From the NCBI GenBank assembly GCA_038230095.1, contig JBBRNT010000001.1:48848-112847 (forward strand): 64,000 nt of DNA. Direction: 5' to 3'. Positions 1 to 64,000 of the stretch are shown here, piece after piece. Both the position numbers and the translations under genes were made by a program. The stretch is from Candidatus Saccharimonadia bacterium. GTDB lineage: Bacteria; Patescibacteriota; Saccharimonadia; UBA4664; JBBRNT01. Position 1 is the first letter of the stretch. Each line of letters opens with the position of its first letter. The notes under the pieces were generated by a model. It saw nothing but the letters and a program-made list of their open reading frames with translations. It had not been told where the DNA came from and ran no database searches.

Positions 1-1
1 T

Positions 2-715
2 TCAAAGGGTCGTAAATTTATTCTTTGCAAGAACGGTACTGTTACTGAAACAACTGATGGTTCACCGACAGACCCATTCTGTGCAAAACCAGGCGCGGGC
101 GGTGTGGTAAACAGTAATATCGCTGCACCAATACCAGATGACTTAACCAACCAGCCCCCATCTACCGCCGGATGGTACCTTATCTTTTGCAACGATTACA
201 CTGGCGGGGTGAGCTTAACTCCGGATGGTCGGGCCCTATGCTATGGGCACGGTGGGCTAATGACATCGGAGACCGCTGGCACAGTGCCAGGACCAAATGA
301 TATGCTCGCACTCTGTAAGGATGGGACGACCGTAAAGACAACCACTGACGGTCTAACTGGTGCTTGCAGCAGTGGTCTATTGATTGCACTATTCTCGCAG
401 ACGGGAGAAGTAACTCAGAGCACCAATCCTAAGTGTAGTGCGAGCGTTGTTACCCCTGGTCTCGACGCCACCGCGATCTGCTCCGCCCGAGGCGGCCCCA
501 TATTTGGCCTCATAAACTTTGCTATCAATTGGTTGATTCGCATTTTGGGTGGAGTAGCTGTCCTGGCATTAATTGTAAGTGGGATTCAATACATTACCTC
601 GCAGGGCAACCCGGACGCCATAAAGAAGGCTAAGAGCCGCATTACAAATGTAATTATTGGGCTACTTCTACTTAGCATCATGTTCGTAGTGCTCAAGTTT
701 ATTGGTATCGGCTAG
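2..715 (+). CDS. VirB2/TrbC-like pilin-family protein, 5'-partial. It has a Cys-rich N-terminal ectodomain and a C-terminal two-helix hydrophobic hairpin.
   Basis: The frame is open from nt 2 to the Met at 104, so the ORF runs off the window start. The C-terminal ~70 aa (GLINFAINWLIRILGGVAVLALIVSGIQYITSQGNPDAIKKAKSRITNVIIGLLLLSIMFVVLKFIG) are two TM helices split by a short polar loop. It is a clear paralog of the next five genes. Confidence 0.6.
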   Translation, partial: SKGRKFILCKNGTVTETTDGSPTDPFCAKPGAGGVVNSNIAAPIPDDLTNQPPSTAGWYLIFCNDYTGGVSLTPDGRALCYGHGGLMTSETAGTVPGPNDMLALCKDGTTVKTTTDGLTGACSSGLLIALFSQTGEVTQSTNPKCSASVVTPGLDATAICSARGGPIFGLINFAINWLIRILGGVAVLALIVSGIQYITSQGNPDAIKKAKSRITNVIIGLLLLSIMFVVLKFIGIG

Positions 716-769
716 CGACCATACCGCTCTACCTTGGTTTTTAGCACTACTTAACCTACAATCTGTGGA

Positions 770-1387
770 ATGAGGACAAAAGTATCACATGCAAAGGCAC
801 TTACTATCGCCGTTGTAGCACTTGGATTACAGGTGGTGGGTAGTTCCACTATTCTCCAACTACAGGCCTTGGCGGCGGCGGGTGGCCCAGGCCAAGCGGC
901 ATGCGTCGGTGGCGGCTATGTTGCTATTCCTGCCGATAACAACGTCGACGCTGCGTGTAAGGCGCAATACGGCCCCTCATCTGGTGCAGCAGTGACAACC
1001 CTAGCAACATCTGTTATATGCAATGATAAGACGGCAGCTAGCTACAATACAGCCACTGGCGATGCTGCGACTGCTTGCAAAAACAACGGTGGCTATACCT
1101 CAAAAGATACGAATTGCCCAACCGTAATTACGCACGGCCTACTGGTGGACTGCAACGCCAAGGGGGGTGTATTACTTGATCTGATCAACTTTGTCATTAA
1201 TTGGCTCATAGGTATTCTGGGAGGTTTTGCGGTATTGGCTTTGATTGTAAGTGGCATACAGTACATTACCTCGCAGGGCAGCCCCGATGGCATAAAGAAA
1301 GCAAAGGTGCGAATTACTAACGCAGTGGTCGGAGTCCTGCTATTATCAATAATGTTCATAGTGCTCAAATTCATAGGAATCGGATAA
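770..1387 (+). CDS. VirB2/TrbC-like pilin-family protein with signal peptide and Cys-rich N-domain
   Basis: The N-terminal signal-like segment is MRTKVSHAKALTIAVVALGL. There are multiple Cys residues in the ectodomain. The C-terminal hairpin (LDLINFVINWLIGILGGFAVLALIVSGIQYITSQGSPDGIKKAKVRITNAVVGVLLLSIMFIVLKFIGIG) is nearly identical to that of gene 1. Confidence 0.65.
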   Translation: MRTKVSHAKALTIAVVALGLQVVGSSTILQLQALAAAGGPGQAACVGGGYVAIPADNNVDAACKAQYGPSSGAAVTTLATSVICNDKTAASYNTATGDAATACKNNGGYTSKDTNCPTVITHGLLVDCNAKGGVLLDLINFVINWLIGILGGFAVLALIVSGIQYITSQGSPDGIKKAKVRITNAVVGVLLLSIMFIVLKFIGIG

Positions 1388-1695
1388 TGAAAACATATAT
1401 TATTACTTATCTTCTAGCGGCAGGCCCCACCCCGATATTGCAGGGCGTAAACCCTGATACCCAAGGACTGGATGCTGTACCTATACTCATTCATAACGTC
1501 GTGAATATTGCATTGTTCATAGCCGGCGGCCTATCGGTCATCTTCTTTATAGTCGGGGGTATGCGTTTTGCACTGTCTGCCGGTAATCCAGCCAGCACCA
1601 AACAGGCAAGGGAAACCATGCTCTACGCTATTATTGGTCTGGTGGTTTCTCTCGGGTCTTTTGCCATACTCAACTACGTAATACACATTTTCTAG
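1387..1695 (+). CDS. small VirB2/TrbC-like pilin-family protein
   Basis: The ATG overlaps the previous stop (taATGa). The N-terminal signal-like segment is followed by the same two-helix hairpin architecture (NIALFIAGGLSVIFFIVGGMRFALSAGNPASTKQARETMLYAIIGLVVSLGSF). Confidence 0.55.
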   Translation: MKTYIITYLLAAGPTPILQGVNPDTQGLDAVPILIHNVVNIALFIAGGLSVIFFIVGGMRFALSAGNPASTKQARETMLYAIIGLVVSLGSFAILNYVIHIF

Positions 1696-1701
1696 GACAC
1701 T

Positions 1702-2016
1702 ATGCTACACTCACTTCTTCACTACGCTCTTGCTACAATCACCATTTCTGATAACGGAATTATTAACTCTGGCACTGGGTTCTCTAGCCTGAATCCAGCC
1801 GGCGTATTCAGTGTAGTGGCAAATACTATAATTTTTCTCACTGGGGCAATTTCAGTAATCATGATCCTAGTCGGCGCTATTCGCTACGTAGTTTCGGCCG
1901 GTAATTCTGGGGCAGTTGCCAAGGCGAAGGATACTATCATCTACGCCTTGGTTGGACTGGTAGGCGCTGCCATGGGCTACGCTGCAATCCGCTTTATCGG
2001 GAACTTTTTCAAGTAA
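1702..2016 (+). CDS. small VirB2/TrbC-like pilin-family protein
   Basis: The two-helix hairpin is VANTIIFLTGAISVIMILVGAIRYVVSAGNSGAVAKAKDTIIYALVGLVGAAMGYAAIRF, paralogous to its neighbours. Confidence 0.55.
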   Translation: MLHSLLHYALATITISDNGIINSGTGFSSLNPAGVFSVVANTIIFLTGAISVIMILVGAIRYVVSAGNSGAVAKAKDTIIYALVGLVGAAMGYAAIRFIGNFFK

Positions 2017-2091
2017 TACTCTCGCTACCTGGTAGCAGCGTATGCTATCATTTTGCTAACGCTCATAAGCTAAATCACTAAGGAGAAACAA

Positions 2092-2481
2092 GTGAAACGA
2101 CTACAACAACTAATCCTCGGCGGCTTTACCGCCATGCTCGCTGTCATGTTCATGGCCGCACCAGCCCTAGGTGCGCCAGATGAGCTGGTAAATGGCATTA
2201 ACGGCTCGTCACCGACGAATGCCTCAAGCTGTCTGTTCGCAGGCCAGACCGGGTGTACGGCAGCCAACAGCATCTTCAGTCAGGTTGCCAACGTCCTGAT
2301 CTTCATCATCGGTGCCGTCGCTGTTATCATGCTGATCATCGGTGGTCTCCGCTACGTTCTCTCCAGTGGTAACTCCAGTGCAGTTGAAGGTGCTAAGAAC
2401 ACCATCCTCTACGCTATCATCGGTATCGTAGTAGCCTCACTGGCCTTTGCAGCGGTGAACTTCGTAGTTGGTAAGCTGTAA
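2092..2481 (+). CDS. VirB2/TrbC-like pilin-family protein (signal peptide + Cys-containing ectodomain + hairpin)
   Basis: RBS aaggag lies upstream. The signal peptide is MKRLQQLILGGFTAMLAVMFMAAPALGA. The C-terminal half is about 98% identical at the nt level to gene 2608..3030. Confidence 0.65.
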   Translation: MKRLQQLILGGFTAMLAVMFMAAPALGAPDELVNGINGSSPTNASSCLFAGQTGCTAANSIFSQVANVLIFIIGAVAVIMLIIGGLRYVLSSGNSSAVEGAKNTILYAIIGIVVASLAFAAVNFVVGKL

Positions 2482-2498
2482 TAAGCGCCGACCCAGGA

Positions 2499-2524
2499 AG
2501 AGACCCCTTCGGGGGTCTTTTTTG
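2499..2524 (+). terminator. rho-independent terminator (agaccccttcgggggtct + T-run)
   Basis: An 8-bp GC stem with a ttcg loop is followed by tttttt. Confidence 0.8.
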
Positions 2525-2607
2525 ATAAGGTCTTTTGTATTCTCGCTCAAATCTGCTATGATTCGGCCAAGTCAAGCAAAAATATATAACAGCTCACAGG
2601 AGAATTT

Positions 2608-3030
2608 ATGCCCAAGTTCAGTAAAGTAAGTCGTATTATTGCCCAGGCCTTCCTGGCAATTACTCTGATTACTAGTCCGTTTGTAGCTTCCATCGCACTG
2701 GCCGCTCCGTCGGGTCTAACGGATGGTATTAATGGCTCAGCACCGACTGGAGCGAGCACCTGCTTATTTGCTGGTACTGGCACCAATGCCGCTGGTAGTG
2801 TCTGTACGGCTGCGGATAGTATCTTCAGCAAGGTTGCCAACGTCCTGATCTTCATCATCGGTGCAGTCGCTGTTATCATGCTGATCATCGGTGGTCTCCG
2901 CTACGTTCTCTCCAGCGGTAACTCCAGTGCAGTTGAAGGTGCTAAGAACACCATCCTCTACGCTATCATTGGTATCGTAGTAGCCTCACTGGCCTTTGCA
3001 GCTGTGAACTTCGTAGTTGGTAAGCTGTAA
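2608..3030 (+). CDS. VirB2/TrbC-like pilin-family protein (signal peptide; paralog of 2092..2481)
   Basis: RBS ggagaa lies upstream. The signal peptide is present. The last ~70 aa are identical to the previous gene. Confidence 0.65.
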   Translation: MPKFSKVSRIIAQAFLAITLITSPFVASIALAAPSGLTDGINGSAPTGASTCLFAGTGTNAAGSVCTAADSIFSKVANVLIFIIGAVAVIMLIIGGLRYVLSSGNSSAVEGAKNTILYAIIGIVVASLAFAAVNFVVGKL

Positions 3031-3047
3031 TAAGCGCCGACTCAGGA

Positions 3048-3073
3048 AGAGACCCCTTCGGGGGTCTTTTTTG
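3048..3073 (+). terminator. rho-independent terminator, duplicate of 2499..2524
   Basis: The hairpin plus T-run is identical. Confidence 0.8.
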
Positions 3074-3809
3074 TTCCGTATGAGGTGCGGGTGGAGAGGG
3101 TACTACCCTCCTTCCTCCCATTAGCATCTATACCCTCCCGCTTCTATCCTGAAATACAGTTCTTCTCTTCTTGTGCCTTTTGTCCAGGCAAAAGGCACCA
3201 AAACCTGTCTCGCACATTGCCTTCACGGACGGAGCAGAACCAAGAACTTTCCACTTGGTCTGTGCTGCGTAACTTGCTCTTCCTGACAAGGCAGGAAGAG
3301 CTTCGAACAGTACTCGCACGGTAGATACTTACTAGTAGAAGTTCCAAGTCTTGGTTCTTTCCGGTGACTGGCAGGTGCTCGGTGATCAACCATGGATGGT
3401 TACCCGAGGCGGGTATGCAGGGAGTCAGGAAGAATCCACCCTCATGCTGACCCGTCTCCCCCTTGAACCTCGCTAGATAGTAGCTTCAGCGAGCATGAGT
3501 ACGCCGGACGGCGGCTCGTTGTCTCGCAGCAATAGATAAAGTAACCCAACAGACTGTGTCTATGAGTGAAATAGAACAAAAGGGATGAAGACTCGTTCTG
3601 GTGCTTGGCAATAAGTAGGTAGTGTCTTGCGATAGAGTTGTTCGCTGTACAAAAAGAGTTTTGCCTACTTTTGCTCGTTTGCCAAAAGTAGGAAAGAAAG
3701 AAATGTTGTGTAGCCTACTACCGTGCGAGGCCATAGATGAAATAACTAGTTAAGGTAGAGGAGAATCAAAAAACTCCCCGGAGGGAGTAGTTTGGATCGA
3801 GGCTCGATA

Positions 3810-4235
3810 CTAGGCGGGGCGGACTTTGATCTTCTTGACCTTGTCCTGGGCCACCTTGGGAATGGTGATAGTAAGGACGCCATCCTTCAGGCTAGCAACT
3901 GCCTTTTCGGCAACAGTTGAGGTAGGTAGAATGACCGAGCGAGAGAATGAACCCCAGTAGCACTCCTGCACGTAGTAGTGCTCGCGGTCGACTTCGCGCT
4001 CTTCACGGCGCTCGCCGCGTAGTGTAACAACGTCTTCTGACACACTAATGTCTATGTCATCGGCCTTAACGCCGGCGATGGGCGCCTTGATAACAACATT
4101 TTCCTTGGTCTGATAGACATCAACAGCAAGCTGTCCTTCTACCTCTTCCATCCAGTCTTCGCTAGTCGCACCGACCTCGTCCAAGAACTCATCTTGCAGA
4201 ATATTCTCTTCCTGGGCAGCGATTTTCTTAGCCAT
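3810..4235 (-). CDS. small heat-shock protein, Hsp20/alpha-crystallin family
   Basis: The alpha-crystallin domain is VKADDIDISVSEDVVTLRGER...LKDGVLTITIPK. The start is chosen at MAKKIAAQ, which has RBS ggagga. The track ORF extends to 4253. Confidence 0.85.
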   Translation of the reverse strand: MAKKIAAQEENILQDEFLDEVGATSEDWMEEVEGQLAVDVYQTKENVVIKAPIAGVKADDIDISVSEDVVTLRGERREEREVDREHYYVQECYWGSFSRSVILPTSTVAEKAVASLKDGVLTITIPKVAQDKVKKIKVRPA

Positions 4236-4368
4236 GCACCCTATCCTCCACATTATGCTTACCCAGACCGGTACCAGTTATGGTTGTCCTGAGTAAACGC
4301 TTTGGTCTATTATAGGCAAATTAATTGGCATCTGGCAACAAGGTCACGTTTATGGGTAGAACAGAAGC

Positions 4369-5034
4369 ATGCTAGCGCAGCGTTTAATTGAAGTAATTGC
4401 ACCAGTGTCCTGCTTGGGCTGCGGGATTGAAGGCAATCTGGTTTGCGGCCGATGCGTGGCCAGGCTTGGTGTGCCGAAAACGGCTACGTGCTACAACTGC
4501 AACCGCTTGAGTGCAAACGGTCGTACTTGTGCTAGTTGTCGTAGGCGTACAGAACTACACGGTGTAGTAGTGGCATACCGCTACGAGGGTTTGGCGCAGG
4601 CTCTGATTGGCCAGCTGAAGTACCACGGCCAACAATCGGCGGCGGAGCTCTGCGGGCAGCTCCTGGCCGAGCAATTGCAAGCCGAGGACTATGATCTGGT
4701 GACATGTGTACCGGCGGCGGCGGGGCGGCGCCTACAGCGAGGGTACAACCAGGCGGAGCTCATAGCTCGGGCTGTGGCGCACCAACTGCAGCTGCCCTAC
4801 GTGCATACCCTTGAGCGCAGGACGGACGCACGGCAGGTGGGTCATAGCCGGGCAGAGCGGATTGTCCAGGCCAGTGCCGCCTATGCCGCCCGGAAAAGCC
4901 GCCTAGTGGTGGGGTCGCGGGTGCTGGTGGTGGACGACGTAGCTACTACTGGGGCTACTCTGGCAGCCTGCGCGGGAGCGCTGCAGGAGGCTGGGGCCAA
5001 AGCAGTCTGGGGCGGTGTACTGGCCAAGCATTAG
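4369..5034 (+). CDS. comFC: ComF-family protein (double zinc-ribbon + phosphoribosyltransferase domain)
   Basis: The N-terminus has CxxC...CxxC...CxxC...CxxC. The PRTase motif is VLVVDDVATTGATL. Confidence 0.8.
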   Translation: MLAQRLIEVIAPVSCLGCGIEGNLVCGRCVARLGVPKTATCYNCNRLSANGRTCASCRRRTELHGVVVAYRYEGLAQALIGQLKYHGQQSAAELCGQLLAEQLQAEDYDLVTCVPAAAGRRLQRGYNQAELIARAVAHQLQLPYVHTLERRTDARQVGHSRAERIVQASAAYAARKSRLVVGSRVLVVDDVATTGATLAACAGALQEAGAKAVWGGVLAKH

Positions 5035-5110
5035 CGTCTCCCGTGGCCTATCTGGAAAGTTATTGCGAAAACACGCTCAAAACACTATACTCCTAGGGTC
5101 GTTGTGACCT

Positions 5111-5197
5111 GGAGGGGTCGCATAGTGGTTTAGTGCACCGGTCTTGAAAACCGGAGACCCAAAAGGTCCGAGAGTTCGAATCTCTCCCCCTCCGCCA
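5111..5197 (+). tRNA. tRNA-Ser (anticodon UGA), long variable arm, CCA encoded
   Basis: The acceptor is GGAGGGG/CCCCTCC. The anticodon stem is CCGGT/ACCGG with loop CTTGAAA. The T-loop is GTTCGAATC. Confidence 0.9.
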
Positions 5198-5312
5198 TGT
5201 CGTCGCAAAGTTTCGGCTTGCGAGAGCAATAATACTGCTCAGGGTAGTACGTATATTGTTAAAGTTGCGGACCCCACATGGTAAACTAGGTCATAATGCT
5301 CGAAGACAACAC

Positions 5313-5405
5313 GGAGAGGTACCCAAGTGGCTGAAGGGGCGGGTTTGCTAAACCTGTAGGGGGGAGTAATCCCCCGCGAGAGTTCGAATCTCTCCCTCTC
5401 CGCCA
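5313..5405 (+). tRNA. tRNA-Ser (anticodon GCU), long variable arm, CCA encoded
   Basis: The acceptor is GGAGAGG/CCTCTCC. The anticodon loop is TTGCTAA. The T-loop is GTTCGAATC. Confidence 0.9.
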
Positions 5406-5412
5406 AGAAAAA

Positions 5413-5440
5413 TGTCCCAGCTGGTCTGGGGCTTTTTTCT
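5413..5440 (+). terminator. terminator hairpin after tRNA-Ser(GCU) (cccagctggtctgggg + T-run)
   Basis: A stem-loop is followed by cttttttc. It is homologous to the terminator after tRNA-Ser(CGA). Confidence 0.6.
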
Positions 5441-5507
5441 TGCTTGGAACATAAGGCTTTTGTAATTATTGGCCTAGACGTGCAATAATTGTGGTAAGGA
5501 AATCACT

Positions 5508-6092
5508 GTGAACCAAGAGTCAGACAAATCCATCGAGAACGAGCCCGACGAAGTCATGCCAGGGCATCTGACAGCCGGGCTATCTACTGATGTTGGCGAG
5601 GTAGATGAGCAGGATGAGGTGCGTGAGGTGGACCCGGAAGAGACATTTTCCTGGCAAGCGTCGGAGTACATACACCACGACAAGACGAAGCAGTGGTACA
5701 TAATTGTGATTGTGGGTGCGCTGGCTCTGGCTGCTGGCCTGGCCGCGTTCCAGCAGTGGTTTAGCATACCTGTCGTTATTGCCATGGCTGCCGCTATTGT
5801 TGTTTACGGGGCGCGTGCACCACGCGTACTCAACTACTCCCTGGATGATCACGGTATTACTATCGAGGGCAAGAGCTACCCATACTCCCAGTTTCGTTCC
5901 TTTGCCGTTGTGCAGGACGTAGCCTGGCACTCGATAGATCTGGAGCCTACACAGCGGTTCATGCCGCGCCTCACTATCCTGTTTGATAACGATGACTTCG
6001 CGGTTATTGTGAACCTGCTAAGCGGCTACCTGCCGGAAGTGGATCGCTCGCCGGACTGGATTGAGCGATTGTCCCGCTACCTGAAGTTCTAG
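5508..6092 (+). CDS. hypothetical membrane protein (acidic N-terminus, 2 TM helices, C-terminal soluble domain)
   Basis: The ORF has a GTG start preceded by aagga. The hydrophobic segments are IIVIVGALALAAGLAAF and IPVVIAMAAAIVVYG. Confidence 0.5.
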   Translation: MNQESDKSIENEPDEVMPGHLTAGLSTDVGEVDEQDEVREVDPEETFSWQASEYIHHDKTKQWYIIVIVGALALAAGLAAFQQWFSIPVVIAMAAAIVVYGARAPRVLNYSLDDHGITIEGKSYPYSQFRSFAVVQDVAWHSIDLEPTQRFMPRLTILFDNDDFAVIVNLLSGYLPEVDRSPDWIERLSRYLKF

Positions 6093-6162
6093 GCTTCCCT
6101 CGGTCGCTAAAATGTGTTATTGTTGGCTTCGTCCCAACCGCACTTTCGTAGTCCATATTTGT

Positions 6163-6239
6163 GCGCTCGTAGCTCAGCTGGATAGAGCATCAGCTTGCGG
6201 TGCTGGGGGTCGGGGGTTCGAATCCCTTCGAGCGCACCA
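6163..6239 (+). tRNA. tRNA-Arg (anticodon read as GCG), CCA encoded
   Basis: The cloverleaf has acceptor GCGCTCG/CGAGCGC, D-arm GCTC..GAGC, anticodon stem TCAGC/GCTGG with loop TTGCGGT, and T-loop GGTTCGAATCC. ACG would be the more usual Arg anticodon, so the anticodon call is moderate. Confidence 0.8.
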
Positions 6240-6457
6240 GAGGCCTGTAACCAATTCGTTGGTAACAGGCCTCTGTTTTTGTTTGTGGGATGAGAACCCC
6301 CGAAAAGCCGGGTACTCACGGCGTGGGGTTCGGCGTAGGGCGCAGTCGCGGCGGAGCTGGCTTCAAGAACCTGCGCCCGGAGAAGCACGAATGTGCGCTA
6401 TCCCTTCGAGCGCACCAGAGGCCTGTAACCAATTCGTTGGTAACAGGCCTCTGTTTT
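6222..6457 (+). repeat. 58-bp direct repeat (6222..6279 and 6400..6457: last 18 nt of tRNA-Arg plus its terminator hairpin) flanking a ~120-bp insert (6280..6399)
   Basis: The sequence atcccttcgagcgcaccagaggcctgtaaccaattcgttggtaacaggcctctgtttt occurs twice, identically. Confidence 0.85.
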
Positions 6458-6473
6458 GTTTAGGATAGGGGTA

Positions 6474-8033
6474 ATGCGAGAAACTCCTTCACCAGCGGCG
6501 CGGCGTAGTCAATTATGGCTCTACATCCTGGCCTGTACCGCCTTTGTGCTCTGTGCACTGGGGATAGTCTGGGCGGCCTATGGTCGAGTAGAGCTGAACG
6601 GCAGCGGGAATAGGCTTATTCTGGCGAACTACCGTGATGACTTCATCTACAACTCCCTGGTTGCTAGCGGGGAGTTCTGTCGGCACAATCTGACAACAGC
6701 TATTCCAGAGGGGGGCTGCCGCATTAACCTGATCTGGTCTTTTACCCACCTCTTGTATTTCAACCAATCGGTTGCGCTGGCCGGCTTGTTGCTGCGCACT
6801 CTACTCTTTGGGTTAATCGCGACTGCCCTCCACGTGTTTGCCAGGCGCTGGTCCAGGGCCGCTGGGCTCCCAGAAGGGCGGGCCAGGCTGTGGCTGTTTG
6901 CCTTGGCTATGACGGCGGCCTATCCGCTGATCCTGGTGGCACCACGCTTGGACTACCATGAGTTTAGTGTCTTTTTGTCTCTCATCTCATCGCCGCCCAA
7001 TTTATTTTCGGCATTGGCCTATTTGGTGGTATTTGGCGGTTACTACCTGGGGCGTCACAAGCCGAGTACTTGGCCCATCTGGGGTGGTCTGGCAGGCATA
7101 TGGTTGTTTATCCACCCTTACTTTGTGTACCAGTGGGTAAGTCTAGTACTGGTCTGGGCCTATCTGGATAGGCGGACGCTCCGCGACCACTGGGGTAAGC
7201 GTTTGCTTCTGCTCGTGCCATCGACAGCAGCCATGCTCTACTACCTGTGGCTCGCACGGGTGAACCAATTCTTCAGATTCCACCTAGGAACCAATGTGAC
7301 TCGTTACCCGCTTAGCCTCTTGATTGTTCTGGTGGTGACACTAGTCGTGTATGGCTGGCTCAGCGTGAGGATAATCCGGCGTGGTACAGCTATGGCTGAG
7401 CGATCGACACTCCGACCGGATGGGTACCTCCTGAGCTGGGCGGTGGTGGTTGGGGTGTGGCAACTAGTTCCGATAGCCACCCAGATCCGTGGACTACTCC
7501 TCCTAAGCCTGCCACTGGCACTCCTACAGACGCAGCTGGTAATTCGATCCGGCGTGCGGTCCTATACGCGCCTGCTCCTTGGGGTGGTCGCGCTTAATTG
7601 TCTGCTCCTCTTAGGATCACTTATGAGCTACGAGCGACAGTATCTGGGTCCGGATACTCGACAGGTCACCCTGACCAGTGAAGACCGCGACCTAGGACTG
7701 TGGCTTGGAGCACCACCACAGAAGCAGGAGTATTTTGTGGGAACGGAGACCGCGAGCAGCCGCTTCATGTGGTTGTCACAGACCCACATTGTGAATACCC
7801 AGCAGCATGAGAGCCAGTACTTCCCCTGGTGGCACGAGCTAGATAAGCAGGTACGCCAGGGAGCTGGATCCTGCGACAAGGTAGCGCTGGGTATGAATAC
7901 GACCCATGCCAGCGGTGAGATTGCAGCCAAGTTCCGGGACCGGGACTGGATTACATTTATGCAGAGCTGTGGAGCACCGGTACGCTTCGAGAACGCGTCC
8001 TGGGTGGTCACTGGCGCTCCAGCGGCCAGGTAG
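6474..8033 (+). CDS. large polytopic membrane protein with C-terminal soluble domain; function unknown
   Basis: There are more than 10 hydrophobic helices. The start is chosen at ATG 6474 (RBS aggatagggg) rather than the TTG at 6456, which lies inside the repeat. Confidence 0.5.
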   Translation: MRETPSPAARRSQLWLYILACTAFVLCALGIVWAAYGRVELNGSGNRLILANYRDDFIYNSLVASGEFCRHNLTTAIPEGGCRINLIWSFTHLLYFNQSVALAGLLLRTLLFGLIATALHVFARRWSRAAGLPEGRARLWLFALAMTAAYPLILVAPRLDYHEFSVFLSLISSPPNLFSALAYLVVFGGYYLGRHKPSTWPIWGGLAGIWLFIHPYFVYQWVSLVLVWAYLDRRTLRDHWGKRLLLLVPSTAAMLYYLWLARVNQFFRFHLGTNVTRYPLSLLIVLVVTLVVYGWLSVRIIRRGTAMAERSTLRPDGYLLSWAVVVGVWQLVPIATQIRGLLLLSLPLALLQTQLVIRSGVRSYTRLLLGVVALNCLLLLGSLMSYERQYLGPDTRQVTLTSEDRDLGLWLGAPPQKQEYFVGTETASSRFMWLSQTHIVNTQQHESQYFPWWHELDKQVRQGAGSCDKVALGMNTTHASGEIAAKFRDRDWITFMQSCGAPVRFENASWVVTGAPAAR

Positions 8034-8229
8034 CCGACCCAGGCTGGTCAAATACAGGTCTAGGCGGTACAATACGACGGTATTTTTCGCCGTTATCTGT
8101 GAATGTACTGAACTGATAGCCGAGCCAGACCAAGCCGAAGGCTGTGTGGCGAGGCATAAGGAAGAACCGCATGAAACCTGGAGTACATTGATTGCCAATG
8201 TATGGAAGGTGAAGCTGCGGTTATGACGC

Positions 8230-8319
8230 GGAGAGGTGACCGAGTGGCTGAAGGTACCGCTCTCGAAAAGCGGCATACCCGCAAGGGTATCGTGGGTTCA
8301 AATCCCACCCTCTCCGCCA
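8230..8319 (+). tRNA. tRNA-Ser (anticodon CGA), long variable arm, CCA encoded
   Basis: The acceptor is GGAGAGG/CCTCTCC. The anticodon stem is CCGCT/AGCGG with loop CTCGAAA. The T-loop is GGTTCAAATCC. Confidence 0.9.
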
Positions 8320-8321
8320 AA

Positions 8322-8356
8322 GAAATGTCCTCAGCCTAGGCTGGGGGCTTTTCTTT
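8322..8356 (+). terminator. terminator after tRNA-Ser(CGA) (cctcagcctaggctgggggc + ttttcttt)
   Basis: The hairpin plus T-run is homologous to 5413..5440. Confidence 0.6.
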
Positions 8357-8385
8357 GTTGGCGCGTATCCCGCTATAATCTGGTT

Positions 8386-9777
8386 ATGCAGACATTGTTA
8401 CGACGCGTACGACCACTCCCCTATCTAGTTCTCAAGCATTGGCGTGGGCTCGCGGGCGCACTGCTCCTATTCGGCTTTTTCTTTATCATTTGCGTGGGCC
8501 GGCTCGACCCAGACTTCGGGTGGCATCTGGCGGCCGGACGCTACATCCTGGCGCATGGCGTGCCAGCGACCGACCCGTTTAGCCTGACCATGTCGAAATT
8601 CCGCTGGGTGGACCATGAGTGGCTGCAGGACGTACTGTGGGCTGGCGTGTACCATCTGGGCGGCTACCGACTGCTTGCTGTAATGTGGGCCGCTCTCTGG
8701 ACAGCTGGTGTGCTGCTAGTCACTCGAACACGCTCCTGGGTGGTTGTAGGGCTGACGGCTGGCGTGCTAGCCCCATTTGCCGGTATACGCGCTGCCATCT
8801 GGGGGCTTTTGGGCGTGGGGCTAGTGGAGTGGCTAGTAGCAAGCAAATGGCGCCAGCGCTATGTGGCAATTATTGGTTTGTTTCTTATCTGGGCCAATGT
8901 GCATGCCAGCTTTGTATTTGGCCTGGGCGTGCTGGGTCTGGGTGTGGTTATGGACCGGGCCAAGGACCGCCGCCTGGTCTGGGCGACTGGACTCGCGGTG
9001 CTGGCTTCTCTTCTGAATCCCTATGGCTGGCAGGTGTATCTGGAGGTGTGGCGGACAGCATCGGATAGGCAGCTAGCCGGCCGAGTGTTTGAGTGGGCGC
9101 CCAATGCGCTGCGGCCGGCCTACCTGGTATTTGTACTGCTCCTGGTCTGCTTAGTTCTGTCGCTGGAGGGCTGGCGGAGCTGGAGGCGCTATCTGGTGGC
9201 AGGACTAACGCTGGTGATGAGCCTAGTTTCTATGCGTCATACTGTCCTGTTTGTAGCGGCTAGCTCGCGCCACCTTGGCCGACTATACCGAGTGGCAGCC
9301 AACAAGCTCCGTGGACGGCTACAACTGGCTTTTGTAGCTAAATATACCCTGGTGGTGGCAGTGATCCTGCCCACCGTACTAGGCTCCCAGTTGCGGTATG
9401 ACCGAGAAAGCCACTACGCTGGGAGGTATGTAGCGTATGCGCAGGACCATCCGTGTGCCGGTAACGTCTTTACCACCTATGACAATAATGGCTATCTCAT
9501 CTGGAAACTACCTGGCTTCCGGAGCTACATAGATGGGCGTATGCCCAGCTGGAAGGACGGCGAGGGTAAAATATTTGATCGTTACCTTCGGGTTTTTAAC
9601 GACCCTACCTATCGAGACCTGGAGTTTCGGCGCTTTAATATTGCTTGTGTGGTGGTACTCCAGGTTGATGAATCGCTAACGCACCGGATACAGGAGCAAT
9701 TCTTTGCAGATCTACGAGCGCAGGGCTGGCAGGACATTCCCGCTATGGGTAGTTACGTGGTGCTCGCACGGCCATAA
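8386..9777 (+). CDS. polytopic membrane protein, possibly a GT-C-fold glycosyltransferase-like enzyme
   Basis: About 11 TM helices are present. An early loop has the DPF...WVDHEW acidic motif. There is a C-terminal soluble domain. The track ORF start at 8236 overlaps the tRNA, so ATG 8386 is used; it is preceded by a tataat box. Confidence 0.4.
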   Translation: MQTLLRRVRPLPYLVLKHWRGLAGALLLFGFFFIICVGRLDPDFGWHLAAGRYILAHGVPATDPFSLTMSKFRWVDHEWLQDVLWAGVYHLGGYRLLAVMWAALWTAGVLLVTRTRSWVVVGLTAGVLAPFAGIRAAIWGLLGVGLVEWLVASKWRQRYVAIIGLFLIWANVHASFVFGLGVLGLGVVMDRAKDRRLVWATGLAVLASLLNPYGWQVYLEVWRTASDRQLAGRVFEWAPNALRPAYLVFVLLLVCLVLSLEGWRSWRRYLVAGLTLVMSLVSMRHTVLFVAASSRHLGRLYRVAANKLRGRLQLAFVAKYTLVVAVILPTVLGSQLRYDRESHYAGRYVAYAQDHPCAGNVFTTYDNNGYLIWKLPGFRSYIDGRMPSWKDGEGKIFDRYLRVFNDPTYRDLEFRRFNIACVVVLQVDESLTHRIQEQFFADLRAQGWQDIPAMGSYVVLARP

Positions 9778-9783
9778 GAGAGC

Positions 9784-10725
9784 CTAGGGCGTACCGGTCT
9801 GTAACTGTTTAATGAACCCGGCCTGTTCGGTGGCCTTTTCTGTCTGACCCAGATCATTCTCGGCCTGTTGAAGGAGTTGATGGAGCTGGATATTGGCAGG
9901 ATCGCTAGTGACCGCGGCAATAAGGCGATCGGCGGTGATCTGGAGCTCGGCCGGGCTATACCTGTAGCGGGCTAGGCGGATTGTAGCCTCGAGCCGAATA
10001 GACTCACTGTTTGGCGAAGACACGGCTCCCACTGCCCTCTCTGCGCTGCGTAGGAGCTCGCCATTGGCCAGAACAACTGCCAGCTGGTATTTACCGCTCT
10101 CGGCATACGCAAGCGTTTTACGGGCCTCTAGGCTGGTTAGATTGGCAGCTAAGGTGTGGAGCTCGGTAGTTCTATCGGCTATCAGGTAGGCTAGGCCGAG
10201 CTGGAACTGCGCACTACTATCCCCTACCCCATCCGATACGGCGGCCTCGGCGGCCATCACGCTGTCTCGGGAGCGATTGAGCTCGAGGAAGATGCGGGAC
10301 TCTAGGGTGGAAGCCTTGGCACTAGATTGCCGAGCGAGCAGGCTTGTTATGGTACCCAGCGCCAGATCTGGCTTATCGGCGGCCAGTTGAATCTGGGCTT
10401 GCCGATAGCCGGTGGTAGTAATTGGCAGGCGCCTCAGGGTGGTGAGCGCATTGTCGACCAGGCCGAGCTGGAGGTACTTCTCGGCCAGGGCAGTAATGTA
10501 TTCTGGCTTCTCGGGAGCCAACACATTGGCGTAGCGGTAGTTTAGCGCGGCTTGGGTGGCATCGCTGGCACTATCCCCTGCTCCGGCAAAGGCGGCGGCA
10601 CGGCTGAGGCGCCAGGGATTGAGCGCAACACAGCCAGCGGCTAGGATGACCACAATGCCTCCGATTATCAGGAGGGTGCGGCGGCTAGGGCGTTTGAGCG
10701 TAGGCTTCCAGTGCTTCATTAGCAC
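9784..10725 (-). CDS. membrane-anchored TPR-like repeat protein
   Basis: An N-terminal TM segment (LLIIGGIVVILAAGCVAL) is followed by repeated helical Ala/Leu-rich modules. Confidence 0.45.
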   Translation of the reverse strand: MLMKHWKPTLKRPSRRTLLIIGGIVVILAAGCVALNPWRLSRAAAFAGAGDSASDATQAALNYRYANVLAPEKPEYITALAEKYLQLGLVDNALTTLRRLPITTTGYRQAQIQLAADKPDLALGTITSLLARQSSAKASTLESRIFLELNRSRDSVMAAEAAVSDGVGDSSAQFQLGLAYLIADRTTELHTLAANLTSLEARKTLAYAESGKYQLAVVLANGELLRSAERAVGAVSSPNSESIRLEATIRLARYRYSPAELQITADRLIAAVTSDPANIQLHQLLQQAENDLGQTEKATEQAGFIKQLQTGTP

Positions 10726-10773
10726 TGATGGTAGCAGTTACGCGGGGGCATTTCGAGCGCAACGGGTGTGGCG

Positions 10774-13326
10774 CTAGCCAACGGAAGCGATTTGTTCAGC
10801 GAGCTTGGTAGCTATAAGTGATGCCTCGGCCTTGCGCGCCATAGTTTGCTCACGGATATGATCTGGGAGGCGGTCGTTTGCTAGCTGCTTATCGAGCTTT
10901 TCCAGATAGGCGGTTTTTTCGGCTAGTTCTGATTGCAGCCTAGATTTGTAGTCGTCGATGCTAGATTTCTCAATATCGAGCCAGGCATTGGGGCCGGCGT
11001 AGTTAATAGCCAGGCCCTTGCCTTTCTCGGAGTATTCGAGTGAGCCTAGCTTGGCTAGGCCCTGAATAATATCGGCGTTCTCTCCTATTAGCTCCTTTGA
11101 GGAATGAACCAACTTTGGCTTTGCTAAGCCAAGAGCTATAGACTGGATACGGATGGCTGAGACCAAATCAATGATTGTTTGGAAGGTTTTGGCGTCGGCA
11201 GGGTATGACTTCCCTGTCTCAGGCCAGGCGGATACAATTAGATTTTGCTTTTGCCAAGCCATTTGCTGCCAGATTGCCTCGGTCACGAACGGGGCTATGG
11301 GATGGGCGAGCTTTAATATTGTCTCGAGGCAGTGGGCGAGAACATCTATATTCGTTTCAGCTTTGCTAGCCTCAATGTACCAGTCGGCAAAGTCGTTCCA
11401 CAGCAGGGAATAAACAGCCTGGCCCGCCTCAGAGAAGCGATAGCCCTCTATGTCTTTGGTGATCTGCTTGGTAGCGCCTGCCAGCTTAGTCAGGATCCAT
11501 TTATCGGCAAGCGACTTTGGTTCGGGAGCAGTGGGGGAGTAGTTCTCTGGGAGCTTCTCGATAATGAAGCGGGCCACGTTCCAGAGCTTGTTGCAGAAAT
11601 TGCGATAGCCCTCGATCTTTTCGACAGATAGGGAGCCCCCGGTACCGGGAGTGACACCAATGGTAAGGGCTAGTCGCAGGGCGTCAGTGCCGTACTTCGA
11701 GGTCATTTCGAGAGGATTGATGACATTGCCCTTGGACTTGGACATTTTTTTGCCAGCCGCATCATTGACAGTGCCCCAGAGGTAGACGTCTTTGAACGGT
11801 ACCTGGCCGGTGCGATAAATGCCAAACATGATCATGCGTGTCACCCACAGGTAGAGGATGTCGCGGGCGGTGGCCATGACTGAGGTAGGGTAGAACTGGT
11901 CGAAGTCGCCGGTGGCCATGAGGGTGGCGTAGGGCCATTGACCAGATGAGAACCAGGTGTCGAACACATCGGTTTCGGCCTCGTAGCCGCCCGGGCCATA
12001 GGTCTTGATAGCCTCGGCCTCATCAGTTGCCACGATGTACTCAGGTAGGGAAGTGTCGGTGGTGGCATTGTAGTAGATAGGGATGTGGATGCCAAACCAG
12101 TTCTGGCGACTAATGTTCCAGTCGTGCAGGTTCTCGAGCCAATCTATAGCCTGCTTCTTGAAGCGCGTAGGGTAGAACTGGATCTCATCTGACTGGATGG
12201 CAGCAATGGCCGGCTTTTTGAGCTTATCCACCTTCAACCACCACTGATCTGTCACGAGGGGCTCAATGAGCGTACCGCAGCGATCATGGAAGGCGACAGA
12301 GTGGGAATAGTTCATATCCACATGGTCCATGAGGCCACGTTCCTGGAGATCGTGGGCGGTAGCGGCGCGAGCGTCGGCGACAGTCATGCCGGCGTACTTG
12401 CCTGCTAATGAGGTAAGGAGGCCGTCGGTACCAATGACTTGCTTTACTTCCAGATGATGGCGCTGGCCCATCTCCCAGTCGTTGGGGTCGTGGGCAGGGG
12501 TGACCTTGACCACACCGGTGCCGAACTCTGGAGCGACAAAATCGTCGCCGATGACCTGGAACTTCACAGGCCCGAGTAGGTCTTCGGCCTGAATGGTGGT
12601 GCCGATGAGCTTGTTGTATCTGTCGTCCTTAGGATTGACGGCAATAGCCGTATCACCGAACTTGGTCTCGGGGCGGACGGTGGCGATGACAAATGGGCCG
12701 TACTTGATGTAATAGAGGGGATCGAGCTGCTCGCGGTACTTCAGCTCAATGTCGGAGAAGCTCGAGCGGCAGTGGGGGCACCAGTTCACAATCCGGGCAC
12801 CGCGGTAGATAAGGCCGTCTGCGTGCATGCGGCGGAACGTCTCGTAGACGGTAGTAAGGATGTCTGCATCGAGGGTGAACTGGAACTTGGACCAATCCAC
12901 GCTGAAGCCAAGGCTGCGTAGCTGGGTGGTGACATTGCCCATATTTTGCTTGGTAAATGCCAACGCAGCGTCGTAGAAAGGCTCGCGGCCCAGATCAAAC
13001 CGGCTTTTACCCTCGGCAGCCAGGACGCGCTCGTAGACCACCTGGGTCTCGATACCGGCGTGGTCGGCACCCGGGAGCCAGAGGGTCGGGCGGCCTTGCA
13101 TGCGGGCATAACGAGCAAGAACGTCTTCCACCAGGTACATGGCGTGGCCAGCATGGAGATTGCCATTGGCGTTGGGCGGGGGCATAATGATAGAAAATGG
13201 CTCTACAGAGCCCTTACCAGCACGTAAAGCAGCATTGCCCTCCGGCGTAAAGGCGCCGGACTTTTCCCAGAGATGGTAAATGTCGGCTTCGTATTTGCTT
13301 GGATCGTAGGCTTTATCGAGTGGCAT
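10774..13326 (-). CDS. valS: valine--tRNA ligase
   Basis: The class I aaRS motifs are PPPNANGNLHAGHA and KMSKS. The length (850 aa) and the C-terminal coiled-coil are typical of ValRS. Confidence 0.9.
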   Translation of the reverse strand: MPLDKAYDPSKYEADIYHLWEKSGAFTPEGNAALRAGKGSVEPFSIIMPPPNANGNLHAGHAMYLVEDVLARYARMQGRPTLWLPGADHAGIETQVVYERVLAAEGKSRFDLGREPFYDAALAFTKQNMGNVTTQLRSLGFSVDWSKFQFTLDADILTTVYETFRRMHADGLIYRGARIVNWCPHCRSSFSDIELKYREQLDPLYYIKYGPFVIATVRPETKFGDTAIAVNPKDDRYNKLIGTTIQAEDLLGPVKFQVIGDDFVAPEFGTGVVKVTPAHDPNDWEMGQRHHLEVKQVIGTDGLLTSLAGKYAGMTVADARAATAHDLQERGLMDHVDMNYSHSVAFHDRCGTLIEPLVTDQWWLKVDKLKKPAIAAIQSDEIQFYPTRFKKQAIDWLENLHDWNISRQNWFGIHIPIYYNATTDTSLPEYIVATDEAEAIKTYGPGGYEAETDVFDTWFSSGQWPYATLMATGDFDQFYPTSVMATARDILYLWVTRMIMFGIYRTGQVPFKDVYLWGTVNDAAGKKMSKSKGNVINPLEMTSKYGTDALRLALTIGVTPGTGGSLSVEKIEGYRNFCNKLWNVARFIIEKLPENYSPTAPEPKSLADKWILTKLAGATKQITKDIEGYRFSEAGQAVYSLLWNDFADWYIEASKAETNIDVLAHCLETILKLAHPIAPFVTEAIWQQMAWQKQNLIVSAWPETGKSYPADAKTFQTIIDLVSAIRIQSIALGLAKPKLVHSSKELIGENADIIQGLAKLGSLEYSEKGKGLAINYAGPNAWLDIEKSSIDDYKSRLQSELAEKTAYLEKLDKQLANDRLPDHIREQTMARKAEASLIATKLAEQIASVG

Positions 13327-14009
13327 GATACCGAAATTCTAGCTCAGTGGAGCCAATCTGTCGACTCACACGGCGTCTTGCCTGGCGCGCACAAGCCCAG
13401 CCTATGATTATTAGATGTGCCTGTTTTGTTCGATTGGGCATTTGTTCCTTGAGCGTAGCGAACGACCATAAAATTTTTACGCGAAGGGGAAATGGAGGAG
13501 TACTATCCACCTCCCTCCCATTTCATCTATGACCTATTCTGCTAGTCCGAGAATTCCTTTCTCCTCTTTCTTGGTACCTTTGTGACTCCAAAAGTACCCA
13601 AAACCAAGCGAGACAACGAGCGACAAAGCTCGACTCACTCGCTTTGTCCCACCGTACTCATGCTCACTGACGCTGTATTTTTTCGATGTTTGAGCAAATC
13701 AGGGGTGGACGGAAGGGGATATGGCAGCGAGACGCGCCTGAATACCGAACATAACGGGTGTGGGAGGGGCGAACGGCATAAGCGCTTTGACCTAAACATT
13801 TCACGATTCAGAATTATGGCTTAAGCACGCTAGAAAAGTGGCGGTCTGAATTGATTATGTTTTTGGCGTGAGTTTGCGTATTTTCAATTTGAGGGCTTAG
13901 CCGAACATACCACTTATGCTAATCCCGAACGCTACATTGGCTCTTGATGGGCTTTCATGAAGAGGATTATGGCTTAAGGACTGCAGAAAGTAGTGAGTCA
14001 GAAAGAAAA

Positions 14010-14036
14010 GCCCCCACTGGGTAGTGGGGGCTGGCC
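14010..14036 (-). terminator. terminator for the minus-strand operon 14794->14046 (cccccactacccagtggggg + T-rich)
   Basis: An 8-bp perfect stem is followed on the minus strand by cttttctttc. Confidence 0.6.
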
Positions 14037-14045
14037 GCAATGTGG

Positions 14046-14312
14046 CTAGGACGTGGCAGGCTCGCTGGCCTGCACGAGGTCGATTACTTGGCCACAGAGT
14101 GCTCCAAAGGTCTGGCAGCTGCCAATACTCGTTCCGGTAACGGTGATGCGGAAGAGGCCAGAGAACTCGACCGAAAGCAACCTACCCTGCTGATAACTGT
14201 AGCCTAGGCCATGGTTACCGAGGGGTGTCTCATCGGTTGCTGTCTCGGGATCGATCATGTACAGATCACCGAGGAGACCAAGCAGCTTGGACCGTATCTC
14301 GCCGGCCGTCAT
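14046..14312 (-). CDS. hypothetical small protein (88 aa), ATGA-coupled to the upstream gene
   Basis: The ORF overlaps the upstream gene by 4 nt. It has no recognisable family. Confidence 0.4.
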   Translation of the reverse strand: MTAGEIRSKLLGLLGDLYMIDPETATDETPLGNHGLGYSYQQGRLLSVEFSGLFRITVTGTSIGSCQTFGALCGQVIDLVQASEPATS

Positions 14313-14794
14313 GGGCGGACGCCCATTGCGCTCAGAGCAAGGTTGTCGATGTGACGCTTGATCACAAGTGCTCGCAGACTTGCATAGTCGTTGGCAGGTA
14401 GGAAGCTGAAAAAGAAGTCGAAGAAGCTATTGCCCCACTGCTTGCCCTCGGCATCGATAGTAAAAAGCAGTGGATAGGCGGCCAAGCTCTCGATCGGCCG
14501 CAGCCTACTGGTGACCGTGTAAGTCCGGTTGGGGATGTTACAGGCGATGGCATATGGGCTCTCCCACACCCGATCGTGTTCGACATGGCCTTCTCGGCTC
14601 CAGACGGCCAACTGCAAAAGGATAATCTCAGCAAAGCTGCTACGCGTGATGGACTCGTCGATCACGGCCAGAAACACGGTGTAACCACCGACCTGTGGCT
14701 GCTGCGCGAGCCGGTTGCGAACCTCGCGGGCGAGGCTGAGTGCGGCGTCACGTCGGGTGTCGGGCCTTTCGGCGGGGGTAGTGGTGTCGGACAT
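14309..14794 (-). CDS. hypothetical acidic protein (161 aa), paralog of 15259..15765
   Basis: It shares motifs with the 168-aa protein: RL.Q...TVF..V.E...FE, W.......VW and VT..L.P...LAA.P. Confidence 0.5.
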   Translation of the reverse strand: MSDTTTPAERPDTRRDAALSLAREVRNRLAQQPQVGGYTVFLAVIDESITRSSFAEIILLQLAVWSREGHVEHDRVWESPYAIACNIPNRTYTVTSRLRPIESLAAYPLLFTIDAEGKQWGNSFFDFFFSFLPANDYASLRALVIKRHIDNLALSAMGVRP

Positions 14795-14989
14795 GTGCTT
14801 CTCTTCTCGGTTGGTGAGTGGGGACGGGCCGTATTATGCCATAAGCAATTGAGTCTGTCGATATCGAAAAACCCCACCGAGGCGGGGTTTCCGTAATCGG
14901 TGGGGCGTGGGTGCATCTAGGACTGGTGGGGCTGTGGCTCGGTAGTCACTGGTGTCTGTGGGGGCGAAGTGGATGGTACGGCAAGGGGG

Positions 14990-15262
14990 TTAATTTGTGC
15001 TCGCACCGGTGTTGCTGTTACGCGCTTGGTGACGTGAGCGGGACCGGCAAGCTAGGTGGATGAGGTAGCTTGCACAGTACATGAAGGCGATGTACAACGT
15101 GCCTCGGGTAGCAGTGGAGTTGCGGATATGCTCCGGCCCAGTGCGGAGCGAGATTATGACCCCCATGGTAGTAGCGAGAGTGGCGAGCCACATGAAGGTT
15201 ACTACGGCGTATTGGGCAGTTGTAAACCGAGGACGGTACTCCCTTGTGGGCTGTTGGCTCAT
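14990..15262 (-). CDS. hypothetical small membrane protein (90 aa, 2 TM), ATGA-coupled to the upstream gene
   Basis: Two hydrophobic helices are present and the ORF overlaps the upstream gene by 4 nt. Confidence 0.4.
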   Translation of the reverse strand: MSQQPTREYRPRFTTAQYAVVTFMWLATLATTMGVIISLRTGPEHIRNSTATRGTLYIAFMYCASYLIHLACRSRSRHQARNSNTGASTN

Positions 15263-15765
15263 GCTCTGACCTGCCTGTTGCCAGAGTCGCGCTGCGCCAT
15301 CTCTTGGTACATGGTAAGGATGGTCATGGCCGGGTTGGATTCCTCGAACGTGAGGTAGCCGTTCAGCAGATACAGTAAGAAGCTGCCACTGGCTAGCTCT
15401 CCGGTGTAAGGAGAAAATGGGCAGAAGGGGGTTTCCGCGGCGAGCTGGTCCAGCGGGAGAAGCTGGTAGGTGACGTGCCTAGCGCGCTGCGCATAGTCGG
15501 TGGCGCGCGTGACGGTCCAGACCTGTAGGTCACTGTCTTCGCTCCAGTCGGCAATAAGACTGAGAAGGGTGGTGGCGTCCTCGCCCTCGATCACGTTTGG
15601 GAGCTCGAACAGCCCCTCGCCTAGTGCGGCTTCGACCACACTGCAGAACACGGTGTTGACGTCCGGTGACGTGGTGGACTGGTGGAGACGGCGTGTGAGT
15701 GCCTGGATGAGGCCACGCGCAACCATGGTCTGGGTAACGCGAGAATCGGTGGAATTGTCGGACAT
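15259..15765 (-). CDS. hypothetical acidic protein (168 aa), paralog of 14309..14794
   Basis: See the paralog motifs above. Confidence 0.5.
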   Translation of the reverse strand: MSDNSTDSRVTQTMVARGLIQALTRRLHQSTTSPDVNTVFCSVVEAALGEGLFELPNVIEGEDATTLLSLIADWSEDSDLQVWTVTRATDYAQRARHVTYQLLPLDQLAAETPFCPFSPYTGELASGSFLLYLLNGYLTFEESNPAMTILTMYQEMAQRDSGNRQVRA

Positions 15766-15861
15766 GGAGCGCCTATGGCTTTCTTAATAGGGAATAGGAT
15801 GGCTGGATTATGCCACGGACTGGGCAGAAAGTCCAGCTCTCCCTGATAGCCAGAGAATAAG

Positions 15862-16893
15862 TCAAACAGGCAGACTAGGGTCTGTCACAAGGGCATCTGG
15901 AGCCACTACGAGGCCCGCTAGCGCATGATGATAGCCGAGGGAGGCAATCATGGCTGCATTGTCGGTACACAGCGCCATGGGTGCGTAGTGCATGGCCACG
16001 GGCAGACGGCGACTGGCCTCGTCCCTGAGCGCTTGGTTAGCGGCCACGCCACCTGCTATGACCACGGTGGCGGGGGAGTGCTTGTGATAAGCCTGAACCA
16101 ATCTGTCCACTAGTGTCTCGGCTACCGTTTGCTGGAAGCTCGCGGCTACGTCGTAGATCTGTTGCTCAGATAGCGTCTCGGCTAGGGTAAACGAGGGGGC
16201 AGTGTAGTCCTTTCCGGCTAGTTCCTGGCACTTGCGTAGCACAGAGGTCTTGAGGCCGGAGAAACTGAAGTCTAGCGAATCTGGGCCCAGATTGGCCTTG
16301 GGGAACTTATAGGCAGTGACATTCCCTTTGAGTGCGGCGGCGCCAATCTTGGGGCCGCCTGGGTAGGCCATGCCCAAGATGCGGGCGACCTTATCAAAGG
16401 CTTCGCCAGCGGCATCATCAATAGTAGAGCCGAGCAGCTCATAGTCCAGATAGTCCCGGAAAAGTAACAGATGGGAGTGGTTGCCGGAGGCTGATAGCGA
16501 AAGGAGTGGAAACGTAATTTCCTGGTCAATGAGCATATTGGCGTAGGTGTGAGCCACCACATGATTAATAGCGTAGAGTGGCTTTTTTTTGGCTTCGGCA
16601 AGGGTTTTTGCCGTAAGCGTGCCGATAAGGAGCGAGCCCAGCAGGCCCGGGCCAGATGTAACAGCTATGCCGTCGATGTCGTCCCAATCTGCAACCGCTT
16701 GGGCGAGTGCGTCCTTGATTACAGGCAGAATGGCCTCAATGTGGCTACGAGCGGCAATCTCTGGCACGACGCCGCCGTAGTGGGCGTGGATGTCTATCTG
16801 GGACACCAGGACGTTCGAGAGAACCTTTGTCCCATCCTCGACTACGGCCGCCGCCGTTTCATCGCAACTTGTTTCAATGCCAAGAATTTTCAT
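15862..16893 (-). CDS. tsaD: tRNA N6-adenosine threonylcarbamoyltransferase (Kae1/Gcp family)
   Basis: The N-terminus is MKILGIETSCDETAAAVV. The HxxH and GGV metal-binding region is also present. Confidence 0.9.
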   Translation of the reverse strand: MKILGIETSCDETAAAVVEDGTKVLSNVLVSQIDIHAHYGGVVPEIAARSHIEAILPVIKDALAQAVADWDDIDGIAVTSGPGLLGSLLIGTLTAKTLAEAKKKPLYAINHVVAHTYANMLIDQEITFPLLSLSASGNHSHLLLFRDYLDYELLGSTIDDAAGEAFDKVARILGMAYPGGPKIGAAALKGNVTAYKFPKANLGPDSLDFSFSGLKTSVLRKCQELAGKDYTAPSFTLAETLSEQQIYDVAASFQQTVAETLVDRLVQAYHKHSPATVVIAGGVAANQALRDEASRRLPVAMHYAPMALCTDNAAMIASLGYHHALAGLVVAPDALVTDPSLPV

Positions 16894-16947
16894 CCGGGCA
16901 AGTATAGCTGGGGCGGGTGGGTATTGTCACGGGTAAAGCAAAAGCCC

Positions 16948-16985
16948 GCCCAGAAATGAATCTGGGCGGGCTTGGTGGACGGGTG
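16948..16985 (-). terminator. terminator for gene 17579->16992 (agcccgcccagaaatgaatctgggcgggct)
   Basis: A 12-bp stem is followed on the minus strand by ttttgcttt. Confidence 0.65.
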
Positions 16986-16991
16986 GACGGA

Positions 16992-17579
16992 TCAGCCGCC
17001 GGCGTGGGGCTCGCGCCGAGCCAGGTGGGACCGACGCTCGGCGCCGAAGCTGACCATGGTGGGGTCGTCGAATTGCCAGGGTCGTTCATGCCCGTCATGG
17101 TGACGGATGGTGAAGTGCATCTGGTTGAACTCGGTGACAGTGGTGAACAGCATGGCGCAGAGCCTGCGATGGAGTTCGTCGTTCGGATCTAGAACGTCAT
17201 CGGACTCTACCGAGAACCACGTGGGAACAACCCCAACCAAGTAGGTGTCCTTGATGGTCAACTTGATCCGCGTGTCGGGCAGGTAGTAGAACATTAGCTC
17301 TCCCAGCCGATCCCACTGGTCCGGAATGAAAGGACTGGGGGCGAAGAACCTGGGATTGGTGGTCGTCCAAGCTGCGTCGATTTCGTCGCGAACGATGCGG
17401 TACTCCCGATACTGAGCACTGGCGAGTTCGAGTACTTGGTCGTACGCACTGCTGGTGTCGGCTTTGGCGGCTTCTACCCGTGCGAGCTGCTCGGGCGTGA
17501 AGGCCAACGGATCACTGAACAGGCGACGGACAGTCTCAAGGTAGTTGATGGACTGGAGGAATGTTCCGGAGTTGTGCAT
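16992..17579 (-). CDS. hypothetical protein (196 aa)
   Basis: The start is chosen at MHNSGT, which has RBS gaaagg. The track ORF extends to 17657. Confidence 0.45.
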   Translation of the reverse strand: MHNSGTFLQSINYLETVRRLFSDPLAFTPEQLARVEAAKADTSSAYDQVLELASAQYREYRIVRDEIDAAWTTTNPRFFAPSPFIPDQWDRLGELMFYYLPDTRIKLTIKDTYLVGVVPTWFSVESDDVLDPNDELHRRLCAMLFTTVTEFNQMHFTIRHHDGHERPWQFDDPTMVSFGAERRSHLARREPHAGG

Positions 17580-17699
17580 GATGCACCTTTCAGTTGTGGG
17601 CGGATTGTGAACGATCGATTTCTCGACTATTCGAGTAAACGTCACACATAGTAGCATAAGTAGTATGTATTGTCAATACCTACGATCGAGACAAAGCTA

Positions 17700-17735
17700 A
17701 AGCCCGCCCAGAATAGAATCTGGACGGGCGGGTGT
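17700..17735 (-). terminator. terminator for gene 18394->17738, same hairpin family as 16948..16985
   Basis: The hairpin gcccgcccaga...tctggacgggcggg is followed by T-rich sequence on the minus strand. Confidence 0.55.
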
Positions 17736-17737
17736 GG

Positions 17738-18394
17738 CTAGTGCCAGCGGCTGGCTACCGAGAGGGCAGTGATAAATATGACGATAGCCAGGAGGTAACA
17801 CTGGAGCATCCAGCTCTGTAGGAAAGCTCTGACGCTTGTGGGCGTACCACTCACCTTGGCCATGTGACTGTTCACTGCGCCTTGTCTTACAAGATCTGCG
17901 GCGATAGTGCAGCCGACCAAGACGACCCTGGCCTGGTGAGATATGCCGTGAAACATAGCTTTGGCAGCAAACCAGAAGATGAACGCGTCGATGACGGTCG
18001 AGATCAGTCGGGGGCCGTGCGGTGAGCGCAGCAGTGGTCTGATGAGCCACTCCCGGAGCCAGCCGCCTTCTAGCTTAGGAGGACGCCAGTTCTTGGGTCC
18101 CTGTCCATGGAAGACCGCTAGCTGCACTTCGGCCCGGCGTTCATCTGGAACGCGAAGCTTGGATGCGTAGAAGGCCGGGTTGTCCGGTGATGGTACGACT
18201 TCGACCAGACCCTCTTGGATGGCCCACCATCGGGCTTGGCCGATGTAGACCTGCGTTGCCAGATGAGCTTGGCCTGGTGCCAGCGGACCATCTGCGGCCA
18301 GGAGCAGGGCAAGCGAGTGACGATCACGCTTGGTCAGGTAGTGCGGCGACTCGGGCTGTGAGGTGGTGGCTAGTGGGGTAATGGTGTCGGGCAT
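17738..18394 (-). CDS. hypothetical protein with C-terminal TM helices (219 aa)
   Basis: The start is chosen at MPDTITPL, which has RBS aaggag. The track ORF extends to 18457. Confidence 0.45.
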   Translation of the reverse strand: MPDTITPLATTSQPESPHYLTKRDRHSLALLLAADGPLAPGQAHLATQVYIGQARWWAIQEGLVEVVPSPDNPAFYASKLRVPDERRAEVQLAVFHGQGPKNWRPPKLEGGWLREWLIRPLLRSPHGPRLISTVIDAFIFWFAAKAMFHGISHQARVVLVGCTIAADLVRQGAVNSHMAKVSGTPTSVRAFLQSWMLQCYLLAIVIFITALSVASRWH

Positions 18395-18495
18395 GGTGCT
18401 CCTTGGACGAGTAGGCCTTGGTACGGCAGTTATAGCATTATTGTTTACGAATAACAACGAGGCCTCTTGTGAAGTGTTAATGCTACAATCAGGAT

Positions 18496-19524
18496 ATGGA
18501 ACTGATCGAGATTACAGATAAAGCCCAGTGGGATGCCCTAGTCCAGACATCGGCCTTTGGCCACCCGCTCCAGCTCTGGGGCTGGGGTGAACTAAAGCGT
18601 ACCGGCGGCTGGTGGCCGTACCGTGTAGCAGTCATGGACGGCAGTAGGCTAGTGGCGGCAGCACAAATCCTGATGCTACCCATACCTGGTCTACTGGGGC
18701 GCGTAGCCTATTCGCCACGCGGACCGGTGATGGACCCGGAATGCGCTCAGGCGGCCGAGGCACTAGTGCCGATAACCCAATTTGCTAGGGCGCAACGGGC
18801 TCTGTTTCTTACCCTGGAGCCGGCTTGGCAGCGGTTTGATTGGCCTAAGCGCTGGCGCAAGTCCCGCGAGCATGTGCTTATGGCAGAGACCTTCACTATT
18901 AACCTGAAGTTGGAAGAAGACCAGCTGCTGGCAGCGATGCGGCCCAAAACGCGGCAGTATATTCGCAAGGCGGATACAGATGGAGTCAAGATTGTTCAGG
19001 ATAAGGTAGGGCAGTACTTTGAGGACTTCTGGCGCATCTACTCCGATACGGCCAAACGAGCCAAGTTTGGGCTGCATGCCAAGGAGTACTACGCGAAGCT
19101 CTGGGCAGAGATGGGCGAGAACAATCTGGTAATCTACGCGCTCGTAGATGGCAAGCCCGAGGCGTTTCTATGGCTGGCGTGTGCCGGCACAGTGGCGTTT
19201 GAGCTGTACGGCGGCGTAACCGAGAAAGGCGCCTTACACAAGGCCAACTACAATCTGAAATGGCAGGCTATACAGGTAACTAAGGCCAAAGGCTATCTGG
19301 TCTATGACTTCAACGGCCGGCTCAACGATGGTGTGTCGCAGTTTAAGGTGGGTTTTGGGCCTAAGGAAATGAACTACATAGGCTCTTTTGATCTGGCATT
19401 TAACCCCGGACGCTATGCACTGTGGCACAGTGTGCTACCCGTGGCCAAGCAGGTGGGCCGCCGGATGCGCAATCTGAAGACAGAGCGTAAGGATAAGAAG
19501 ACCCAGAAAGCTGATCTGTCGTGA
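18496..19524 (+). CDS. FemAB-family peptidoglycan interpeptide-bridge aminoacyltransferase
   Basis: The FemABX fold is indicated by MELIEI..QWDALV...HPLQLWGWGELK. The length is 342 aa. Confidence 0.75.
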   Translation: MELIEITDKAQWDALVQTSAFGHPLQLWGWGELKRTGGWWPYRVAVMDGSRLVAAAQILMLPIPGLLGRVAYSPRGPVMDPECAQAAEALVPITQFARAQRALFLTLEPAWQRFDWPKRWRKSREHVLMAETFTINLKLEEDQLLAAMRPKTRQYIRKADTDGVKIVQDKVGQYFEDFWRIYSDTAKRAKFGLHAKEYYAKLWAEMGENNLVIYALVDGKPEAFLWLACAGTVAFELYGGVTEKGALHKANYNLKWQAIQVTKAKGYLVYDFNGRLNDGVSQFKVGFGPKEMNYIGSFDLAFNPGRYALWHSVLPVAKQVGRRMRNLKTERKDKKTQKADLS

Positions 19525-20570
19525 GACAAGAGGCAACGGCTGACCAGATTGAGCGCTGGGATGAGCTGGTAGCAGCTAATCCAGATGGAGGCAATGTGCT
19601 GCAGTCCAGAGTATTTGCCGAGGTAAAGGCCCGTACCGGCTGGAAGCCCCGCTTCTTCATCTATGACTTATCCGGAGTCCAGGTAGCTGTACTGTACCTG
19701 ACTCAGCAAATCCCCGTACTGGGACAGATCTGGTATGCCCCGAAGGGCCCAGGTGTGGCTACAGTGGAACAGCTAGCTAGTTTTACCAAGGCCAATCTGG
19801 GGCTACCGGCATTCCTGGTTAAGATTGAGCCGGAACTGCGGGTGGATCCGAAAGTCCTGAAACAACTACAATCGCCCAAGCTAGGCGTGGTAAAGGCACC
19901 ACGGGACATACAGCTAAATGTAGCAACTGTGATTGTGGACCTAGCGGCAACCGAAGAAGACATACTGAACTCATTTAAGCAGAAGACCAGGTACAATGTG
20001 CGGCTAGCTGAGAAAAAAGGCGTGACCGTTGAGGCGGTTGAGGCAACGGATGCCAACTGCCAGACTATGTATGACCTGATGAAAGCAACGCGTGACCGGG
20101 CAGGGTTCTTTCTGCGGGATTATGGCTATTTCTCACATTTCTGGCAGAGTCACCAGATGGCCTGGCGCGGGCAACTCTTCTTTGCCCACTATGAGGGCCA
20201 GGTGCTAGCGGGGGACTTTGCTACCTACTTAGGCGGTAAGGGGCTGTACAAAGACGGTGGGTCAATCCGCGCCCATTCGGAGCTGCAGGCGCCCTACCTA
20301 CTGCAGTGGCGGGTAATGCAGTGGCTGAAGGAACATGGCGTAACCGAGTACGACCTGCATGGCACGCCACCCGCAAGCGAGATAGAGAACCCCAACCACC
20401 CATTTGCCGGCTTAGCCAGATTCAAAACAGGCTTTAATGCTGAAATTACCCAGTTTATAGGTACCTACGACCAGGTACTAGACGTACGCAAGTACGCTAT
20501 CTGGAACCGGCTGGGTGAGCGCATTGTGACCGGCGTGAGCCGACGGGTGAAGAACCGGCTGTTTTACTAA
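19521..20570 (+). CDS. FemAB-family aminoacyltransferase, tandem paralog
   Basis: The GTG start overlaps the previous stop (gtGTGa). The domain organisation is the same. Confidence 0.75.
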   Translation: MRQEATADQIERWDELVAANPDGGNVLQSRVFAEVKARTGWKPRFFIYDLSGVQVAVLYLTQQIPVLGQIWYAPKGPGVATVEQLASFTKANLGLPAFLVKIEPELRVDPKVLKQLQSPKLGVVKAPRDIQLNVATVIVDLAATEEDILNSFKQKTRYNVRLAEKKGVTVEAVEATDANCQTMYDLMKATRDRAGFFLRDYGYFSHFWQSHQMAWRGQLFFAHYEGQVLAGDFATYLGGKGLYKDGGSIRAHSELQAPYLLQWRVMQWLKEHGVTEYDLHGTPPASEIENPNHPFAGLARFKTGFNAEITQFIGTYDQVLDVRKYAIWNRLGERIVTGVSRRVKNRLFY

Positions 20571-20589
20571 CCCGGGATGTATCAAAAAG

Positions 20590-20613
20590 AAAAGCCCCCG
20601 AAGGGGCTTTTTG
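20590..20613. terminator. bidirectional terminator between convergent fem and winged-helix operons (aagcccccgaaggggctt + T-runs on both sides)
   Basis: A perfect 7-bp GC stem is flanked by aaaag on one side and ttttt on the other. Confidence 0.75.
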
Positions 20614-20630
20614 CCTTTCGGGGACGGTGG

Positions 20631-21077
20631 CTAGGTTTGATCTGAGCGCTTGGAGCGCGCTGGGCTGACGATGATGGTGGTATCGCAGCAAGGGCAGACA
20701 ACGAACTGCTTTATGCCGGCAGCACGGCGCCGGTGGCGGAGGTGAGTACTACGGACTATCTGGTGGATGGTGACGTGGATGGCTGTAGGGTCGAGACGGT
20801 AGCCAACACTCCTGACCGCTTCTACCGACATGATTGGCTGGGGGAGTTGGGCGTTGATCTGGTCGCGGATGCGGCAAACCAGGACACGGATGGAGCTACG
20901 CACGTACTGCGGCTCACTATCCCAGACCTGGTGCGCGATCTGCTTGAAGGTAAAGACGCGCCCAGGGGACGTGGCCAGAAGCGCTAGCAGATTGAACTGC
21001 AGGTGAGCGAACCGGATTGGTAGCCCGTCCAGCGTGACGGTACGGTCGTCCAGGTCAATAACCAGTCGCGCGGTCAT
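20631..21077 (-). CDS. stand-alone winged-helix DNA-binding protein (OmpR/PhoB C-terminal 'trans_reg_C'-like) with Cys-containing C-terminal tail
   Basis: The core LDGLPIRFAHLQFNLLALLATSPGRVFTFKQIAHQVW...IRVLVCRIRDQI...VRSVGYRL matches the OmpR effector-domain pattern. The tail is VVCPCCDTTII. The start is at MTARLVI, ATGA-coupled to the upstream gene. Confidence 0.65.
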   Translation of the reverse strand: MTARLVIDLDDRTVTLDGLPIRFAHLQFNLLALLATSPGRVFTFKQIAHQVWDSEPQYVRSSIRVLVCRIRDQINAQLPQPIMSVEAVRSVGYRLDPTAIHVTIHQIVRSTHLRHRRRAAGIKQFVVCPCCDTTIIVSPARSKRSDQT

Positions 21078-21484
21078 GACGGCACTTGGTGATCCTGCGC
21101 GAAGAAGCCATAACCGCAGCGAGGGCAACGGACGTGATCCTGGGGTAGACCGACAATGATCTGTGCGGGTGACCCAATGATCTCAATTTGCTCGGCGCCC
21201 AGCAACATGATCTGGCCTACCCCGTGTACTGTATCGATGATCTGGCGCTGCTTGGCGGTATCGCCCAGCTTGCGGCGCAGGTTCGACAGATGGGTTTTTG
21301 CCAGGCTCAATGAGGTTTGCTTGCTTGCATGGATGCAATAACGGATCTGATCGTTGGTGATGAGGCGGCTGGGGTTGAAAGCAAGCAGGCCCAGGATACT
21401 GAGCTCGGTGGGCGTAACTGCGACAAGCCGTCCATCGAGAGTGACCCGGTGGCTATTGCAGTTGATGATCAATCTAGTGGTCAT
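21074..21484 (-). CDS. stand-alone winged-helix DNA-binding protein (OmpR C-terminal-like), paralog, with CPRCGYGFF tail
   Basis: The core is LDGRLVAVTPTELSILGLLAFNPSRLITNDQI...LSNLRRKL..IDTVHGVGQ. The start is at MTTRLII, which has RBS aaggat. Confidence 0.6.
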   Translation of the reverse strand: MTTRLIINCNSHRVTLDGRLVAVTPTELSILGLLAFNPSRLITNDQIRYCIHASKQTSLSLAKTHLSNLRRKLGDTAKQRQIIDTVHGVGQIMLLGAEQIEIIGSPAQIIVGLPQDHVRCPRCGYGFFAQDHQVPS

Positions 21485-21619
21485 AGTGATCCTTAGATGT
21501 GAAGGTACGGATAATCGGTGACTGTACAATATTACTCTTGGAATTTCAAGCATAGCCGAGTTCAATATAGGCGATGGTGGTGTAAGATAGAGGGGCAATT
21601 ATTATCTGGAGAAGCCACC

Positions 21620-22930
21620 GTGAAATCATTTCGTAAACTGGTTAAAGCCCTAATTCCGCACGCACTATTTGCCCGTGTGGAGCCCTGGGGCCATCTGGCT
21701 GAAACATTCCTTATGAATGTCTGGTACGGCTTTCCTGCCCGCGGTATGAAGATAATTGGCGTGACGGGTACAGACGGTAAGACAACTACCTCGACCTGGA
21801 TATACACGATGCTGAACGACGCCGGTATTAAAACTGGCTTAATGACCACTATTGGCTATGGTACTCCTGAGAACTGGAGCCCAAACTACGTCCATATGAC
21901 CAGCGTGCCAGCGGGCATGCTTATGCGCCGGCTACGTGATCTGAAGCACCGCGGCGTAGAGTGGGTGGTACTAGAAACCACTAGCCATGCGCTAGCCCAG
22001 AACCGGGTGTGGGGTGTGCCGTACAGCCTAGCCGTGATGACCAATGTGACGCATGAGCACCTGGACTACCACAAGACATTTGACCGCTACCGGATGGCCA
22101 AGCTGCGCCTTTTCGACAAAGTGGCCGAGAACCGGCTTGGGCTGCAGATGGGGATTGTGAATGCCGATGACCCAAGCGCAGAGCTATTTGCGGGCGCTAT
22201 CCAGGAGACGATACGCTACGGGCTGAAGGCTGGTGAGCTGAAAGCTACTAGCATTACCAGTAATGCCCAGGGTAGTAGCTTCACTGCCACCTATAAGGGG
22301 CAGAAATATAGCCTGAAGACGCATCTACCCGGCGAATTTAACGTCTACAATGCCCTAGCTGTGATCGGAGTAGGCCTAGCGCTCGAACTTACGCCTAAGC
22401 AAATAGAACGCGGCATAGGGGCTCTGGAGAGCGTAGAAGGGCGTATGAATCGCGTGGATGAGGGCCAAGACTACGGCGTGATCGTGGACTTTGCCCATAC
22501 ACCTGATAGCTTTGAGAAAATCCTATCTGATTTCCGTAAGCTAACCACTGGCCGACTGATTGTGTTGTTTGGGTCCGCAGGACGGCGGGATGAGACCAAG
22601 CGGGCCAAGCAAGGTGCGTCCGCTGGTAAGTACGGTGATCTGGTAGTTGTTACTGAGGAAGACGATCGTGACATAGATGGCGATCTGATAATGGGGATGA
22701 TTGCCAGTGGCGCCGAGGAGCAAGGTAAGGTGAAGGGGAAAGACCTGTACCTGATCCATGACCGGACGGAGGCAATCCAGTTTGCGGTTGATCAGGCGCA
22801 GAAGGGTGACACGGTGCTACTGCTTGGTAAGGGACATGAGAAGACGATTGAGGGGAAAGATGGGGAGCGGCCGTGGGATGAGCTGGGTGAGGCGCGGGCA
22901 GCTATTCACAAGCGTCTGAAGCGCGGATAA
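21620..22930 (+). CDS. murE: Mur ligase family protein, probable UDP-MurNAc-tripeptide ligase (MurE-type) lacking the usual N-terminal domain
   Basis: The P-loop is IIGVTGTDGKTTT. MurE-like motifs are ETTSHALAQNRV and NVTHEHLDYHKTFDRYRMAKLRLF. The GTG start has RBS ggagaag. Confidence 0.65.
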   Translation: MKSFRKLVKALIPHALFARVEPWGHLAETFLMNVWYGFPARGMKIIGVTGTDGKTTTSTWIYTMLNDAGIKTGLMTTIGYGTPENWSPNYVHMTSVPAGMLMRRLRDLKHRGVEWVVLETTSHALAQNRVWGVPYSLAVMTNVTHEHLDYHKTFDRYRMAKLRLFDKVAENRLGLQMGIVNADDPSAELFAGAIQETIRYGLKAGELKATSITSNAQGSSFTATYKGQKYSLKTHLPGEFNVYNALAVIGVGLALELTPKQIERGIGALESVEGRMNRVDEGQDYGVIVDFAHTPDSFEKILSDFRKLTTGRLIVLFGSAGRRDETKRAKQGASAGKYGDLVVVTEEDDRDIDGDLIMGMIASGAEEQGKVKGKDLYLIHDRTEAIQFAVDQAQKGDTVLLLGKGHEKTIEGKDGERPWDELGEARAAIHKRLKRG

Positions 22931-22950
22931 CACTGTCTGATCTGCCACAA

Positions 22951-22975
22951 GGCCCCTCCGGGGGTCTTTTTGCTC
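22951..22975 (+). terminator. rho-independent terminator (ggcccctccgggggtc + ttttt)
   Basis: A hairpin is followed by a T-run. Confidence 0.75.
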
Positions 22976-23027
22976 CCAGTGAGGGCGGAGGGAAAGGGAA
23001 GTGGTTATGATTGAAATATGGTGTGGT

Positions 23028-23053
23028 GCGTGGCATAATCTGCCTCACTTGTC
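23028..23053 (+). promoter_or_regulatory. sigma70-like promoter TTGAAA-17-CATAAT (extended TGgCATAAT)
   Basis: The hexamers have 17-nt spacing. The same TGGCATAAT -10 recurs at 37123. Confidence 0.5.
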
Positions 23054-23204
23054 AGCTACTGTCAGGAGTACCTATGACATCCAAAGTCCAGATGATGCAG
23101 GCGGCCAGGTCGGTCGTAGGCCTCATAAGCGTCCAGATTGTTCCACCAAAAACGCTCAGTTACCGCCAGCTAGATCTGATGATCCTAGAAAATGGGGTTG
23201 TGTC

Positions 23205-23531
23205 ATGAGTGACATTGCCGAGATGGCCAAAGAAATGGGCCGAGCCATCCGACTGGCAGATTGGTCGGCAGCAAGCCGTATCAAGGATGAGCTCTTGCGA
23301 GAGATTGATAGCTTGTCTGGGGATGATGCGCACGAACTGGAGCGCTACGCCGAGCCGCTTCTGAACGCTTCAGCCGGAGGAAATACCGCCGAGTCGCTAG
23401 CGCTGTGCCTGGCACTAGCTGCTCACGCTGTGCGCATTGATGCTCGACGAAACGACTTCTATGGTGCCGGGTTCGAGGTGGGGATGGACATTGCAAAGCG
23501 TGCTGATAACGCTGCTCCAATCTGGAACTGA
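23205..23531 (+). CDS. hypothetical protein (108 aa)
   Basis: The start is chosen at MSDIAEMAKE. The track ORF from 23001 would overlap the promoter. Confidence 0.45.
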   Translation: MSDIAEMAKEMGRAIRLADWSAASRIKDELLREIDSLSGDDAHELERYAEPLLNASAGGNTAESLALCLALAAHAVRIDARRNDFYGAGFEVGMDIAKRADNAAPIWN

Positions 23532-23575
23532 ATACATATAAACCCGCCGTAAGGCCCGAACCCCAAAGGGGCGTA

Positions 23576-24304
23576 ATGTCAGCAAGATTAACGGCAATAG
23601 ATGGTCCAGCCAACGCTGGCAAGTCCACCCTAGCGGCTGAGTTAGCCAAGCGACTTGGAGTGGCCATTGTGAACACGGGCAGTATTTACCGCATTGGTGG
23701 ATACCTGGCTCACGGCGAAGGACTAGACCTAACGAATGATGCAACATGCGCAGAGTTCTTCGCAGGGCTTGATCTATACCTGGCCAATGGCCTAATCCTG
23801 GTCAACGGCGAGGACTTCAGCTCACAGCTCCGAAGCCCCCAGGCAAGCGTGCTGTCCAAGGCGGTAGCCAAGCTGCCGTCCGTGCGCGAGGTGGTGCGAG
23901 GAGTTCAAAGGCTTTTTGTGGAGCAGGCGGGTGGCCGGGCGGTGGTAGAGGGCCGCGACATTGGCACGGTAGTCTTCCCCGAGGCTGATTTGAAGCTCTG
24001 GCTCGATGCCTCTCCAGCGTGCCGAGAATACAGGGCCTACCGGGTGCAATTGGCACGCGGAAGCAGTCCGGAAGTGGCACGTGAGGAAGCCCGCCGCATC
24101 ATGGCCCGCGATGCGGAGGATGCGGAGCGGCACCACTCACCCATGGTCGCACCGACCGACGCCATTACCTTCATGAACGAGTTCATGACGACCGAGGAGG
24201 CCGTGGAGACATTGCACGGCATTGCGCTGCTACCTGCCCGCGCCAGACCCAGTAGAGTGTCTGCTAGGCGAGTGGGTGGCCGCATCTACTTGGAGCAACA
24301 GTAA
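23576..24304 (+). CDS. cmk: cytidylate kinase
   Basis: The N-terminus is IDGPANAGKST...GRDIGTVVFPEADLKLWLDASPACRE. Confidence 0.8.
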   Translation: MSARLTAIDGPANAGKSTLAAELAKRLGVAIVNTGSIYRIGGYLAHGEGLDLTNDATCAEFFAGLDLYLANGLILVNGEDFSSQLRSPQASVLSKAVAKLPSVREVVRGVQRLFVEQAGGRAVVEGRDIGTVVFPEADLKLWLDASPACREYRAYRVQLARGSSPEVAREEARRIMARDAEDAERHHSPMVAPTDAITFMNEFMTTEEAVETLHGIALLPARARPSRVSARRVGGRIYLEQQ

Positions 24305-24317
24305 AGCTCGCTATACT

Positions 24318-24351
24318 GGCCCCGGATTTCGATCCGGGGCCTTTTCTTTTT
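24318..24351 (+). terminator. terminator (ggccccggatttcgatccggggcc + ttttcttttt)
   Basis: A 10-bp stem is followed by a T-run. Confidence 0.75.
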
Positions 24352-24454
24352 CCATATTTGTTACGCTTGAGTTCTCGAAAAGAAGATGGTTTAATGCAGT
24401 ATCCTTCGGGAGAACCTAGACCCGGCCACCTGGCCCTGACCCCAAGGGGTAGAC

Positions 24455-25123
24455 TTGTTCACAGTAGTGATCGATGGACCCGCAGGTGCGGGCAAGGGCA
24501 CCCTAGTGCGCTACCTGGTAAAGCTGCTCGGAGAGCGAACTGGTGCAGCGTGGCGGCCGCTGGATACTGGCTCGGCCTACAGAGCAGTGGGAGTGGCCGC
24601 GCACTTGTTGGGGACGCCCATGACTGATGTTGTGGACCTGACATACCTGGCTGCTGCGGTGCAGTTTGATCCGGAGACGGGTGTAGCCTACGCAGTTGGC
24701 GAGACCGCTGTCGGACACCTAATTCGGAGCCCAGAAGCCAGCGAATGGTCCTCCAAGGTAGCGGTAATCCCGCAGGTTCGTCTGGCGGTGAATAAACGGT
24801 TTCATGCCTTTGCGGCCGAGACCAACATTGTGGGTGATGGCCGTGATCTGGGTAGTGTGGTCTTTCCAGACGCATTGCTCAAGGTATACCTGACTGCCAG
24901 CCCTCGAGCGAGGGCAGAACGGCGAACGGCCGAGACCGAGGGAGCGACGGATATTGCCCAGATAGAAGCAGCCATTGCCGAGCGCGACTACCGCGATGCT
25001 CACCGGGCCGATGCACCCATGACCATGCAAGCCGACTACGTGCTGGTGGATACCACTGGACGGGCGGTGCAGGAATACGGTGACGAGGTAGCCACCATGG
25101 CGATTGAACGAATGAAGTACTAG
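24455..25123 (+). CDS. cmk: cytidylate kinase, tandem paralog
   Basis: The sequence is VIDGPAGAGKGT...GDGRDLGSVVFPDALLKVYLTASPRARAERR. A TTG start is inferred. Confidence 0.8.
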   Translation: MFTVVIDGPAGAGKGTLVRYLVKLLGERTGAAWRPLDTGSAYRAVGVAAHLLGTPMTDVVDLTYLAAAVQFDPETGVAYAVGETAVGHLIRSPEASEWSSKVAVIPQVRLAVNKRFHAFAAETNIVGDGRDLGSVVFPDALLKVYLTASPRARAERRTAETEGATDIAQIEAAIAERDYRDAHRADAPMTMQADYVLVDTTGRAVQEYGDEVATMAIERMKY

Positions 25124-25133
25124 TGTGTGCAGC

Positions 25134-25160
25134 GGGCCCCGGATTACCATCCGGGGCCCC
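25134..25160 (+). repeat. hairpin gggccccggattaccatccggggccc, homolog of the 24318 terminator stem
   Basis: The stem sequence is the same but it lacks a strong T-run. Confidence 0.5.
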
Positions 25161-25184
25161 TAATGTTAAATATTGTGCGTATCT

Positions 25185-25245
25185 ATTGTATTATTACAAT
25201 AATAATGCTATAATATAGCATCTTGTGAATCCAATCGGGTTTACA
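25185..25245 (+). promoter_or_regulatory. AT-rich region with two perfect palindromes (ttgtattattacaa; atgctataatatagcat) overlapping a tataat -10; candidate operator/promoter
   Basis: The inverted repeats are read directly from the sequence. Confidence 0.4.
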
Positions 25246-25291
25246 GGTAATTGAAAATTTGTTCTTTCCCGACCAGGCCCTGGAGGTCATC

Positions 25292-26368
25292 ATGTTGCGT
25301 TTCATCGTTTTCACCCTTTCAGTCGCAATTGCGATGGAGCTCTATCTGATCTACGGCGGCAACAAGTCCGGCCTGACCAACGCTTTAATTGGCATGGGTA
25401 TGGCCCTGTCACTGCTTGCGGCATGCATTGTCCTATACGGCTCCATGTCCGATAGGAAACACCAGATGCACCACGATGACACGAAGGTGGCATTCCAGTT
25501 CTACCCGGCAAACAACCCCAATGCCAAGCTGAGCTTTGTGCTCACGCCTGGCATGCTGAACTCTGGCGAGATCGTCTACCACCAGCTGGTGGGGCGGTTC
25601 ACGCAGTACGGTTCGGTGTTGGTGGTCAACTGGCCCCGCAACGGCTTCGACGGCAACGAAATTGCCGGAATAATTGCCGACAGGATGGCCTCCCAGAGCA
25701 TGGTAAACCCCATTTTCGTTGGCCAGTCGTTGGGTTCACTGATGGACATGCAGGTGATGGAGGAATACATCCGTCGCGGCAGTCCAGGTGGCCCCATCCA
25801 GGGCTTCCTAGGCGATTCCGCCTTCACTGGTGCCTACGATGCCAAGATGCCAGCCCCGCCATTCCTAGCGGATCTGATCCGTGATCTGCCGGGGCAGTCT
25901 CTGTACTGGCCAGCAATTGCCAAGGTCCAGGGTAAGTCTGGGGTCAAGAAGATGGTGCCACTGACAGAGTCGGGTGTGAACCAGGAGCTGATTGATAGCC
26001 ATGTCTCCTTCCTGAACCACAACACGTTCTACAGCGTGGCGGCCCAGGGCCGCTACATTGTGGATTTCCAGGCCCCGCCCGCGGGTGCATTTGCAGCTGT
26101 CCCGGCGCTGTTCCTGCAGACGCCGAACCTGACAGCTGCTAAGCCAGGAGACGTACTATTGCAGGAGGGGCAAGCACTGGCCCATCTGCAGCAGATCTTC
26201 CCCAACAGCACCGCCATCAATGTTGGCGGCATCCACGGCAATACCGTGGAGCGCCCAGAAGAGCACTGGGCGGCGTATGAGCCGTTCATTCAGAAGTGCC
26301 TGGCACGCCAGATGGCGAGAAGCCTCAGCCAGAACCCCAACTACGATCCGAATAGCACCGGATCCTGA
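25292..26368 (+). CDS. membrane-anchored alpha/beta-hydrolase-fold protein
   Basis: An N-terminal TM pair is present. The nucleophile elbow is GQSLG. The start at the ATG with RBS ggagg is used; the track ORF starts at 25259. Confidence 0.5.
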   Translation: MLRFIVFTLSVAIAMELYLIYGGNKSGLTNALIGMGMALSLLAACIVLYGSMSDRKHQMHHDDTKVAFQFYPANNPNAKLSFVLTPGMLNSGEIVYHQLVGRFTQYGSVLVVNWPRNGFDGNEIAGIIADRMASQSMVNPIFVGQSLGSLMDMQVMEEYIRRGSPGGPIQGFLGDSAFTGAYDAKMPAPPFLADLIRDLPGQSLYWPAIAKVQGKSGVKKMVPLTESGVNQELIDSHVSFLNHNTFYSVAAQGRYIVDFQAPPAGAFAAVPALFLQTPNLTAAKPGDVLLQEGQALAHLQQIFPNSTAINVGGIHGNTVERPEEHWAAYEPFIQKCLARQMARSLSQNPNYDPNSTGS

Positions 26369-26469
26369 TCAGTCCACCGTCCGCCCACAAGGGCCCCGTC
26401 GCAAGACGGGGCCCTTCTTGTTTGGAATTATCACACGCGTGTAGGCCGACTGTGTGGAGCCAGCGCTGG

Positions 26470-27267
26470 CTAGTCGCGCAGATCGAGGGTAAGGCACTTC
26501 ACGCCGCCGCCCGATTTGCGGAACTCCAGGATGGGGGTGCCGTGGACGGTGTAGCCGGCTTTTTCGTACTTCTTCATGAGCGAAGCTGATTCGTTACTGC
26601 AAATAACATTTTTGCCGTCGGAAACGGCATTAAGGCCAAAGCCCTTTGCCTCCTGGAGCGTGGCCTCGATAGTGTTGGGTACAGCAAGCTCCAGGGCGCG
26701 GCGGCTACTTTGGTCGAAAGCGCCGGGGTAGTAGGCAACGGTGTCGCTATCTAGGACCGCAAGAGCGGTGTCCATATGGTAGAAATTGGGGTCTATAAGA
26801 CGAAGGCTTATCACAGACTTGTCGAAGTAGGTGTCTAGCTCGGCGTGGCTTTCTAGCTCTGAGCGGAAGCCGTAGCCGACCAGAATAAGATCACCACAGA
26901 CAAGAGCGTCGCCACCACCCTCGAAGAGGTGCTGGGGGCGGCTAATGCTAGTGTACCCGGCCCCGCGAAGCCACTTTTCGTACTGTGCTGTCTCCGGTTG
27001 GCGCTCGGGGTAGCGGAAATTGGAAAGCATGACCCGGCCATCAATAATTAGACAGCTATCAGTAGAGAACACCAGGTCGGGCAGGCCCTTCACGGGCTCA
27101 ATCTGGTCTATGGTGTAGCCCAGCTTCTGGTAGATAGCGTGTAGCTGGCGCCACTGGTCCTTGGCGGTGCTGGTGACCACCTGATTGTCGGTGTGCATCC
27201 AGGCATTAATCTCGTACTCAATATCGAAAAACGTAGGTGGACACATGAGGATGTGCTTTGTAGACAT
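26470..27267 (-). CDS. amidinotransferase-superfamily hydrolase (DDAH / arginine-deiminase-like, C-terminal catalytic Cys)
   Basis: The C-terminus has GGGVKCLTL. The size of about 265 aa is typical of DDAH-like enzymes. Confidence 0.55.
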   Translation of the reverse strand: MSTKHILMCPPTFFDIEYEINAWMHTDNQVVTSTAKDQWRQLHAIYQKLGYTIDQIEPVKGLPDLVFSTDSCLIIDGRVMLSNFRYPERQPETAQYEKWLRGAGYTSISRPQHLFEGGGDALVCGDLILVGYGFRSELESHAELDTYFDKSVISLRLIDPNFYHMDTALAVLDSDTVAYYPGAFDQSSRRALELAVPNTIEATLQEAKGFGLNAVSDGKNVICSNESASLMKKYEKAGYTVHGTPILEFRKSGGGVKCLTLDLRD

Positions 27268-27350
27268 AAGAGCATTCTAGCGATAGCGGCCAGCTTGGGC
27301 AAATGAGAAGCCCCAGCGCGGGAGCGCTGGGGCAGGGCGGCGGGTTCTTG

Positions 27351-27758
27351 CTAGGGCGATTCGGTTGGGTTGTCTTGAAGCGGTGGGTCTGGCGCTACGA
27401 GCATCTTGGGTGGCATGACAAGCTGGCCTGTGTGGATGAGATGGCGGATGGCACAGAGGCGGGCACCCACGGCATCAATGTACCCCGCGGGGAGCGACTG
27501 GCTAAATACCAGACTGAGGCAGCTCTCGACGTGCTCGTCTAGAAGCGCGTAGATCTCGAATACCGGCTTGATGCCCGCAAACAGCTGGTTGATTTCGGCG
27601 GTAATGATGAGCCGCACCCCGTCGTTCATCCAGGACGGCTTGAGATGAGTGTGGAAGGCCACCCATATTTCGGTGCGGCTCCCAACTGGTAGGTAGCCAT
27701 AGTCCGACAAGCAAATGTCGGGCACTTCGGTGTTCTCAATGGTAGGTGCGTCCGTCAT
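27351..27758 (-). CDS. hypothetical protein (135 aa)
   Basis: The start is at MTDAPTIEN, which has RBS gggggaa. Confidence 0.4.
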   Translation of the reverse strand: MTDAPTIENTEVPDICLSDYGYLPVGSRTEIWVAFHTHLKPSWMNDGVRLIITAEINQLFAGIKPVFEIYALLDEHVESCLSLVFSQSLPAGYIDAVGARLCAIRHLIHTGQLVMPPKMLVAPDPPLQDNPTESP

Positions 27759-27873
27759 GATTATTCCCCCAAACACTAGATTGGATGGGGGCATAATACG
27801 CCCCGCAAAATGGAATGTCACTAGTTGTTTTTTTGGCAGGGAGGGAGTACTAGCCTCATTGCCCACAAAGGGG

Positions 27874-28512
27874 CTAGGAGAAGTCGTGGGATTGGCCGGC
27901 GACGAGGGGGATGAAGTCTATGCCGTGTTTGGCGGCAATACTGGTGAGGCGCTCGTTTGTCATATCCGGTAGACCGTCTAGAGCATCGTGGACTGGTATG
28001 GCCTGCTTAGGCTTCACCGACTCTAGGTAGGTGAGAACATCGCCGAGTTTAGTCCAGGGCCCGCTGGTGGGGAGCGCCAGGATCTCTACTGGTACCGGAG
28101 GGACTTCGAAGGAGTCGCCGGGAAACCAGAGGCGGTTGGCAATGAGGAAGCCCACGTTGCTCCCCGTGTCCCAGCTGTGGTGGATAGGCGCATGCTTTGT
28201 GCCATAGACCTGGACGGTGACACCGCCGACCTCGAACGTATCGCCATCATGAACCACATGGTGTGGCACGCCCAGTAGGGCTAGCTCGGCTCCGGCGCTG
28301 TCATCGGTATAAATGGCCAGGGTACCGTGGCTGGCGTGCAGTGCCTGCACCGTCTCGGGATCAATGTGGTCGTAATGGGAGTGGGAGATAAGGACAGCGT
28401 CCAGATCTGTCAGCCCCTCCCAGCCGGGTGCCATCTTGGTGGGATCGAGTAAGAAACGAACGCCATTCTCTTCGACTACGAAGCAGGCATGGGCAAAACG
28501 TTGGATTTTCAT
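27874..28512 (-). CDS. MBL-fold metallo-hydrolase
   Basis: The metal-binding motif is HSHYDH. The start is at MKIQRF, which has RBS ggagg. Confidence 0.75.
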   Translation of the reverse strand: MKIQRFAHACFVVEENGVRFLLDPTKMAPGWEGLTDLDAVLISHSHYDHIDPETVQALHASHGTLAIYTDDSAGAELALLGVPHHVVHDGDTFEVGGVTVQVYGTKHAPIHHSWDTGSNVGFLIANRLWFPGDSFEVPPVPVEILALPTSGPWTKLGDVLTYLESVKPKQAIPVHDALDGLPDMTNERLTSIAAKHGIDFIPLVAGQSHDFS

Positions 28513-28570
28513 TATTGCGGCCTCCTTTTCCATCTATTATACCGTGCTGTCGGTAATGTAGTATGGGGGT

Positions 28571-30343
28571 ATGAATATTGCTGAATCTGCTCGTACACAG
28601 CTATCGCCCGAGGCCTTGGCTAATCTGGAACTCTGGCTCACTGATGACCGTTTTGCCGCCTTTCGTCAGGACATTGAGGCTCTGGTAACCGCCGCAGACT
28701 GGGCGGAGCTAGAAGATGCTTTTTATACGCGGGTACGGGTGGGTACGGGTGGTATCCGTGGCAAGGTGGGGGCGGGGCCAAACCGGATTAATACCCGGAC
28801 TATTGGTGAGGCAGCGCAAGGCCTATCGAAATTTATCGAGGACTTTGGGCCAGAGGCGAAGGCCAAAGGCGTGATTGTGGGCCACGAGGTACGGGTGGGC
28901 TCTGAGGACTTTGCTAGGGTGTGCTGCGAGGTCTTTGCGGCCAATGGCATTAAGACCTGGTTGTTTGACGGAATACGTGCCACGCCAGAGGTGTCGTACG
29001 CGGTGCGACACCTGGGCGCAGTAGCTGGCGTGCAGCTGACTGCCTCGCATAATCCCCGCACGGATAACGGATTTAAGTTCTATTGGACTGACGGTGGGCA
29101 GGTGGTGGCACCGCTTGATCTGAAGTTCATGGCGCTTGTGCAAGCGGTGGATGTGATTGAGCTCATGGACTATGGGCAAGCTGAGTCGAGTGGCATGGTG
29201 AAGCTCGTGAGCCCCGACGTGGACGAAGCATATGTACGAGCAATTCTTGACCTCTCTCTGGTGCCTAGCCGGTCGGCGCAGATTACTTTTAGCCCGATTC
29301 ACGGTGCTGGCTCCACCAACGTGCTGCCCGTTCTGGAAAACGCTGGGTTTACAGTCCAAACCGTTGCCGAGCAGATAGAGCCCGATGGTCGGTTCCCGAC
29401 GGCTTACGGTAACCTAATTAACCCCGAGTTCCCGGAGGTGATGGAGCTAGCGATCAAGCGTGGCGAGGAGCATGCGGCGGATGTGGTGTTTATGTCCGAT
29501 CCAGATGCCGATCGTCTGGGCGTAGCTGCACGCCGACACTTGTCCGAAACAGGACTAGTACAGTTTACGGGCAACGAGATTGGCATACTCATGACTGCTT
29601 TTGTGATAGACCGGCTCAAGGCTTGTGGCAAGCTTCCGGATAAGGCACTGCTTATAGAGACCAATGTAACGAGTGCCCTAGTGGCCACGATCGGCCGGAG
29701 TGAGCAGGTTGAAGTCATAGACGATCTGCTTGTGGGTTTCAAGTTTATCGGTGAGATTATTGAGAAGCTGGAAACTCCAGAACGCTTTATTCTGGCAGCA
29801 GAAGAGAGCCTAGGATACCTGCGTGGAACATTTGTGCGTGATAAGGATGCCGCTATCTCAGCACTGACAATGGCCGAGCTGGTGAGTTGGCTGAAGGACG
29901 ATGGTAAGTCGGTACTGGACTATCTGGATGAGATCTACGCGAAGTACGGCTATGTGAAGAATGTCCTGCACTATATAGAGCTGCGCGGTGGTCGCGAGGA
30001 CAAGAACCGCATAGCAAACATTATGAAGGGCCTGCGGGCCAATCCGCCGACAGAAATTGCCGGCCTGCCCGTGCTGGCAGCAGAGGACCGTTTGCCAGAG
30101 GCGCAGCGTGATCCCCAGACCTATAGCCCAGGCTGGACTGGTGACCAAATAGCCTACTACTTATCTGAAGATAAACTGAACAAAGTTGTGGCGCGACCAT
30201 CTGGTACCGAGCCGGTGACAAAAATATATGTGCAGTACTATGCGCGACCAGGGCTAGATCGTGCCGGAGTAGATGCGCTGGTGCAGCGGGTTGAGCGTGA
30301 GTTTGTTGAACACTGCGAAAAACTGATGAACCAGGCTGCCTAG
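28571..30343 (+). CDS. pgm: alpha-D-phosphohexomutase (phosphoglucomutase/phosphomannomutase family)
   Basis: The active-site signature is TASHNP. The length of 590 aa is PgcA-like. Confidence 0.85.
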   Translation: MNIAESARTQLSPEALANLELWLTDDRFAAFRQDIEALVTAADWAELEDAFYTRVRVGTGGIRGKVGAGPNRINTRTIGEAAQGLSKFIEDFGPEAKAKGVIVGHEVRVGSEDFARVCCEVFAANGIKTWLFDGIRATPEVSYAVRHLGAVAGVQLTASHNPRTDNGFKFYWTDGGQVVAPLDLKFMALVQAVDVIELMDYGQAESSGMVKLVSPDVDEAYVRAILDLSLVPSRSAQITFSPIHGAGSTNVLPVLENAGFTVQTVAEQIEPDGRFPTAYGNLINPEFPEVMELAIKRGEEHAADVVFMSDPDADRLGVAARRHLSETGLVQFTGNEIGILMTAFVIDRLKACGKLPDKALLIETNVTSALVATIGRSEQVEVIDDLLVGFKFIGEIIEKLETPERFILAAEESLGYLRGTFVRDKDAAISALTMAELVSWLKDDGKSVLDYLDEIYAKYGYVKNVLHYIELRGGREDKNRIANIMKGLRANPPTEIAGLPVLAAEDRLPEAQRDPQTYSPGWTGDQIAYYLSEDKLNKVVARPSGTEPVTKIYVQYYARPGLDRAGVDALVQRVEREFVEHCEKLMNQAA

Positions 30344-30405
30344 CGGAGCGCTCTGTTGTCGTATAACTGAATCTGGTAGTATCTGGATAGTTCTTCGACA
30401 AAGGA

Positions 30406-30666
30406 GTGTGTATGCCCCTGAACCCTCCATGCCCAGATGGCTTCCGAGAGATTGGAACCATGTGGATGCACAACAGCAACCAGGTCATGCTGCTATGCCA
30501 CGAACGCTGTCACTGCTTGGTAGTGCTGGCGGACGCCCGGCACCATGCTGATGCCTGTGCTCCGCTACTCGGTACGGCAGTGGCTGCTGGTCGGCGGGCG
30601 GTCAGACGCGTGAGTACGGCGTCACGACGGCGCGTGTTGCGTCCAGCCCAGCAAGCAGCGGCCTGA
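30406..30666 (+). CDS. hypothetical Cys/His-rich small protein
   Basis: A strong RBS (aaggag) is present upstream. The region is GC-rich, so this call is doubtful. Confidence 0.3.
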   Translation: MCMPLNPPCPDGFREIGTMWMHNSNQVMLLCHERCHCLVVLADARHHADACAPLLGTAVAAGRRAVRRVSTASRRRVLRPAQQAAA

Positions 30667-30667
30667 A

Positions 30668-30958
30668 ATGGAACACAACGAGGTTGCTTACCCAATTGCC
30701 GTTGGGTGGCACCTACGGCTTGCTATGGCGTTCGCGCTGGTAGCCGGGCTCGTACCCGGACTTGGCTTAGAGGGAAGGCACTGGGCGATACCGGTGACTC
30801 TCGTGTTCTTTGTCTGCGCTGCGGCCCTAATCTACCCAGTGCGGCCAAAGGCGCCCCCTAGCTCGCGACACCGACCGAGCTGGCAGCTGCGGCATGCTGC
30901 GGTGATGACGTTCGTGGTGTATGGCGTGGGATTTGGCGCGGCACGATCATCCGCCTAA
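30668..30958 (+). CDS. hypothetical small membrane protein
   Basis: Two TM helices are present and the ORF is stop-start coupled (tgaaATG). Confidence 0.35.
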   Translation: MEHNEVAYPIAVGWHLRLAMAFALVAGLVPGLGLEGRHWAIPVTLVFFVCAAALIYPVRPKAPPSSRHRPSWQLRHAAVMTFVVYGVGFGAARSSA

Positions 30959-30982
30959 TACTTCTCTAGGAAGGGACTTGTA

Positions 30983-31297
30983 ATGGAGCCGTTCTACACG
31001 GGTACGTCTGAGGCTGCGCCCAGCTGGGGCCATGCCGAGCTGGTGGCAGAGCTACTGGCTGGTGCGGCTGGCATCTTGCTGGTCGCTGGCTATAGCAACA
31101 TTTTGTCAGTCATTGCCCTCTTAACGATCTTCTGGCTGGCCTTCCTCATACTGGTATCGGTTCACTGTAACCCCTGGTACCCATCTACGCGCTTTCCCCG
31201 GCATCCATTCCGTGGTGTGTTTGAGCTATTGTCGCTGCGCGTGACGCAGGGATTGCTGCTGGTGTTCTTACTCCGGCTCTGGATTCTCCTGGATTAG
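30983..31297 (+). CDS. hypothetical small membrane protein
   Basis: RBS aggaaggga lies upstream and two TM helices are present. Confidence 0.35.
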   Translation: MEPFYTGTSEAAPSWGHAELVAELLAGAAGILLVAGYSNILSVIALLTIFWLAFLILVSVHCNPWYPSTRFPRHPFRGVFELLSLRVTQGLLLVFLLRLWILLD

Positions 31298-31379
31298 CTT
31301 CTGCCCACTGCCCGCTCCATCTGGAGCGGGCTAACTATTTGAGAGTGACAGTTCGCTTTATGATCGGTATATTGGACGT

Positions 31380-31928
31380 ATGAATTACGATATTACCCAG
31401 CTGAAATTCAAAGAGATCCGAGAGCTGGCGCTGGCGGAGGAGATAATTCTGATTACTCCTGCTGGCATGGACAAGCAGAAACTGCAGGCGAAAGCTATGG
31501 AGGCGGAGGCAAAGGAGCTGAAGAAGAAGCTCGGCGAGACAGCTCACGAGTACCCGGACCTACGGGAGAACGCCACGTTTGATGTACTCTCGGCCCAGCT
31601 GGAGCACCAGCTACCGGAGCAGCAGCTAGCACTGCGCCGCCAGCGTCTGAAGTCCCAGCTGTATGCGCCCAAGCGTAAGGTAGGCGTAGTCGGCTTTGAT
31701 GCTATCTGCCAGCTAGAGAATGTAGATGGCCAGCTGTATGAGTACTGGCTGGCTGGCCCCGTGGAAGCGGCCCTCAATCTGGAACGTGCGGGCGTGGCAG
31801 CCATCTCCTATCTGTCCCCCATAGGTAGGGCTATCTGGAACGCGAAGCTGGGCGACACCGTGGAGGTACACCTGCCGGCGAGCGGGCGGGAGAGGTTTGT
31901 CCTCTATACCATTACCGGGATCAGCTAG
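31380..31928 (+). CDS. greA: GreA/GreB-family transcription elongation factor
   Basis: The GreA signature is DLRENATF. The C-terminal FKBP-like domain is ISYLSPIGRAIWNAKLGDTVEVHLPASGRERFVLYTI. Confidence 0.75.
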   Translation: MNYDITQLKFKEIRELALAEEIILITPAGMDKQKLQAKAMEAEAKELKKKLGETAHEYPDLRENATFDVLSAQLEHQLPEQQLALRRQRLKSQLYAPKRKVGVVGFDAICQLENVDGQLYEYWLAGPVEAALNLERAGVAAISYLSPIGRAIWNAKLGDTVEVHLPASGRERFVLYTITGIS

Positions 31929-32187
31929 TACTACGGCTGCGCTGGGGCTATAATTCTGTTATAAGTTTGGAGCCTGCCGCATGGAAGAAGATCTTCTGGA
32001 ACGATTTGAACGGCGTGAAGTGGCGGTTGTGGATGCTACTGGTGTAGACGCACACTTGGTCATAGCGGTGCTGGCCTGCCACACCTGCCGCTGCCTCGTA
32101 CTGGAGGAGGATGGCGAGGCGCACATTGTCTGGTGCGATGGTGTAAGCGGTGGCGCAAGTGATGCCGAGGCGTTGCTGGCCTAGACC

Positions 32188-32216
32188 TTGACTGTCTCAA
32201 ACCACATAGGTACCAT
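32188..32216 (+). promoter_or_regulatory. promoter TTGACT-17-TACCAT for groESL
   Basis: The hexamers have 17-nt spacing and lie immediately 5' of CIRCE. Confidence 0.5.
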
Positions 32217-32219
32217 TTA

Positions 32220-32246
32220 TTAGCACTCTCTCTTGTGGAGTGCTAA
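32220..32246 (+). promoter_or_regulatory. CIRCE operator (HrcA binding site) TTAGCACTC-N9-GAGTGCTAA
   Basis: This is a perfect match to the CIRCE consensus, 89 nt upstream of groES. Confidence 0.9.
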
Positions 32247-32334
32247 TATAGTTATAACAATATTGAGTAGCATCGAGAGATCCCGCCAACGCGGGATACT
32301 TCGACAGAGCTCAACATGAATAGAGGAGGTCCAA

Positions 32335-34280
<1,946 letters not shown>

Positions 34281-34304
34281 GACTAGCTACTAGATAAAAA
34301 AGAC

Positions 34305-34327
34305 CCCTTTCGGGGTCTTTTTTAGTA
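34305..34327 (+). terminator. rho-independent terminator (aaaaaagaccccttt cggggtctttttt)
   Basis: A perfect hairpin is flanked by A/T runs. Confidence 0.85.
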
Positions 34328-34357
34328 TACTGGGACCAGATATAACCTGGGTGCGCC

Positions 34358-35167
34358 ATGAGCGTGATTGAGAATGCCGAGCTGGATAGCGTAGCCACCA
34401 CCTTTAGCGGCGGAGGCGAGATACGCTATATTGCGGCGGCAGCACAGCTGGCACCAGGAGACTTCTCGGTGAATGCTGCGGACATATTTGCTACCTATGC
34501 GCACGCCCGAGACACTGGCCACCCCCGGATGGAGGGCATACGACGGGCAACAGAAGCGTACGTGGTGGACGAACCAAATCCGCTGAAGCGGCTCCAGGCA
34601 GATGTGATTATTAATGCGCAATACATGGCGCAGGTGAGCGGTGACCAGAATAGGATGCAGGAGGCGCTGAAGTCTGATCCTCGTAACGAGCAACTGCAGG
34701 ATGAGTCGCTGCGCATGAAGCGCCAGCTGGTGCGTTACAACCACGCCGTACGAGACCTCATTGCCAATAGCGATGGCAAGCTGAGGGCACATGAGCTAAA
34801 GAACTGGCTGGAGAAGGGGAGCAATGGTAACACTGCCTGGGCGGAGCGGACAGTCAGTGGGGTTGCAGCCGAGGTGGCTGCCGCGGCGGCGATTGATGAG
34901 ATACCGACTGTCAGCGTGCAGTTCGCTTCGGTGGAAGAAGACTTGCGAGGGGTGGATCTGAAAGTAATACCAGGTGATGGCCGGCCAGCGATTAATGTGG
35001 ATGTGAAAGTGGGCGGGAATCGCCCGCTCGATAATCTAGGTGTGCGCGAACGCAACGGGCAACGAGTGTATGAAGTAGGCCTGGAAAGCCGCTGGATGGA
35101 TGGCTTCTATCTGGATGCCAGCGGAAGGCGAAGTCTACAGGGCCAAATCGAAACAATTCTTGGCTAA
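34358..35167 (+). CDS. hypothetical protein (269 aa)
   Basis: No family is recognised. Confidence 0.45.
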   Translation: MSVIENAELDSVATTFSGGGEIRYIAAAAQLAPGDFSVNAADIFATYAHARDTGHPRMEGIRRATEAYVVDEPNPLKRLQADVIINAQYMAQVSGDQNRMQEALKSDPRNEQLQDESLRMKRQLVRYNHAVRDLIANSDGKLRAHELKNWLEKGSNGNTAWAERTVSGVAAEVAAAAAIDEIPTVSVQFASVEEDLRGVDLKVIPGDGRPAINVDVKVGGNRPLDNLGVRERNGQRVYEVGLESRWMDGFYLDASGRRSLQGQIETILG

Positions 35168-35169
35168 TC

Positions 35170-35198
35170 TTGACTAAAACCGTTCTATCTGCTATAGT
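35170..35198 (+). promoter_or_regulatory. sigma70 promoter TTGACT-17-TATAGT
   Basis: The hexamers are near-consensus with 17-nt spacing, about 30 nt upstream of ORF 35230. Confidence 0.6.
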
Positions 35199-35229
35199 AG
35201 CTATGTTCCTTCGACAGAGATGAGCCGCT

Positions 35230-35454
35230 ATGCCTTCCCCCAACCCGGGCCAGGTGAGCCCGGCTTATCTGCCGGACTTCCCGCCCGAACTCCACCACCT
35301 GATCAAGCCCCACTTGGGCTGCCACTTCATGGCCGATCTGCTGAATTGCGGGTCACGAGGGCTTACAGCTCTAGAGCTGGACATGCTGAACGGCCACTTG
35401 GCCGCCTGCCCCCACTGCCAGCGCTACGTTGCCGCTTTGCAGGGCACCAACTAG
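35230..35454 (+). CDS. small zinc-finger protein with zf-HC2 (anti-sigma-factor-type) motif
   Basis: The H-x3-C-x2-C motif is HLAACPHCQRY. This frame is chosen over the overlapping Pro/Arg-rich 35220 frame. Confidence 0.4.
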   Translation: MPSPNPGQVSPAYLPDFPPELHHLIKPHLGCHFMADLLNCGSRGLTALELDMLNGHLAACPHCQRYVAALQGTN

Positions 35455-35556
35455 CGCAATCTGATTGCGGCCCGCTTGCGTCAGATGACGTGCCTCTTAT
35501 CCGGGTCTTTTGGCCCGACCTATCCATACTCCACTACGCCAAATACTTGGCCTACT

Positions 35557-35597
35557 ACCCCCCCCGGTCGCTTATGCGACCGGGGGTTTCTATTTGG
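35557..35597 (+). terminator. terminator (ccccccggtcgcttatgcgaccggggg + tttctattt)
   Basis: An 11-bp stem is followed by T-rich sequence. Confidence 0.7.
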
Positions 35598-35602
35598 CCG
35601 GA

Positions 35603-35631
35603 TTGACAACTGATCTGGCGCTCCGTATTAT
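35603..35631 (+). promoter_or_regulatory. sigma70 promoter TTGACA-17-TATTAT
   Basis: The hexamers are consensus with 17-nt spacing, upstream of 35676. Confidence 0.6.
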
Positions 35632-35675
35632 CTGTAACTATTCACACGCATATACCCAAGAAGAGGGGGCCAGAA

Positions 35676-36368
35676 GTGGCACAGGGAGAAGTGACGTACG
35701 AAGAAGCATTCCGGCGGCTGGCCGATCTGACGCCCGAACAGCTCAAACTGACTCTGGGGGCTTGGGAGAAGTACGGAAACAGTGGACAGCAAACCGCAGT
35801 CAAGCACTGGCGTAATGGTAGGCGCCCAGGTCCTGGTAGTGCCAAACCCGACACCGGCAGGCTAGCTGTCGATACCTGGCACCGCCAGCTACGCGACTGG
35901 CGCATTGAGGCCAGAAGCAAGCCCGAGGCTGTGGCTACTGTCTTTCGCGACGCTTTGCCCGACAGCCTGCCAGGGCGGGCCTTGCGACGACTGGGGCCGT
36001 ACCACCGCGAGCTCATTGATGCCAATGCGGCTCACGAATGGGGCCCTCAGGGATTGAGAGGTGCGCTGGACCAGGTGTTCTTCCAACTACATGAGGAGAT
36101 TGATGTACTGCGCTTCCGTCTAGAGGTGGCCGATAAGCGGATGGCATTACTGCAGATCATTGATGCAGATGCCAGCTTATTGGGCCACCGCAGCAGGTAC
36201 TGCTTCCGGCTCAGCCTAGACACGGCGACAGTCGAGCAGACCGTGCAGGTACGCGACGAACTGGATGAGGTACACCAGGCAATCCGTCAACGGAAGCAGC
36301 AACAGCTTGAGCGCGACCTGCGCGCCATCTCCCGCCACCAGCCGCGTAAGCACGGCCGTCGCCGCTAG
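35676..36368 (+). CDS. hypothetical basic protein (230 aa), GC-rich
   Basis: The GTG start has RBS aagaggggg. No family is recognised. Confidence 0.4.
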   Translation: MAQGEVTYEEAFRRLADLTPEQLKLTLGAWEKYGNSGQQTAVKHWRNGRRPGPGSAKPDTGRLAVDTWHRQLRDWRIEARSKPEAVATVFRDALPDSLPGRALRRLGPYHRELIDANAAHEWGPQGLRGALDQVFFQLHEEIDVLRFRLEVADKRMALLQIIDADASLLGHRSRYCFRLSLDTATVEQTVQVRDELDEVHQAIRQRKQQQLERDLRAISRHQPRKHGRRR

Positions 36369-37109
36369 TTTTGTCCCGTCACTGCCATGGTAGTGACGGG
36401 ATTGGCATTGGTGGGCTGATTAGTGGATTTGACAATCGCTGAACGGAATTGTATATTTCGCCTAATCTCGCTCCATGGCGGGGTTGCAACCCGACGAAGG
36501 GATTCACAACATGACTCATCCGGACATTGACATCGGTGCTGCCAAGAAGGCAGACACGATGGACTCCAACTGCACGACATCCGACCTCGACGTGACGGCC
36601 CCCGGCAACACCCGACACCGTCGGCGACACGCGGGCTGATAGCGCCGGGCCAGCACGGCCCCTCGCTATCGATCTCTCGCGCAAGCCTACCGTCCTTGGA
36701 CGGTACCAGAACGCGGGTGACAGGATGCCGATCATCCGTCACCCGCAAACTACCTTGTACAGCTGATCTGCTACGAATCCAAAACGTATCGGTAAGCAGG
36801 CAAGTCACGGCGGGGAGATGGTGGAGTGCTCATAACCTTCTCGATCTCGATTTCTCGCCGTGTGTTCTCCCGCTGCCATACTCCCGTTGGTGGCGGGTGA
36901 TCACTGGAACTGACCCCTAGGTCAGCTTCAGTGCGTGTAGCACGTAGTTGGCGCCTGCGGGCCCCGACGCGTGCTGCAGGGAAAGCCGGTGGGTGTAGGC
37001 GGATCCTGTCTCCGCAGCACCCACCGGCACCCCAGCGGGCGCAACTGATTACTCCTAGTCCACCTACCCCACCTTGATTTCTATTGAGGTGGGGTTTGAC
37101 TTGGTGCCC

Positions 37110-37135
37110 TCAACCCCAGATGTGTGGCATAATTG
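37110..37135 (+). promoter_or_regulatory. extended -10 promoter TGtgTGGCATAAT
   Basis: The same TGGCATAAT element occurs at 23045. It lies 20 nt upstream of the RBS of the PGI/PMI gene. Confidence 0.4.
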
Positions 37136-37152
37136 GGGGTAACGGAGGGACT

Positions 37153-38181
37153 ATGCTCGATAATCTGGATACAATTGCCAAGTACGATAACCATAACGCT
37201 CTCGGAGTAATTGCCGGGCAACCTGAGCAGCTCAAACACGCCTGCGAGCTGCCCAAACGAGAGTGGGGAGAGGTACGCCAAGTAGTGCTCGCGGGTATGG
37301 GTGGATCGGCACTGGCGGCCCAGTTCCTGAGTAATTGGCTGGGCAGCCGCCTACCTGTGCCGCTTATTATTGTCCGTGACTATGACTTGCCTGAGTACAT
37401 TGGGCCAGAAACGCTGGTGATTGCCTCAAGCTATTCGGGTAATACCGAGGAAACTAGGGCAGCGCTGGCCGAAGCCCGCAAAAGAGGGGCGCAGATTGCC
37501 GTACTTACATCTGGCGGACAGATGGAAGAGCAGGCGGAGGCTCATGATCTGGAGCTCCTAGAGACCCCTAGTGGCCTACAGCCCCGCCTAGCAGTGCTTT
37601 ACAGCGTACGCGCCATTGCGCAGCTCCTAGAGGCCGTAGGCCTGGCAGAGCACCTAGTGGTGGAGCTGGAGAGCGGCGCAGACTGGATGATGGAGCAGCT
37701 TCCGGTGTGGCTAGCGGACAGCCCCACCAGTGGTAACCTGGCAAAACAGATAGCTGAGCGCCTGCTGGGCTTCACGGTAATTATCTATGGGGGCCCGGCG
37801 CTTGCCATGCCTACCATGAAATGGAAGATCGACATTAATGAAAATGCCAAGAATCTAGCATTCTTCAATGTGTTACCGGAATTTGACCATAATGAGTTTA
37901 TCGGCTGGGCCAATCCGGTGGATAAGGCCGTACGGGTGGTCGAGCTCCAATCATCGCTAGATAGACCACGGATTAACCAGCGGTTTGAGCTGAGTAACCG
38001 CCTACTCAGTGGGAGCATGCCGGAGCCAATAATTGTGGAGGCACAGGGAACTACTAGACTACAGCAAATGTTGTGGACGATCATTTTGGGCGACTTTGTA
38101 AGCGCCTACCTGGCGTTTCTGAATGGGATTGATCCGACGCCGGTTGATCTGGTGGAGAAGCTGAAGAAGGAGTTGGGCTAG
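37153..38181 (+). CDS. SIS-domain protein, putative bifunctional phosphoglucose/phosphomannose isomerase
   Basis: The tandem SIS fold is indicated by VVLAGMGGSALAAQ...LVIASSYSGNTEET. The length of about 340 aa fits. The start at MLDNLD has RBS ggaggga. Confidence 0.55.
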   Translation: MLDNLDTIAKYDNHNALGVIAGQPEQLKHACELPKREWGEVRQVVLAGMGGSALAAQFLSNWLGSRLPVPLIIVRDYDLPEYIGPETLVIASSYSGNTEETRAALAEARKRGAQIAVLTSGGQMEEQAEAHDLELLETPSGLQPRLAVLYSVRAIAQLLEAVGLAEHLVVELESGADWMMEQLPVWLADSPTSGNLAKQIAERLLGFTVIIYGGPALAMPTMKWKIDINENAKNLAFFNVLPEFDHNEFIGWANPVDKAVRVVELQSSLDRPRINQRFELSNRLLSGSMPEPIIVEAQGTTRLQQMLWTIILGDFVSAYLAFLNGIDPTPVDLVEKLKKELG

Positions 38182-38203
38182 TCATTCCTGTGTTGGCTCC
38201 TTG

Positions 38204-38230
38204 GAAGGCCCCTTCGGGGGTCTTTTTTTT
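38204..38230 (+). terminator. rho-independent terminator (gaaggccccttcgggggtc + tttttttt)
   Basis: A hairpin is followed by a T8 run. Confidence 0.85.
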
Positions 38231-38292
38231 GCCTGTACTTATTTCAGTCGCGTATGCCCGCAGGAAAGTAAGGAGGACTGAGACGGGAGAGC

Positions 38293-39009
38293 TTATGGCT
38301 TGAGGCCGATAAAGGCTACATTGTGGGCGTAGGACTCTTTGTCGCGGCGGTAGCTATGGAGGGAGTCGTCAGAGAAGGTGGAGCGCGGGTCATGCTCAAT
38401 CTGGCTACGGGGTACGCCGGACTCTAGGAGCTGGTCAACAATACGGGCTGTGTAGTCTAGGTAGACCTTCGCGGGATCGGGGTGAGGGTGCCAGTACTTC
38501 TGATCAAACTTGTCCGCTACGTCGAGGTGTACTTCAAAGTCTGCGCCCGAGATTGCGGGCCCCACAAAAGCATAGATGCTGTGCGGAGTAGTACCATACT
38601 GTTTGGCCAAGGCAGAGATGGTCCCCGGCACAATGCCGGCCTCGGTGCCACGCCAACCGGCGTGAATATTGGCAAGGGCGTGGTGCTTCGGATCATAGAG
38701 CATGATTGCGGCACAATCGGCCATGCGAATGGTAAGGAGGTAGTCTGGCTGGTCAGTAATAATGCCGTCGGCTCTGGCGCCGTAGCCATTGCTAGGGACA
38801 GTAATAATGTCCCCGCCGTGGACCTGCTTGGTGGCAATGACGTGGTGAGGATTAAAGCCGACGCTAGTGGCGATGGCCTCAAATATGGCCCGGGCGTGTG
38901 GATCGGTAATGGTATTTAGATTGGCATTGGGTAGATCCTGCCCGCGGCCTATGAAGCCAGCGGTAAGCTCGGGAAAGGATTTGAAAATGTCTGGTGTATG
39001 GAAAAGCAT
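38293..39009 (-). CDS. pgeF: peptidoglycan editing factor / purine nucleoside phosphorylase YfiH (DUF152, laccase-domain)
   Basis: The ligands are HAGWRG and CAAIMLYD...H. The length is 238 aa. Confidence 0.8.
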   Translation of the reverse strand: MLFHTPDIFKSFPELTAGFIGRGQDLPNANLNTITDPHARAIFEAIATSVGFNPHHVIATKQVHGGDIITVPSNGYGARADGIITDQPDYLLTIRMADCAAIMLYDPKHHALANIHAGWRGTEAGIVPGTISALAKQYGTTPHSIYAFVGPAISGADFEVHLDVADKFDQKYWHPHPDPAKVYLDYTARIVDQLLESGVPRSQIEHDPRSTFSDDSLHSYRRDKESYAHNVAFIGLKP

Positions 39010-39026
39010 GCCATTAGTGTAGCAAA

Positions 39027-40253
39027 CTACTCGTAACGAAGGGCTTCGATGGGGCGTTTGCGGGCTGCCTTGATGGCTGGCGCGAGGCCGAAGATTATGC
39101 CAATGAGCACTGATACACCGAAGGCAACGGACATGGTCTGAATGGTGAAGACGGGCGTGACGTGGGCGAGCTTGCCTACGCCATAGCCCATACCAAAGGC
39201 GCCAAGTACACCGAGAAGACCACCGATAAGCGAGAGAATAATAGCCTCAATGAGGAACTGGCCGGCAATAGTGGAGCGAGTAGCGCCGAGGGCCTTACGA
39301 ATACCGATCTCACGGGTGCGCTCGGTGACGGTGACAAGCATCATGTTCATAATACCGATGCCACCAACGAGAAGAGCAATGGAGGCAATGGCTGCCACAA
39401 ACGTTGAGAGCAGATCGAGTATGCCGCCAACAGTAGAGACGAGATCGGCCTGGGTAAGGACGCTGAAGTCTTCTTGACCACCGTGGTTGGCAAGGAGAGC
39501 TGTTTTGAGGCGGTCAACGCTGGGCTGAACCTGGTCGGACGAGTCGGCTTGCGCAAGGATACGGAGGATTTGAACATTGCCATCGGACAGGCGCTTCCCG
39601 GCTTCGAGAGGCAGGTAGGCTACCGAGTCGAAATTGGGTCCAGAGATGGCGCCGCCACCGGAGTCAGATTTCTTAATGACGCCAATAACCTGGAAGTCGG
39701 TGGAGCGGATCTTAACCGTCTTACCTACGGCGTCGTTTGAGCCGAAGAGCTCTTCCTTGAGGTCAGCGCCCAGAAGTGTAACATTACCGGCTTTCTCGGA
39801 GTCATTGAAGAAACGGCCAGCAGTGAACTTCTGCTCGCGTAGCACATTGTACTGGGTGGTTGTAGCAATAATAAGAGCCGATTGTGAGGTAGCGCCATCG
39901 TGGCTGACCGTGCCCGAAATGAGCGATATGGGCGCCACGGTAGTAATGTGTTTGACCGTGGCGATGGCATCTAGGTCCTTCGGGGTAAGGGTGGAAGCGC
40001 CAGCACTAGACGCAAAATTGGTCTGGGTCTTGCCCTTGCTGTCCTTACTGACAGTCTTTCCGCTGGTGACGGTAAGTAGATTGGTGCCGAGTCCGGTGAT
40101 CTGGTCAGAGACCTGTTTCTTAACGCCCTCGCCGACGGAGTTGATGGATACCACCGCGGCAATGCCAATGATGATACCGAGCATGGTGAGAAAAGAGCGT
40201 AGCTTACTAGCCCGGAGGCTCATAAAGGCCATTTTAATATTTTCCCAGATCAT
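39027..40253 (-). CDS. ABC transporter permease, MacB/FtsX type (periplasmic core domain + 4 TM)
   Basis: An N-terminal TM is followed by a large extracytoplasmic domain and an FtsX C-terminal region. Confidence 0.85.
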   Translation of the reverse strand: MIWENIKMAFMSLRASKLRSFLTMLGIIIGIAAVVSINSVGEGVKKQVSDQITGLGTNLLTVTSGKTVSKDSKGKTQTNFASSAGASTLTPKDLDAIATVKHITTVAPISLISGTVSHDGATSQSALIIATTTQYNVLREQKFTAGRFFNDSEKAGNVTLLGADLKEELFGSNDAVGKTVKIRSTDFQVIGVIKKSDSGGGAISGPNFDSVAYLPLEAGKRLSDGNVQILRILAQADSSDQVQPSVDRLKTALLANHGGQEDFSVLTQADLVSTVGGILDLLSTFVAAIASIALLVGGIGIMNMMLVTVTERTREIGIRKALGATRSTIAGQFLIEAIILSLIGGLLGVLGAFGMGYGVGKLAHVTPVFTIQTMSVAFGVSVLIGIIFGLAPAIKAARKRPIEALRYE

Positions 40254-41008
40254 AATCCCATACTCCGTTTCAGGGCCGGCCGAACTGGCTTCTGGATGCG
40301 CAGGCTAGGCTTACCAATGGATTGCTGTTGCTTGAGCGACTCAACAATCTCGCCGTCACGAACGTGGATGATGCGGTCGGTTTGCTCGGCAAGCTCGGGA
40401 TTGTGGGTGACCATAACTATGGTTGTGCCGCTGCGGTGGAGTTCGTGTAAGAGGTCCATGACGGCTTTGCTGGAGCGAGTATCTAGATTGCCGGTGGGCT
40501 CGTCAGCCAGGATGAGGCTGGGCTTATTGGCTAGCGCGCGAGCTATGGCTGCCCGTTGTGCTTGGCCACCGGAGATCTTGGACGGCCGGGACTTAGCGCG
40601 GTCCTTAATACCAACCAGGTCCAGTAGCTCTAGGGCTCGCTTGTGACGAGTACGGGCCGGGACGCCTGTGTAGATCATGGGTATCTCCACGTTCTGTAGG
40701 ACTGTCATGCGTAGAAGCAGATTAAAGCTCTGAAAGACAAAGCCAATCTTGTCTCGGCGGAGCTTGGCCAGATCACTATCTTTCTTGGTCGCAATTAGCT
40801 GCTCATCGAGCAAAAACTCGCCACTGGAGGGTACGTCGAGCAGGCCCAGGATGTTCATAAGTGTAGACTTACCTGACCCTGATGGCCCCATGATGGCCAC
40901 AAACTCGCCTTGGGCAATGACAAGATTAATATCTTGGAGGATGGGGGGCTCGCCTGGAGCTGCATCGGCAAAATGCTTGGTAATGTGGCGCAGCTCGATA
41001 ACGTTCAT
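40250..41008 (-). CDS. ABC transporter ATP-binding protein (MacB/LolD-like)
   Basis: Walker A is GPSGSGKST. The signature is LSGGQAQRAAIARAL. Walker B is ILADEPTGNLD. The ORF is ATGA-coupled to the permease. Confidence 0.9.
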   Translation of the reverse strand: MNVIELRHITKHFADAAPGEPPILQDINLVIAQGEFVAIMGPSGSGKSTLMNILGLLDVPSSGEFLLDEQLIATKKDSDLAKLRRDKIGFVFQSFNLLLRMTVLQNVEIPMIYTGVPARTRHKRALELLDLVGIKDRAKSRPSKISGGQAQRAAIARALANKPSLILADEPTGNLDTRSSKAVMDLLHELHRSGTTIVMVTHNPELAEQTDRIIHVRDGEIVESLKQQQSIGKPSLRIQKPVRPALKRSMGL

Positions 41009-41178
41009 GCTTATATTTTAGCTTAAACAAGCGATTTGGCATACCGCTTCTGGTTGACGGATGGGACTGTCAATAGTCCTTACCGCTTTGGCAATAATAA
41101 CGAAAACCGCCAGCTGGAGCCGGTCGCTTGCGCGACCAGCCCAGGGCTGGCGGTGAGTGAGAAACGGTCCTTCGCAGG

Positions 41179-42603
41179 TTAGCGCCGAAGGATAAGGTGG
41201 TTGTTGGCGTCGGTCCACATCTCCATGTAGGTCTTGGAGCAGGCACGCAACGAGGGGTTGCTAGCGTTGACGCAGACGGTATGGAGTAGGACGCCCCCGT
41301 GTAGCGCTAGGCTGATAAGCCCAGCGTCTTCGGCGCCTTGGCCATCAGTGAGTAGCAGGATTTCCGGCGTGTCGCCTTTACGGTGGGGCAGCCGGCGAAT
41401 GTCGTCGGCACCAGTGGTAATGGCACTCTGAATGTCTGTGCCGCCACCAAGGTTCGGGGGCACCATGAGCGCCGCAATGAGGCGGGCTTTGCCGACTTCG
41501 TCGGGAGCTTCCTGTAGTGCCCCAACCTGGCCGGTGAATGGACGATACAGGTACCGAGAGCCATCCTTCATGTGACAGCCAATGACGACGGACGCCAAGG
41601 CAATTTCCATGCAAATGCGGCGGTTATCGCAGCCTGCTTGCATGTTTGAAAGCGTGGATGGGCTCCAATCCATGAGGATGATCAGGTTCTGTCCCTTGGT
41701 GGCGTCAGGCACCCTGATCTTGCGCGAGTGAGTGACTGTCTTCTGATAGGGCTCCTGGCGCGTAACGGGCCGTTCCACCGTGGATGCCACTGGAGTCTCG
41801 ATCCGTTCTTGGTACTCAGAGACCAGTAGCTCTCGCTCGGCTACCTGGGGTGCCCAGAACTCTGTGGGTGTGCCCAAGAGTGCCAGGGGGATCTCGTCCA
41901 GCTCGGAGAAGCCTTCGATCTGTCGTAGTTCCTGGTCGTTGGTGGGGTAGGCGGCAGGTTCCCAGGAAGACGCGGTGGTGGTGATGGGGACGGGCTCGTT
42001 GTGCACCACGCTTCTGGTCCGTTCCACGACGACTGGCTCCTGAATAGTCACCTCTCTGGTAAGGTCGGGATTCTCCAGGTTGTAGTAGTCGATGACCGGG
42101 ATATTATGCATGGCATTGAGCTCGGCGATGAACTGGGGTACCAGATCTAGATCTGGCTTCAGCAGCACCGCGCTCCAGGCCGATGTGTTCATGGTGGCGA
42201 GCATTTCCACTAGCTCCTCGGTCTCACCGTCCATACGGCCAGGCAATGGCGCCTCGCCGCCCCATGGCTTGCCATCGCTTGATGTCTCTTGCTGTGACTT
42301 GGTTTGGTTCAGCTTAGGCAGCTGCACCAGGGGGTGGGGGCTGAAGAAGTGGGAGAACCGTTCCTGCCAACGCCGATGTGGCGAGACATTGGTTCGGGTG
42401 CGTAGATCGTAGACAGTGCCTGATTCATTCAGATTGTCTTGGACCTGGGTTACCGCCTCTTCGTAGGTGGGGTAGAAGCCGGCTGGCTTGCCCTCGTAGT
42501 CGAAGACTGCGAAGGGGCCATCACCATGGTCATCGGGCTTGGGGCTACGAATTAGCCACTTGCCAATGCCGATAGTGCGTTGAAAACGCTGTCCGACGTT
42601 CAT
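41179..42603 (-). CDS. VWA-domain protein (ViaA-like partner of the MoxR/RavA-type ATPase)
   Basis: The C-terminal VWA domain is LIILMDWSPS...GGGTDI...ILLLTDGQG. The start overlaps the stop of the ATPase gene. Confidence 0.65.
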   Translation of the reverse strand: MNVGQRFQRTIGIGKWLIRSPKPDDHGDGPFAVFDYEGKPAGFYPTYEEAVTQVQDNLNESGTVYDLRTRTNVSPHRRWQERFSHFFSPHPLVQLPKLNQTKSQQETSSDGKPWGGEAPLPGRMDGETEELVEMLATMNTSAWSAVLLKPDLDLVPQFIAELNAMHNIPVIDYYNLENPDLTREVTIQEPVVVERTRSVVHNEPVPITTTASSWEPAAYPTNDQELRQIEGFSELDEIPLALLGTPTEFWAPQVAERELLVSEYQERIETPVASTVERPVTRQEPYQKTVTHSRKIRVPDATKGQNLIILMDWSPSTLSNMQAGCDNRRICMEIALASVVIGCHMKDGSRYLYRPFTGQVGALQEAPDEVGKARLIAALMVPPNLGGGTDIQSAITTGADDIRRLPHRKGDTPEILLLTDGQGAEDAGLISLALHGGVLLHTVCVNASNPSLRACSKTYMEMWTDANNHLILRR

Positions 42604-43871
42604 GAAACTTCGGGCCAATCTTGCGTGAGCGACATGGTGCTGTCATTTGCCGGTGCCAGCAGCGGAAGCTCAGCACGGAGCTCCTGCATGATGGCCTGGT
42701 TGGTGGCATGTCCACGACGGGACTTGCCCAACCATTCCTGGATCTGGAGGGCGCCCCAGGTGGGGGCCTGCCCGGCAACCACATTGACAGCATGGGAGTT
42801 TTGGCCAGCTTCGTCGCGGAGCGTGTGCATACCCTCGGCCAGCCTCCCAAGTGTTTCGGTTTGCTTGATGTCGTCGGCACGAGTAGGAATGGTGGCGCGA
42901 CAGGTCTCGCTCCAGAGGGCTTCTAGCTCGGGGTTGGCGCCAATAGTGAGCAAGCCATACTCGTAGGTGTGGATGTCTGGGAACACGGTGTGATCGCGGC
43001 CATGCAGCACAGCATTGGCCCGCGACAGATTGAGTAGAAACGCATCGGTGCGTTGCGACAGCGGCGCCAGAACCGCCCCGATTTCATCAGGGGTTGGTTC
43101 ACGGCGCAAGGTGGGTTCCAGCTGCTCGCGGACCAGTGCTTCGGCCTGCGGCATGAAGGTGGCCAGGATGTGGGTGTGGAGCAGTCGGTAGCCCTCGCTC
43201 ATGACTATGCCGCCCTCTGAAGGGCTGGCGTTGGCCAGTGCTCGCATTTCCGCGAGGCCACCGTAGTCCAGCTTGGGGAGCTGGTGCGCGCGCTTTTCCA
43301 GGTAGTTGTCGGTCAGGCCCAGCTTGTCGATGTAGTTGGTAACAGGCGTAGCGCGGATCTTTACCAGGAAACGCTCCATGACGGCCTTGATGGCTTCCGT
43401 CAGGCGACGGAAGTTGGTGGTGGCAATCACGGTATGCAGCGGTATGTGCAGGATGGGATCGTCTTTGGACATGTAGATGCGCTCGTTCAGAACATTGAGC
43501 AGGGCACCGCGCAGGATCATATCCGGCAGGTCAAATAGCTCGTCCAGGAAGGCGAAGCCCGCGGTGAGTAGGCCGCCTTCAATATTACGAACTTGCTTGC
43601 CTTTCTCGATCATGAGGCTGACAATGAGCTGCCCAAACATGTCCTCGAGCTTGGTCATGGCAGAGACGCCGAGCCGGAAGATGGGTACGTCGGTGAACAT
43701 GGAAAAGGTGGAGACGGCAAGCTCGCTCTTGCCATTGCCAGCTTTGCCCTCAATGAGGACGTGTTGGCCGGCAACGAGCGCCAGGCTAATGCCCGGAACC
43801 GCGCGCCGGTAGCTGATAAACCCTTGCGCGACTTCCGACATTGCTACGGCGAATTCTTCACGGTACTGCAT
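42600..43871 (-). CDS. AAA+ ATPase, MoxR/RavA-like
   Basis: Walker A is VLIEGKAGNGKSELA. Walker B is FAFLDELFD. Sensor-1 is TVIATTNF. The sequence is collinear with the E. coli RavA core. The start is at MQYREEF. The track ORF extends to 44036. Confidence 0.7.
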   Translation of the reverse strand: MQYREEFAVAMSEVAQGFISYRRAVPGISLALVAGQHVLIEGKAGNGKSELAVSTFSMFTDVPIFRLGVSAMTKLEDMFGQLIVSLMIEKGKQVRNIEGGLLTAGFAFLDELFDLPDMILRGALLNVLNERIYMSKDDPILHIPLHTVIATTNFRRLTEAIKAVMERFLVKIRATPVTNYIDKLGLTDNYLEKRAHQLPKLDYGGLAEMRALANASPSEGGIVMSEGYRLLHTHILATFMPQAEALVREQLEPTLRREPTPDEIGAVLAPLSQRTDAFLLNLSRANAVLHGRDHTVFPDIHTYEYGLLTIGANPELEALWSETCRATIPTRADDIKQTETLGRLAEGMHTLRDEAGQNSHAVNVVAGQAPTWGALQIQEWLGKSRRGHATNQAIMQELRAELPLLAPANDSTMSLTQDWPEVS

Positions 43872-44060
43872 GGTTATTGTCCTAACTTGTCGAGGATCTC
43901 TGCGAAGACGGTTCGCGGATGCCGGAGGGAATGCCTCATGGTCAGCCCCAGCAGATGCTGGGGCGGGGTAGAGGGATTCCTGGGGGTGGGTCGATTGCTC
44001 GACCCACCCCCAAAGGAGACTGTCGTTACGGGACAAGCGTGGAGGAAGGAGAAGCTGCTC

Positions 44061-44279
44061 CTAGTAGCCGGTGAAGGCGGTGACGTAGACTGTCCGCGGC
44101 TCGGCGGACTCAACTACGAGCACCTGAATACCCTTGAGGATAACCTCTTGGCCGTCGTACGGGTGGGCGAAGAATGCCTCGCTACCACCGCGAACGCTCA
44201 AGGTGACCTCCCCTGTAATGCCGGGAGCGACTTGGCCAGTGACCCGGCCAATCTTCCCGATCAGGGAACTAATGGCCAT
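44061..44279 (-). CDS. NfeD-like C-terminal OB-fold protein (short form, 72 aa)
   Basis: The sequence is MAISSLIGKIGRVTGQVAPGITGEVTLSVRGGSEAFFAHPYDGQEVILKGIQVLVVESAEPRTVYV. A strong RBS (aggagg) is present upstream. The track ORF extends to 44618. Confidence 0.7.
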   Translation of the reverse strand: MAISSLIGKIGRVTGQVAPGITGEVTLSVRGGSEAFFAHPYDGQEVILKGIQVLVVESAEPRTVYVTAFTGY

Positions 44280-45717
44280 CAGTACCTCCTGTGGTATCGG
44301 CGCCGGCGGTTGCAGCATCGGGTGCGGGCGTAGGGGCGGCAGCTGCAACAGCCTTCGGCATGAACATGCCCCTGAGCAGTTCGAAGCCAGCCATGCCGGT
44401 GGAAGCCACCTGCATGAGTGCACCGTTGACTCCTTCGGCGCCGTTGAGCACCGTGAAGTTGTCGACATGAGCAAAAGCACTGGCAGCCTGGCCGACAATG
44501 TCTGCCCAGTTTTCGGCCAGCTGTTGCATGGCAACGGCTTCCGGATTGGTGGCCAGAGCCTCGGCACGAGCCTTGATAGCGGCTGCCTCAGCCAAACCGC
44601 GGGCCTCGATAGCCGCACCTTCTGCCTTACCTTTGGCCTCAGTGGCGTCGGCTTCGGCCTGACCCGTCAGACGGGTGGCTGCGGCCTCAGCCTCGGCAGC
44701 GAGGGTGATGCGCTTGGCATTACCCTGAGCTGTCAGTTCGGCGACCCGGCTGGTGGCCTCGGCGGCGGCAATATCGGCATCGCGCTTGGCCTCGGCCGGG
44801 CGGATGACGCTGGCAACCAGGCGCTGTTGCTCGCGTCCAGCTTCGAGTTCCGCAGCGCGGGTCTCTTGCTCGACGACGGCTTGGCGGGCCTGGGCTTCGG
44901 CCAGTGGGCCAGCCTGGGCGGCTTCCTGCTGGGCGCGGTCGCGCTCGGCCTGGAAGCCCGCTTGCTTGATGGCTGAGTCGCGCTCGGCCTCGGCCTTGAG
45001 GGCGTTGGCCTCTTGCTCACGCTGGGTGGCCTCGCGGTCGGCGTCGGCCTGAGCGATGCGAGCAGCACTCTGGACGGCGGCGGTGTGGGGCTTGGCCAGG
45101 TTGGCGATGTAGCCGGTCGGGTCATCGATCTCCTGGATCTGCAGCGAGTCGACGACGAGTCCCAACTTGACCATCTCGGTACCTGAGGCATCGCGGGTCT
45201 TGGTGGTCAGCTGCTCGCGGTCGCGGATCATGTCTTCCACCGTCATGCTGCCGACGATGCTGCGCAAGTGGCCGGCGAAGACGTTGTGAACTCGTTGGTC
45301 CATCTTGTCCTGCTGGTCGAGGAAGCGCCGGGCGGCGTTGGTGATGCTGGTGGGGTCGTCGCCGATCTTGTAGATGACCGTGCCTTGGACGTGGACGGGA
45401 ATGCCTTGGGCGGTGACGCAGTCGACAACGAGGTCGGCCTGGTGCAGGTCGAGCGACAGCCGACGGACGGCTTGGACGCCTGGCAAGACCAAGGTGCCCT
45501 TGCCGGTGACGATGCGGAAACCCATCTCGTCGCCGGTGGAATCCTTGACGGTTCCTTTCTTACTAAGTCCTGAGATGATCAGAGCTTCGTTGGGCTCGGC
45601 GACCCGCCACATGGCCTTGAACAGCAGGATGAGCACGATGATGATCGCAACCACTCCTATGACCGGGTAGGCAAAGACCGGGATCTTGGCCAGTTGACTG
45701 ATTGCTGCGTTCACAGC
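44269..45717 (-). CDS. floT: flotillin-like SPFH/Band-7 protein
   Basis: An N-terminal TM is followed by an SPFH domain and a long Ala/Glu-rich coiled-coil (EAQARQAVVEQETRAAELEAGR...). The GTG start has RBS aaggag. The ORF overlaps the NfeD gene start by 11 nt. Confidence 0.8.
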   Translation of the reverse strand, partial: AVNAAISQLAKIPVFAYPVIGVVAIIIVLILLFKAMWRVAEPNEALIISGLSKKGTVKDSTGDEMGFRIVTGKGTLVLPGVQAVRRLSLDLHQADLVVDCVTAQGIPVHVQGTVIYKIGDDPTSITNAARRFLDQQDKMDQRVHNVFAGHLRSIVGSMTVEDMIRDREQLTTKTRDASGTEMVKLGLVVDSLQIQEIDDPTGYIANLAKPHTAAVQSAARIAQADADREATQREQEANALKAEAERDSAIKQAGFQAERDRAQQEAAQAGPLAEAQARQAVVEQETRAAELEAGREQQRLVASVIRPAEAKRDADIAAAEATSRVAELTAQGNAKRITLAAEAEAAATRLTGQAEADATEAKGKAEGAAIEARGLAEAAAIKARAEALATNPEAVAMQQLAENWADIVGQAASAFAHVDNFTVLNGAEGVNGALMQVASTGMAGFELLRGMFMPKAVAAAAPTPAPDAATAGADTTGGTDGH

Positions 45718-46044
45718 TTCTCCTTGTGGGGTACAAACGGTATACGGCCCGCTATGCCGGAGGGAGTACCTCATAGCAACGCTCAATAGAATTGAGAATC
45801 GGCGAGAGATAGTCCAGATAGGACAAGATATTTATTAATAACATTTTTATGTTGTTTGGTCAACGTTTACCATCTGATAAGCCTAGCATAATGTGGGTTG
45901 CGGTATACTAGACCTGCCGCTGTCAGTCGTTTCGTAGACTGCCTGACAGTTGGTGAGGCGTCCGCCGGGAGCGGGCTGGAGTAATCCAGTCCCGCCCCCG
46001 AGCGGCGTTTTTAGTTGTGACGTAACTAACGTTGATTGGAAATA

Positions 46045-46719
46045 CTAGCCTCCGGTTGTAGGAGTGGTCCCTTCCGTGCTTGGTGGGACTGTGTTGGTAG
46101 TGATGCCACCATTGGCTGTGGAGCTGACGCCCCCGGCGCTGACGCTGGGCTTAGCCGTCGATGCATCGTAGATGATGAGCGGCTTGGTGGTGAGGTTCAG
46201 CGGTGAGTCCGACTCCAGGTACAAGCCATTCCACTTGATCTCTACACCTTCGGTGGTGAAGAAACCAATGCCGTCTGGCTCTGGTCCCCAGGTGGCATTG
46301 TCACCCGGCGACTTTGTAGCAACGGCGTTACCGCAATTGTTGCCACAACCAGAGTAGTTCAGCTTGTCCTCGGTGGTCATCTGGCTGTTGAGGCTGAAGA
46401 CCATCCCCTGGATGGTGAACTGGGTGATGGGTTGGCCATTCACGTTGAGCAAGGTCACGTACGCAAGACGGTTCTTGTCGTTCTGCCGCAGGAGATTCTC
46501 CTTGAGCAGGGTACGCTCCAGCCAGCCACCTTTAATCATCTCTGCAGATGGGTAGGGCACCTGGGCTTCGGCCGCTTTCTGGTAGTTCTCGACAACTTGT
46601 TGACTGGTCTGCTGACTGTCAGCGGGAGTGGTGGGTCCGTCGCTGACGCAGGCTGCGAGCAGTAAGACGCTGGCCATACCGACGGCCAAGTACCTCAGGG
46701 TGGATTGGAAACGGTTCAT
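46045..46719 (-). CDS. putative lipoprotein (signal peptide with lipobox LLAAC)
   Basis: The lipobox is MNRFQSTLRYLAVGMASVLLLAAC|VSD. The C-terminal region is Thr/Gly-rich. Confidence 0.6.
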   Translation of the reverse strand: MNRFQSTLRYLAVGMASVLLLAACVSDGPTTPADSQQTSQQVVENYQKAAEAQVPYPSAEMIKGGWLERTLLKENLLRQNDKNRLAYVTLLNVNGQPITQFTIQGMVFSLNSQMTTEDKLNYSGCGNNCGNAVATKSPGDNATWGPEPDGIGFFTTEGVEIKWNGLYLESDSPLNLTTKPLIIYDASTAKPSVSAGGVSSTANGGITTNTVPPSTEGTTPTTGG

Positions 46720-46755
46720 TGTGGATTCCTTTCGGGGTTGGTGGGTTGAACCGGA

Positions 46756-47327
46756 TTACTTGCTACCGACACAATCGAAGTCGCTGAAAGCGGCCTGATT
46801 GCTGGTGAACACGGGGTCTGTGGCGACAATCTTGTAGGGCAGATCGGCGTCGCGGAAGTCCCGGGCGGTGTACTGCTCAGTTGAAGCGTTGTACTCGCCG
46901 ACCACGCGGCGACACTGCTGTTGCAGGCCGGTGACGGTGGTTTGCAGGTTGGTTTGCTGCTCGGCCAGCGGATCGTAGGCGGTACCGTTGCCGACGGTGG
47001 GGTGCTGCCTGTTGAAGGCATCCAGGGTGGCTTGGGCGTCGCTGAGACGCTGGTCGAGTGAGCGGATGGACTCAAAGTTGTCGTGGTACTGAGCCTGTGC
47101 CTCGATGCGGTTGGTGGCACTGTTCTTAATGATGGCAGCGTCGCCTCGGCCCTTGGTGTTGCTCGTAGCCACATTGAACCCCCAGATCCCAACGGGATGA
47201 GAATAGATGCGGCTACCACGGCTACAATGGTCCAGATGGCCCAACGGCGGCCGGTGCGAACGAGTTCGCGGTCGGACACCTCGGCAAAATTGCCCTTGTC
47301 GTCGTACTTCACGGTATTTCCTTTCAA
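46756..47327 (-). pseudogene. frameshifted gene: the N-terminus (TM anchor) is in the 46716..47327 frame and the C-terminal soluble domain is in the 46756..47244 frame
   Basis: The N-terminus MKGNTVKYDDKGNFAEVSDRELVRTGRRWAIWTIVAVVAASILIPLG is protein-like. It then turns into a Pro/Ser/Thr-rich run typical of an off-frame read. The -1 frame continues as a plausible protein (IWGFNVATSNTKGRGDAAIIK...). The two frames join near a G5/C5 run at 47179..47184. Confidence 0.5.
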
Positions 47328-47639
47328 TTGTTCAGGTACTGCAACGAATCAGTCGTTGCCACTGCGGTGGAGTTGTTGCTCCCCCGTCGCTGAGATGAAT
47401 TCAAGTTTCTCGGCGATAGGAGAGTAAGTAGCTGCTTTTGGGTGAAAAAATACCCCCAGGTCTTGGACAGGCTTTAGGCTAAACCTGTGACGTGGGGGTG
47501 AACTTTTCGATACCGATAGCTAATTAAACTGTATTTATCATTATAGGACACTTTTCTAGTTTGTCAAGCCCCTCTTGATTTGGCTTAAGGAAGCCAATAT
47601 TGGCAAGGAGCCAAATTTGTAGTATCGTGTCTTGGTTAT

Positions 47640-47728
47640 GGAGAGGTCGCATAGTTGGCCTAGTGCGCACGCTTGGAAAGCGTGTATGGGGCAACCCATC
47701 GAGAGTTCGAATCTCTCCCTCTCCGCCA
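47640..47728 (+). tRNA. tRNA-Ser (anticodon GGA), long variable arm, CCA encoded
   Basis: The acceptor is GGAGAGG/CCTCTCC. The anticodon stem is CACGC/GCGTG with loop TTGGAAA. The T-loop is GTTCGAATC. Confidence 0.9.
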
Positions 47729-47769
47729 AGAAAAGACCCTGACGAAAGTTGGGGTTTTTTCTTGGGCAG

Positions 47770-47884
47770 GGATAGATGTTATGAGAACTCTCGGGGGAGT
47801 TCGGCATAGGGCGATCACGCGCAGGAGCTGGCCCCGAGCATGTGAGACCGGAGAAGGGCTTTGCCCGCTCTTTCCCTCTCCGCC
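47770..47884 (+). repeat. ~100-bp element homologous to the insert at tRNA-Arg (6280..6399), ending in a 13-bp direct repeat of the tRNA-Ser(GGA) 3' end (47872..47884 = 47716..47728)
   Basis: Shared blocks are atgagaac, GGGG(a/t)GTTCGGC(a/g)TAGGGCG, GGAGCTGGC and CCGGAGAAG, plus a compensatory hairpin. Both elements are followed by a tRNA 3'-end copy. Confidence 0.7.
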
Positions 47885-47919
47885 AAAGCAGCGCCCCAAG
47901 CTAGTCTCGGGGCGCTGCT

Positions 47920-49026
47920 TTATTGGTTCAGCCTAAGCTCTGTTTTGCCCACTGGCTTGAGCGAATCAACCATCTTGATGAGTTCCGGAAGGAACGATGG
48001 GTTGTAGGCCATCCCGTTTACGCTATCGAATGATAAGGCGATGATGGTGTCGCTACGCACTAGATAGAAGCTGTGGTTTTGCGAGCGGGTGGCGGGGGTG
48101 CTGTAGAGCGTGTAGCCACCCGGGGTAACGACCGGGGTAGGGCAGGGAGGATAGACGCTGGGGTAGTGGTAATTTGTCCCAATGCCATCACCTAGCTCAA
48201 TGGCGAAGAAGATATGGTTAACATCGCAGTTAGTGGGTGGCTTTATGGCTGCCGCGTAGCTGTCGAGCATTTTCCCGACGGCAAAGGCTATGGACTGGCG
48301 CCGGCCCGGCCCATCGAGGTGCGCCTGCAGGCTTGGTTGGTAGCTTGACACGGAGGATAGCTTTGGATCTCTGATAGTAAAGCCGGTCGGCAGGTAGCCT
48401 GGTAAATAGGGCTGGAAATTAATGCGCCTAAGATTGTCGGCCTGTGTGGCCGTTTCTTTGATAGCTCTTTGCTGCCTGGCGCTACTTTCCAGGGTGGCAA
48501 TTACATTGCTGGCGCTACCAAGTGCAACGATTGATACAATAATGAGCAACAGGTGAGTCCTTAGGCTGGTGGTTGCGCTATGGAGTAAGGCATAGGCAAG
48601 ACCATAGGTGGCGGCATTGATAACAACTAATAGTGCTAGATAAACAATCGGCGAAGTGGCTTGGAGCCAACTGCCGGATACAGATAAGTAGAGCATGATG
48701 CTCGCGGCGCCCGACATAACAAATGCTCCCCGGTAGCGAAGCATGCGTAGCGCAAAGCCAGTAACCAAGAAGGCCCCGACAAACGATGCACCAATGAGCA
48801 GGGGGGCTACAACAAGGCCAATGGCAAGCCCAGAAAGGCCGCTAAACAGACTACCACTCTGGCGGATTGCCACGTTGGCAATGAGAATACGTAGCCCAAC
48901 GAGTATGCCTATTCCGAGCGGCGATAGGGCGAGGAGTAAGCGCCATCCAGGCTGGGGCTGTGTGGGCGGTGGATTGGTTGGCAGGCTCATGGAGATAGTA
49001 TATAGCGCGTGGATAAACATAACCAC
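47920..49026 (-). CDS. polytopic membrane protein with C-terminal extracytoplasmic domain; hypothetical
   Basis: About 7 TM helices are followed by a ~190-aa soluble domain. Confidence 0.45.
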   Translation of the reverse strand: MVMFIHALYTISMSLPTNPPPTQPQPGWRLLLALSPLGIGILVGLRILIANVAIRQSGSLFSGLSGLAIGLVVAPLLIGASFVGAFLVTGFALRMLRYRGAFVMSGAASIMLYLSVSGSWLQATSPIVYLALLVVINAATYGLAYALLHSATTSLRTHLLLIIVSIVALGSASNVIATLESSARQQRAIKETATQADNLRRINFQPYLPGYLPTGFTIRDPKLSSVSSYQPSLQAHLDGPGRRQSIAFAVGKMLDSYAAAIKPPTNCDVNHIFFAIELGDGIGTNYHYPSVYPPCPTPVVTPGGYTLYSTPATRSQNHSFYLVRSDTIIALSFDSVNGMAYNPSFLPELIKMVDSLKPVGKTELRLNQ

Positions 49027-49091
49027 AGTAGGCGTATATTGACGCGATAGAACTTCAGCTATGTAATAGAGGCATAACTGTGGAGTCGGTC

Positions 49092-49406
49092 ATGAAGGGT
49101 TTTATCGAGTTTGTGCGCAAGGCTGGGGTGATTGGTCTGGCGGTAGCATTTATCCTGGGCGCAGCTATTACCAAGATTGTGACGTCGCTCGTCGAAGACA
49201 TTATTAATCCCATAATTGGTATTATTCTTGGCAGGGTTAATCTGGCTAGCCTGTCGATAGACATTGGTGACGCACATATAAAGTATGGCTCGTTTATTGG
49301 GCATGTTATTGATTTCATGATTGTGGCAGCGGTGGTGTACTTCGGTGTCTCCGCGCTCAAGCTAGATAAGCTAGACAAAAAGGAAGAGGAAAAAGCTGCT
49401 GAATAG
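49092..49406 (+). CDS. mscL: large-conductance mechanosensitive channel
   Basis: The N-terminus MKGFIEFVRKAGVIGLAVAFILGAAITKIVTSLVEDIINPIIG matches the MscL TM1 signature. The C-terminus is charged (KLDKKEEEKAAE). Confidence 0.9.
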   Translation: MKGFIEFVRKAGVIGLAVAFILGAAITKIVTSLVEDIINPIIGIILGRVNLASLSIDIGDAHIKYGSFIGHVIDFMIVAAVVYFGVSALKLDKLDKKEEEKAAE

Positions 49407-49523
49407 TTAAATAGTATTGACAAATAGGCCATAATAGTATATTATGGCCTATTCTTTGTGTTGGTCATGTATGACGACGAAGGATGAACCTACCCGACAG
49501 ATTGAGTACCCTTGGAGGGATCA

Positions 49524-49904
49524 ATGAAGAAGAGCACGACCATCCGCACTACCATGACCGGTAAGCCGGTCACGAAGGCCAAGCGACCAATCAACGTTCG
49601 CCGTTGGCGGATGGAACACGGTTACTGCGAGCGCAGTCGCCGCGAAGGCGATCGCAGTATGCTGCACAGCATTGAGGTCGGCGTCCTGCGCCACCACTGG
49701 CTCATGGCCCGTCAGAGCATGGCCGAGTCACTGCCCGAGCTGATGGCTGCGCAGGCCGACGGTCGCCTGGTGACCCCTGGCAAGAGCCGCCGCCGTGACG
49801 TGTTCATTCAATTCGACTGCCCCTGCGGCGACATCTACACGGTGGAGATCGTCGATGGGGTGGCCCACGTGAAGCGCGTCCGCCGCAACGTGGCGATGCG
49901 CTAG
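49524..49904 (+). CDS. hypothetical basic protein with CPCG motif
   Basis: RBS ggaggg is present. The start is at MKKSTT. Confidence 0.4.
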   Translation: MKKSTTIRTTMTGKPVTKAKRPINVRRWRMEHGYCERSRREGDRSMLHSIEVGVLRHHWLMARQSMAESLPELMAAQADGRLVTPGKSRRRDVFIQFDCPCGDIYTVEIVDGVAHVKRVRRNVAMR

Positions 49905-49914
49905 CCCCGGTAGG

Positions 49915-49960
49915 TTCTAGGACCGGTATTTGCACAACATTGTGCATTGCCGGTCCTTTG
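49915..49960 (+). terminator. terminator-like nested hairpin (ggaccgg..tgcacaacattgtgca..ccggtcc + ttt)
   Basis: The inverted repeats are read directly from the sequence. Confidence 0.5.
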
Positions 49961-50281
49961 ACTTTCTACCCAAGAAAACATTGACAGAGCATAACAAGCA
50001 TAGTAAAGTGTGTTTATGCGTAGAGCATCTATATTCAAGTCAACCAATATTTCGCATATGTCGTGGGCCTATCTGGCCGGCGATACCTTTGCGTACGACT
50101 TGTCTTGTAATGCTTAACCTCACCATCTAGCTGATCCAGACAAGTCTCCGAGCACACGGAGGCTTTTTTGATTCTTTGACTTGAACCAGATGCTCCCTCG
50201 GAGGCTTTTCTGGTTTAGTGAACCTAGACCACGGCGCCAGCGACCGATTCGCTGGAGAACCCTGACAATTTGGAGGAAGTA

Positions 50282-51127
50282 ATGTCGTACGAACAAACGG
50301 CAACGGTCTACGATGCCATCTACACGAAAATGAAGGACTATCCTGCGGAAGCTCGCCGAGTGATTGAGCTCTGGGAGGTATTTGCTGGTCCTGAAACCAC
50401 ACTTCGGAGTGTTTTGGACGTTGCCTGTGGCACTGGCCTGCACCTGGAAGCCCTGCGTACTATGGGTATTGACGATCTGACGGGATTTGACCTGTCAGAA
50501 GCACAATTGGCAGTAGCCAAGTCCCGGCTGGGGAGCAAATTTCACCTGGAACTGGCCGATATGACGGATTTTGGTATGGGCCGCTACTATGACCTGGTGA
50601 CGTGTCTGTTCTCAGCGGTTGGCCACTTGCCAACGTTTTCGGCGCTCTGCCAAGCCATAGAGGCGATGGCAAGCCATCTGGAACCGGGCGGCATAGTCAT
50701 GATTGAGCCTTGGATTGACCCTGACGACTTTCGAGAGGGACATGTCGGCATTAATGTCGTGGACACACCAGAACTGAAGGTGTTGCGGATGGGTACCAGT
50801 ACCCGCGAGGGCAACTTGATTCATTTGGAGCTAAAGCACATTGTGGGCCGACCTGGGGTAGCCATGGAGGACTTTTCGGAAACGCACCAGCTGATGATGT
50901 TCAGTAAAGCAGAATTTGAAGCGGCGTTTTCGGTGGCTGGGCTATCCTGCCACTTTGACGAGCAAGGCCTTATGGGCCGTGGCCTGTATATTGGCGTAAA
51001 GGCACAAAACAAGACTATGAGCTGGGGTCAGCAGCATGTCATGGCTGAGCACCTGGCCGATGAGATTGATGGCAGGCTGCCCACTAGCCCGTCGTTTCAG
51101 CAATCCTACCAGAACTTTACAGACTAG
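50282..51127 (+). CDS. class I SAM-dependent methyltransferase, TylM1/DesVI-like aminosugar N,N-dimethyltransferase family
   Basis: It is collinear with TylM1. Shared motifs are YDAIY..KDY..EA, VLDVACGTGLHL, YDLVTCLFSAVGHL, VMIEPWIDPDDF, STREG, MFSKAEFEAAFSVAGLS and GRGLYIG. RBS ggagga is present. Confidence 0.7.
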   Translation: MSYEQTATVYDAIYTKMKDYPAEARRVIELWEVFAGPETTLRSVLDVACGTGLHLEALRTMGIDDLTGFDLSEAQLAVAKSRLGSKFHLELADMTDFGMGRYYDLVTCLFSAVGHLPTFSALCQAIEAMASHLEPGGIVMIEPWIDPDDFREGHVGINVVDTPELKVLRMGTSTREGNLIHLELKHIVGRPGVAMEDFSETHQLMMFSKAEFEAAFSVAGLSCHFDEQGLMGRGLYIGVKAQNKTMSWGQQHVMAEHLADEIDGRLPTSPSFQQSYQNFTD

Positions 51128-51136
51128 GAGACTGAA

Positions 51137-51817
51137 GTGTTTGGACACTGGATGGAGATAAAGACTCCAAAAGTACATGTGCGGATGGGACCGATCAGAC
51201 GCGAGGAAATGCCGCGGTTTGTGTCGGCGGATGTAGGCTTTGGCCTGCAAAGCTATATGGTCGGCCGCTACCTCGGACACGATCGAGCTACCACTGAGGA
51301 AGCTGAGTATGCTTGGTGGGACTCGGTGATTGCCGATAAGACCAAAGTGGTCTGGGGCATCTATGTCCAGATGGATGGCAGGTGGACAGTGATTGGCTGT
51401 ACCTCGCTAGATCTGGATGGCTTCGACCGCAACCAGGCATGCAGCGGATTTGCCATGTTTGACCGCCAGTATTGGCGCCGTGGCATTGCCAAGACAAGCC
51501 ATCTGGCCCGGACGCTCTATGCGTTTGAGGAGATGGGTATGTGGGCGATCAATAGTGGGGCTGATACGGCGAACTTCGGTTCGGTCAAAGCCCTACAATC
51601 GGTTGGCTATGTCCAGACCGGTATGCGCTACGGCGGCAAGATGGTACATGGCAAGGCGCATGACGCTATGACGCTGTTGGTAGTAAACCCTGCGCCCAAT
51701 ATGTGGAACGCCTTCTGGAACCGGCCCAAAGCCGAGATCCCGCCAGAGTTCCACGAGGCGCGGAAGGTGACGCGAGCTGCACTCCAGCAAGCCCACCAGT
51801 TCGTGACCTTCCTCTAA
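51137..51817 (+). CDS. GNAT-family N-acetyltransferase
   Basis: The acetyl-CoA binding region is FDRQYWRRGIAKT. A GTG start is inferred. Confidence 0.6.
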   Translation: MFGHWMEIKTPKVHVRMGPIRREEMPRFVSADVGFGLQSYMVGRYLGHDRATTEEAEYAWWDSVIADKTKVVWGIYVQMDGRWTVIGCTSLDLDGFDRNQACSGFAMFDRQYWRRGIAKTSHLARTLYAFEEMGMWAINSGADTANFGSVKALQSVGYVQTGMRYGGKMVHGKAHDAMTLLVVNPAPNMWNAFWNRPKAEIPPEFHEARKVTRAALQQAHQFVTFL

Positions 51818-51855
51818 TTACCTGATTACACTGCAGCGCTTGCTTGCGCCCCGCC

Positions 51856-51892
51856 CCGCGGGGATCCCTTTTTGGGATCCCCGCTTTTCTTT
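51856..51892 (+). terminator. terminator (gcggggatccc ttttt gggatccccgc + ttttctttg)
   Basis: An 11-bp perfect stem is followed by a T-run. Confidence 0.75.
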
Positions 51893-51923
51893 GTGTCCAC
51901 AGACGGCTACAATTTAGCAAAGG

Positions 51924-53777
51924 TTGGTGGAAAAACATGATTGGTCAGCTCGGCACACCGGGGGTGGCATGACGGAGTACGCATCGTCGTACGATCCGGT
52001 TAGTCGCGATGTAGATGGCATACGCCGGCAGCGCCAGGCCGCTATGGCTCAGCCTGTAGTGGCGCCTAAGAACAGTAGTGTTGCAGAAACAATAACTGCT
52101 CCGGCAGAGGTGCCACCACGGCCTAAGCACCGAGTGCTGTGGGGGCTCGGCATGGCAGTAGGGCTGGTGGTGCTAGCCAATGTAGCTGTCTGGGGACTGT
52201 ACCGCGGCCGAGCCTATCCGGGAATCCGGATAGATAAACTAGCTGTCGGGGGCCTTGACCGGGGGCGGCTCTACGCAAGACTCCAGGGTACGACTGGTAG
52301 TCAGAACCTCATTTTGAAAAATAATGATACAGACATTGCATTGGTAGACGCCGGTATTGATGCCGATATAGAGCTGACAGCGACCGCTGCTACGGAGGTA
52401 TTTGACGCGGAGCTGCCACTAGTGCGGCTGGTGCACTCGGTACTATCCCGACCGCTGGAGCTCACCTATAACGTGGATGGTGCGCGGCTGACTACCGCGC
52501 TGCAGAAAATTGCCGCAGCTGTAGAGACGCCAGGCCGTGCTACTGGTTTTACCGTGCGGTCTGGGGTGCTAGAGGTAACACCCCCACAGGCCGGCACGAA
52601 GGTAAATATTGTGGTCACTACCCAGCGAATACTGTCCGCGCTATCTGCCAAGCAACAGATTGTACCGCTCGTAATTGAGCACCAAGACTTCAGTCTGACT
52701 GGCGCGCAGCTGGCTACCGTAAAGGCTAACGCCGAGCGGCTCTTAACCCATAAGCTAAGCGTGGTAGTAGATGCCAAAACCATAGTGATGGATCGAGCAC
52801 TACTGGGCGACTGGATAAGCGTGTCTCAGACAGGGAGCGATACGACCGTGGCGTTTGACCAGGCCAGGGTGGCCAGCTATGTGGCAGGTCTGGCCGCACA
52901 TAATGACCATGCAGCCGTGGGTGCACGGGTGACTATAACGGCTGAGGGCAATGTAACCCAAGCTGGCCAGGCCGGCCGGGCCATAGACCAGCAGACGCTT
53001 ACCACCGCCATGATGGCCGCGCTGACCCAGGAAGCGCCCCAGACTGTAACAGCCAGCTGGAAGGCAGTGGCGCCGGGTACCACCTACATACGTCCACCAG
53101 TTAGCTACCATGGGCCCCTGCAGGACCGGCTGGCGCAGTTTGCGGCAGGGCATTCCGGCATATTCGGCCTAGACGTGAAGAACCTGGTGACGGGTGAGAC
53201 GGCTGCTTTCAACCAGGAGTACTCATTCACGTCGGCTAGCCTGTACAAGCTATTTGTGGCTAAGGCTATCTACCAGCGGGTAGCTGGAGGACAGCTAACG
53301 TATGGGTCGGCCTCTGGTGTGCCAGGGCGGAATGTAGACGTCTGCCTGAGTCTGATGATTACTATCTCAGACAATGGCTGTGCCGAGGCGCTGGCCGCTA
53401 AGGTGGGCTGGATGCCAGGTCTAGACGCTGAGGGCTACGCCGGTACCGATCTGACGAAGATACCGAAGCGGACAGTCGCAGCCGATGTGGCGCTGCTCCT
53501 AGAGCGACTATACAAGAACGAGCTACTTGGCCCAGATGAGACAGCTCGGTTTATAACGCTCTTAAAGGGGCAAAAGGTGAATAATCGTCTGCCGGTGGGG
53601 TTGCCAAATGGGACGGTAATAGCCCACAAAACGGGTGATCTGGGCAACTACTTGCACGACGCTGGCATAATCTGGGGCCCAACCGGCCCGTACCTAGTTG
53701 TGGCCATGAGCCAAGGGGCCCATTTCAGCGACTTTGGCGAGCTATCTAGTATGCTGTACAGCTACTTTAACCCCTGA
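51924..53777 (+). CDS. membrane-anchored protein with C-terminal class-A beta-lactamase/penicillin-binding-fold domain
   Basis: The SxxK motif is SASLYK. The SDN motif is ISDNG. The KTG motif is HKTGDL. An N-terminal TM is followed by a ~300-aa domain of unknown type. The start is uncertain (TTG 51924 or ATG 51969). Confidence 0.6.
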   Translation: MVEKHDWSARHTGGGMTEYASSYDPVSRDVDGIRRQRQAAMAQPVVAPKNSSVAETITAPAEVPPRPKHRVLWGLGMAVGLVVLANVAVWGLYRGRAYPGIRIDKLAVGGLDRGRLYARLQGTTGSQNLILKNNDTDIALVDAGIDADIELTATAATEVFDAELPLVRLVHSVLSRPLELTYNVDGARLTTALQKIAAAVETPGRATGFTVRSGVLEVTPPQAGTKVNIVVTTQRILSALSAKQQIVPLVIEHQDFSLTGAQLATVKANAERLLTHKLSVVVDAKTIVMDRALLGDWISVSQTGSDTTVAFDQARVASYVAGLAAHNDHAAVGARVTITAEGNVTQAGQAGRAIDQQTLTTAMMAALTQEAPQTVTASWKAVAPGTTYIRPPVSYHGPLQDRLAQFAAGHSGIFGLDVKNLVTGETAAFNQEYSFTSASLYKLFVAKAIYQRVAGGQLTYGSASGVPGRNVDVCLSLMITISDNGCAEALAAKVGWMPGLDAEGYAGTDLTKIPKRTVAADVALLLERLYKNELLGPDETARFITLLKGQKVNNRLPVGLPNGTVIAHKTGDLGNYLHDAGIIWGPTGPYLVVAMSQGAHFSDFGELSSMLYSYFNP

Positions 53778-53862
53778 GACTAGGGCGCCCACGAGAGTTA
53801 GTCAGGCGCCGGGACTTTCTTTTGCCTTGGGGTGGCTGGTACAATCGGGCAAAGGAGCACGT

Positions 53863-54501
53863 ATGGACCAGGAACTGTGGACCAAAGAGCATAATAAGTA
53901 TGGTGATGCGGACTGGACACATAAACCATCGCTATTTGCCACGGAGGCAATCCAGTACTTTCCCAACAGGGGACGGATACTAGACCTGGGCGCAGGGCAC
54001 GGGCAGGATAGTGCCTATTTTGTCTCCCAGGGCTATGGTGTAGTGGCTTTGGATACCTCCGATGCGGCCGTAGCCACTTTGGAGCAACTGAAACGAGAAC
54101 TGGGTACGGATCGCCTAGAGGTGGTGCAGCGCGATGTTATTGAAGGCATACCGTATTCGGATGGTTCGTTCGAAGTGGTGTTTGCCCAATTGAGCCTGCA
54201 TTACTTTGACAATGAAACAACCAAGGAGGTGTTTCTTGAGCTGGCCCGCGTACTGAAGACAGGGGGCATATTGGCATTTATGGTTAATACTACGAAAGAT
54301 CCAGAGTATGGCCAAGGGCAGAGGCTTGAGGATGACTACTACGTAATAGAGGGCAAGCTGAAGCGATTTTTTAGCCCAGATTCCGCGGCCGCTTTTGCCG
54401 ATGGGTTTGAGGCTATTGTCGCGGATGCCAAGGGTGAAACATATAAGGACCAGGCGAAAGGGGTGCATGGCCTGATCCGGTATATTGGTAAGAAAGTATG
54501 A
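53863..54501 (+). CDS. class I SAM-dependent methyltransferase
   Basis: Motif I is ILDLGAGHGQDS. RBS aaaggag is present. The start is at MDQELW. Confidence 0.7.
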   Translation: MDQELWTKEHNKYGDADWTHKPSLFATEAIQYFPNRGRILDLGAGHGQDSAYFVSQGYGVVALDTSDAAVATLEQLKRELGTDRLEVVQRDVIEGIPYSDGSFEVVFAQLSLHYFDNETTKEVFLELARVLKTGGILAFMVNTTKDPEYGQGQRLEDDYYVIEGKLKRFFSPDSAAAFADGFEAIVADAKGETYKDQAKGVHGLIRYIGKKV

Positions 54502-54953
54502 TATCCAAGGCCATTATCCCCGAGCAGTACCTAGCCGAGTTACCGGAGGAGCGGCGGCACGCTATAGCAACGGTACGCCAGACCATCCTAGACAATCTGC
54601 CGGAGGGCTACGTGGAAGAAATGGGCTATGGCATGATCACCTACGTAGTTCCGCTGAGCGTCTACCCCAGCACCTATAACCAACAGCCGTCCATGTACGC
54701 GGCGCTAGCGAGCCAGAAGAACCATATGGCGGTGTACCTGACGGCACCGTACGGCGAGCCCAAGATTCGCGAGGAGTTTCAGCGCGACTACCTGGCCACC
54801 GGGAAGAAGCTAGATATGGGAGGGTCGTGTGTGCGGTTTAAGAAGCTGGATAATCTGCCTCTTGAGGTAATCGGCAACTATATTGCACGGGTACCCATGC
54901 AGCTGTTTGTGGAGCGTACACGGGCCTTTGATGAAACCAGGAAGAAGAAATGA
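54498..54953 (+). CDS. DUF1801 (YdhG-like) domain protein
   Basis: The pattern is ...GYGMITY.V......V.LA..KNHMAVYL. The ORF is ATGA-coupled to the upstream gene. Confidence 0.5.
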   Translation: MISKAIIPEQYLAELPEERRHAIATVRQTILDNLPEGYVEEMGYGMITYVVPLSVYPSTYNQQPSMYAALASQKNHMAVYLTAPYGEPKIREEFQRDYLATGKKLDMGGSCVRFKKLDNLPLEVIGNYIARVPMQLFVERTRAFDETRKKK

Positions 54954-55591
54954 AACATGAACGCTTGCATGCGCTGACCGACGGCATATTTGCGATTGCT
55001 ATGACCCTGCTTGTGCTGGACCTGAAAATACCAGAAATGGGGACGAATGTAACGGAGGTAGCTCTGCGGACTGAGCTGTATAAGCTCTGGCCGGTACTAT
55101 TCAGCTTTGCCCTCAGCTTCGCTCTACTTTCGGGCTACTGGCGAGCCCAGAACCTGGTGATTGGTAGCTACATTAAGAACCTAGATATGAAACTGGTGAA
55201 TCTGAATATGTTATTCCTATTCTTTGTTTCCCTGGTGCCGTTTTCGACCAATCTACTCGGCCGCTTCATTGGCAATAGGGAGGGCATTATTGTCTATGGT
55301 CTGAATGTGAGCATGCTGGGGCTAACGCTACACCTAGCCAGGCGCTACGCCGACAAGGCGGAGCACATAGACACTAGTGACAATGGCTGGACGCGTCGTG
55401 ACCGGCGCAATAGCACGGTACGGGCGTACTTTCCAATTCTTACCGCCATTGCCGCCTCGGCAATTAGCGTTCGCTGGGGTACGGCTGCTTTGGTAATGCT
55501 GGTAGCAACGGCGCTATTGAACCTGACGCGGACAGGCTTTGACGGCTTGTACTGGGCGCTAGACCGGCTCGGTATTGGGACAAACGAGTGA
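54950..55591 (+). CDS. TMEM175/DUF1211-family potassium channel
   Basis: The family motif at TM1 is RLHALTDGIFAIAMTLLVLDL. Six TM helices are present. Confidence 0.75.
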   Translation: MKHERLHALTDGIFAIAMTLLVLDLKIPEMGTNVTEVALRTELYKLWPVLFSFALSFALLSGYWRAQNLVIGSYIKNLDMKLVNLNMLFLFFVSLVPFSTNLLGRFIGNREGIIVYGLNVSMLGLTLHLARRYADKAEHIDTSDNGWTRRDRRNSTVRAYFPILTAIAASAISVRWGTAALVMLVATALLNLTRTGFDGLYWALDRLGIGTNE

Positions 55592-55718
55592 CCAAGCTCC
55601 GGCTGCTAGTGAGCGCCAGGCCGACCTGAGCGGTAGCGCCTAGATAGCCGAAGGGCCCCGTTCACGCCAATCTGAGATTGGTGCAATACAGGGCCCTTGT
55701 GGGGCGGACAGCGGATGA

Positions 55719-56102
55719 TCAGGAGGCGGTGGCCTCTTGATGGGGGACAATCGCCAGATGTGTCCGAACGGGTGCCGAGGCGGCACGTTGCCGGTCGATG
55801 GTGGCACGGGTGAGGCGGGTGAGGGCGATGACGTCCACTCTCTTGCCGAAGACGCGGCGGTCCATGTACTCGATGAAGACATCGACGAGTGAGTAGTGGT
55901 AGAGAGTGCGCTGTGTCCAGTTGTCTGGACGGTCAACCAGATCGTGGTCCACGAGCATGGCCTTGAGGTGGCCAATGGCAGTCGGCAGCCACGAAGCCAC
56001 ACTGCTGTGGTGGACGCGGCGGCGACTGCGGCGGCTGACTTCCTGGGACAAACCGCCCAAGGTAAGCCAACCGGCGTTCTTGAACACTTCGGAATCGGAC
56101 AT
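55719..56102 (-). CDS. hypothetical protein (127 aa)
   Basis: The start is at MSDSEVF, which has RBS aaagg. The track ORF extends to 56180. Confidence 0.4.
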   Translation of the reverse strand: MSDSEVFKNAGWLTLGGLSQEVSRRSRRRVHHSSVASWLPTAIGHLKAMLVDHDLVDRPDNWTQRTLYHYSLVDVFIEYMDRRVFGKRVDVIALTRLTRATIDRQRAASAPVRTHLAIVPHQEATAS

Positions 56103-56232
56103 GCTTATAAGCCTTTCGGTCGGAACAACCCCCATTTTGGGAGAATGTCTTATACTAGCATACTTCTTATGTAAAGTCAATAGTACTCTCGATCTATTCG
56201 ACTATTAGCTACATTAGCATTACAGTAATGAT

Positions 56233-56577
56233 ATGAGTATTGAAGCCTATTGCCTCAGAAAGCTAGCCGCCGTGGAGGACTACCCATTTGGGCCTGATGC
56301 AGCCGTTTTTAAGGTGGGAAACAAAATTTTTGCATTGACCTCCCCACCTGGTAGTCCAACTAATATTAATCTCAAATGCGAGCCGACGCTGGCAATAGCG
56401 CTGCGGCAAAAGCATGCAGCCATAACGCCGGGTTACCACATGAATAAAGTGCACTGGAATAGCGTGGCACTGGATGGCAGCGTGCCCACAGCCGAAGTGG
56501 AGCGGATGGTGGATATGAGCTATGAGCTGGTGGTTGGTAGCCTGCCACGGCCTGCGCGAGACGCCCTGGGAAAGTAG
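56233..56577 (+). CDS. MmcQ/YjbR-family protein
   Basis: The family pattern is FGPDAAVFKVGNKIFAL...MNKVHWNSVALDGSVP. Confidence 0.6.
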   Translation: MSIEAYCLRKLAAVEDYPFGPDAAVFKVGNKIFALTSPPGSPTNINLKCEPTLAIALRQKHAAITPGYHMNKVHWNSVALDGSVPTAEVERMVDMSYELVVGSLPRPARDALGK

Positions 56578-56696
56578 TTTCTATAGCTACCTTGAAGTCC
56601 TCGGCCTGCATATGGGCACAGCGTAATGAGTGCCAAATGCGCTTGAGCTACAGGGCTATCAATCGCTAGAGTCCGCATTAAAAAAAGGGTAGAATA

Positions 56697-57218
56697 GTGG
56701 CAACTATGGCAAACACAAGCAAACATGACACAACCACCCAAGCCCGCCGTGAGCGGTATACCAGCTACCGTGCCCAAGCAGATGCCCAGCGTAATCTCGG
56801 CGAGCGACTAGCTGACGTTTTGACGGCCAAGCTAGGCTCGGTCACATTTCTTATTCTAAACGCTATCTGGTTTGCGATCTGGATGATTATTAACACTGGC
56901 ATTATTCCAGGGATCAAAGCCTTCGACCCCTTCCCATTCGGATTGCTAACTATGGTAGTGTCCCTTGAAGCAATCTTTCTTGCCATCATTGTACTGGTCT
57001 CGCAGAACCGAGCAGCGCGAGTAGCGGAAATCCGTGAAGAGACAGATCTGCAGGTGAACTCAATCGCTGAGGGTGAAATTACCAAAGTGATCCACCTTAT
57101 GACCATATTAATGAAGAAAAATGGCATTAAGATAGATGATGATCCCGAACTCGTAGAAATGCTGAAGCCTCTGAATAACGAGGACCTCGAAAAGAACTTG
57201 GAAAAACAGCTGAAATAA
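56697..57218 (+). CDS. DUF1003-family membrane protein
   Basis: The pattern is GS..FLILNAIWFAIWMIINTG...FDPFPFGLLTMVVSLEAIFLAIIVLVSQNR. Confidence 0.65.
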   Translation: MATMANTSKHDTTTQARRERYTSYRAQADAQRNLGERLADVLTAKLGSVTFLILNAIWFAIWMIINTGIIPGIKAFDPFPFGLLTMVVSLEAIFLAIIVLVSQNRAARVAEIREETDLQVNSIAEGEITKVIHLMTILMKKNGIKIDDDPELVEMLKPLNNEDLEKNLEKQLK

Positions 57219-57290
57219 GCGGCGTCCAGCCTGAAGCCGTCCGAGAGTGACCACGCGTTACAGTCGGACGGCTATTTGTTTTACCAGGCC

Positions 57291-58040
57291 TTAGCGCAGG
57301 GCGTAGACGATAGCGACGGAGGCGCTAATGTCGTTCTGGCCAGTGTAGATAACGGGGGCAGGAGCCGTGACAGGGCCGCCGCCATTGGCGTCTTGCGCAA
57401 CGGCCTTGCCGCTGGCTAGAGGCATAATCTCGCCATAGCCATTATTAGTATCCACGCTCTGGGCTTTGCCGACGTGCACGCCTAGCTCGGTAGCAATCTG
57501 CGTGGCTTTGGCCTTGGCGTCATCAATTGCCTTGGTGCGTGCCTCTGCCTCTAGAGCCTTGCGTCGTGTCTCGCTGAAACTAGCCTGCGGGCTGGCGCTA
57601 CCGGTGAGGTCGGTGGTGAGCAGGTAGGTCTGGACTTTCTCGGCCAGGTCCTTATTGTCTACAGTCACGGTGAGGCTGGTGGTAGCAGTTTTACTACCAG
57701 CATTCCACTTCCAATAGGGGTAGTAGTTACCGGTAGCCGATGAGGCGGTGGCAATGTCTTTGTCGGGCACGCCCAGAGCCTTGAGCGCGACCGTGATGGT
57801 GGTCGTCTGGTTGGTGGCGCTTGCGAGAGCTTCTTTCTCGGTGGCACCCTTGGCCTCGTAGGTCGGCGAAAAGACATACTGGTCTGGCAGGGCCTTAATA
57901 CTAGCGGTGCCAGATACACTAATGGTCTTGGCGCTAGCGGCTGCCGACCAAGGCTGCCAGAAGCCAAGCATTACTAATATGACAACGGTAAGCATGGCAC
58001 TGACGATCCGAAAGTCGAGTTTGATAGTAAAGCTTTGCAT
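57291..58040 (-). CDS. SIMPL-domain (DUF541) periplasmic/secreted protein
   Basis: The C-terminus GGGPVTAPAPVIYTGQNDISASVAIVYAL is the SIMPL signature. The start is at MQSFTIK. Confidence 0.7.
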   Translation of the reverse strand: MQSFTIKLDFRIVSAMLTVVILVMLGFWQPWSAAASAKTISVSGTASIKALPDQYVFSPTYEAKGATEKEALASATNQTTTITVALKALGVPDKDIATASSATGNYYPYWKWNAGSKTATTSLTVTVDNKDLAEKVQTYLLTTDLTGSASPQASFSETRRKALEAEARTKAIDDAKAKATQIATELGVHVGKAQSVDTNNGYGEIMPLASGKAVAQDANGGGPVTAPAPVIYTGQNDISASVAIVYALR

Positions 58041-58077
58041 AAGAGTATTGTAGGGCCTGTATATCTGATAGTACAAA

Positions 58078-58116
58078 CAAAACCCCGCCGCCCAGATGGG
58101 CGGCGGGGCAGCGGAA
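58078..58116 (-). terminator. terminator hairpin ccccgccgccca-ga-tgggcggcgggg downstream of purB; identical copy at 59501..59540
   Basis: A 12-bp perfect palindrome lies within a ~40-bp repeat that occurs twice, identically. Confidence 0.7.
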
Positions 58117-59415
58117 CTACCGTGGCAGGGACTCGATGATGAGGTGCGTGTTGCGCAGCATGTGTGCCTCACTGAAAATACGCTGGAGCTGCTCTATACC
58201 AGTATGGGCTTCATCGCTGAGTACAAGTAGGTCACTGAGTGGCCGGTTTTCTTCAATTGCGCGGGAGGCCAATCGCTGAATGCACCGGTAGGCATCATCA
58301 CGCTGCCAGCCGTCATCGATGAGTGCCGTGAGGGCGGTCTGGGTATACATGAGGCCGAGGCCACGCTCAATGTTGAGCCGCATCCGGCTGGAGTTCACCA
58401 CCAACAGGTCGAACACACTGGTGGCTGTGACTGTCATGTAGTGGGTCAGGGTGAGAGCGTCGGGGAGGTAGATGCGCTCAGGCGCGCTGTGTGAAATGTC
58501 GCGCTCGAAAAGCAACTCAACGTCCTGAGATGCCATCTGGTAGTAACCACGCAAGGTACGGGCCAGGCCATCGAGCTGCTCGCCCTTGATTGGGTTGCGC
58601 TTGTGTGGCATGGCGGAACTACCCTTCTGTCCCGGACGCCGACCCTCTTCCACCTCACCAATCTCCGTTATGGCCATGAGCCGGAGGTTGAAGTAAATGT
58701 GGCCAATGGCGTTGCCCAACTTACTGCAGGCATGCAGTAAGTCCAGGTGTAGATCACGTGGAATGACTTGGGTAGCGACAACGGGTGTCAGCGCCAGGTT
58801 CTCGCAAGTAAGCCGCTCGACTTCAGGGTCAATGTTGCTGTAGGTGCCACAGGCTCCGCTGAGCTTGCCGACCTGTATGGCTTGATTGGCCAGACGTAGC
58901 GTCGCTAGGGCCCGATCGACCATGTGAGCCCAGTTGGCTATGCGTACTCCGAAGGTGATGATCTCGGCGTGCTGTCCGTGGGTGCGGCCTGCACAGGGCG
59001 TGGTAGCAAACTCACGTGCCCGGCGGCACAGGCTGGTGAGCAGTACGTCGCCGGCGGCGATGAGTGTGTCGCTGGCCCAGGTGAGCTGGCGACACAAGGC
59101 GGTATCGGTAACGTCAGACGATGTCAGACCGTAATGGAACCAGCGTGCTTCATCGCCGCCAATGGCTTCGGCTAGCACATCCACGAAGGCGGCTACGTCG
59201 TGGTCTGTCACTGCTTCGCGTTCTGCAATCTGGGCAATGATGGCCTCGGTAATACGAGGAGCGTGCTGCAGTATGGCAATGGCGTCCGCTTCAGGAATTT
59301 GGCCAAGGTCCGAACGGGCACGAATGGCGGCCAGCTCAACGTCGAGCACCGCGTCCCACTTGGCTACGTCGGTGAAGTGTCGTGTCATTTCGGGCTTGCT
59401 GTATCTGGGGTGCAT
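58117..59415 (-). CDS. purB: adenylosuccinate lyase
   Basis: The fumarate-lyase signature is GSSAMPHKRNP. The length is 432 aa. Confidence 0.9.
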   Translation of the reverse strand: MHPRYSKPEMTRHFTDVAKWDAVLDVELAAIRARSDLGQIPEADAIAILQHAPRITEAIIAQIAEREAVTDHDVAAFVDVLAEAIGGDEARWFHYGLTSSDVTDTALCRQLTWASDTLIAAGDVLLTSLCRRAREFATTPCAGRTHGQHAEIITFGVRIANWAHMVDRALATLRLANQAIQVGKLSGACGTYSNIDPEVERLTCENLALTPVVATQVIPRDLHLDLLHACSKLGNAIGHIYFNLRLMAITEIGEVEEGRRPGQKGSSAMPHKRNPIKGEQLDGLARTLRGYYQMASQDVELLFERDISHSAPERIYLPDALTLTHYMTVTATSVFDLLVVNSSRMRLNIERGLGLMYTQTALTALIDDGWQRDDAYRCIQRLASRAIEENRPLSDLLVLSDEAHTGIEQLQRIFSEAHMLRNTHLIIESLPR

Positions 59416-59500
59416 GGCGGCTCCATCTCGATTTCAAGGGTGCGGATCTATTCCGCTGCGGCAGATTATACCCTGGAGATGCCTAGCTTGAAACCATAAG

Positions 59501-59540
59501 AGAAACCCCGCCGCCCAGATGGGCGGCGGGGCAGCGGAAC
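59501..59540 (-). terminator. second identical copy of the 58078 hairpin, downstream of membrane-protein gene 59541..60281
   Basis: The 40-bp sequence aaaccccgccgcccagatgggcggcggggcagcggaact is identical. Confidence 0.7.
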
Positions 59541-60281
59541 TTAGGGGAACAGGTGGAGGTAGACAAGCCCCCAGCCGGCAGCGGTGATGACCACGAGTGC
59601 AGTACAGTGCTCAATGAGCCCACCTGGATAGTGCAGGGGCCACTCGTAGGTGACGCCGCTTTCGTGTCGCCGGCGCTTGAAGTAGGCCAGCCAGACCTCT
59701 CCGGCAAAACCGATGGCCACAAGGGCAACGCAGGCAAAGAATATAGAGGGTGTGCTCAGGCTGAGAAAATCTGCTTGGACGGCATAGGCCGCAATGACGA
59801 AGGCCACAATTGCCTTCGAGAGCCCTATAGATGCTACAAAGAGGCCTGAACTCCTAGGGATAGCTCGGGTATACAGCAGCAGCTCGATGACCCAATACGC
59901 TACCATATTGGGTAGCACAGTTAGGATGATTAGTAGGCTCATAGTACCGAGCCCGTGGGCATGTCCCAGATAGGGCAGGCTGGCCAGAATGCTAACGACT
60001 GCACAGAGGCAGAGTAGGTCTATGACGTCTGACGATGTGCGGCGCGGACTGCTATCGTGCTCGTTGTAGCGCTCTTGGTGGATAAGCTCGGCCAGGCTAC
60101 CCGCCAGCGGTACGCCGAGGAGGCCCAGGGCCAGCATTGCTGCGGGCCAGTCCAGCCAGGTGACCGAGACAACTGCTCCCGCGGTAATGGGTGTCATGAT
60201 CAGCCAGTACCAGGCATAATGCCAGATAGGCAGCGTACTGGGATGGGGATAGTGCTTCTTGGGGGTTCGTGTGGGTGGCAC
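59541..60281 (-). CDS. hypothetical polytopic membrane protein (7-8 TM)
   Basis: The protein is hydrophobic throughout. Confidence 0.5.
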   Translation of the reverse strand: MPPTRTPKKHYPHPSTLPIWHYAWYWLIMTPITAGAVVSVTWLDWPAAMLALGLLGVPLAGSLAELIHQERYNEHDSSPRRTSSDVIDLLCLCAVVSILASLPYLGHAHGLGTMSLLIILTVLPNMVAYWVIELLLYTRAIPRSSGLFVASIGLSKAIVAFVIAAYAVQADFLSLSTPSIFFACVALVAIGFAGEVWLAYFKRRRHESGVTYEWPLHYPGGLIEHCTALVVITAAGWGLVYLHLFP

Positions 60282-60383
60282 ACTAACCTCCTTTCAACAT
60301 GTCGATGAGCTGGCGTCATAATGCGCTTTGTAAAACCCTGAGTCAATTTCTCAAAGCTTATACTCGTAATCCTAGGTAGGTAA

Positions 60384-60959
60384 TTGTATGATGGCGCCAT
60401 GGATAGAACCTGGAAACGTCTTAGTCGTGAATTAGTCGTTGATACGCCTTACTACCGGGTAGCTCTAGACATAGTAGTGCGTCCCGACGGCATAGAGGAC
60501 ACCTATATGGTGGCCATGCCTCACGATGCTGTCTACATTGTAGCGATCACCACGGCTGGTTTGGTTGTCCTAGTGCGCCAGTACCGCTATACCCTAGATG
60601 CCGAAACACTGGAGATACCTGCAGGGATGGTGAAAAAGGGTGTGGATCCGCTTGAGCAGGCGCAAAGCGAGCTAGAGGAGGAGGTGGGGTGCCGGGCAAA
60701 TCGAGTAGAGCTGCTGCACACCTTGAAGACCAGCCCAGGCCGCCAGAACCAGAGCTACTCCATCGTGCTGGCCACGGGCCTTGCCGATGATTCGTTGAGC
60801 CACGCACACCAGGAAGGTGATGAATCCATATCGGAAATCCTGGCATTACCGTGGGCCAGTGTCATGAGCATGATTGACTCCGGCGAGCTGTGCGATACGG
60901 CTAGTATTGCAGCCCTATTCCTATACGCTCGGAGGGCTGGCTTGTCCACGGCTCGCTGA
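60384..60959 (+). CDS. NUDIX hydrolase
   Basis: The Nudix box is GMVKKGVDPLEQAQSELEEEVG. Confidence 0.8.
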   Translation: MYDGAMDRTWKRLSRELVVDTPYYRVALDIVVRPDGIEDTYMVAMPHDAVYIVAITTAGLVVLVRQYRYTLDAETLEIPAGMVKKGVDPLEQAQSELEEEVGCRANRVELLHTLKTSPGRQNQSYSIVLATGLADDSLSHAHQEGDESISEILALPWASVMSMIDSGELCDTASIAALFLYARRAGLSTAR

Positions 60960-61017
60960 GCCGTCCGTTCCTAGGCGCCGGTATCTGCCGGCGCCTTTTT
61001 CTATTACGATAATAGCC

Positions 61018-61821
61018 ATGAGTATGGAAGCTTTTCGAGAGCTAGTCTGGGAGTACTACCACGACCATGGGCGGGGTGAGCTGCCGTGGAGAACTGATGT
61101 GTCTCCCTATGCGATTTTGGTTTCGGAGGTAATGCTGCAGCAGACGCAGGTGAGTCGAGTGATTGAGAAATTCAATGCTTGGATGGTCACATTTCCGGGT
61201 TGGCAGGCGTTGGCGGAAGCATCGCCCAGTACCGTCTTGCAGGCCTGGCAAGGACTGGGCTATAACCGGCGCGGGCTGTACTTGAAACGGACTGCCGAGA
61301 TGGTGATAACGACATATGACGGGCAATTGCCGCCAGACCAGAAGCTTTTAATGTCACTGCCTGGGATTGGTGCCAATACTGCAGGGGCAATTATGGCTTA
61401 TGCATTTAACCTGCCAGCAGTATTTATAGAAACGAATATTCGCCGGGTGTTTCTCCACCACTTTTTTCCGGAGGTAGATGACGTGTCCGACGCGCAGCTA
61501 CTGCCGCTGATAAAACAGGCAATTGATGCTGAGAGTCCGCGGGAGTGGTACTGGGCGCTGATGGACTATGGCTCGTTTTTGGCTAGGCAAGGGGATAACC
61601 CTAACCGGCGGAGTAAACACTACGCCAAACAGTCAAAGTTTGCGGGCTCGACGCGGCAGATCCGGGGCGAGGTACTGCGGCAGCTCTTGGACGGCTCGAA
61701 AAAAGTCACGGAATTATCAAAAGCCATCGCTGATGAGCGATTGCACATGGTGCTAGCTGGCCTGCTTAAGGATGGGGTAATTGAACTAGCACTTGAGCAA
61801 TATCAGATTCGCTCCAAGTAG
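61018..61821 (+). CDS. HhH-GPD family DNA glycosylase (MutY/Nth-like N-terminal domain, no Fe-S cysteines)
   Basis: The N-terminal pattern is PW....PYAILVSEVMLQQTQVSRV...GLGYNRRGLYL. No Cys4 cluster is present. The start is at MSMEAF. Confidence 0.65.
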   Translation: MSMEAFRELVWEYYHDHGRGELPWRTDVSPYAILVSEVMLQQTQVSRVIEKFNAWMVTFPGWQALAEASPSTVLQAWQGLGYNRRGLYLKRTAEMVITTYDGQLPPDQKLLMSLPGIGANTAGAIMAYAFNLPAVFIETNIRRVFLHHFFPEVDDVSDAQLLPLIKQAIDAESPREWYWALMDYGSFLARQGDNPNRRSKHYAKQSKFAGSTRQIRGEVLRQLLDGSKKVTELSKAIADERLHMVLAGLLKDGVIELALEQYQIRSK

Positions 61822-61835
61822 GCTAAACTAGAAGC

Positions 61836-62441
61836 ATGATAGTTGTAGATGTTGAAACTAGTGGCCTCGATCCGAACGCACACTCCATTCTCAGCATTGG
61901 GGCGGTGGAGTTCGGGAAGCCGAATAACCAGTTCTATGTAGAGTGCCAGGTAGACCCGGACGCTCAGGTATCGCTTGAGGCACTGGCGATTAATGGCTTT
62001 ACCGAAGAGCAGATTGTGGACCCCAAAAAGCCCACGCTGCAGCAGGCCGTGGGGCAGTGGCTGGACTGGACGACCGAGATTGCAGACCGAACGCTGGCTG
62101 GCCACAATACCTGGTTTGATTACGGTATGCTCGAGGCTGCCTGCCGCAAATACGACTTGGGGTGGCCTTTTGGCAAGCGCTTGGTAGACTTGCACGTACT
62201 TGCCTACTGCCACTACTTGAGCCGCGGCGAGCAGCCGCCACTATACGGCGGAGCCTCAGGCGTGAACACCGATACTATCCATACCTACGTAGGGCTGGAG
62301 GCTGAGCCAAAACCACATAATGGTCTGGTAGGTGCCAAGATGGAGGCCGAGGCACTAAGCCGGTTTATTTATGGCAAAAACCTGCTGAATGACTATGCCC
62401 GGTTCCCCGTGCCAGACTATTTACTTCGAGAAAGAGGCTAA
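61836..62441 (+). CDS. DEDD-family 3'-5' exonuclease (DnaQ-like)
   Basis: The Exo I motif is VVDVETSGLDP. The Exo II motif is AGHNTWFDYGML. Confidence 0.75.
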   Translation: MIVVDVETSGLDPNAHSILSIGAVEFGKPNNQFYVECQVDPDAQVSLEALAINGFTEEQIVDPKKPTLQQAVGQWLDWTTEIADRTLAGHNTWFDYGMLEAACRKYDLGWPFGKRLVDLHVLAYCHYLSRGEQPPLYGGASGVNTDTIHTYVGLEAEPKPHNGLVGAKMEAEALSRFIYGKNLLNDYARFPVPDYLLRERG

Positions 62442-62442
62442 T

Positions 62443-63231
62443 ATGGCAAGCTTAGAAAAGAAATTTGTGGTAGTTACTGGCGGAACAAGTGGCATTGGCT
62501 TGCAGCTGGCTCGGTTGGCGGCCAAGGATGGGCACGATCTGCTAATTGTGGCGCATGATCCTAGCAAGCTCGGTTATGTGGCCAAGCAGCTGAGCGACCA
62601 CTTCAAAGTAAACGTTGACTCACTGGAGCAGGACCTATCAAAGCACGGTGCTGCTAAGGCAATTATTGATTATGTAGGCGAGCGCCAGGTAGACGTGCTC
62701 ATTAACAACGCCGGCTTTGGTGACTTTAGCGAGTACGCGCTGGCCGATATGGACCGGCTTATCGACATGATGCACGTGAATATGGTGGTAGTAGCAGAGC
62801 TCATGCACTGGGTACTGCCCCAGATGATTAAACGCCGCGCTGGTAATGTGATGAACCTAGCGTCTACCGCGGCATTTCTGCCCGGCCCACTAATGGCGGT
62901 GTACTATGCTACCAAAGCATTTGTACTGAGCCTAAGCGAGGCGGTAGACGAGGAACTGTCTGGTACTGGTGTGCATGTGACAGCAGTGTGCCCTGGCCCG
63001 ACCAAGACCGGGTTCGAGAAGGCGGCCAAGGTGGAAGAGTCCAGACTGTTCCAAGCTCGTGGCCTCATGAGCGCAGAGGCAGTGGCCGAGGCGGCTTGGC
63101 GAGGTATGCAAGCAGGCAAGCGGCTGGTCATACCCGGTGTACGCAATGTGCTGACATTATGGGCGGTGCGGCTCATGCCACGGCGCTTGGCTACCTCTAT
63201 TGCCTACCACGCGCAGAAACGGGTACCGTAG
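62443..63231 (+). CDS. SDR-family short-chain dehydrogenase/reductase
   Basis: The NAD(P)-binding motif is TGGTSGIG, followed by NNAG and YYATKAF (the YxxxK motif). Confidence 0.85.
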   Translation: MASLEKKFVVVTGGTSGIGLQLARLAAKDGHDLLIVAHDPSKLGYVAKQLSDHFKVNVDSLEQDLSKHGAAKAIIDYVGERQVDVLINNAGFGDFSEYALADMDRLIDMMHVNMVVVAELMHWVLPQMIKRRAGNVMNLASTAAFLPGPLMAVYYATKAFVLSLSEAVDEELSGTGVHVTAVCPGPTKTGFEKAAKVEESRLFQARGLMSAEAVAEAAWRGMQAGKRLVIPGVRNVLTLWAVRLMPRRLATSIAYHAQKRVP

Positions 63232-63647
63232 TGGCGGATGCACCCGGCTACTCTGGTAAGTCCCTGACTGACAAGCTGGGGCTCAAGCGCGATACAAACC
63301 TGGCACTTATCCACGTCCCGGATGACTACGATGACCTAATTGGAGGCTGGCCGCTGGGCTCTTCTATTAGCTGGGACCTGGCCGAGCCTAGCTACGAATT
63401 CATCCACTACTTTGTGGCCAAGCGGATACTACTGGAGGCCGAGATTGAAGGCCTTATCGGCCACATGGAGCGGGAGAGCGTACTCTGGGTGAGTTGGCCA
63501 AAGCAAGCTAGCGGTATGGTAACGGATGTAACGGAACAGACCCTCCGCGACGTGATCTTGCCGATGGGGCTAGTAGACGTAAAGGTGGTGGCGGTGGACG
63601 ATACCTGGAGCGGACTTAAATTTGTTTGGCGGAAGGAGCTACGCTAG
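63231..63647 (+). CDS. DUF3052-like hypothetical protein
   Basis: The GTG start overlaps the SDR stop (taGTG). The C-terminus is LWVSWPKQASGMVTDVTEQTLRDVILPMGLVDVKVVAVDDTWSGLKFVWRKELR. Confidence 0.45.
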   Translation: MADAPGYSGKSLTDKLGLKRDTNLALIHVPDDYDDLIGGWPLGSSISWDLAEPSYEFIHYFVAKRILLEAEIEGLIGHMERESVLWVSWPKQASGMVTDVTEQTLRDVILPMGLVDVKVVAVDDTWSGLKFVWRKELR

Positions 63648-64000
63648 TGGGGGAGCAACCAGGGTATAACCCTAGCGAGGATATGGAGTACCCGGCGATA
63701 ACGGCTAATATTGAGATAAATACCGCCCATCCGGGCGGCCACCAAGGCAGCTTTGAGCAGGACGGTGTACGCTACTACACTCATGATCTGCTTATTCGCG
63801 ATTTATATGAGATAGACCCTGGTCTACGCGAGCCCCTGCCTGGGGAGTTGGAAAAGGACCATCTTCAGCGTATAGCCGAGCAGGAGGCCCACAACATTAT
63901 GGAAGTGGCCCACTACGGTGTACCCGTACCACCGACTTTTGGTTCTGTAGGCCTGGATCCTGAAGCAGTTGAGCCAACTATTATACTCGCGACAAGAGAA
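63648..64000 (+). CDS. hypothetical protein, 3'-partial (runs off window end)
   Basis: A GTG follows the previous stop directly. The frame is open to nt 64000. Confidence 0.35.

Follow-up and report, generated by a model that had tools for sequence, protein, structure and literature searches.

The window, by which we mean the whole 64-kb stretch of DNA analysed here, begins with six tandem open reading frames on the + strand between positions 2 and 3030, which we have designated w1 to w6 (Table 1). All six proteins matched the T4SS_pilin family PF18895 in whole-protein HMM searches, in agreement with the first-pass annotation, which had placed six co-oriented pilin-like genes at this point. 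The gaps between consecutive genes ranged from -1 to 126 nt, with the stop codon of w2 overlapped by the start of w3. When all 666 ORFs in the window were searched with an HMM built from 122 homologs, w1 to w6 were the only matches. The first gene was correctly described as truncated by the window start: at full length w1 encodes P0124, of 312 aa, so that 75 of its codons lie upstream. To judge from its protein homologs the organism is a Saccharimonadia (Patescibacteria/CPR) bacterium; the named homologs of its GroEL (77–81% identity) came from Candidatus Saccharimonadia, Saccharimonadales or Patescibacteria, and those of its pilins from Candidatus Saccharimonas, Candidatus Chaera renei or Patescibacteria.

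Table 1. Pilin genes, repeat block and intergenic region at the left end of the window (positions in the window).
Feature	Position	Strand	Evidence or content
w1, pilin gene 1	2..715 (partial)	+	PF18895 36.2 bits; 3′ 237 codons
w2, pilin gene 2, 205 aa	770..1387	+	PF18895 30.0 bits
w3, pilin gene 3, 102 aa, minimal type	1387..1695	+	PF18895 39.4 bits
w4, pilin gene 4, 104 aa, minimal type	1702..2016	+	PF18895 24.3 bits
w5, pilin gene 5, 129 aa	2092..2481	+	PF18895 36.7 bits; ortholog P0003 in L003/L004
Homogenised block, copy 1	2282..2524	+	w5 hairpin-coding 3′ part, stop codon, intrinsic terminator
Intergenic region 5′ of w6	2534..2607	+	putative promoter and RBS, inferred from sequence
w6, pilin gene 6, 140 aa	2608..3030	+	PF18895 36.2 bits; orthologs P0121/L007
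Homogenised block, copy 2	2831..3073	+	w6 hairpin-coding 3′ part, stop codon, terminator

The array is made up of three pairs: w1 and w2 with large Cys-rich ectodomains, w3 and w4 of a minimal type of approximately 100 aa, and w5 and w6 with a Sec-type signal peptide, an N-terminal segment of 35–45 aa that contains one Cys pair, and the most conserved hairpin. Cys positions and hydropathy indicated that in the full-length w1 product a signal peptide precedes a Cys-rich ectodomain of ~210 aa, which is followed by a C-terminal T4SS_pilin hairpin, and w2 likewise encodes a signal peptide, an ectodomain and a hairpin. The C-terminal 90 aa of these two paralogs were 72% identical by BLASTP, and their nucleotide identity was ~70–74% (repeat family D2). 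Structure prediction for the w1 ectodomain reached a pLDDT of only 52.7 and was unusable, and a search of genome contigs with gene 1 returned solely a distant Berkelbacteria locus. Leaders in the w3 and w4 products are short (~15–20 aa), and these proteins were 54% and 46% identical by BLASTP to r2 and r3, respectively, of the array in a syntenic relative, L005 (GCA_043767845.1). The w5 protein carries a Sec-type signal peptide (..APALG/AP..), an N-terminal segment of ~35 aa with one Cys pair and a hairpin, and the w6 protein a signal peptide (..IALA/AP..), an N-terminal segment of ~41 aa with one Cys pair and a hairpin whose protein sequence is identical to that of w5. Three of the genes had been said to carry Cys-rich ectodomains; this holds for w1 (10 Cys at full length) and w2 (6 Cys), but w5 and w6 have one Cys pair each and w3 and w4 have none.

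Five of the six proteins reached the PF18895 gathering score of 26.6 bits (30.0–39.4 bits). The sixth, w4, fell just under it (24.3 bits, E 3.3e-5) and matched the 122-member family HMM with an E value of 4.5e-30. In every case the PF18895 match fell on the C-terminal two-helix region, and all six translations contained two C-terminal hydrophobic stretches and, in the loop between the helices, the motif S-x-G-[NS]-x2-[AG]-x3-A-[KR], so that the common two-helix hairpin with an SxGN-type loop described earlier is present throughout the array. Hydropathy also revealed a signal-peptide-like stretch in w1, w2, w5 and w6. The proteins thus have the VirB2-type arrangement of a leader, two hydrophobic helices and a short polar loop, with the leaders of w3 and w4 being short. 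The AlphaFold model of w6 was a helical hairpin with helices at residues 72–100 and 106–139 and pLDDT above 90. None of the six proteins reached the gathering score of the TrbC/VirB2 family PF04956 (27.9 bits), the sole match being w1 at 14.6 bits (E 0.04). Among the close homologs, 122 of 122 matched PF18895 and 36 also matched PF04956 at E<=0.01 (best 1.3e-7), which ties w1 to w6 to PF04956 transitively. A Foldseek search against the PDB gave a best E value of 0.79, a bare helical hairpin being a poorly discriminating query, and the family profile matched no PDB sequence at E<=10. "Pilin" is used here for w1 to w6 as a family name and a prediction, since in the literature on these systems a pilus has not been reported for any Patescibacterium (PMC12857230; PMC10633639).

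The first-pass annotation had also suggested that type IV secretion system (T4SS) machinery might extend upstream of the array. VirB4/VirB6/VirD4-type Pfam families were absent from 60 scanned ORFs, which represent most ORFs of >=120 aa in the downstream 61 kb. On the - strand of L005, genes encoding a TraC-like protein, PrgI, a 1220-aa protein and TrbL_3 precede five pilin genes, so that its array is immediately preceded by VirB4-like (TraC-like), PrgI and VirB6-like (TrbL_3) genes. Past its pilins L005 encodes HSP20 (-) and a phosphoribosyltransferase (+), the same order as is found downstream in the window. This synteny with L005 makes it probable that T4SS machinery is encoded immediately to the left of the window. 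Together with the PF18895 matches and the PF04956 matches of 36 of the 122 homologs, the T4SS neighbours in L005 support the reading of the six genes as VirB2/TrbC-like pilins.

Alignment of the 3′-ends of w5 and w6 revealed a direct repeat. The two block copies, 2282..2524 and 2831..3073, are offset by 549 nt and were mismatched at 5 of 243 nt (97.9% identity); four of the mismatches lay in the coding part (2282..2481) and all four were synonymous. The repeat extends at lower identity to 2254..2524 and 2803..3073 (271 nt, 95.6%). A 244-bp repeat of about 98% identity that included the terminators had been annotated here, and it is real, with its register corrected to the 243 nt given above. 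Folding confirmed a terminator hairpin for w5 at 2496..2523 (-19.1 kcal/mol) and for w6 at 3045..3072 (-19.0 kcal/mol). A terminator scan missed both, probably because the extension of the stem absorbs the T-run. Upstream of w6, reading of the sequence identified a putative extended -10 promoter (TGcTATGAT, 2554..2562) and an AGGAG ribosome-binding site; the promoter was not among the calls of a consensus scan. The segment 2555..2614 showed 27/30 identity to the w6 ortholog of another metagenome (L007), which is above that of the adjoining coding sequence. Both w5 and w6 have their own promoter-like region and a strong terminator.

Adjoining the array is a 600-bp non-coding segment bounded by inverted repeats (3132..3732, element A). 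A related genome carries this segment as a clean inversion, with an Xer-like tyrosine recombinase beside it. Element A had no match in Rfam at E<=1, a viral scan and phage blastn found nothing, and a consensus scan called no sigma-70-like promoter inside it. Pattern scans of metagenomes gave 0 and then 24 matches, and inspection suggested that every one of these was due to chance. The core CATCTATGGCC occurs a third time at 32373, by chance and within groES, and Rfam and ARAGORN did not support element A as a T-box, RNase P, tmRNA or group II intron.

Repeats are often mishandled in metagenome-assembled genomes, so the duplicated block could in principle stem from a mis-join or a false repeat expansion. 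Its two copies are, however, mismatched at five positions, and the gene halves upstream of them differ. Window position 2311, where an independent Logan unitig (L001) ends, is the branch point predicted for a k=31 graph; a graph of reads that contain both copies has to branch there, which indicates that the repeat is real. Contigs in ENA from other samples include a full w6 ortholog and, 5′ of it, a further pilin gene's 3′-end together with its terminator. With this evidence an assembly artefact is extremely improbable.

Comparison of w5 with w6 showed 45–60% identity upstream of ~2274 and 97–100% from there to 2524, and the N-terminal halves differ by indels too; overall the two genes were 72–74% identical. 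Ortholog comparisons ran evenly at 70–95%. Within the block the paralogs were ~97.5% identical whereas orthologs were 88–90% identical; the corresponding values at third codon positions were 94% and 67–71%, and dS was 0.10 between paralogs and 0.52–0.60 between orthologs. The paralogs are therefore more alike than the orthologs within a sharply bounded tract, which is the pattern of concerted evolution. The w6 ortholog in L007 has identical 141 nt at both ends, with a period of 553, which implies that this lineage also has two genes with a common identical block, as read from one short looped contig. The L007 block differed by 11.6% from that of the window and its terminator was a different one. 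The L007 gene encodes the w6-specific signal peptide and N-terminal segment and has the same intergenic region 5′, and the presence of a w6-type gene in that lineage makes the duplication older than the split between the window and L007. In L005 the blocks of the corresponding pair, r4 and r5, were only 68.7% identical.

The annotated alternatives for this identity were a very recent duplication or ongoing gene conversion. Under the former, w5 and w6 would stem from a recent partial or tandem duplication without conversion, w6 being young with an N-terminal half that came from elsewhere or diverged fast. In favour of this, the repeat is a simple direct one with a 549-nt period, and the closest relatives, L003 and L004, have a single gene of the w5/w6 type. 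That gene is chimeric, with the N-terminus of w5, the common block and the downstream flank of w6. Recent duplication has to be set against N-terminal halves that are so dissimilar and differ by indels, and against a w6-type gene in a lineage whose block is 11.6% different while the paralogs here differ by ~2.5% and have the lower dS reported above; we regard it as highly unlikely. An old duplication with near-identical paralogs within each genome favours recent gene conversion between old paralogs as the source of the 3′ identity of w5 and w6, and this half of the original suggestion is the one we retain, given the w6 ortholog in a lineage with an 88%-identical block.

It had further been proposed that the repeat would let N-terminal, surface-exposed domains be swapped onto a constant membrane anchor. 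In its strongest form this would be programmed variation, in which the constant block acts as a recombination anchor for shuffling N-terminal cassettes as in Neisseria pilE/pilS. In line with this, the conversion tract ends at the boundary between variable and constant parts and takes in the 3′ flank, ortholog dN of the N-terminal segments is ~20x that of the hairpin, and the segment immediately downstream is invertible. The partners number only two, however, and since both are complete genes (start codon, ribosome-binding site, terminator), each with its own promoter-like region, there are no silent cassettes. The dN/dS of the N-terminal segments, 0.09–0.12 (hairpin ~0.01), reflects purifying and not diversifying selection, and the tract that is copied is the constant part and not the variable one. 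The swapping proposal is not supported by these results, and a programmed system is very unlikely. A different doubt concerns the function of the products, which might be T4SS-associated membrane hairpins that form no extracellular pilus, such as the lining of a short channel across a monoderm envelope, a stator or assembly factors, or, more remotely, might be unrelated small membrane proteins of a holin-like kind. Gram-positive-type (MPF-FATA-like) T4SSs are normally without pili (PMC12102498; PMC10633639), solved pilins were not significantly matched by Foldseek or the family profile, and weak cross-matches to other small membrane families, DUF6112 and DctQ among them, show that there is little signal in a hydrophobic hairpin. 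PF18895 is nevertheless specific and was matched by every one of the homologs, a third of which also matched TrbC/VirB2 with E values down to 1.3e-7; the L005 array adjoins VirB4, VirB3-like and VirB6 genes; and the large secreted Cys-rich domains of w1 and w2 suit an exposed surface better than a buried channel. A role without a pilus is thus unlikely. The region as a whole is very probably a pilin array of a chromosomal T4SS in which the old paralogs w5 and w6 have been homogenised by gene conversion.

If the pilin reading is right, VirB2-family pilins and the Tn-seq of Southlakia epibionticum suggest how the products would act. The w1 to w6 proteins would be inserted in the membrane and their leaders cut, and the VirB4 ATPase would pull the hairpins out for polymerisation on a VirB6 platform, giving a pilus-like conduit that leads to the host bacterium and exposes the N-terminal segments on its outside. 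Paralogs with different N-termini could then provide different surfaces or roles (major, minor or tip). As the comparisons above show, recent gene conversion has homogenised the 3′ halves of w5 and w6, hairpin and terminator together, and so placed the same polymerisation core behind two N-terminal segments and two promoters. The same direct repeat could delete one copy through unequal recombination, which would explain the single chimeric gene of the L003/L004 lineage, and points to pilin arrays gaining and losing genes through recombination between conserved 3′ halves.

The locus is a clear example of two array members with an identical core and a different promoter, leader and exposed N-terminus, which suggests that w5 and w6 are able to co-assemble. 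The substitution pattern suggests that the hairpin is a strongly constrained polymerisation module and that the N-terminus tolerates ~20x more change. It is an unlikely extension of this that conversion actively maintains the w5/w6 core and terminator so as to present two N-terminal surfaces in one filament, with 3132..3732 perhaps influencing the locus as a site-specific inversion switch or a mobile recombination module; if true, it would be a mechanism of phase or host-range variation new for CPR bacteria. A T4SS with its pilin series is essential for the epibiotic growth of S. epibionticum, the only genetically tractable Saccharibacterium.

Among known systems, the Mbov_0395 family of pilin-like conjugal transfer proteins from Mycoplasma ICEs (NF045849) likewise comprises small hairpin proteins belonging to a monoderm T4SS, and weak matches (E 1.5e-6 to 0.06) ran across its 80-position model; at 13–28 bits against a cut-off of 40, however, the window proteins are not members. 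With the VirB2/TrbC/TraA pilins (PF04956) they share a leader and, C-terminal to it, a hydrophobic hairpin of two helices whose loop is short, polar and basic. They differ in scoring under the PF04956 threshold, in their monoderm host, in being six paralogs where those systems have one major pilin, and in their long N-terminal extensions (up to ~210 aa, Cys-rich), and there is no sign here of cyclisation, acetylation or a VirB5 tip protein. Tandem VirB2 paralogs, amplified and varied, are also found in the T4SS loci of Bartonella and Anaplasma, with diversification of the exposed surface as their presumed effect (cited in PMC12102498). Those are diderm animal pathogens under immune pressure, whereas the partner here is a host bacterium and it is the constant part that is homogenised.

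The closest parallel is Candidatus Southlakia epibionticum ML1 (SEML1_0006-0019; Wang et al. 2023), of the same class as the window organism, whose T4SS cluster contains essential predicted pilin subunits (PMC10633639) and six sequence-divergent VirB2-like pilins (PMC12857230). Both organisms have a tandem row of approximately six small, divergent, VirB2-like (PF18895) pilins as part of a chromosomal Gram-positive-type T4SS, the machinery in our case being placed by L005 synteny. The published arrays are described as sequence-divergent, whereas w5 and w6 were 72–74% identical overall and 98% in their 3′ halves. Quinonero-Coronel et al. (2025) described 441 arrays of 2–11 pilin genes in 383 Patescibacteria assemblies; such VirB2 arrays are particularly frequent in Saccharimonadia, and lie usually near virB4 and often near dnaA (PMC12102498). 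The present locus, with six consecutive genes on one strand where two or more tandem pilin genes make an array, resembles them in its tandem PF18895/PF04956 pilin genes. Identity within the surveyed arrays averaged 25% with a maximum of 54% (PMC12102498), a maximum that the w5/w6 pair exceeds because of the converted block. Pilin arrays as such are already published and the locus is otherwise an ordinary case of that feature; what is new here is the concerted evolution of two array members.

The six consecutive ORFs in the opening 3.1 kb of the window, w1 to w6, each matched the Pfam family PF18895 ('T4SS_pilin') through their C-terminal 55–60 residues. Against a gathering score of 26.6 bits, five of the six passed and w4, at 24.3 bits, fell just short. 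An HMM built from 122 w6 homologs recovered w1 to w6 (E values between 1.6e-47 and 1.6e-10) and no other among the window's 666 ORFs. These matches bore out the first-pass annotation, which had described six tandem, co-oriented VirB2/TrbC-like pilin paralogs and proposed an HMM search of their products; the observation itself was confirmed and the pilin interpretation is supported. Hydropathy analysis revealed two hydrophobic helices at the C-terminus of all six proteins and signal-peptide-like N-termini on w1, w2, w5 and w6, which agreed with the hairpin topology proposed for them. The AlphaFold model of w6 was a helical hairpin (helices 72–100 and 106–139, pLDDT >90). The first gene had been noted to run off the window start, and the full-length w1 product (P0124), a 312 aa protein with a signal peptide, placed just 75 of its codons upstream. 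Judged from sequence, the relation of w1 to w6 to TrbC/VirB2 is transitive, and direct comparison with solved conjugative pilins gave no link.

Coordinates of the pilin genes and of two non-coding features in the window
Feature	Coordinates	Strand	Type	Location
w1	2..715 (open at window start)	+	ORF	
w2	770..1387	+	ORF	
w3	1387..1695	+	ORF	
w4	1702..2016	+	ORF	
w5	2092..2481	+	ORF	
w6	2608..3030	+	ORF	
Element	3099..3739		non-coding stretch, ~640 nt	between w6 terminator and HSP20 terminator
Solo end module	13493..13674			980-nt non-coding gap 5′ of the class I aminoacyl-tRNA synthetase gene

The proteins encoded ten (w1), six (w2), two (w5 and w6) or no (w3 and w4) cysteines. The ectodomains of w1 and w2 were very variable in length among homologs, and the ectodomain structure model was unusable. 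At E≤0.001 there were 1859 detectable homologs for the w5/w6 type compared to 12 for w1. One pilin homolog from outside the window (P0131, from the JGI/Logan/ENA data) had three T4SS_pilin hairpin units fused into a single chain of 283 aa.

Alignment of 2282..2524 with 2831..3073 (offset 549) showed five mismatches in 243 nucleotides. The 97.9% identity agreed with the ~98% claimed for a 244-bp repeat, but in the correct register 2831..3073 pairs with 2282..2524 and not with 2281..2524; similarity extended 5′ at lower identity as far as 2254/2803. Each copy contained the hairpin-coding part of w5 or w6, the stop codon and an intrinsic terminator, whose hairpin (~-19 kcal/mol) precedes a T-run, and beyond 2281 every coding difference between the two was synonymous. 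An assembly artefact was ruled out on three grounds. The two copies are not identical to each other; L001, an independent Logan unitig with 99.96% identity to 16..2311 of the window, breaks off at precisely 2311, the final 31-mer before a k=31 graph would fuse the two copies; and on ENA contigs from other samples the end of a different pilin gene was followed by a complete w6 ortholog.

The near identity of the 3′ halves of w5 and w6 had been attributed to very recent duplication or ongoing gene conversion. A sliding comparison of the two genes gave 45–60% identity between the promoter region and ~2273, a part that also contains indels, after which identity stepped up to 97–100% as far as the terminator end. 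The ortholog pairs, w5 with contig L003 and w6 with contig L007, showed an even 70–95% along their length. Across the 198-nt hairpin block w5 and w6 shared 97.5% identity (94% at third codon positions), whereas either of them shared 88–90% (67–71%) with the orthologs on L003/L004 and L007; dS (Nei-Gojobori) was 0.10 for the paralogs and 0.52–0.60 for the orthologs. L007, a 694-nt megahit k141 contig from a different sample, encoded a w6 ortholog whose leader and N-terminal segment were of the w6 type, and its upstream intergenic region was as in the window. The contig opens and closes with the same 141 nt (period 553), the mark of an assembly graph looping through a tandem repeat, so this lineage too has a pair of genes with at least 141 identical nucleotides in common. 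The shared stretch took in a terminator unlike that of the window. As the paralogs are alike within genomes and unlike between genomes, and as the boundary is sharp, the sequences indicate concerted evolution of the block by gene conversion, and the same pattern disfavours a young duplication.

The r4/r5 pair of the relative L005 (GCA_043767845.1), which matches w5/w6, had a block identity of just 68.7%, so homogenisation is confined to some lineages. The dN/dS was ~0.01 in the hairpin and 0.09–0.12 in the mature N-terminal segments; the latter are thus much freer to change, and these values do not indicate positive selection on them. L003 and L004 encoded a single gene, in which the w5 N-terminus leads into the block; the sequence flanking the block 3′ is the one found after w6 in the window. 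Such a remnant is what would be expected if unequal recombination between the pair of direct repeats had caused a deletion; alternatively, the gene may represent the ancestral single-copy state.

The element downstream of w6 had ~80% identity to the related contigs L003/L004, where its orientation was inverted. Flipping 3132..3732 in silico made 2799..3743 of the window collinear with L003 461..1409 in a single alignment (81.5% over 967 columns). The two therefore differ by a clean inversion, at whose ends lie CATCTAT(G/A) cores in inverted orientation (3125..3137 and 3727..3739). L003 1536..2258, ~90–130 nt past the right inverted repeat of the flipped element, encoded a Xer-like tyrosine recombinase, of which tblastn found no homolog in the 64-kb window. 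The element was missing from the syntenic L005 locus, and no further relatives were found in JGI metagenomes, IMG/VR or phage GenBank. Its conservation was mosaic, without a conserved reading frame, and its predicted fold was strong (z -5.6, + strand). It had no Rfam match, and no consensus promoter was called inside it; the HSP20 promoter, by contrast, scored 11/12. Possible identities for the element are an invertible segment, a MITE-like element, a group of recombinase sites and an unknown RNA.

Each element end carried a module of hairpin, CCCATT, CATCTATGRCC, ~45 nt, second hairpin and CAAAAC. The second-hairpin stems covaried over five module copies (GTGCC/GGCAC, CCTAC/GTAGG, GGTAC/GTACC). 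The solo module had the order hairpin, CCCATT, CATCTATGACC, second hairpin, CAAAACC, and was followed 3′ by the motif GCGAGACAACGAGC-[hairpin]-GTACTCATGCTC, which occurred in the 3.1–3.7 kb element on the opposite strand with a shorter hairpin. The 980-nt gap that holds the solo module also contained a direct repeat, AGRATTATGGCTTAAG..GAAA, at 13810..13836 and 13963..13989 (153 nt apart), for which there was no Rfam match.

The named homologs of the window GroEL were from Candidatus Saccharimonadia or Saccharimonadales, and those of the pilins from Saccharimonas, Chaera renei or Patescibacteria. The downstream 61 kb encoded ordinary chromosomal genes (HSP20, a ComF-like phosphoribosyltransferase, tRNAs, a class I aminoacyl-tRNA synthetase, TsaD, FemAB, Mur ligase, cytidylate kinase, GroES/GroEL, PGM, PGI and ABC/FtsX transporters), and 60 ORFs scanned there (most ORFs ≥120 aa) gave no T4SS-family (VirB4/VirB6/VirD4-type) Pfam match. 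In L005, whose HSP20 had ~80% nucleotide identity, genes for a TraC-like protein (VirB4), PrgI (VirB3-like), a 1220-aa protein and TrbL_3 (VirB6-like, 859 aa) on the - strand were followed by five PF18895 pilins (+), HSP20 (-) and the phosphoribosyltransferase (+). One pilin was of the w1/w2 type, one each of the w3 and w4 types and two of the w5/w6 type. From this synteny, the T4SS machinery should start just left of the window.

The G+C content was 49–50%, with GC skew near zero, in 1..4000 (the pilin array), and 53–62%, with positive skew throughout, in the rest of the window. Tandem paralog pairs were present at 18496..20570, 20631..21598 and 23576..25123 (FemAB-family genes, overlapping Trans_reg_C ORFs and cytidylate kinase genes). 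Two ORFs within a tRNA gene cluster, 6456..8033 (525 aa) and 8236..9777 (513 aa), had no Pfam/NCBIfam match; the start of the latter overlaps tRNA-Ser(cga) at 8230..8319.

The assembly of VirB2-family pilins, beside the S. epibionticum data, provides the analogy for a possible mechanism. The w1 to w6 proteins would be inserted into the membrane and their leaders removed, and a VirB4 ATPase would draw the hairpins from the membrane and assemble them into a polymer on a VirB6 platform. The product would be a pilus-like conduit leading to the host cell, with the polar, basic loop towards the lumen and the N-terminal segments outward. Of the array, w5 and w6 have the most conserved cores, far more detectable homologs than w1 and, for each gene, a promoter-like region and a strong terminator of its own; they are the best candidates for major subunits. 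Since the two share one and the same core, they should be capable of assembling together, showing two different N-termini. With their large disulfide-rich ectodomains, w1 and w2 could be tip or decorating adhesin-like subunits.

The function of the T4SS in these bacteria has been termed 'completely unknown' (PMC11665869), and no pilus has been reported in Patescibacteria so far. Wang et al. found essential predicted pilin subunits within the T4SS cluster of S. epibionticum (PMC10633639). This cluster encodes six VirB2-like pilins, conserved in structure and divergent in sequence, for which a pilus-like conduit was speculated (PMC12857230, 2025 review). Quinonero-Coronel et al. 2025 described 441 arrays of 2–11 pilin genes in 383 Patescibacteria assemblies, notably Saccharimonadia (PMC12102498), so the window array is one more Patescibacterial T4SS pilin array. 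Identity within the surveyed arrays averaged 25%, with a maximum of 54% (PMC12102498); the w5/w6 pair, for which gene conversion is well supported, lies above the highest within-array identity published to date.

Follow-up and report, generated by a model that had tools for sequence, protein, structure and literature searches.

Copies of a tRNA 3' end that lie shortly downstream of an intact, functional tRNA gene, and that are patchily distributed among relatives, are known from the attL and attR sites of tRNA-gene islands (tyrosine-integrase, P4-like) and from the CIMEs of streptococcal ICEs, which are integrase-less derivatives of tRNA-gene integrative elements. The tRNAs for Ser, Arg and Lys are favoured integration targets, and for a tyrosine integrase of the T-loop class the identity is expected to run from the 5' side of the T loop and to cover at least 23 nt. 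Other systems combine a structured RNA with sequence matched to a target: the TnpB/IscB omega-RNA consists of a scaffold and a guide copied from flanking DNA, and the bridge or seek RNAs of IS110/IS1111 carry guides to both target strands. A T-stem and acceptor 3' strand running to NCCA, a multi-helix junction and a single-stranded 3' tail occur in tRNA-like RNAs (the tmRNA domain, the YrlA/Y RNA module, mascRNA, viral 3' tRNA-like structures and split tRNA halves). T-box leaders, finally, resemble the element described here in their specificity for one tRNA, and in the terminator found behind some copies.

The window, a stretch of 64,000 nt from a Candidatus Saccharimonadia bacterium, contains a complete tRNA-Arg(GCG) with an encoded CCA on the plus strand at 6163..6239 (ARAGORN; 62.8 bits with the Rfam tRNA model), the T arm of which reads GGGGG-TTCGAAT-CCCTT. 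A repeat search confirmed what a sequence-only reading of the window had reported, namely that the 3' end of this tRNA and its terminator are repeated exactly, as 58 nt on the plus strand at 6222..6279 and 6400..6457 (start-to-start spacing 178 nt). The repeat comprises the final 18 nt of the tRNA (ATCCCTTCGAGCGCACCA), a hairpin of 17 bp in which a single A.A is mismatched, and a T run. In copy 1 the 18 nt are tRNA nucleotides 59-76 and the arms of the terminator-like hairpin lie at 6238-6254 and 6259-6275; copy 2 consists of the stretch that we term segment c and a second, identical terminator hairpin (6416-6453). The hairpin of copy 1 was missed by a simple terminator scan, probably because of the mismatch in its stem. 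Beyond the 58 nt there is a 1-nt indel, after which four further bases (GTTT) match too. An exact 58-mer repeat within 64 kb cannot be of chance origin. An ORF of 519 aa in the ORF list starts on the plus strand at 6474, 17 nt past the second terminator.

The 120-bp insert and the repeated tRNA end form one unit (6280-6417), in which four modules can be distinguished. Module 1, segment a, is a 5' strand that is antisense, in each copy here and in other genomes, to the adjoining tRNA's T arm; in the window Arg copy it is GGGATGAGAACCCCCGA (6287..6303, plus strand), found as a 17-nt inverted repeat that is 88% complementary to the T arm at 6210-6226, with GA for TC opposite G57-A58. Module 2, segment b, is a copy of the T-stem 5' strand followed by TTCG (GGGGTTCG, 6325..6332, plus strand, equal to tRNA positions 50-57 as read from the sequence and from a comparison with the tRNA of each copy). 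It pairs with segment a and forms the 3' strand of the resulting helix P1, and in every lineage its variable T-stem bases agree with the cognate tRNA (GGGG, (A/G)GAG, TGGG and TGGG). Module 3 is a conserved multi-helix core of 65-75 nt, which stands in for T-loop nucleotide 58. Module 4, segment c, repeats the tRNA sequence starting at nucleotide 59/60, its length ranging from 7 nt up to the CCA and, in the window Arg copy, continuing through the terminator. In all copies the tRNA identity breaks off at position 57 and restarts at 59/60.

Segment c follows the adjoining tRNA. In the window Arg copy (6400..6417, plus strand) it is an exact copy of tRNA nucleotides 59-76, identical to the cognate tRNA in 18/18 positions and to the other tRNAs in 10-11/18. 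Across copies the cognate match is 18/18, 17/18, 16/18, 18/18 and 12/13, against roughly 40-60% of positions for non-cognate tRNAs; the Ser copies match other Ser tRNAs at 14-16/18, because Ser tRNAs have most of the stretch in common. The length of the repeat varies between 7 and 58 nt, the CCA end is missing in at least two copies, and segment c is truncated in about half of them, down to 7-13 nt in L070, the Lys copies, L071 and L138, while the fold persists.

A second family member lies in the same window behind tRNA-Ser(GGA) (47640..47728, plus strand; ARAGORN and Rfam). It occupies 47769..47885 on the plus strand and is built of a lead, a P1 formed by ATGAGAACTCT...GGAGTTCGGCAT, a core and a segment c, (T)CTTTCCCTCTCCGCCA. 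The sequence-only reading had considered the Arg and Ser(GGA) inserts homologous, and both nhmmer (E = 3e-27) and a covariance model (58.8 bits) bear this out. The 3' end of the Ser(GGA) insert, TCTTTCCCTCTCCGCCA, equals the last 17 nt of tRNA-Ser(GGA) with one mismatch, and it is followed by a different terminator of its own (47886-47925). The gene beyond is convergent to the copy, and the protein adjoining the locus has no recorded homologues. A Logan assembly made independently from run SRR19962015 matches the window at 47705-51863 with 99.93% identity, including the entire Ser(GGA) copy.

Homologues of the insert were found in seven assemblies besides that of the window. The family comprises at least eight clear homologues and about five diverged or decayed ones, all in Saccharimonadia (TM7) contigs. 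Clear members lie behind tRNA-Arg (the window, L070 and L068), Ser(GGA) (the window), Ser(GCT) (L070), Ser(CGA) (L069) and Lys (L108 and L119); the decayed or diverged ones are L068 Ser(GCT), L071 Arg, L138 Ser(GCT) and Ser(CGA), and short L071 Ser forms. Every member is on the strand of its tRNA and starts just beyond the tRNA terminator hairpin, approximately 45-85 nt past the CCA in the clear ones, with a gap of 5-15 nt between terminator and element. The Arg site is occupied in the window, L070, L068 and L071 and lacks the element in L069, L080 and L145; likewise, the Ser(GCT) site has an element in L070 and none in the window, and the Ser(CGA) site has one in L069 and none in the window or L070. 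Such patchy presence and a spread over five tRNAs suit a selfish element as much as a host RNA. Decay is visible in places, as P2 is broken in L070 Ser(GCT) and both P1 and P2 are lost in L068 Ser(GCT). The core is retained between genomes in which a neighbouring protein is only 67% identical and the flanking spacers are unalignable. A reading of the shorter segment c of L070 as an insertion in the window was rejected; a deletion in L070 of what corresponds to window 6410-8064 describes it better. A pattern scan of the genome collection (GTTCGGCRTAGGGCG N8-12 GGAGC) gave 35 loci, all protein-coding or chance, and a metagenome scan gave 57, with L108 and L119 as the only real members; both scans used strict patterns only, and that of the metagenome scan was too strict for a family with fast-diverging cores.

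The core and its flanking segments can be folded on the plus strand. Helix P1 (6290..6336; ATG-A-GAACCCC ... GGGGTTC-GG-CGT), found in MFE folds, pair counts and RNAalifold, encloses a variable inner hairpin (6301-6324). Helix P2 (GGGCGCAG / CTGCGCCC, 6338..6378), identified from compensatory changes, surrounds a conserved CGCGCA-like strand, the hairpin P2b (GGAG-CTGG-CTTC, 6353-6364) and a GAGCA-like strand. It is followed by a purine strand, GGAGAA (J23, 6379..6384), that is conserved in alignments A1-A4 and pairs with the first part of segment c according to RNAalifold (pairs 95-98:126-129), and then by hairpin P3 (GCAC-GAAT-GTGC) with a conserved GCT (6385..6399); in other copies P3 covaries to GGAC/GTCC, GGGC/GCCC and CAGCAAC/GTTGCTG. 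The TGTGCGCT ahead of segment c, considered as a tRNA 5' end, is actually the 3' strand of P3 and covaries in other copies. The junction strands GGCRTAG, CGCGCAGGAG, GAGCA and GGAGAAG are conserved in the core.

In the curated alignment A3, the 34 pairs are 89.9% paired and 13 of them have changed on both sides; none of 500 shuffles reached any of five measures and slid controls were 26-45% paired, statistics that are biased in favour of the structure because A3 was fitted to it by hand and holds 7-8 sequences from 5-6 independent lineages. RNAalifold recovers the same helices independently. Between the window Arg copy and that of L070, whose flanking intergenic DNA is unalignable, 7 pairs differ and all of them (7/7) still pair, most via two-sided changes. 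As compensatory substitutions keep the helices, the single-strand fold of the element is under selection. On the plus strand, G.U wobbles occur in P1 (L068, L119) and in P2b (the window Arg copy, L069); reading the minus strand would turn the A.C mismatches that the Ser(GGA) and Lys copies have in P2b into G.U, and the wobbles alone therefore do not settle the strandedness. Folding z-scores of the two window copies (+0.17 and +1.37) make them no stabler than shuffled sequence; only the copies of L070, L069 and Lys are stabler (-2.0 to -3.25). The Lys copies of L108 and L119 differ at 8 sites, and their excess in unpaired columns is not significant (P = 0.26).

Comparison with known families gave little to identify the element. 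In Rfam 15 only tRNAs pass the gathering score, and nothing credible was found at 6280-6417 or 47769-47885 up to E = 10. ARAGORN called five tRNAs in the window and left the element uncalled, and the Rfam tRNA and tmRNA models do not match it. A match to a T-box was likewise absent from Rfam, and downstream genes are unrelated or on the opposite strand. Core motifs of hammerhead, twister, group I/II introns and retrons are missing, as are Rfam matches to them, and these candidates were rejected. A small protein gene (a 57-aa ORF at 6290-6463) was rejected because neither its frame nor its start codon is conserved: the Lys and L069 copies have ACC or ATT in place of the ATG of ATGAGAAC, and, measured against GTTCGGC, the Arg and Ser(GGA) copies are in different frames. 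With respect to RNA-guided systems, no tnpB or iscB gene is adjacent to the copies, and IS200/605 ends and a corresponding Rfam match are also absent; no DEDD recombinase of the IS110 type was found at the copies, and the fold is a multi-helix junction rather than one with two internal loops.

The sequence-only reading had likened the repeat to the footprint of an integrase, and had suggested an att-like scar or a miniature element at the tRNA gene. As an integrase footprint or att scar, the interpretation is not supported in that form, given the absence of a recombinase from the seven loci examined in detail, the variable length of the repeat, the loss of the CCA end from some copies, and the presence in each copy of antisense T-arm and T-stem 5' strands that fit the tRNA beside it, for which duplication of an att site gives no explanation. 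The same reading had stated that its mobile-element interpretation would be weakened if close relatives carried the same 120 bp at this locus as a conserved, non-mobile feature, with no larger element anywhere; homologues indeed lie behind the same tRNA-Arg in three other assemblies (L070, L068 and L071), and all pairs changed between the window and L070 copies still pair. It had also suggested looking for full-length integrated elements at this tRNA: in a relative (L073/L075/L076) an ICE with a large serine recombinase abuts the 3' end of tRNA-Arg(GCG), but it shares no sequence with the insert and gives no nhmmer or covariance-model match, and no displaced tRNA-Arg 3' fragment was found at its far end in L073/L075. 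What survives of the mobility idea is that the element occupies at least five tRNA genes and is patchily present in relatives, so that some duplicative or site-specific spread is still needed.

A modified version of that idea is possible, if rather unlikely: a miniature non-autonomous integrative element with a unit of approximately 178 bp (tRNA 3' end, terminator, a, P1, b and core), recombining within segment c and supplying a replacement tRNA 3' end, and moved by a recombinase whose gene lies elsewhere in the genome. In that case the element itself would make use of the conserved fold, for instance as a guide RNA or as a recombination site in a folded single strand. The unit is indeed flanked by direct repeats of the tRNA 3' end (58 nt exact at Arg, 17 nt with one mismatch at Ser(GGA)), five tRNA genes are occupied with presence and absence at the same tRNA among related genomes, the serine-recombinase ICE proves tRNA-Arg(GCG) an integration hot spot in a relative, and the displaced tRNA 3' copies that have decayed to 7-13 nt are as expected of an attR remnant. 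Att-like ends in the absence of a recombinase would also agree with a CIME- or MITE-like element, but no autonomous relative was found in the data searched. Pfam searches of eight neighbouring ORFs of the window revealed no integrase or recombinase, nor did the gene tables of L068-L071, and the neighbours at the Lys locus are housekeeping genes only; the core had no match in phage and plasmid collections (BLAST) or in viral-contig collections, and the ICE at the same tRNA has no sequence in common with it. Moreover, segments a and b go beyond what duplication of an att site explains, and the identity begins at 59/60 and not at 54, on the 5' side of the T loop, an onset that only a crossover in the acceptor region or in the 3' strand of the T stem would fit. 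Behind tRNA-Arg, the copies of the window and L068 even have the variable inner hairpin of P1 in common (GCCGGGTACTCACGGC versus GCCATGTACTCATGGC), suggesting descent in place and not repeated insertion.

Decay could instead be the whole story, the copies being relics with no present function, left by ancient duplications of tRNA 3' ends or by integrated elements that have decayed, and their hairpins being incidental. Several visibly decayed copies (L068 Ser(GCT), P2 of L070 Ser(GCT)), the frequent truncation of segment c, the unremarkable z-scores of both window copies and the lack of a significant excess of L108-L119 changes in unpaired columns agree with this; yet homologous cores survive at different tRNAs in genomes with unalignable flanking spacers, all seven changed pairs between the two Arg copies remain paired, 13 double-changed pairs were not equalled in the 500 shuffles, and the unpaired junction motifs are conserved, and we regard a relic as distinctly unlikely. 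A cis-regulatory leader, in which a tRNA-mimicking attenuator controls the downstream gene through a regulated terminator after segment c, is very improbable. Plus-strand ORFs do follow closely in the window (17 nt), 8 nt past the terminator in L069 (2916) and shortly past the Lys copy, but the gene behind the Ser(GGA) copy is convergent, the Arg copy of L070 is followed by a further RNA-like region and by a tRNA, segment c has no terminator behind it in L070 Ser(GCT) and in the Lys copies, the genes downstream are unrelated (a membrane protein without Pfam match, a polysaccharide deacetylase and a NUDIX protein), and neither a T-box nor another leader family matches. The present sample already suggests no correlation of the element with a plus-strand downstream gene. 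That the repeat is an assembly artefact or a trivial tandem duplication limited to this assembly, which the sequence-only reading had thought unlikely, is extremely improbable: the perfect repeat fits inside one read length, and the independent re-assembly covers the Ser(GGA) locus only, but that copy was recovered in full, seven other assemblies carry homologues, and the four repeat junctions are all distinct sequences that must have been present in reads.

The explanation that we favour, and to which we give an even chance, is a family of structured non-coding, tRNA-linked elements of approximately 115-140 nt in Saccharimonadia, the tRNA-derived end of which is periodically re-copied from the adjoining gene. 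The family is apparently undescribed so far, as the literature searched held no account of such an element. The plus-strand RNA would be the folded strand. In view of the 5-15 nt gap and the lack of a promoter match for the element, we propose that this RNA may be made by read-through from the tRNA promoter; the strong terminator ahead of the element and the lack of a promoter match of its own speak against transcription. Segment c would be copied from the adjacent tRNA gene and then decay from its 3' end; in the window Arg copy it may have been refreshed recently by gene conversion or duplication running through the terminator, which would account for 58 perfectly repeated nt next to a core whose divergence from the cores behind this tRNA in other genomes is old. 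As to its action, the antisense T-arm strand would most likely base-pair specifically with the cognate tRNA or its gene, and the internal split T-arm copy (segments b and c) may be the intramolecular partner of this strand.

A more specific proposal, which we consider unlikely, is that of a tRNA-programmed RNA: the antisense strand would dock around T-loop position 58 of the cognate tRNA or its gene, the split T-arm copy would keep the RNA inactive, and the core would be a small ribozyme or a protein-binding scaffold. Such an RNA might belong to an element that it guides to tRNA genes and that inserts or copies itself there with no recombinase close by, or it might be a host RNA that acts on one specific tRNA, by modifying it, cleaving it or splinting the replacement of its 3' part after damage. 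To our knowledge, programmable base-pair recognition of the tRNA T arm is without precedent.

Set beside the described systems, the element differs from att islands in having no nearby integrase, a unit of only about 120-180 bp and a repeat that runs from 59/60 over 7-58 nt. It carries an antisense T arm and a T-stem 5' strand in addition, its interior is a covarying multi-helix fold and not the remnant of genes, and no related full-length element was found in the data searched. Its likeness to omega-RNA and bridge RNA lies in a structured scaffold of approximately 110 nt followed by a 3' stretch of at most 18 nt that is identical to a genomic target, with a conserved TTCGA just 5' of this stretch in the tRNA gene, and, for bridge RNA, in segments complementary to the top and bottom strands around one point, T-loop position 58. 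This likeness is architectural only, and many copies retain the fold with a shortened 3' stretch. In contrast to tRNA-like RNAs, with which it shares the T-stem and acceptor 3' strand to NCCA, the element lacks a D arm, an anticodon arm and the 5' strand of the acceptor; its T arm is split by the 65-75-nt core and clamped by the antisense strand, and its sequence is not generic but specific to the tRNA next to it. Unlike T-box leaders, it carries sequence identical to the tRNA and not complementary to the anticodon or NCCA, it has no specifier loop or T-box motif, and the genes behind it are unrelated or absent.

In island delimitation, repeats of tRNA 3' ends are routinely taken as integrase footprints, which would here be wrong or incomplete. 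If the element is mobile, it would be a tRNA-site element far below any integrase island in size, with matched recognition segments of its own, and the question of what moves it would be raised. If it is a functional RNA, the Saccharibacteria, episymbionts with very small genomes in which few regulators are known, would have a further structured RNA that is specific to their lineage and to a tRNA, and it would show a tRNA gene as sequence donor to a neighbouring non-coding element.

The tRNA-Arg(GCG) gene occupies 6163-6239 on the plus strand (ARAGORN and Rfam), and a repeat search of the window found a direct repeat of 58 identical nt (6222-6279 and 6400-6457) whose copies lie 120 nt apart (6280-6399), just as the sequence-only reading had described. 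The repeat comprises nucleotides 59-76 of the tRNA (ATCCCTTCGAGCGCACCA), then a GC-rich hairpin of 17 bp and a T run; past the repeat come a 1-nt indel and four bases, GTTT, common to both copies. Chance is excluded as its origin. The anticodon at this conserved locus is GCG in every Saccharimonadia contig examined, the window included; the usual Arg anticodon in bacteria is ACG. The second insert reported at tRNA-Ser(GGA) (47640-47728), said to be homologous to the Arg insert, is also real: a 117-nt stretch (47769-47885) 3' of the tRNA terminator ends with TCTTTCCCTCTCCGCCA, which is the last 17 nt of tRNA-Ser(GGA) with one mismatch, and is followed by a terminator that differs from the tRNA's own. 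Independent short-read Logan contigs of the same organism (L036 and L146) end inside tRNA-Ser genes (window 5349 and 47705), at the T arm/3' end common to Ser isoacceptors and Ser-type elements, indicating that such repeats fragment assemblies.

The ORF upstream of tRNA-Arg has homologues in Saccharimonadia (TM7) MAGs, and relatives were reached through these. Syntenic loci and one metagenome pattern scan, all searched with nhmmer and a covariance model, yielded eight clear family members. These follow tRNA-Arg in the window (ArgW, 6283-6417) and in the related contigs L070 (ArgL070, 2256-2392) and L068 (ArgL068, 5767-5838, incomplete at the contig end); tRNA-Ser(GGA) in the window (SerGGA-W, 47774-47885); tRNA-Ser(GCT) in L070 (SerGCT-L070, 1131-1245); tRNA-Ser(CGA) in L069 (SerCGA-L069, 2732-2869); and tRNA-Lys in the metagenome contigs L108 (1638-1770, minus strand) and L119 (1642-1774). 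The neighbours of the Lys copy are DnaK, DnaJ, ATP-grasp and NUDIX genes, and from the DnaJ sequence its host is judged to be Saccharimonadales too. Every copy, the decayed and diverged ones described below included, lies on the strand of its tRNA and starts directly past the tRNA's own terminator hairpin, ~45-85 nt after CCA; no promoter match was found in the 5-15 nt between terminator and element.

Read side by side, the copies follow a constant plan of four modules (a, b, core and c). In segment a, (A)T-NN-GAAC precedes the complement of the T-stem 5' strand; by sequence the segment is antisense to its own tRNA's T arm, with 88% complementarity between 6287-6303 and 6210-6226 in the window. 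Where TC would face G57-A58, five clear copies have GA. Segment b consists of the T-stem 5' strand and TTCG; paired with each other, a and b form helix P1, inside which lies an inner hairpin that varies among copies. Next comes the core, with the junction strand GGCRTAG, the long helix P2 enclosing CGCGCA, the small hairpin P2b and GAGCA(TG), then the purine strand J23, (C)GGAGAAG, and finally hairpin P3 and GCT. From nucleotide 59/60 on, the tRNA sequence returns as segment c. Since identity to the tRNA always ends at G57 in segment b and segment c takes it up again at 59/60, the core occupies the place of A58.

Segment c shows specificity for its cognate tRNA, agreeing with it at 18/18 positions in ArgW, 16/18 in SerGGA, 17/18 in SerGCT, 18/18 in SerCGA and 12/13 in Lys, as against ~40-60% of positions for other tRNAs. 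For the Ser copies, other Ser tRNAs reach 14-16/18, since Ser tRNAs have most of that stretch in common. In segment b, too, the variable T-stem bases track the cognate tRNA (GGGG, (A/G)GAG, TGGG, TGGG). In ArgW, segment c reaches through CCA and the terminator, and in the SerGGA, SerGCT and L069 copies through CCA; it measures 10-13 nt in ArgL070 and the Lys copies and 7-8 nt in L071 and L138, so that only AT and the T-stem 3' strand are constant.

Scanning downstream of each tRNA for its own T-stem sequence, together with weak model matches, located decayed or more diverged members after tRNA-Ser(GCT) in L068, tRNA-Arg in L071, and tRNA-Ser(GCT) and tRNA-Ser(CGA) in L138, where the core is different. 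Short forms on the reverse strand of L071, downstream of tRNA-Ser(GCT) and tRNA-Ser(CGA), are homologous to each other (antisense T-arm strand, ~40 nt, the P3-like GGCGAAGCC, GCCA) and from their sequence look like internally deleted derivatives. In L080 (10868-10925), a P1-like hairpin, AAGTTCGAACCCCGG ... CTGGGGTTCTTGGCG, lies directly 3' of tRNA-Ser(CGA) without a separate terminator; its stem corresponds to a T stem of the Arg type, not to that of the adjoining Ser tRNA, and it could be a family remnant or merely a terminator.

The fold was assessed on a small sample, the eight copies aligned segment by segment and fitted by hand; the alignment tool kept N-padded rows and made no column shifts. 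On this alignment, 89.9% of cells in the 34 counted pairs of the proposed helices form a standard pair, and changes on both sides occur in 13 pairs (30 cells). None of 500 shuffles reached any pairing measure, and sliding the 3' partner by 1-3 columns left 26-45% of cells paired. From the alignment given to it, RNAalifold predicted P1, P2, P2b and P3 unaided, with an extra short helix in which GGAG of J23 pairs with the first bases of segment c. The minimum free energy (MFE) fold of ArgL070 gives the entire junction (z = -3.25), and the L069 and Lys copies fold with z of about -2; the MFE folds of the window copies are unremarkable (z = +0.17 and +1.37). Most telling is how ArgW compares with ArgL070: the two differ at seven base pairs, and 7/7 still pair, mostly by changes on both sides, in genomes whose neighbouring protein is merely 67% identical and whose flanking spacers are unalignable. 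Wobble pairs in P1 (L068, L119) and P2b (ArgW, L069) fit a plus-strand RNA, whereas in the SerGGA and Lys copies P2b has A.C mismatches, which argue against one. SerGCT-L070 (in P2) and the L068 Ser(GCT) copy are decaying.

The element has no Rfam match, even at E = 10, and no ARAGORN call as tRNA or tmRNA; a protein-coding reading was rejected, the reading frame being unconserved across copies. Pfam detected no recombinase, transposase or nuclease in eight neighbouring ORFs of the window. At the search sensitivity available, the phage, plasmid and viral collections yielded no copy, and the searchable literature gave no account of an element like it. Lacking an acceptor 5' strand, D arm and anticodon arm, it is not tRNA-like in the usual sense. 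It resembles tRNA att repeats solely in the downstream copy of the tRNA 3' end. Its architecture is like that of the guide-bearing transposon RNAs (omega-RNA, bridge RNA), both in the scaffold with a target-identical 3' stretch and in segments facing both strands around one point, but their proteins and sequence families are absent.

Between the window (6410-8064) and L070 (2385-2434), a 519-aa membrane-protein ORF (6474-8033, no Pfam match), the 3' half of segment c and the terminator are missing from L070, which has merely 50 nt in their place; the comparison makes a deletion in L070 most likely. About 160 nt upstream of tRNA-Ser(CGA) (window 8065-8228, L070 2435-2594) are ~80% identical amid unalignable spacers and abound in complementary segments (GAACCGC ... 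GCGGTT). With no Rfam family at E up to 5, this stretch may be another conserved non-coding RNA or leader. In L073, L080, L138 and L145, a type IV secretion cluster (TrbL, PrgI, TraC-like, TraG-like and five T4SS pilin genes) directly adjoins the element-hosting tRNA cluster, upstream of HSP20-ComF-tRNA.

The sequence-only reading pointed to an att-site-like scar or a miniature element, and proposed looking for full-length integrated elements at the same tRNA. What abuts the 3' end of tRNA-Arg(GCG) in a related Saccharimonadia lineage (L073 10652-20600; L075 917-10700; L076) is an integrative conjugative element that shares nothing with the insert by nhmmer or covariance model. It encodes a 562-aa large serine recombinase, whose ORF extends 50 nt into tRNA-Arg, an M78 peptidase/HTH protein, a DNA methylase, a Replic_Relax relaxase and a T4SS coupling protein; its junction carries an inverted repeat (GTTCGAAT ... 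24 nt ... ATTCGAAC), and no displaced tRNA fragment was found at its far end. The tRNA-end repeat and the homologous Ser(GGA) insert stand, and the sequence-only interpretation is borne out in part; three separate tRNA-matched segments, compensatory helices kept across deep divergence, and conserved unpaired junction motifs argue against a passive integrase scar. More than a target duplication, the second tRNA 3'-end copy belongs to the element as one of its modules. A relic without function we regard as unlikely, and an artefact of the data as scarcely credible.

The same three features speak for a structure that acts in single-stranded form, the simplest candidate being an RNA that would arise by read-through from the tRNA promoter; we put a structured, tRNA-linked RNA at about an even chance. 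A miniature site-specific mobile element, for which occurrence at five tRNAs and a patchy distribution among relatives leave room, is possible if doubtful, and a cis-regulatory leader very improbable. The Arg copy appears old, because ArgW and ArgL068 have even the variable P1 inner hairpin in common, and yet the 3' end and terminator of ArgW are identical to those of tRNA-Arg. Recent gene conversion or duplication from the adjoining tRNA gene would be the simplest account, and the range of segment c lengths elsewhere would reflect decay between such events. The Saccharimonadia carry a real and apparently undescribed family of structured, tRNA-matched elements, which has a modest chance of being categorically new.

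Follow-up and report, generated by a model that had tools for sequence, protein, structure and literature searches.

The window, by which we mean the whole analysed stretch of 64,000 nucleotides from a Candidatus Saccharimonadia bacterium, is a housekeeping stretch with genes for ValRS, GroEL, TsaD, FemAB and Mur ligases, and it also holds type IV secretion pilins and a ComF-like gene. The nearest relatives of its ValRS share 62-68% identity with it and are labelled Candidatus Saccharimonadia. Two tRNA genes of the window, tRNA-Ser(GGA) and tRNA-Arg(GCG), are followed by related short elements. At the tRNA-Ser(GGA) gene the following features were found:

47640..47728, plus strand: intact tRNA-Ser(GGA), the target gene (ARAGORN; Rfam tRNA model, 54.3 bits), with tRNA positions 59-76 at 47711-47728
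47729..47764, plus strand: T1, a terminator-type hairpin that begins directly after the CCA (agaaaagaccc..ggggttttttctt), read from the sequence
47768..47872, plus strand: structured core, Ser copy (nhmmer E = 5.5e-11; manual structural alignment A5, pair counts)
47768-47772, within the core: 5′ strand of helix P0 (AGGGA), followed by the box ATGAGAAC
47785-47802, within the core: helix P1
47813-47847, within the core: helix P2 with the internal loop GCGCAG / CGAGCAT and the apical part GAG-CTGG-CCC; the purine junction CCGGAGAA lies between P2 and P3
47856-47866, within the core: helix P3 (GGGC-TTT-GCCC)
47873..47885, plus strand: displaced copy of the tRNA-Ser 3′ end, tccctctccgcca, identical to 47716-47728
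47886..47922, no strand assigned: T2, a symmetric terminator hairpin unlike T1

The T1 hairpin at 47729..47764 is the opening part of the inserted Ser unit; a comparison of related genomes showed that terminators of this type move together with the core. The terminator hairpin that the first-pass annotation had placed behind the Ser copy is present as T2, which is probably native to the Ser site and common to the convergent ORF at 47920-49026 on the minus strand. The 13-bp repeat of the tRNA-Ser 3′ end described in the same annotation is real, with its true place at 47873-47885, one base further to the right than first given. This repeat (tccctctccgcca) measures 13 nt, or 14 nt if the next A is counted, and when 47868-47872 are included and a 2-nt TT insertion is allowed for, the tail matches tRNA positions 59-76 at 16 of 18 nucleotides. 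Its TCCCT pairs with the AGGGA at the start of the core to form P0.

The sister copy behind tRNA-Arg(GCG) has the same order of parts:

6163..6239, plus strand: tRNA-Arg(GCG), the target gene of the sister copy (ARAGORN; Rfam)
6240..6284, plus strand: T1 of the Arg unit, a terminator hairpin with a T run
6287..6399, plus strand: structured core, Arg copy (nhmmer E = 4.6e-11), with P0 (GGGAT) followed by the box GAGAACCC, P1 with a 26-nt loop that bears an additional hairpin, P2 (GCGCAG..CTGCGC, apical GAG-CTGG-CTT) and P3 (GCAC-GAAT-GTGC)
6400..6417, plus strand: perfect copy (18/18) of tRNA-Arg positions 59-76, ATCCCTTCGAGCGCACCA
6418..6462, plus strand: second copy of the same terminator, exact over 40 nt and then with a 1-T indel

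That each copy ends with the 3′ end of the tRNA it adjoins had been proposed before and holds at both loci, with the Arg repeat being far longer than had been implied. It comprises 18 nt of tRNA and the whole terminator, so that 58 nt are exact and about 63 nt can be aligned with one T indel (6222-6284 versus 6400-6462). A second, truncated unit may begin with the terminator copy at 6418..6462. The sequence after 6462, GGATAGGGGTAATGCGAGAAAC, is reminiscent of the 5′ beginning of the Ser copy, a similarity that is not significant, as 142 of 1000 shuffles reach its score.

The Ser and Arg elements are clearly alike. The local alignment of Arg 6281-6401 with Ser 47776-47870 scores 47, compared to 15.3 +/- 2.4 for 1000 dinucleotide shuffles (maximum 29; z = 13), and the shared blocks listed in the first-pass annotation, ATGAGAAC, GTTCGGC(R)TAGGGCG, GGAGCTGGC and CCGGAGAAG, occur in both copies. 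The window Arg copy is the closest relative of the Ser copy (68% identity), but the Arg copy itself is best matched by a copy of another genome (75%). An exact-pattern scan for the window subtype gave no match in 185,579 species genomes, the window's own contig not being among the hits. As the shared blocks lie in different reading frames in the two window copies, the element is not a peptide gene, and this candidate was rejected.

No Rfam 15 model covers the core, even at E <= 10, the only matches being to tRNA models and to models overlapping the tRNAs. The unit of about 150-180 bp contains no ORF. A tyrosine recombinase was found neither among the large ORFs of the 64-kb window, about 37 in number, nor beside the arrays of loci L022 and L024; the same holds for reverse transcriptase, transposase and TnpB-like genes, and no Phage_integrase match was obtained for the window ORFs or next to the arrays. 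With regard to an IS200/IS605-type miniature element with a TnpB guide RNA, which would insert 3′ of a conserved 4-5-nt motif without duplication, hairpins are present in the unit, the left flanks have no common motif, and TnpA and TnpB are absent from the window ORFs. A neighbouring ORF of 525 aa has no homologue. A pattern scan of IMG/VR yielded 49 matches, all by chance and without nhmmer support, and with them neither a viral carrier of the core nor an autonomous relative. A scan of metagenomes yielded a single Firmicute sequence (on two contigs) that by its look resembles signal-recognition-particle RNA and was judged a chance match. Full-text literature searches did not bring up any account of these elements; the one paper on tRNA genes of Patescibacteria treats group I introns that lie within the anticodon loop and says nothing about them.

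The expectation that further copies would lie behind other tRNA genes was borne out. A scan of species genomes anchored on ValRS gave 51 loci, nearly all from Saccharibacteria, and in these a scripted search looked for repeats of each tRNA tail within 500 nt, with other tRNAs being excluded. The tRNA-tail arrangement was found behind tRNA-Ser(GCT/TGA/CGA) and tRNA-Arg(GCG) and, in one Paceibacter locus, behind tRNA-Arg(TCG). A profile of the core recovered 20 copies at E <= 0.01 and 22-23 copies after iteration (809 kb with 155 tRNAs). In addition to these 22-23 homologues, found in 53 Saccharibacteria loci, there are one minimal variant and one Paceibacter copy. A shorter relative with the box GGTGGGATGAGAA follows directly after tRNA-Ser(TGA) in the syntenic JGI contig L003 and ends with a 20-nt copy of the end of that tRNA. 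All copies lie on the strand of the tRNA, either downstream of a tRNA-Ser or tRNA-Arg gene or further out in a tandem array, and the conserved block GGGTTCGG is situated 58-106 nt past the CCA, farther when the unit is the second or third of an array. The occupancy is patchy, with 18 of about 116 Ser/Arg tRNAs carrying copies. No core copy occurs away from tRNA-Ser or tRNA-Arg in the 809 kb searched, and none was found behind about 36 Leu, Met, Val, Glu, Cys and other tRNAs of the same loci, a restriction that may partly be a sampling effect as the sampled loci all surround one tRNA cluster. These gene-less, hairpin-rich mini-cassettes behind Ser and Arg tRNA genes of Saccharibacteria are apparently an undescribed family.

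The units of this family share a common order of parts, namely a terminator hairpin, a structured core of about 100-130 nt and a copy of tRNA positions 59-76, which together amount to about 150-180 bp. The terminator-type hairpin opens the unit immediately past the CCA of the intact tRNA gene and is followed a few bases later by the family box GGGAT-GA-GAACCC, which is approximately the reverse complement of the T-arm. The core continues with GGGTTCGGYGGA and a long hairpin with the conserved internal-loop letters CGCGCAG / CGAGCA; its 3′ part consists of the purine junction GAAGAAGG, a short hairpin and then GCU.

The tRNA-derived tails, all of them direct repeats on the strand of the tRNA gene, have two edges of quite different character. 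The left edge is sharp: in 20 of 22 copies the repeat goes no further left than the boundary 58|59 of the tRNA. The right edge varies, lying 0-45 nt past the CCA; most copies show no extension, L030 has one of 6 nt, L025 one of about 7 nt and the window Arg copy one of 40-45 nt. A repeat with one sharp and one variable edge fits an att identity block and does not suit a target-site duplication of fixed length. The 18-mer has no mismatch in nine of 22 copies, matches at 17 of 18 positions in two more and at 7-16 of 18 in the rest (12 of 18 to the neighbouring tRNA for the copy at L022_15170). ATCCC and the core persist where the remaining tail has diverged, and the divergence of the distal tail in about half of the copies is expected of a displaced fragment.

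The first-pass annotation had pointed to one compensated hairpin, gcac-gaat-gtgc in the Arg copy and gggc-ttt-gccc in the Ser copy, as a sign of a conserved structure. This hairpin is real, being one of five helices that are backed by covariation among 19 copies, and the claim of conservation extends to the whole element. These 19 copies make up alignment A5, which was built manually to fit the structure. Over the five helices 85.3% of its cells are paired, compared to 69.6% in shuffled alignments, and none of 500 shuffles reached the observed value. Pairs changed on both sides number 19 of 27, versus 11.1 after shuffling, and the covariation score is 0.380 versus 0.133. When the partners are slid by 1-3 columns, only 34-47% of the cells pair and the covariation score drops to 0.05-0.08. 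In an independent test that permuted partners within versus between copies, the observed values were reached in 0 (P2a), 1 (P2b) and 50 (P3) of 20000 permutations. All six pairs of P2a covary (GCAAAG/CTTTGC, GTAAGG/CCTTAC, GCTCTG/CAGAGC, ACTCTG/CAGAGT, GCGCAG/CTGCGC), and P3 occurs as gcac/gtgc, gggc/gccc, GTCGC/GCGAC, GTCCGTC/GACGGAC and GGC/GCC. P0, in which the bases before the box pair with ATCCC of the tRNA-derived tail, is the weakest helix, with 77% of its cells paired and with register shifts in some copies. The five helices are kept by compensatory change.

Single copies fold no better than shuffled sequences (z from +1.2 to -0.4), and the case for the structure is hence made by covariation and not by stability. 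The best fold of a single copy is a four-way junction of P0-P3 that leaves the last about 11 nt unpaired. A helix proposed by RNAalifold (GUUCGG/UCGAGC) was rejected, both of its strands being invariant apart from two variants that break the pairing. Hammerhead and other ribozyme cores were compared by eye with the box GAUGAGAA and do not fit it, and no Rfam ribozyme model matches.

The fold also bears on the earlier suggestion of a small RNA that ends in a mimic of a tRNA acceptor with CCA. The acceptor strand has no conserved partner in most copies, and about half of the copies have a tail unlike the neighbouring tRNA while their core is still conserved. Nor does the tail form the acceptor minihelix expected of such a mimic: the last about 11 nt are single-stranded, only ATCCC pairs (P0, 77%), and about half of the tails have decayed. 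That the element is a tRNA mimic is thus not supported.

Several loci point to mobility of the units. The site behind tRNA-Ser(GCT) is empty in L025, where it reads CCA|GTAATTTTGCTAAAGTTAT, and filled in L027, where it reads CCA|[T-core-tail]|GTAATTTTGCTGAAGTTAT; GTAATTTTGCTGAAGTTAT resumes directly after the tail of the unit, which makes the junction precise. The sites of L028 and L020 are likewise filled. L020 and L025 share the genus label UBA4664. The L027 unit at tRNA-Ser(GCT) recurs, with the same terminator, in L025, where it stands second in the array behind tRNA-Ser(CGA). Core subtypes also recur at different tRNAs: the cores of L020 (Ser-GCT) and L025_8148 (Ser-CGA array) share 96% identity, those of L022 (Arg-GCG) and L024 (Ser-TGA) 88% and those of L023 (Arg) and L046 (Ser-GCT) 80%, and the tails mostly follow the local tRNA and not the core subtype. 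Tandem arrays are of several kinds. In the Ser-GCT array of L022 the two units have cores of 97% identity and terminators that are siblings; the terminator behind them is a different one. The Ser-TGA array of the same locus has two units, the first of which is interrupted by an unrelated insert of about 130 nt, and the array of L025 also has two. In L024 two units precede a third that has different cargo and yet ends in TCCACCCTCTCCGCCA, and beyond this lie a terminator and a truncated box.

The small size of the unit, its lack of genes, and the fact that neither a mobility gene nor a viral carrier was found let the family be read as non-autonomous cassettes moved in trans. In our estimation there is about an even chance that the family consists of such miniature cassettes, integrating at the 3′ ends of tRNA-Ser and tRNA-Arg genes of Saccharimonadia. 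A unit would be inserted by site-specific recombination with the crossover at the boundary of T-loop and T-stem (ATCCC..), as in tyrosine-integrase elements. The incoming element would supply a replacement tRNA 3′ end together with a terminator, and the original 3′ end would be displaced to the far side, where it would be free to decay. The recombinase would act in trans. The fold would help the cassette itself to persist or to move, acting either as an RNA made by read-through from the strong tRNA promoter or, in the form of folded single-stranded DNA, as a substrate of recombination. The essentials of the attP-type core that had been envisaged in the first-pass annotation are preserved in this proposal (sharp 58|59 edge, variable right edge, filled and empty sites, tandem stacking); what departs from it is a unit of only about 150-180 bp without a recombinase. 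A tail of a new tRNA next to a given core subtype would not result from a simple crossover in a shared 7-bp overlap without breaking the tRNA. Conservation of hairpins independently of their sequence is unusual for integrase arm sites and speaks against an integrase model.

The conserved fold could be formed by RNA or by single-stranded DNA, either of which is possible. Several features would suit RNA: on the tRNA strand, purines make up 60% of the unpaired segments and the loops include G(CUUG)C and GNNA types, and all units face the same way with respect to the tRNA promoter. Oppositions of G.T and of A.C are, at 18 versus 20, about equally frequent, which means that there is no excess of G.U, and the minimum free energies show no strand bias (7 of 20 copies, p = 0.68). 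A terminator hairpin separates the tRNA from the core, and a search of the units for promoters of their own gave a promoter-like site (TTGTCG-17-TATAGT) in one unit only. As G.T equals A.C, the strands fold equally well, a terminator intervenes and a promoter is seen in a single unit, a fold of single-stranded DNA is possible.

The same observations have to be weighed for the reading of the family as host small-RNA genes, according to which a functional structured RNA is transcribed together with the tRNA or just after it, and the tail is a by-product of duplication near tRNAs or pairs with the conserved GGYGGA junction. The strong helix covariation, the purine-rich unpaired segments with their loop types on the tRNA strand, the constant orientation to the tRNA promoter and the one promoter-like site would all agree with it, as would the complementarity of GGCGGA to TCCGCC of the Ser tails. 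However, host genes of this kind would hardly be expected to be as patchy (18 of about 116), to appear as the same subtype at different tRNAs in sister genomes, or to form tandem arrays of several subtypes with truncated or interrupted copies. The lack of a consistent promoter, the terminator hairpin between tRNA and core, the absence of a G.U excess over A.C and the absence of an Rfam match point in the same direction, and we regard host small-RNA genes as possible, if unlikely.

A more active role of the fold is conceivable if the tRNA genes of Saccharibacteria are an integron-like platform that offers a strong promoter and the attachment site 59-76 and collects gene-less cassettes in tandem, with the conserved four-way junction itself as the active part of mobility. 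The folded single-stranded DNA would then imitate the T-arm duplex as a recombination substrate, with P0 and P1 pairing GGGAT-GA-GAACCC with ATCCC and GGGTTC; alternatively, an RNA may guide or template its own insertion. In both cases the cassettes would have no cargo that codes for protein, and their recombination site would be defined by structure. This proposal appears rather improbable to us, and its likeness to integrons is considered further below.

The intact tRNA with a displaced, direct 3′ fragment that starts at the T-arm boundary is also what islands leave at tRNA genes (PMC4383910), and some copies are truncated or interrupted. The family might accordingly be scars of decayed prophages or islands, in which attL and attR have come to lie side by side after deletion of the interior. 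Yet more than 20 independent deletions would each have had to leave the same core of about 100 nt with compensated helices; moreover, sibling units are 96-97% identical and the filled/empty polymorphism amounts to exactly one small unit. Such an origin is quite improbable.

For a retro-type element, RNA would be copied by reverse transcription primed from the 3′-OH of the tRNA, and the 18-mer would be the equivalent of a primer-binding site, regenerated from the priming tRNA with a stop at modified A58. It agrees with this that the unit starts exactly after the CCA and ends with positions 59-76, the length of a retroviral primer-binding site, that the tail follows the neighbouring tRNA and not the core subtype, and that a conserved fold suits an RNA template. 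However, the repeat runs past the CCA in the window Arg copy (40-45 nt), in L025 (about 7 nt) and in L030 (6 nt), and a mature tRNA cannot be the source of a repeat that reaches into the trailer or terminator. More generally, a fixed-stagger duplication or a copy primed by a mature tRNA would give two fixed edges and no terminator, which argues against transposase-type and retro-type elements alike. Neither the window nor the regions next to the arrays yielded a reverse transcriptase, and group II introns are reported to be absent from Patescibacteria (PMC13011429). We consider a retro-type element very unlikely.

Least probable of all is an RNA-guided homing element with the core as guide-RNA scaffold, the 18-mer as guide, TTCGA of the T-loop as adjacent motif and a nuclease or recombinase encoded elsewhere and directed to tRNA genes: a scaffold with a 3′ segment of about 18 nt that equals a nearby genomic target, an invariant TTCGA immediately 5′ of the match in every tRNA and a roughly constant spacing from CCA to core (58-86 nt in most first units) would fit it, but no TnpB, IscB, Cas or IS110 gene was found in the window and the neighbouring loci, neither the IscB guide-RNA model (HEARO) nor any other Rfam model matches, the left flank has no conserved target motif and repeats that include the terminator would be left unexplained.

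The host lineage has tiny genomes in which selfish DNA is thought to be scarce. If the reading as trans-mobilised cassettes is true, gene-less units of about 150-180 bp lie far below the kilobase-scale islands that have been catalogued at tRNA genes, and they would provide a handle for finding a trans-acting recombinase or other enzyme in Saccharibacteria. It could then also be asked whether parasitic RNAs take advantage of tRNA promoters for their expression. The core itself has a conserved nucleic-acid fold, with five covarying helices, that is new and not represented in Rfam. For annotation, the units account for the spurious ORF calls at 6112-6468 and 47673-47936 and for the ′partial tRNA′ fragments beside tRNA genes in genome bins of the candidate phyla radiation (CPR).

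Among known systems, the tyrosine-integrase islands and prophages at tRNA genes are closest at hand. They are recognised by an intact tRNA, a displaced 3′ fragment, a crossover in the T-stem region and an arrangement in tandem (PMC4383910). The cassettes resemble islands of the Islander type in the restored tRNA, the direct distal 3′ fragment, the identity block in the T-arm and the tandem arrays. Of the hallmarks by which such islands are recognised, the cassettes show the cognate fragment, the block at the crossover site and precise presence or absence, but not the integrase. Unlike the islands, whose interval measures kilobases, they span 150-180 bp without an integrase or any other gene, and their interior is a hairpin-rich conserved core that occurs unchanged in kind with different tRNA ends. 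Integration at tRNA genes is of a known kind, whereas the conserved fold carried here is new.

Cis-mobilizable elements (CIMEs) are non-autonomous and depend for their movement on the integrase of a related ICE, which acts in trans; those known are kilobase-scale deletion derivatives that carry genes. Like CIMEs, the cassettes are flanked by att repeats, lack recombination genes and accrete in tandem at one site. They differ in having no genes and no kilobase scale, and no parent element is known for them.

With integron cassettes and their attC sites the family shares small, promoterless units in one orientation behind a platform that bears a promoter, and conservation in fold over sequence; the lack of a preference for G.T over A.C would agree with a DNA fold. 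In contrast to integrons, there is no IntI and there are no R″/R′ sites (RYYYAAC / GTTRRRY), the nearest candidate, GTTCGGC, not fitting GTTRRRY, while the platform is a tRNA gene and the cargo is non-coding.

The primer-binding site of retroviruses and LTR retrotransposons likewise sets exactly the last 18 nt of a tRNA (positions 59-76) beside a structured non-coding region. The 18-mer of the cassettes, however, adjoins the gene of the same tRNA, the repeat may include trailer sequence beyond the CCA, and neither an LTR nor a reverse transcriptase was found. MITEs are similar in being small, gene-less, present in several copies per genome and rich in strong secondary structure. The aligned ends of the cassettes, however, have no terminal inverted repeats beyond the 5-bp P0, the tie to tRNA 3′ ends is exclusive, and the repeat of 13-63 nt has one edge at a fixed tRNA position and one that varies. 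Small RNAs are also known from the 3′ external transcribed spacers of tRNAs, 3′ETS-leuZ being an example. These share with the cassettes a non-coding nature, the same orientation and a place directly downstream of a tRNA gene, but the cassettes lie beyond a terminator hairpin, are patchy, mobile and arrayed, and have a tRNA fragment at their end.

Measured by what defines each of these classes, the family is not an integrase island, a MITE, an integron cassette, an acceptor mimic or a tRNA-primed retroelement. It behaves most like an integrative element that has been reduced to its attachment region.

Short -10-like hexamers (TAGAAT, TATAGT, CATTAT or AAGAAT) lie a few bases upstream of the GGGAT-GA-GAACCC box, near the start of the cassette core, in about half of the cassette copies. 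Examples from three comparison loci are:

L046:14405-14416, -10-like hexamer site before the cassette box
L023:14790-14800, -10-like hexamer site before the cassette box
L022:14033-14038, -10-like hexamer site before the cassette box

Just one of these -10-like sites passed a two-hexamer promoter scan. With regard to termination, three tRNA-Ser terminators of the window (5405-5445, 8320-8360 and 47729-47764) share the frame CCA-AGAAA..hairpin..TTTCTTG. As complementary runs of A and T flank each of the three hairpins, these terminators could, judging from their sequence, stop transcription in both directions.

Behind a tRNA-Val(GAC) in comparison locus L040 (5096-5172, minus strand) lies an incomplete second copy of this tRNA, which reaches from the 5′ strand of the T-stem to the 3′ end. 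A 24-nt hairpin, CCCCGCGCAGGCGGGG, splits the copy close to where the T-loop begins. This hairpin carries the GCGCAG letters that are also found in the internal loop of the cassette, and the whole arrangement may be a minimal relative of the cassette. In the single metagenome scan, the sole matches to the window-specific pattern were L001:1750-2100 and L002:850-1130, both in human-gut Firmicute sequence. Judged by eye, this sequence looks like a long signal-recognition-particle RNA; it contains gtcaggtcaggaatgaagcagc, and its match to the pattern was treated as chance.

A second small repeat, in which ttgtcatcctgagtga..gaaggatct..cagaatgaca is found, is present in two comparison loci (L022:14400-14490 and 14985-15115; L024:14805-14850), and one copy of this type interrupts a cassette core within its long hairpin. 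The repeat looks like a miniature insertion element that is not related to the cassette. Upstream of tRNA-Ser(TGA) lies a segment roughly 130 nt in length, TTGCTCTTAACCAATAATTAATCCGAATGAACCGCCAGGTGAATG..AAAGGAGTAATACAGCGCC.., that is highly conserved across genomes; it occurs as a tandem duplicate in L028 (12090-12380) and L020 (5090-5273) and as a single copy in L025 and L027. This segment may represent a leader sequence or small RNA.

The tRNA-Ser(CGA) of the window sits between two long ORFs (6456-8033, 525 aa; 8236-9777, 513 aa), neither of which has a Pfam domain. For the 525-aa ORF, whose 5′ end overlaps a possible truncated cassette start, no homologues were found in 5.8 billion clustered proteins. 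At 104-3030, there is a series of short genes with T4SS_pilin (PF18895) domains; genes for HSP20 and a ComF-like phosphoribosyltransferase come next, a gene order which is also kept in the syntenic contig L003, where it adjoins the tRNA cluster. At 41179-45786, the minus strand encodes a MoxR-type AAA protein with a bpMoxR domain and a flotillin/SPFH protein, along with an ORF of 479 aa that has no annotation; together, these genes look like a ternary system of the MoxR-vWA type.
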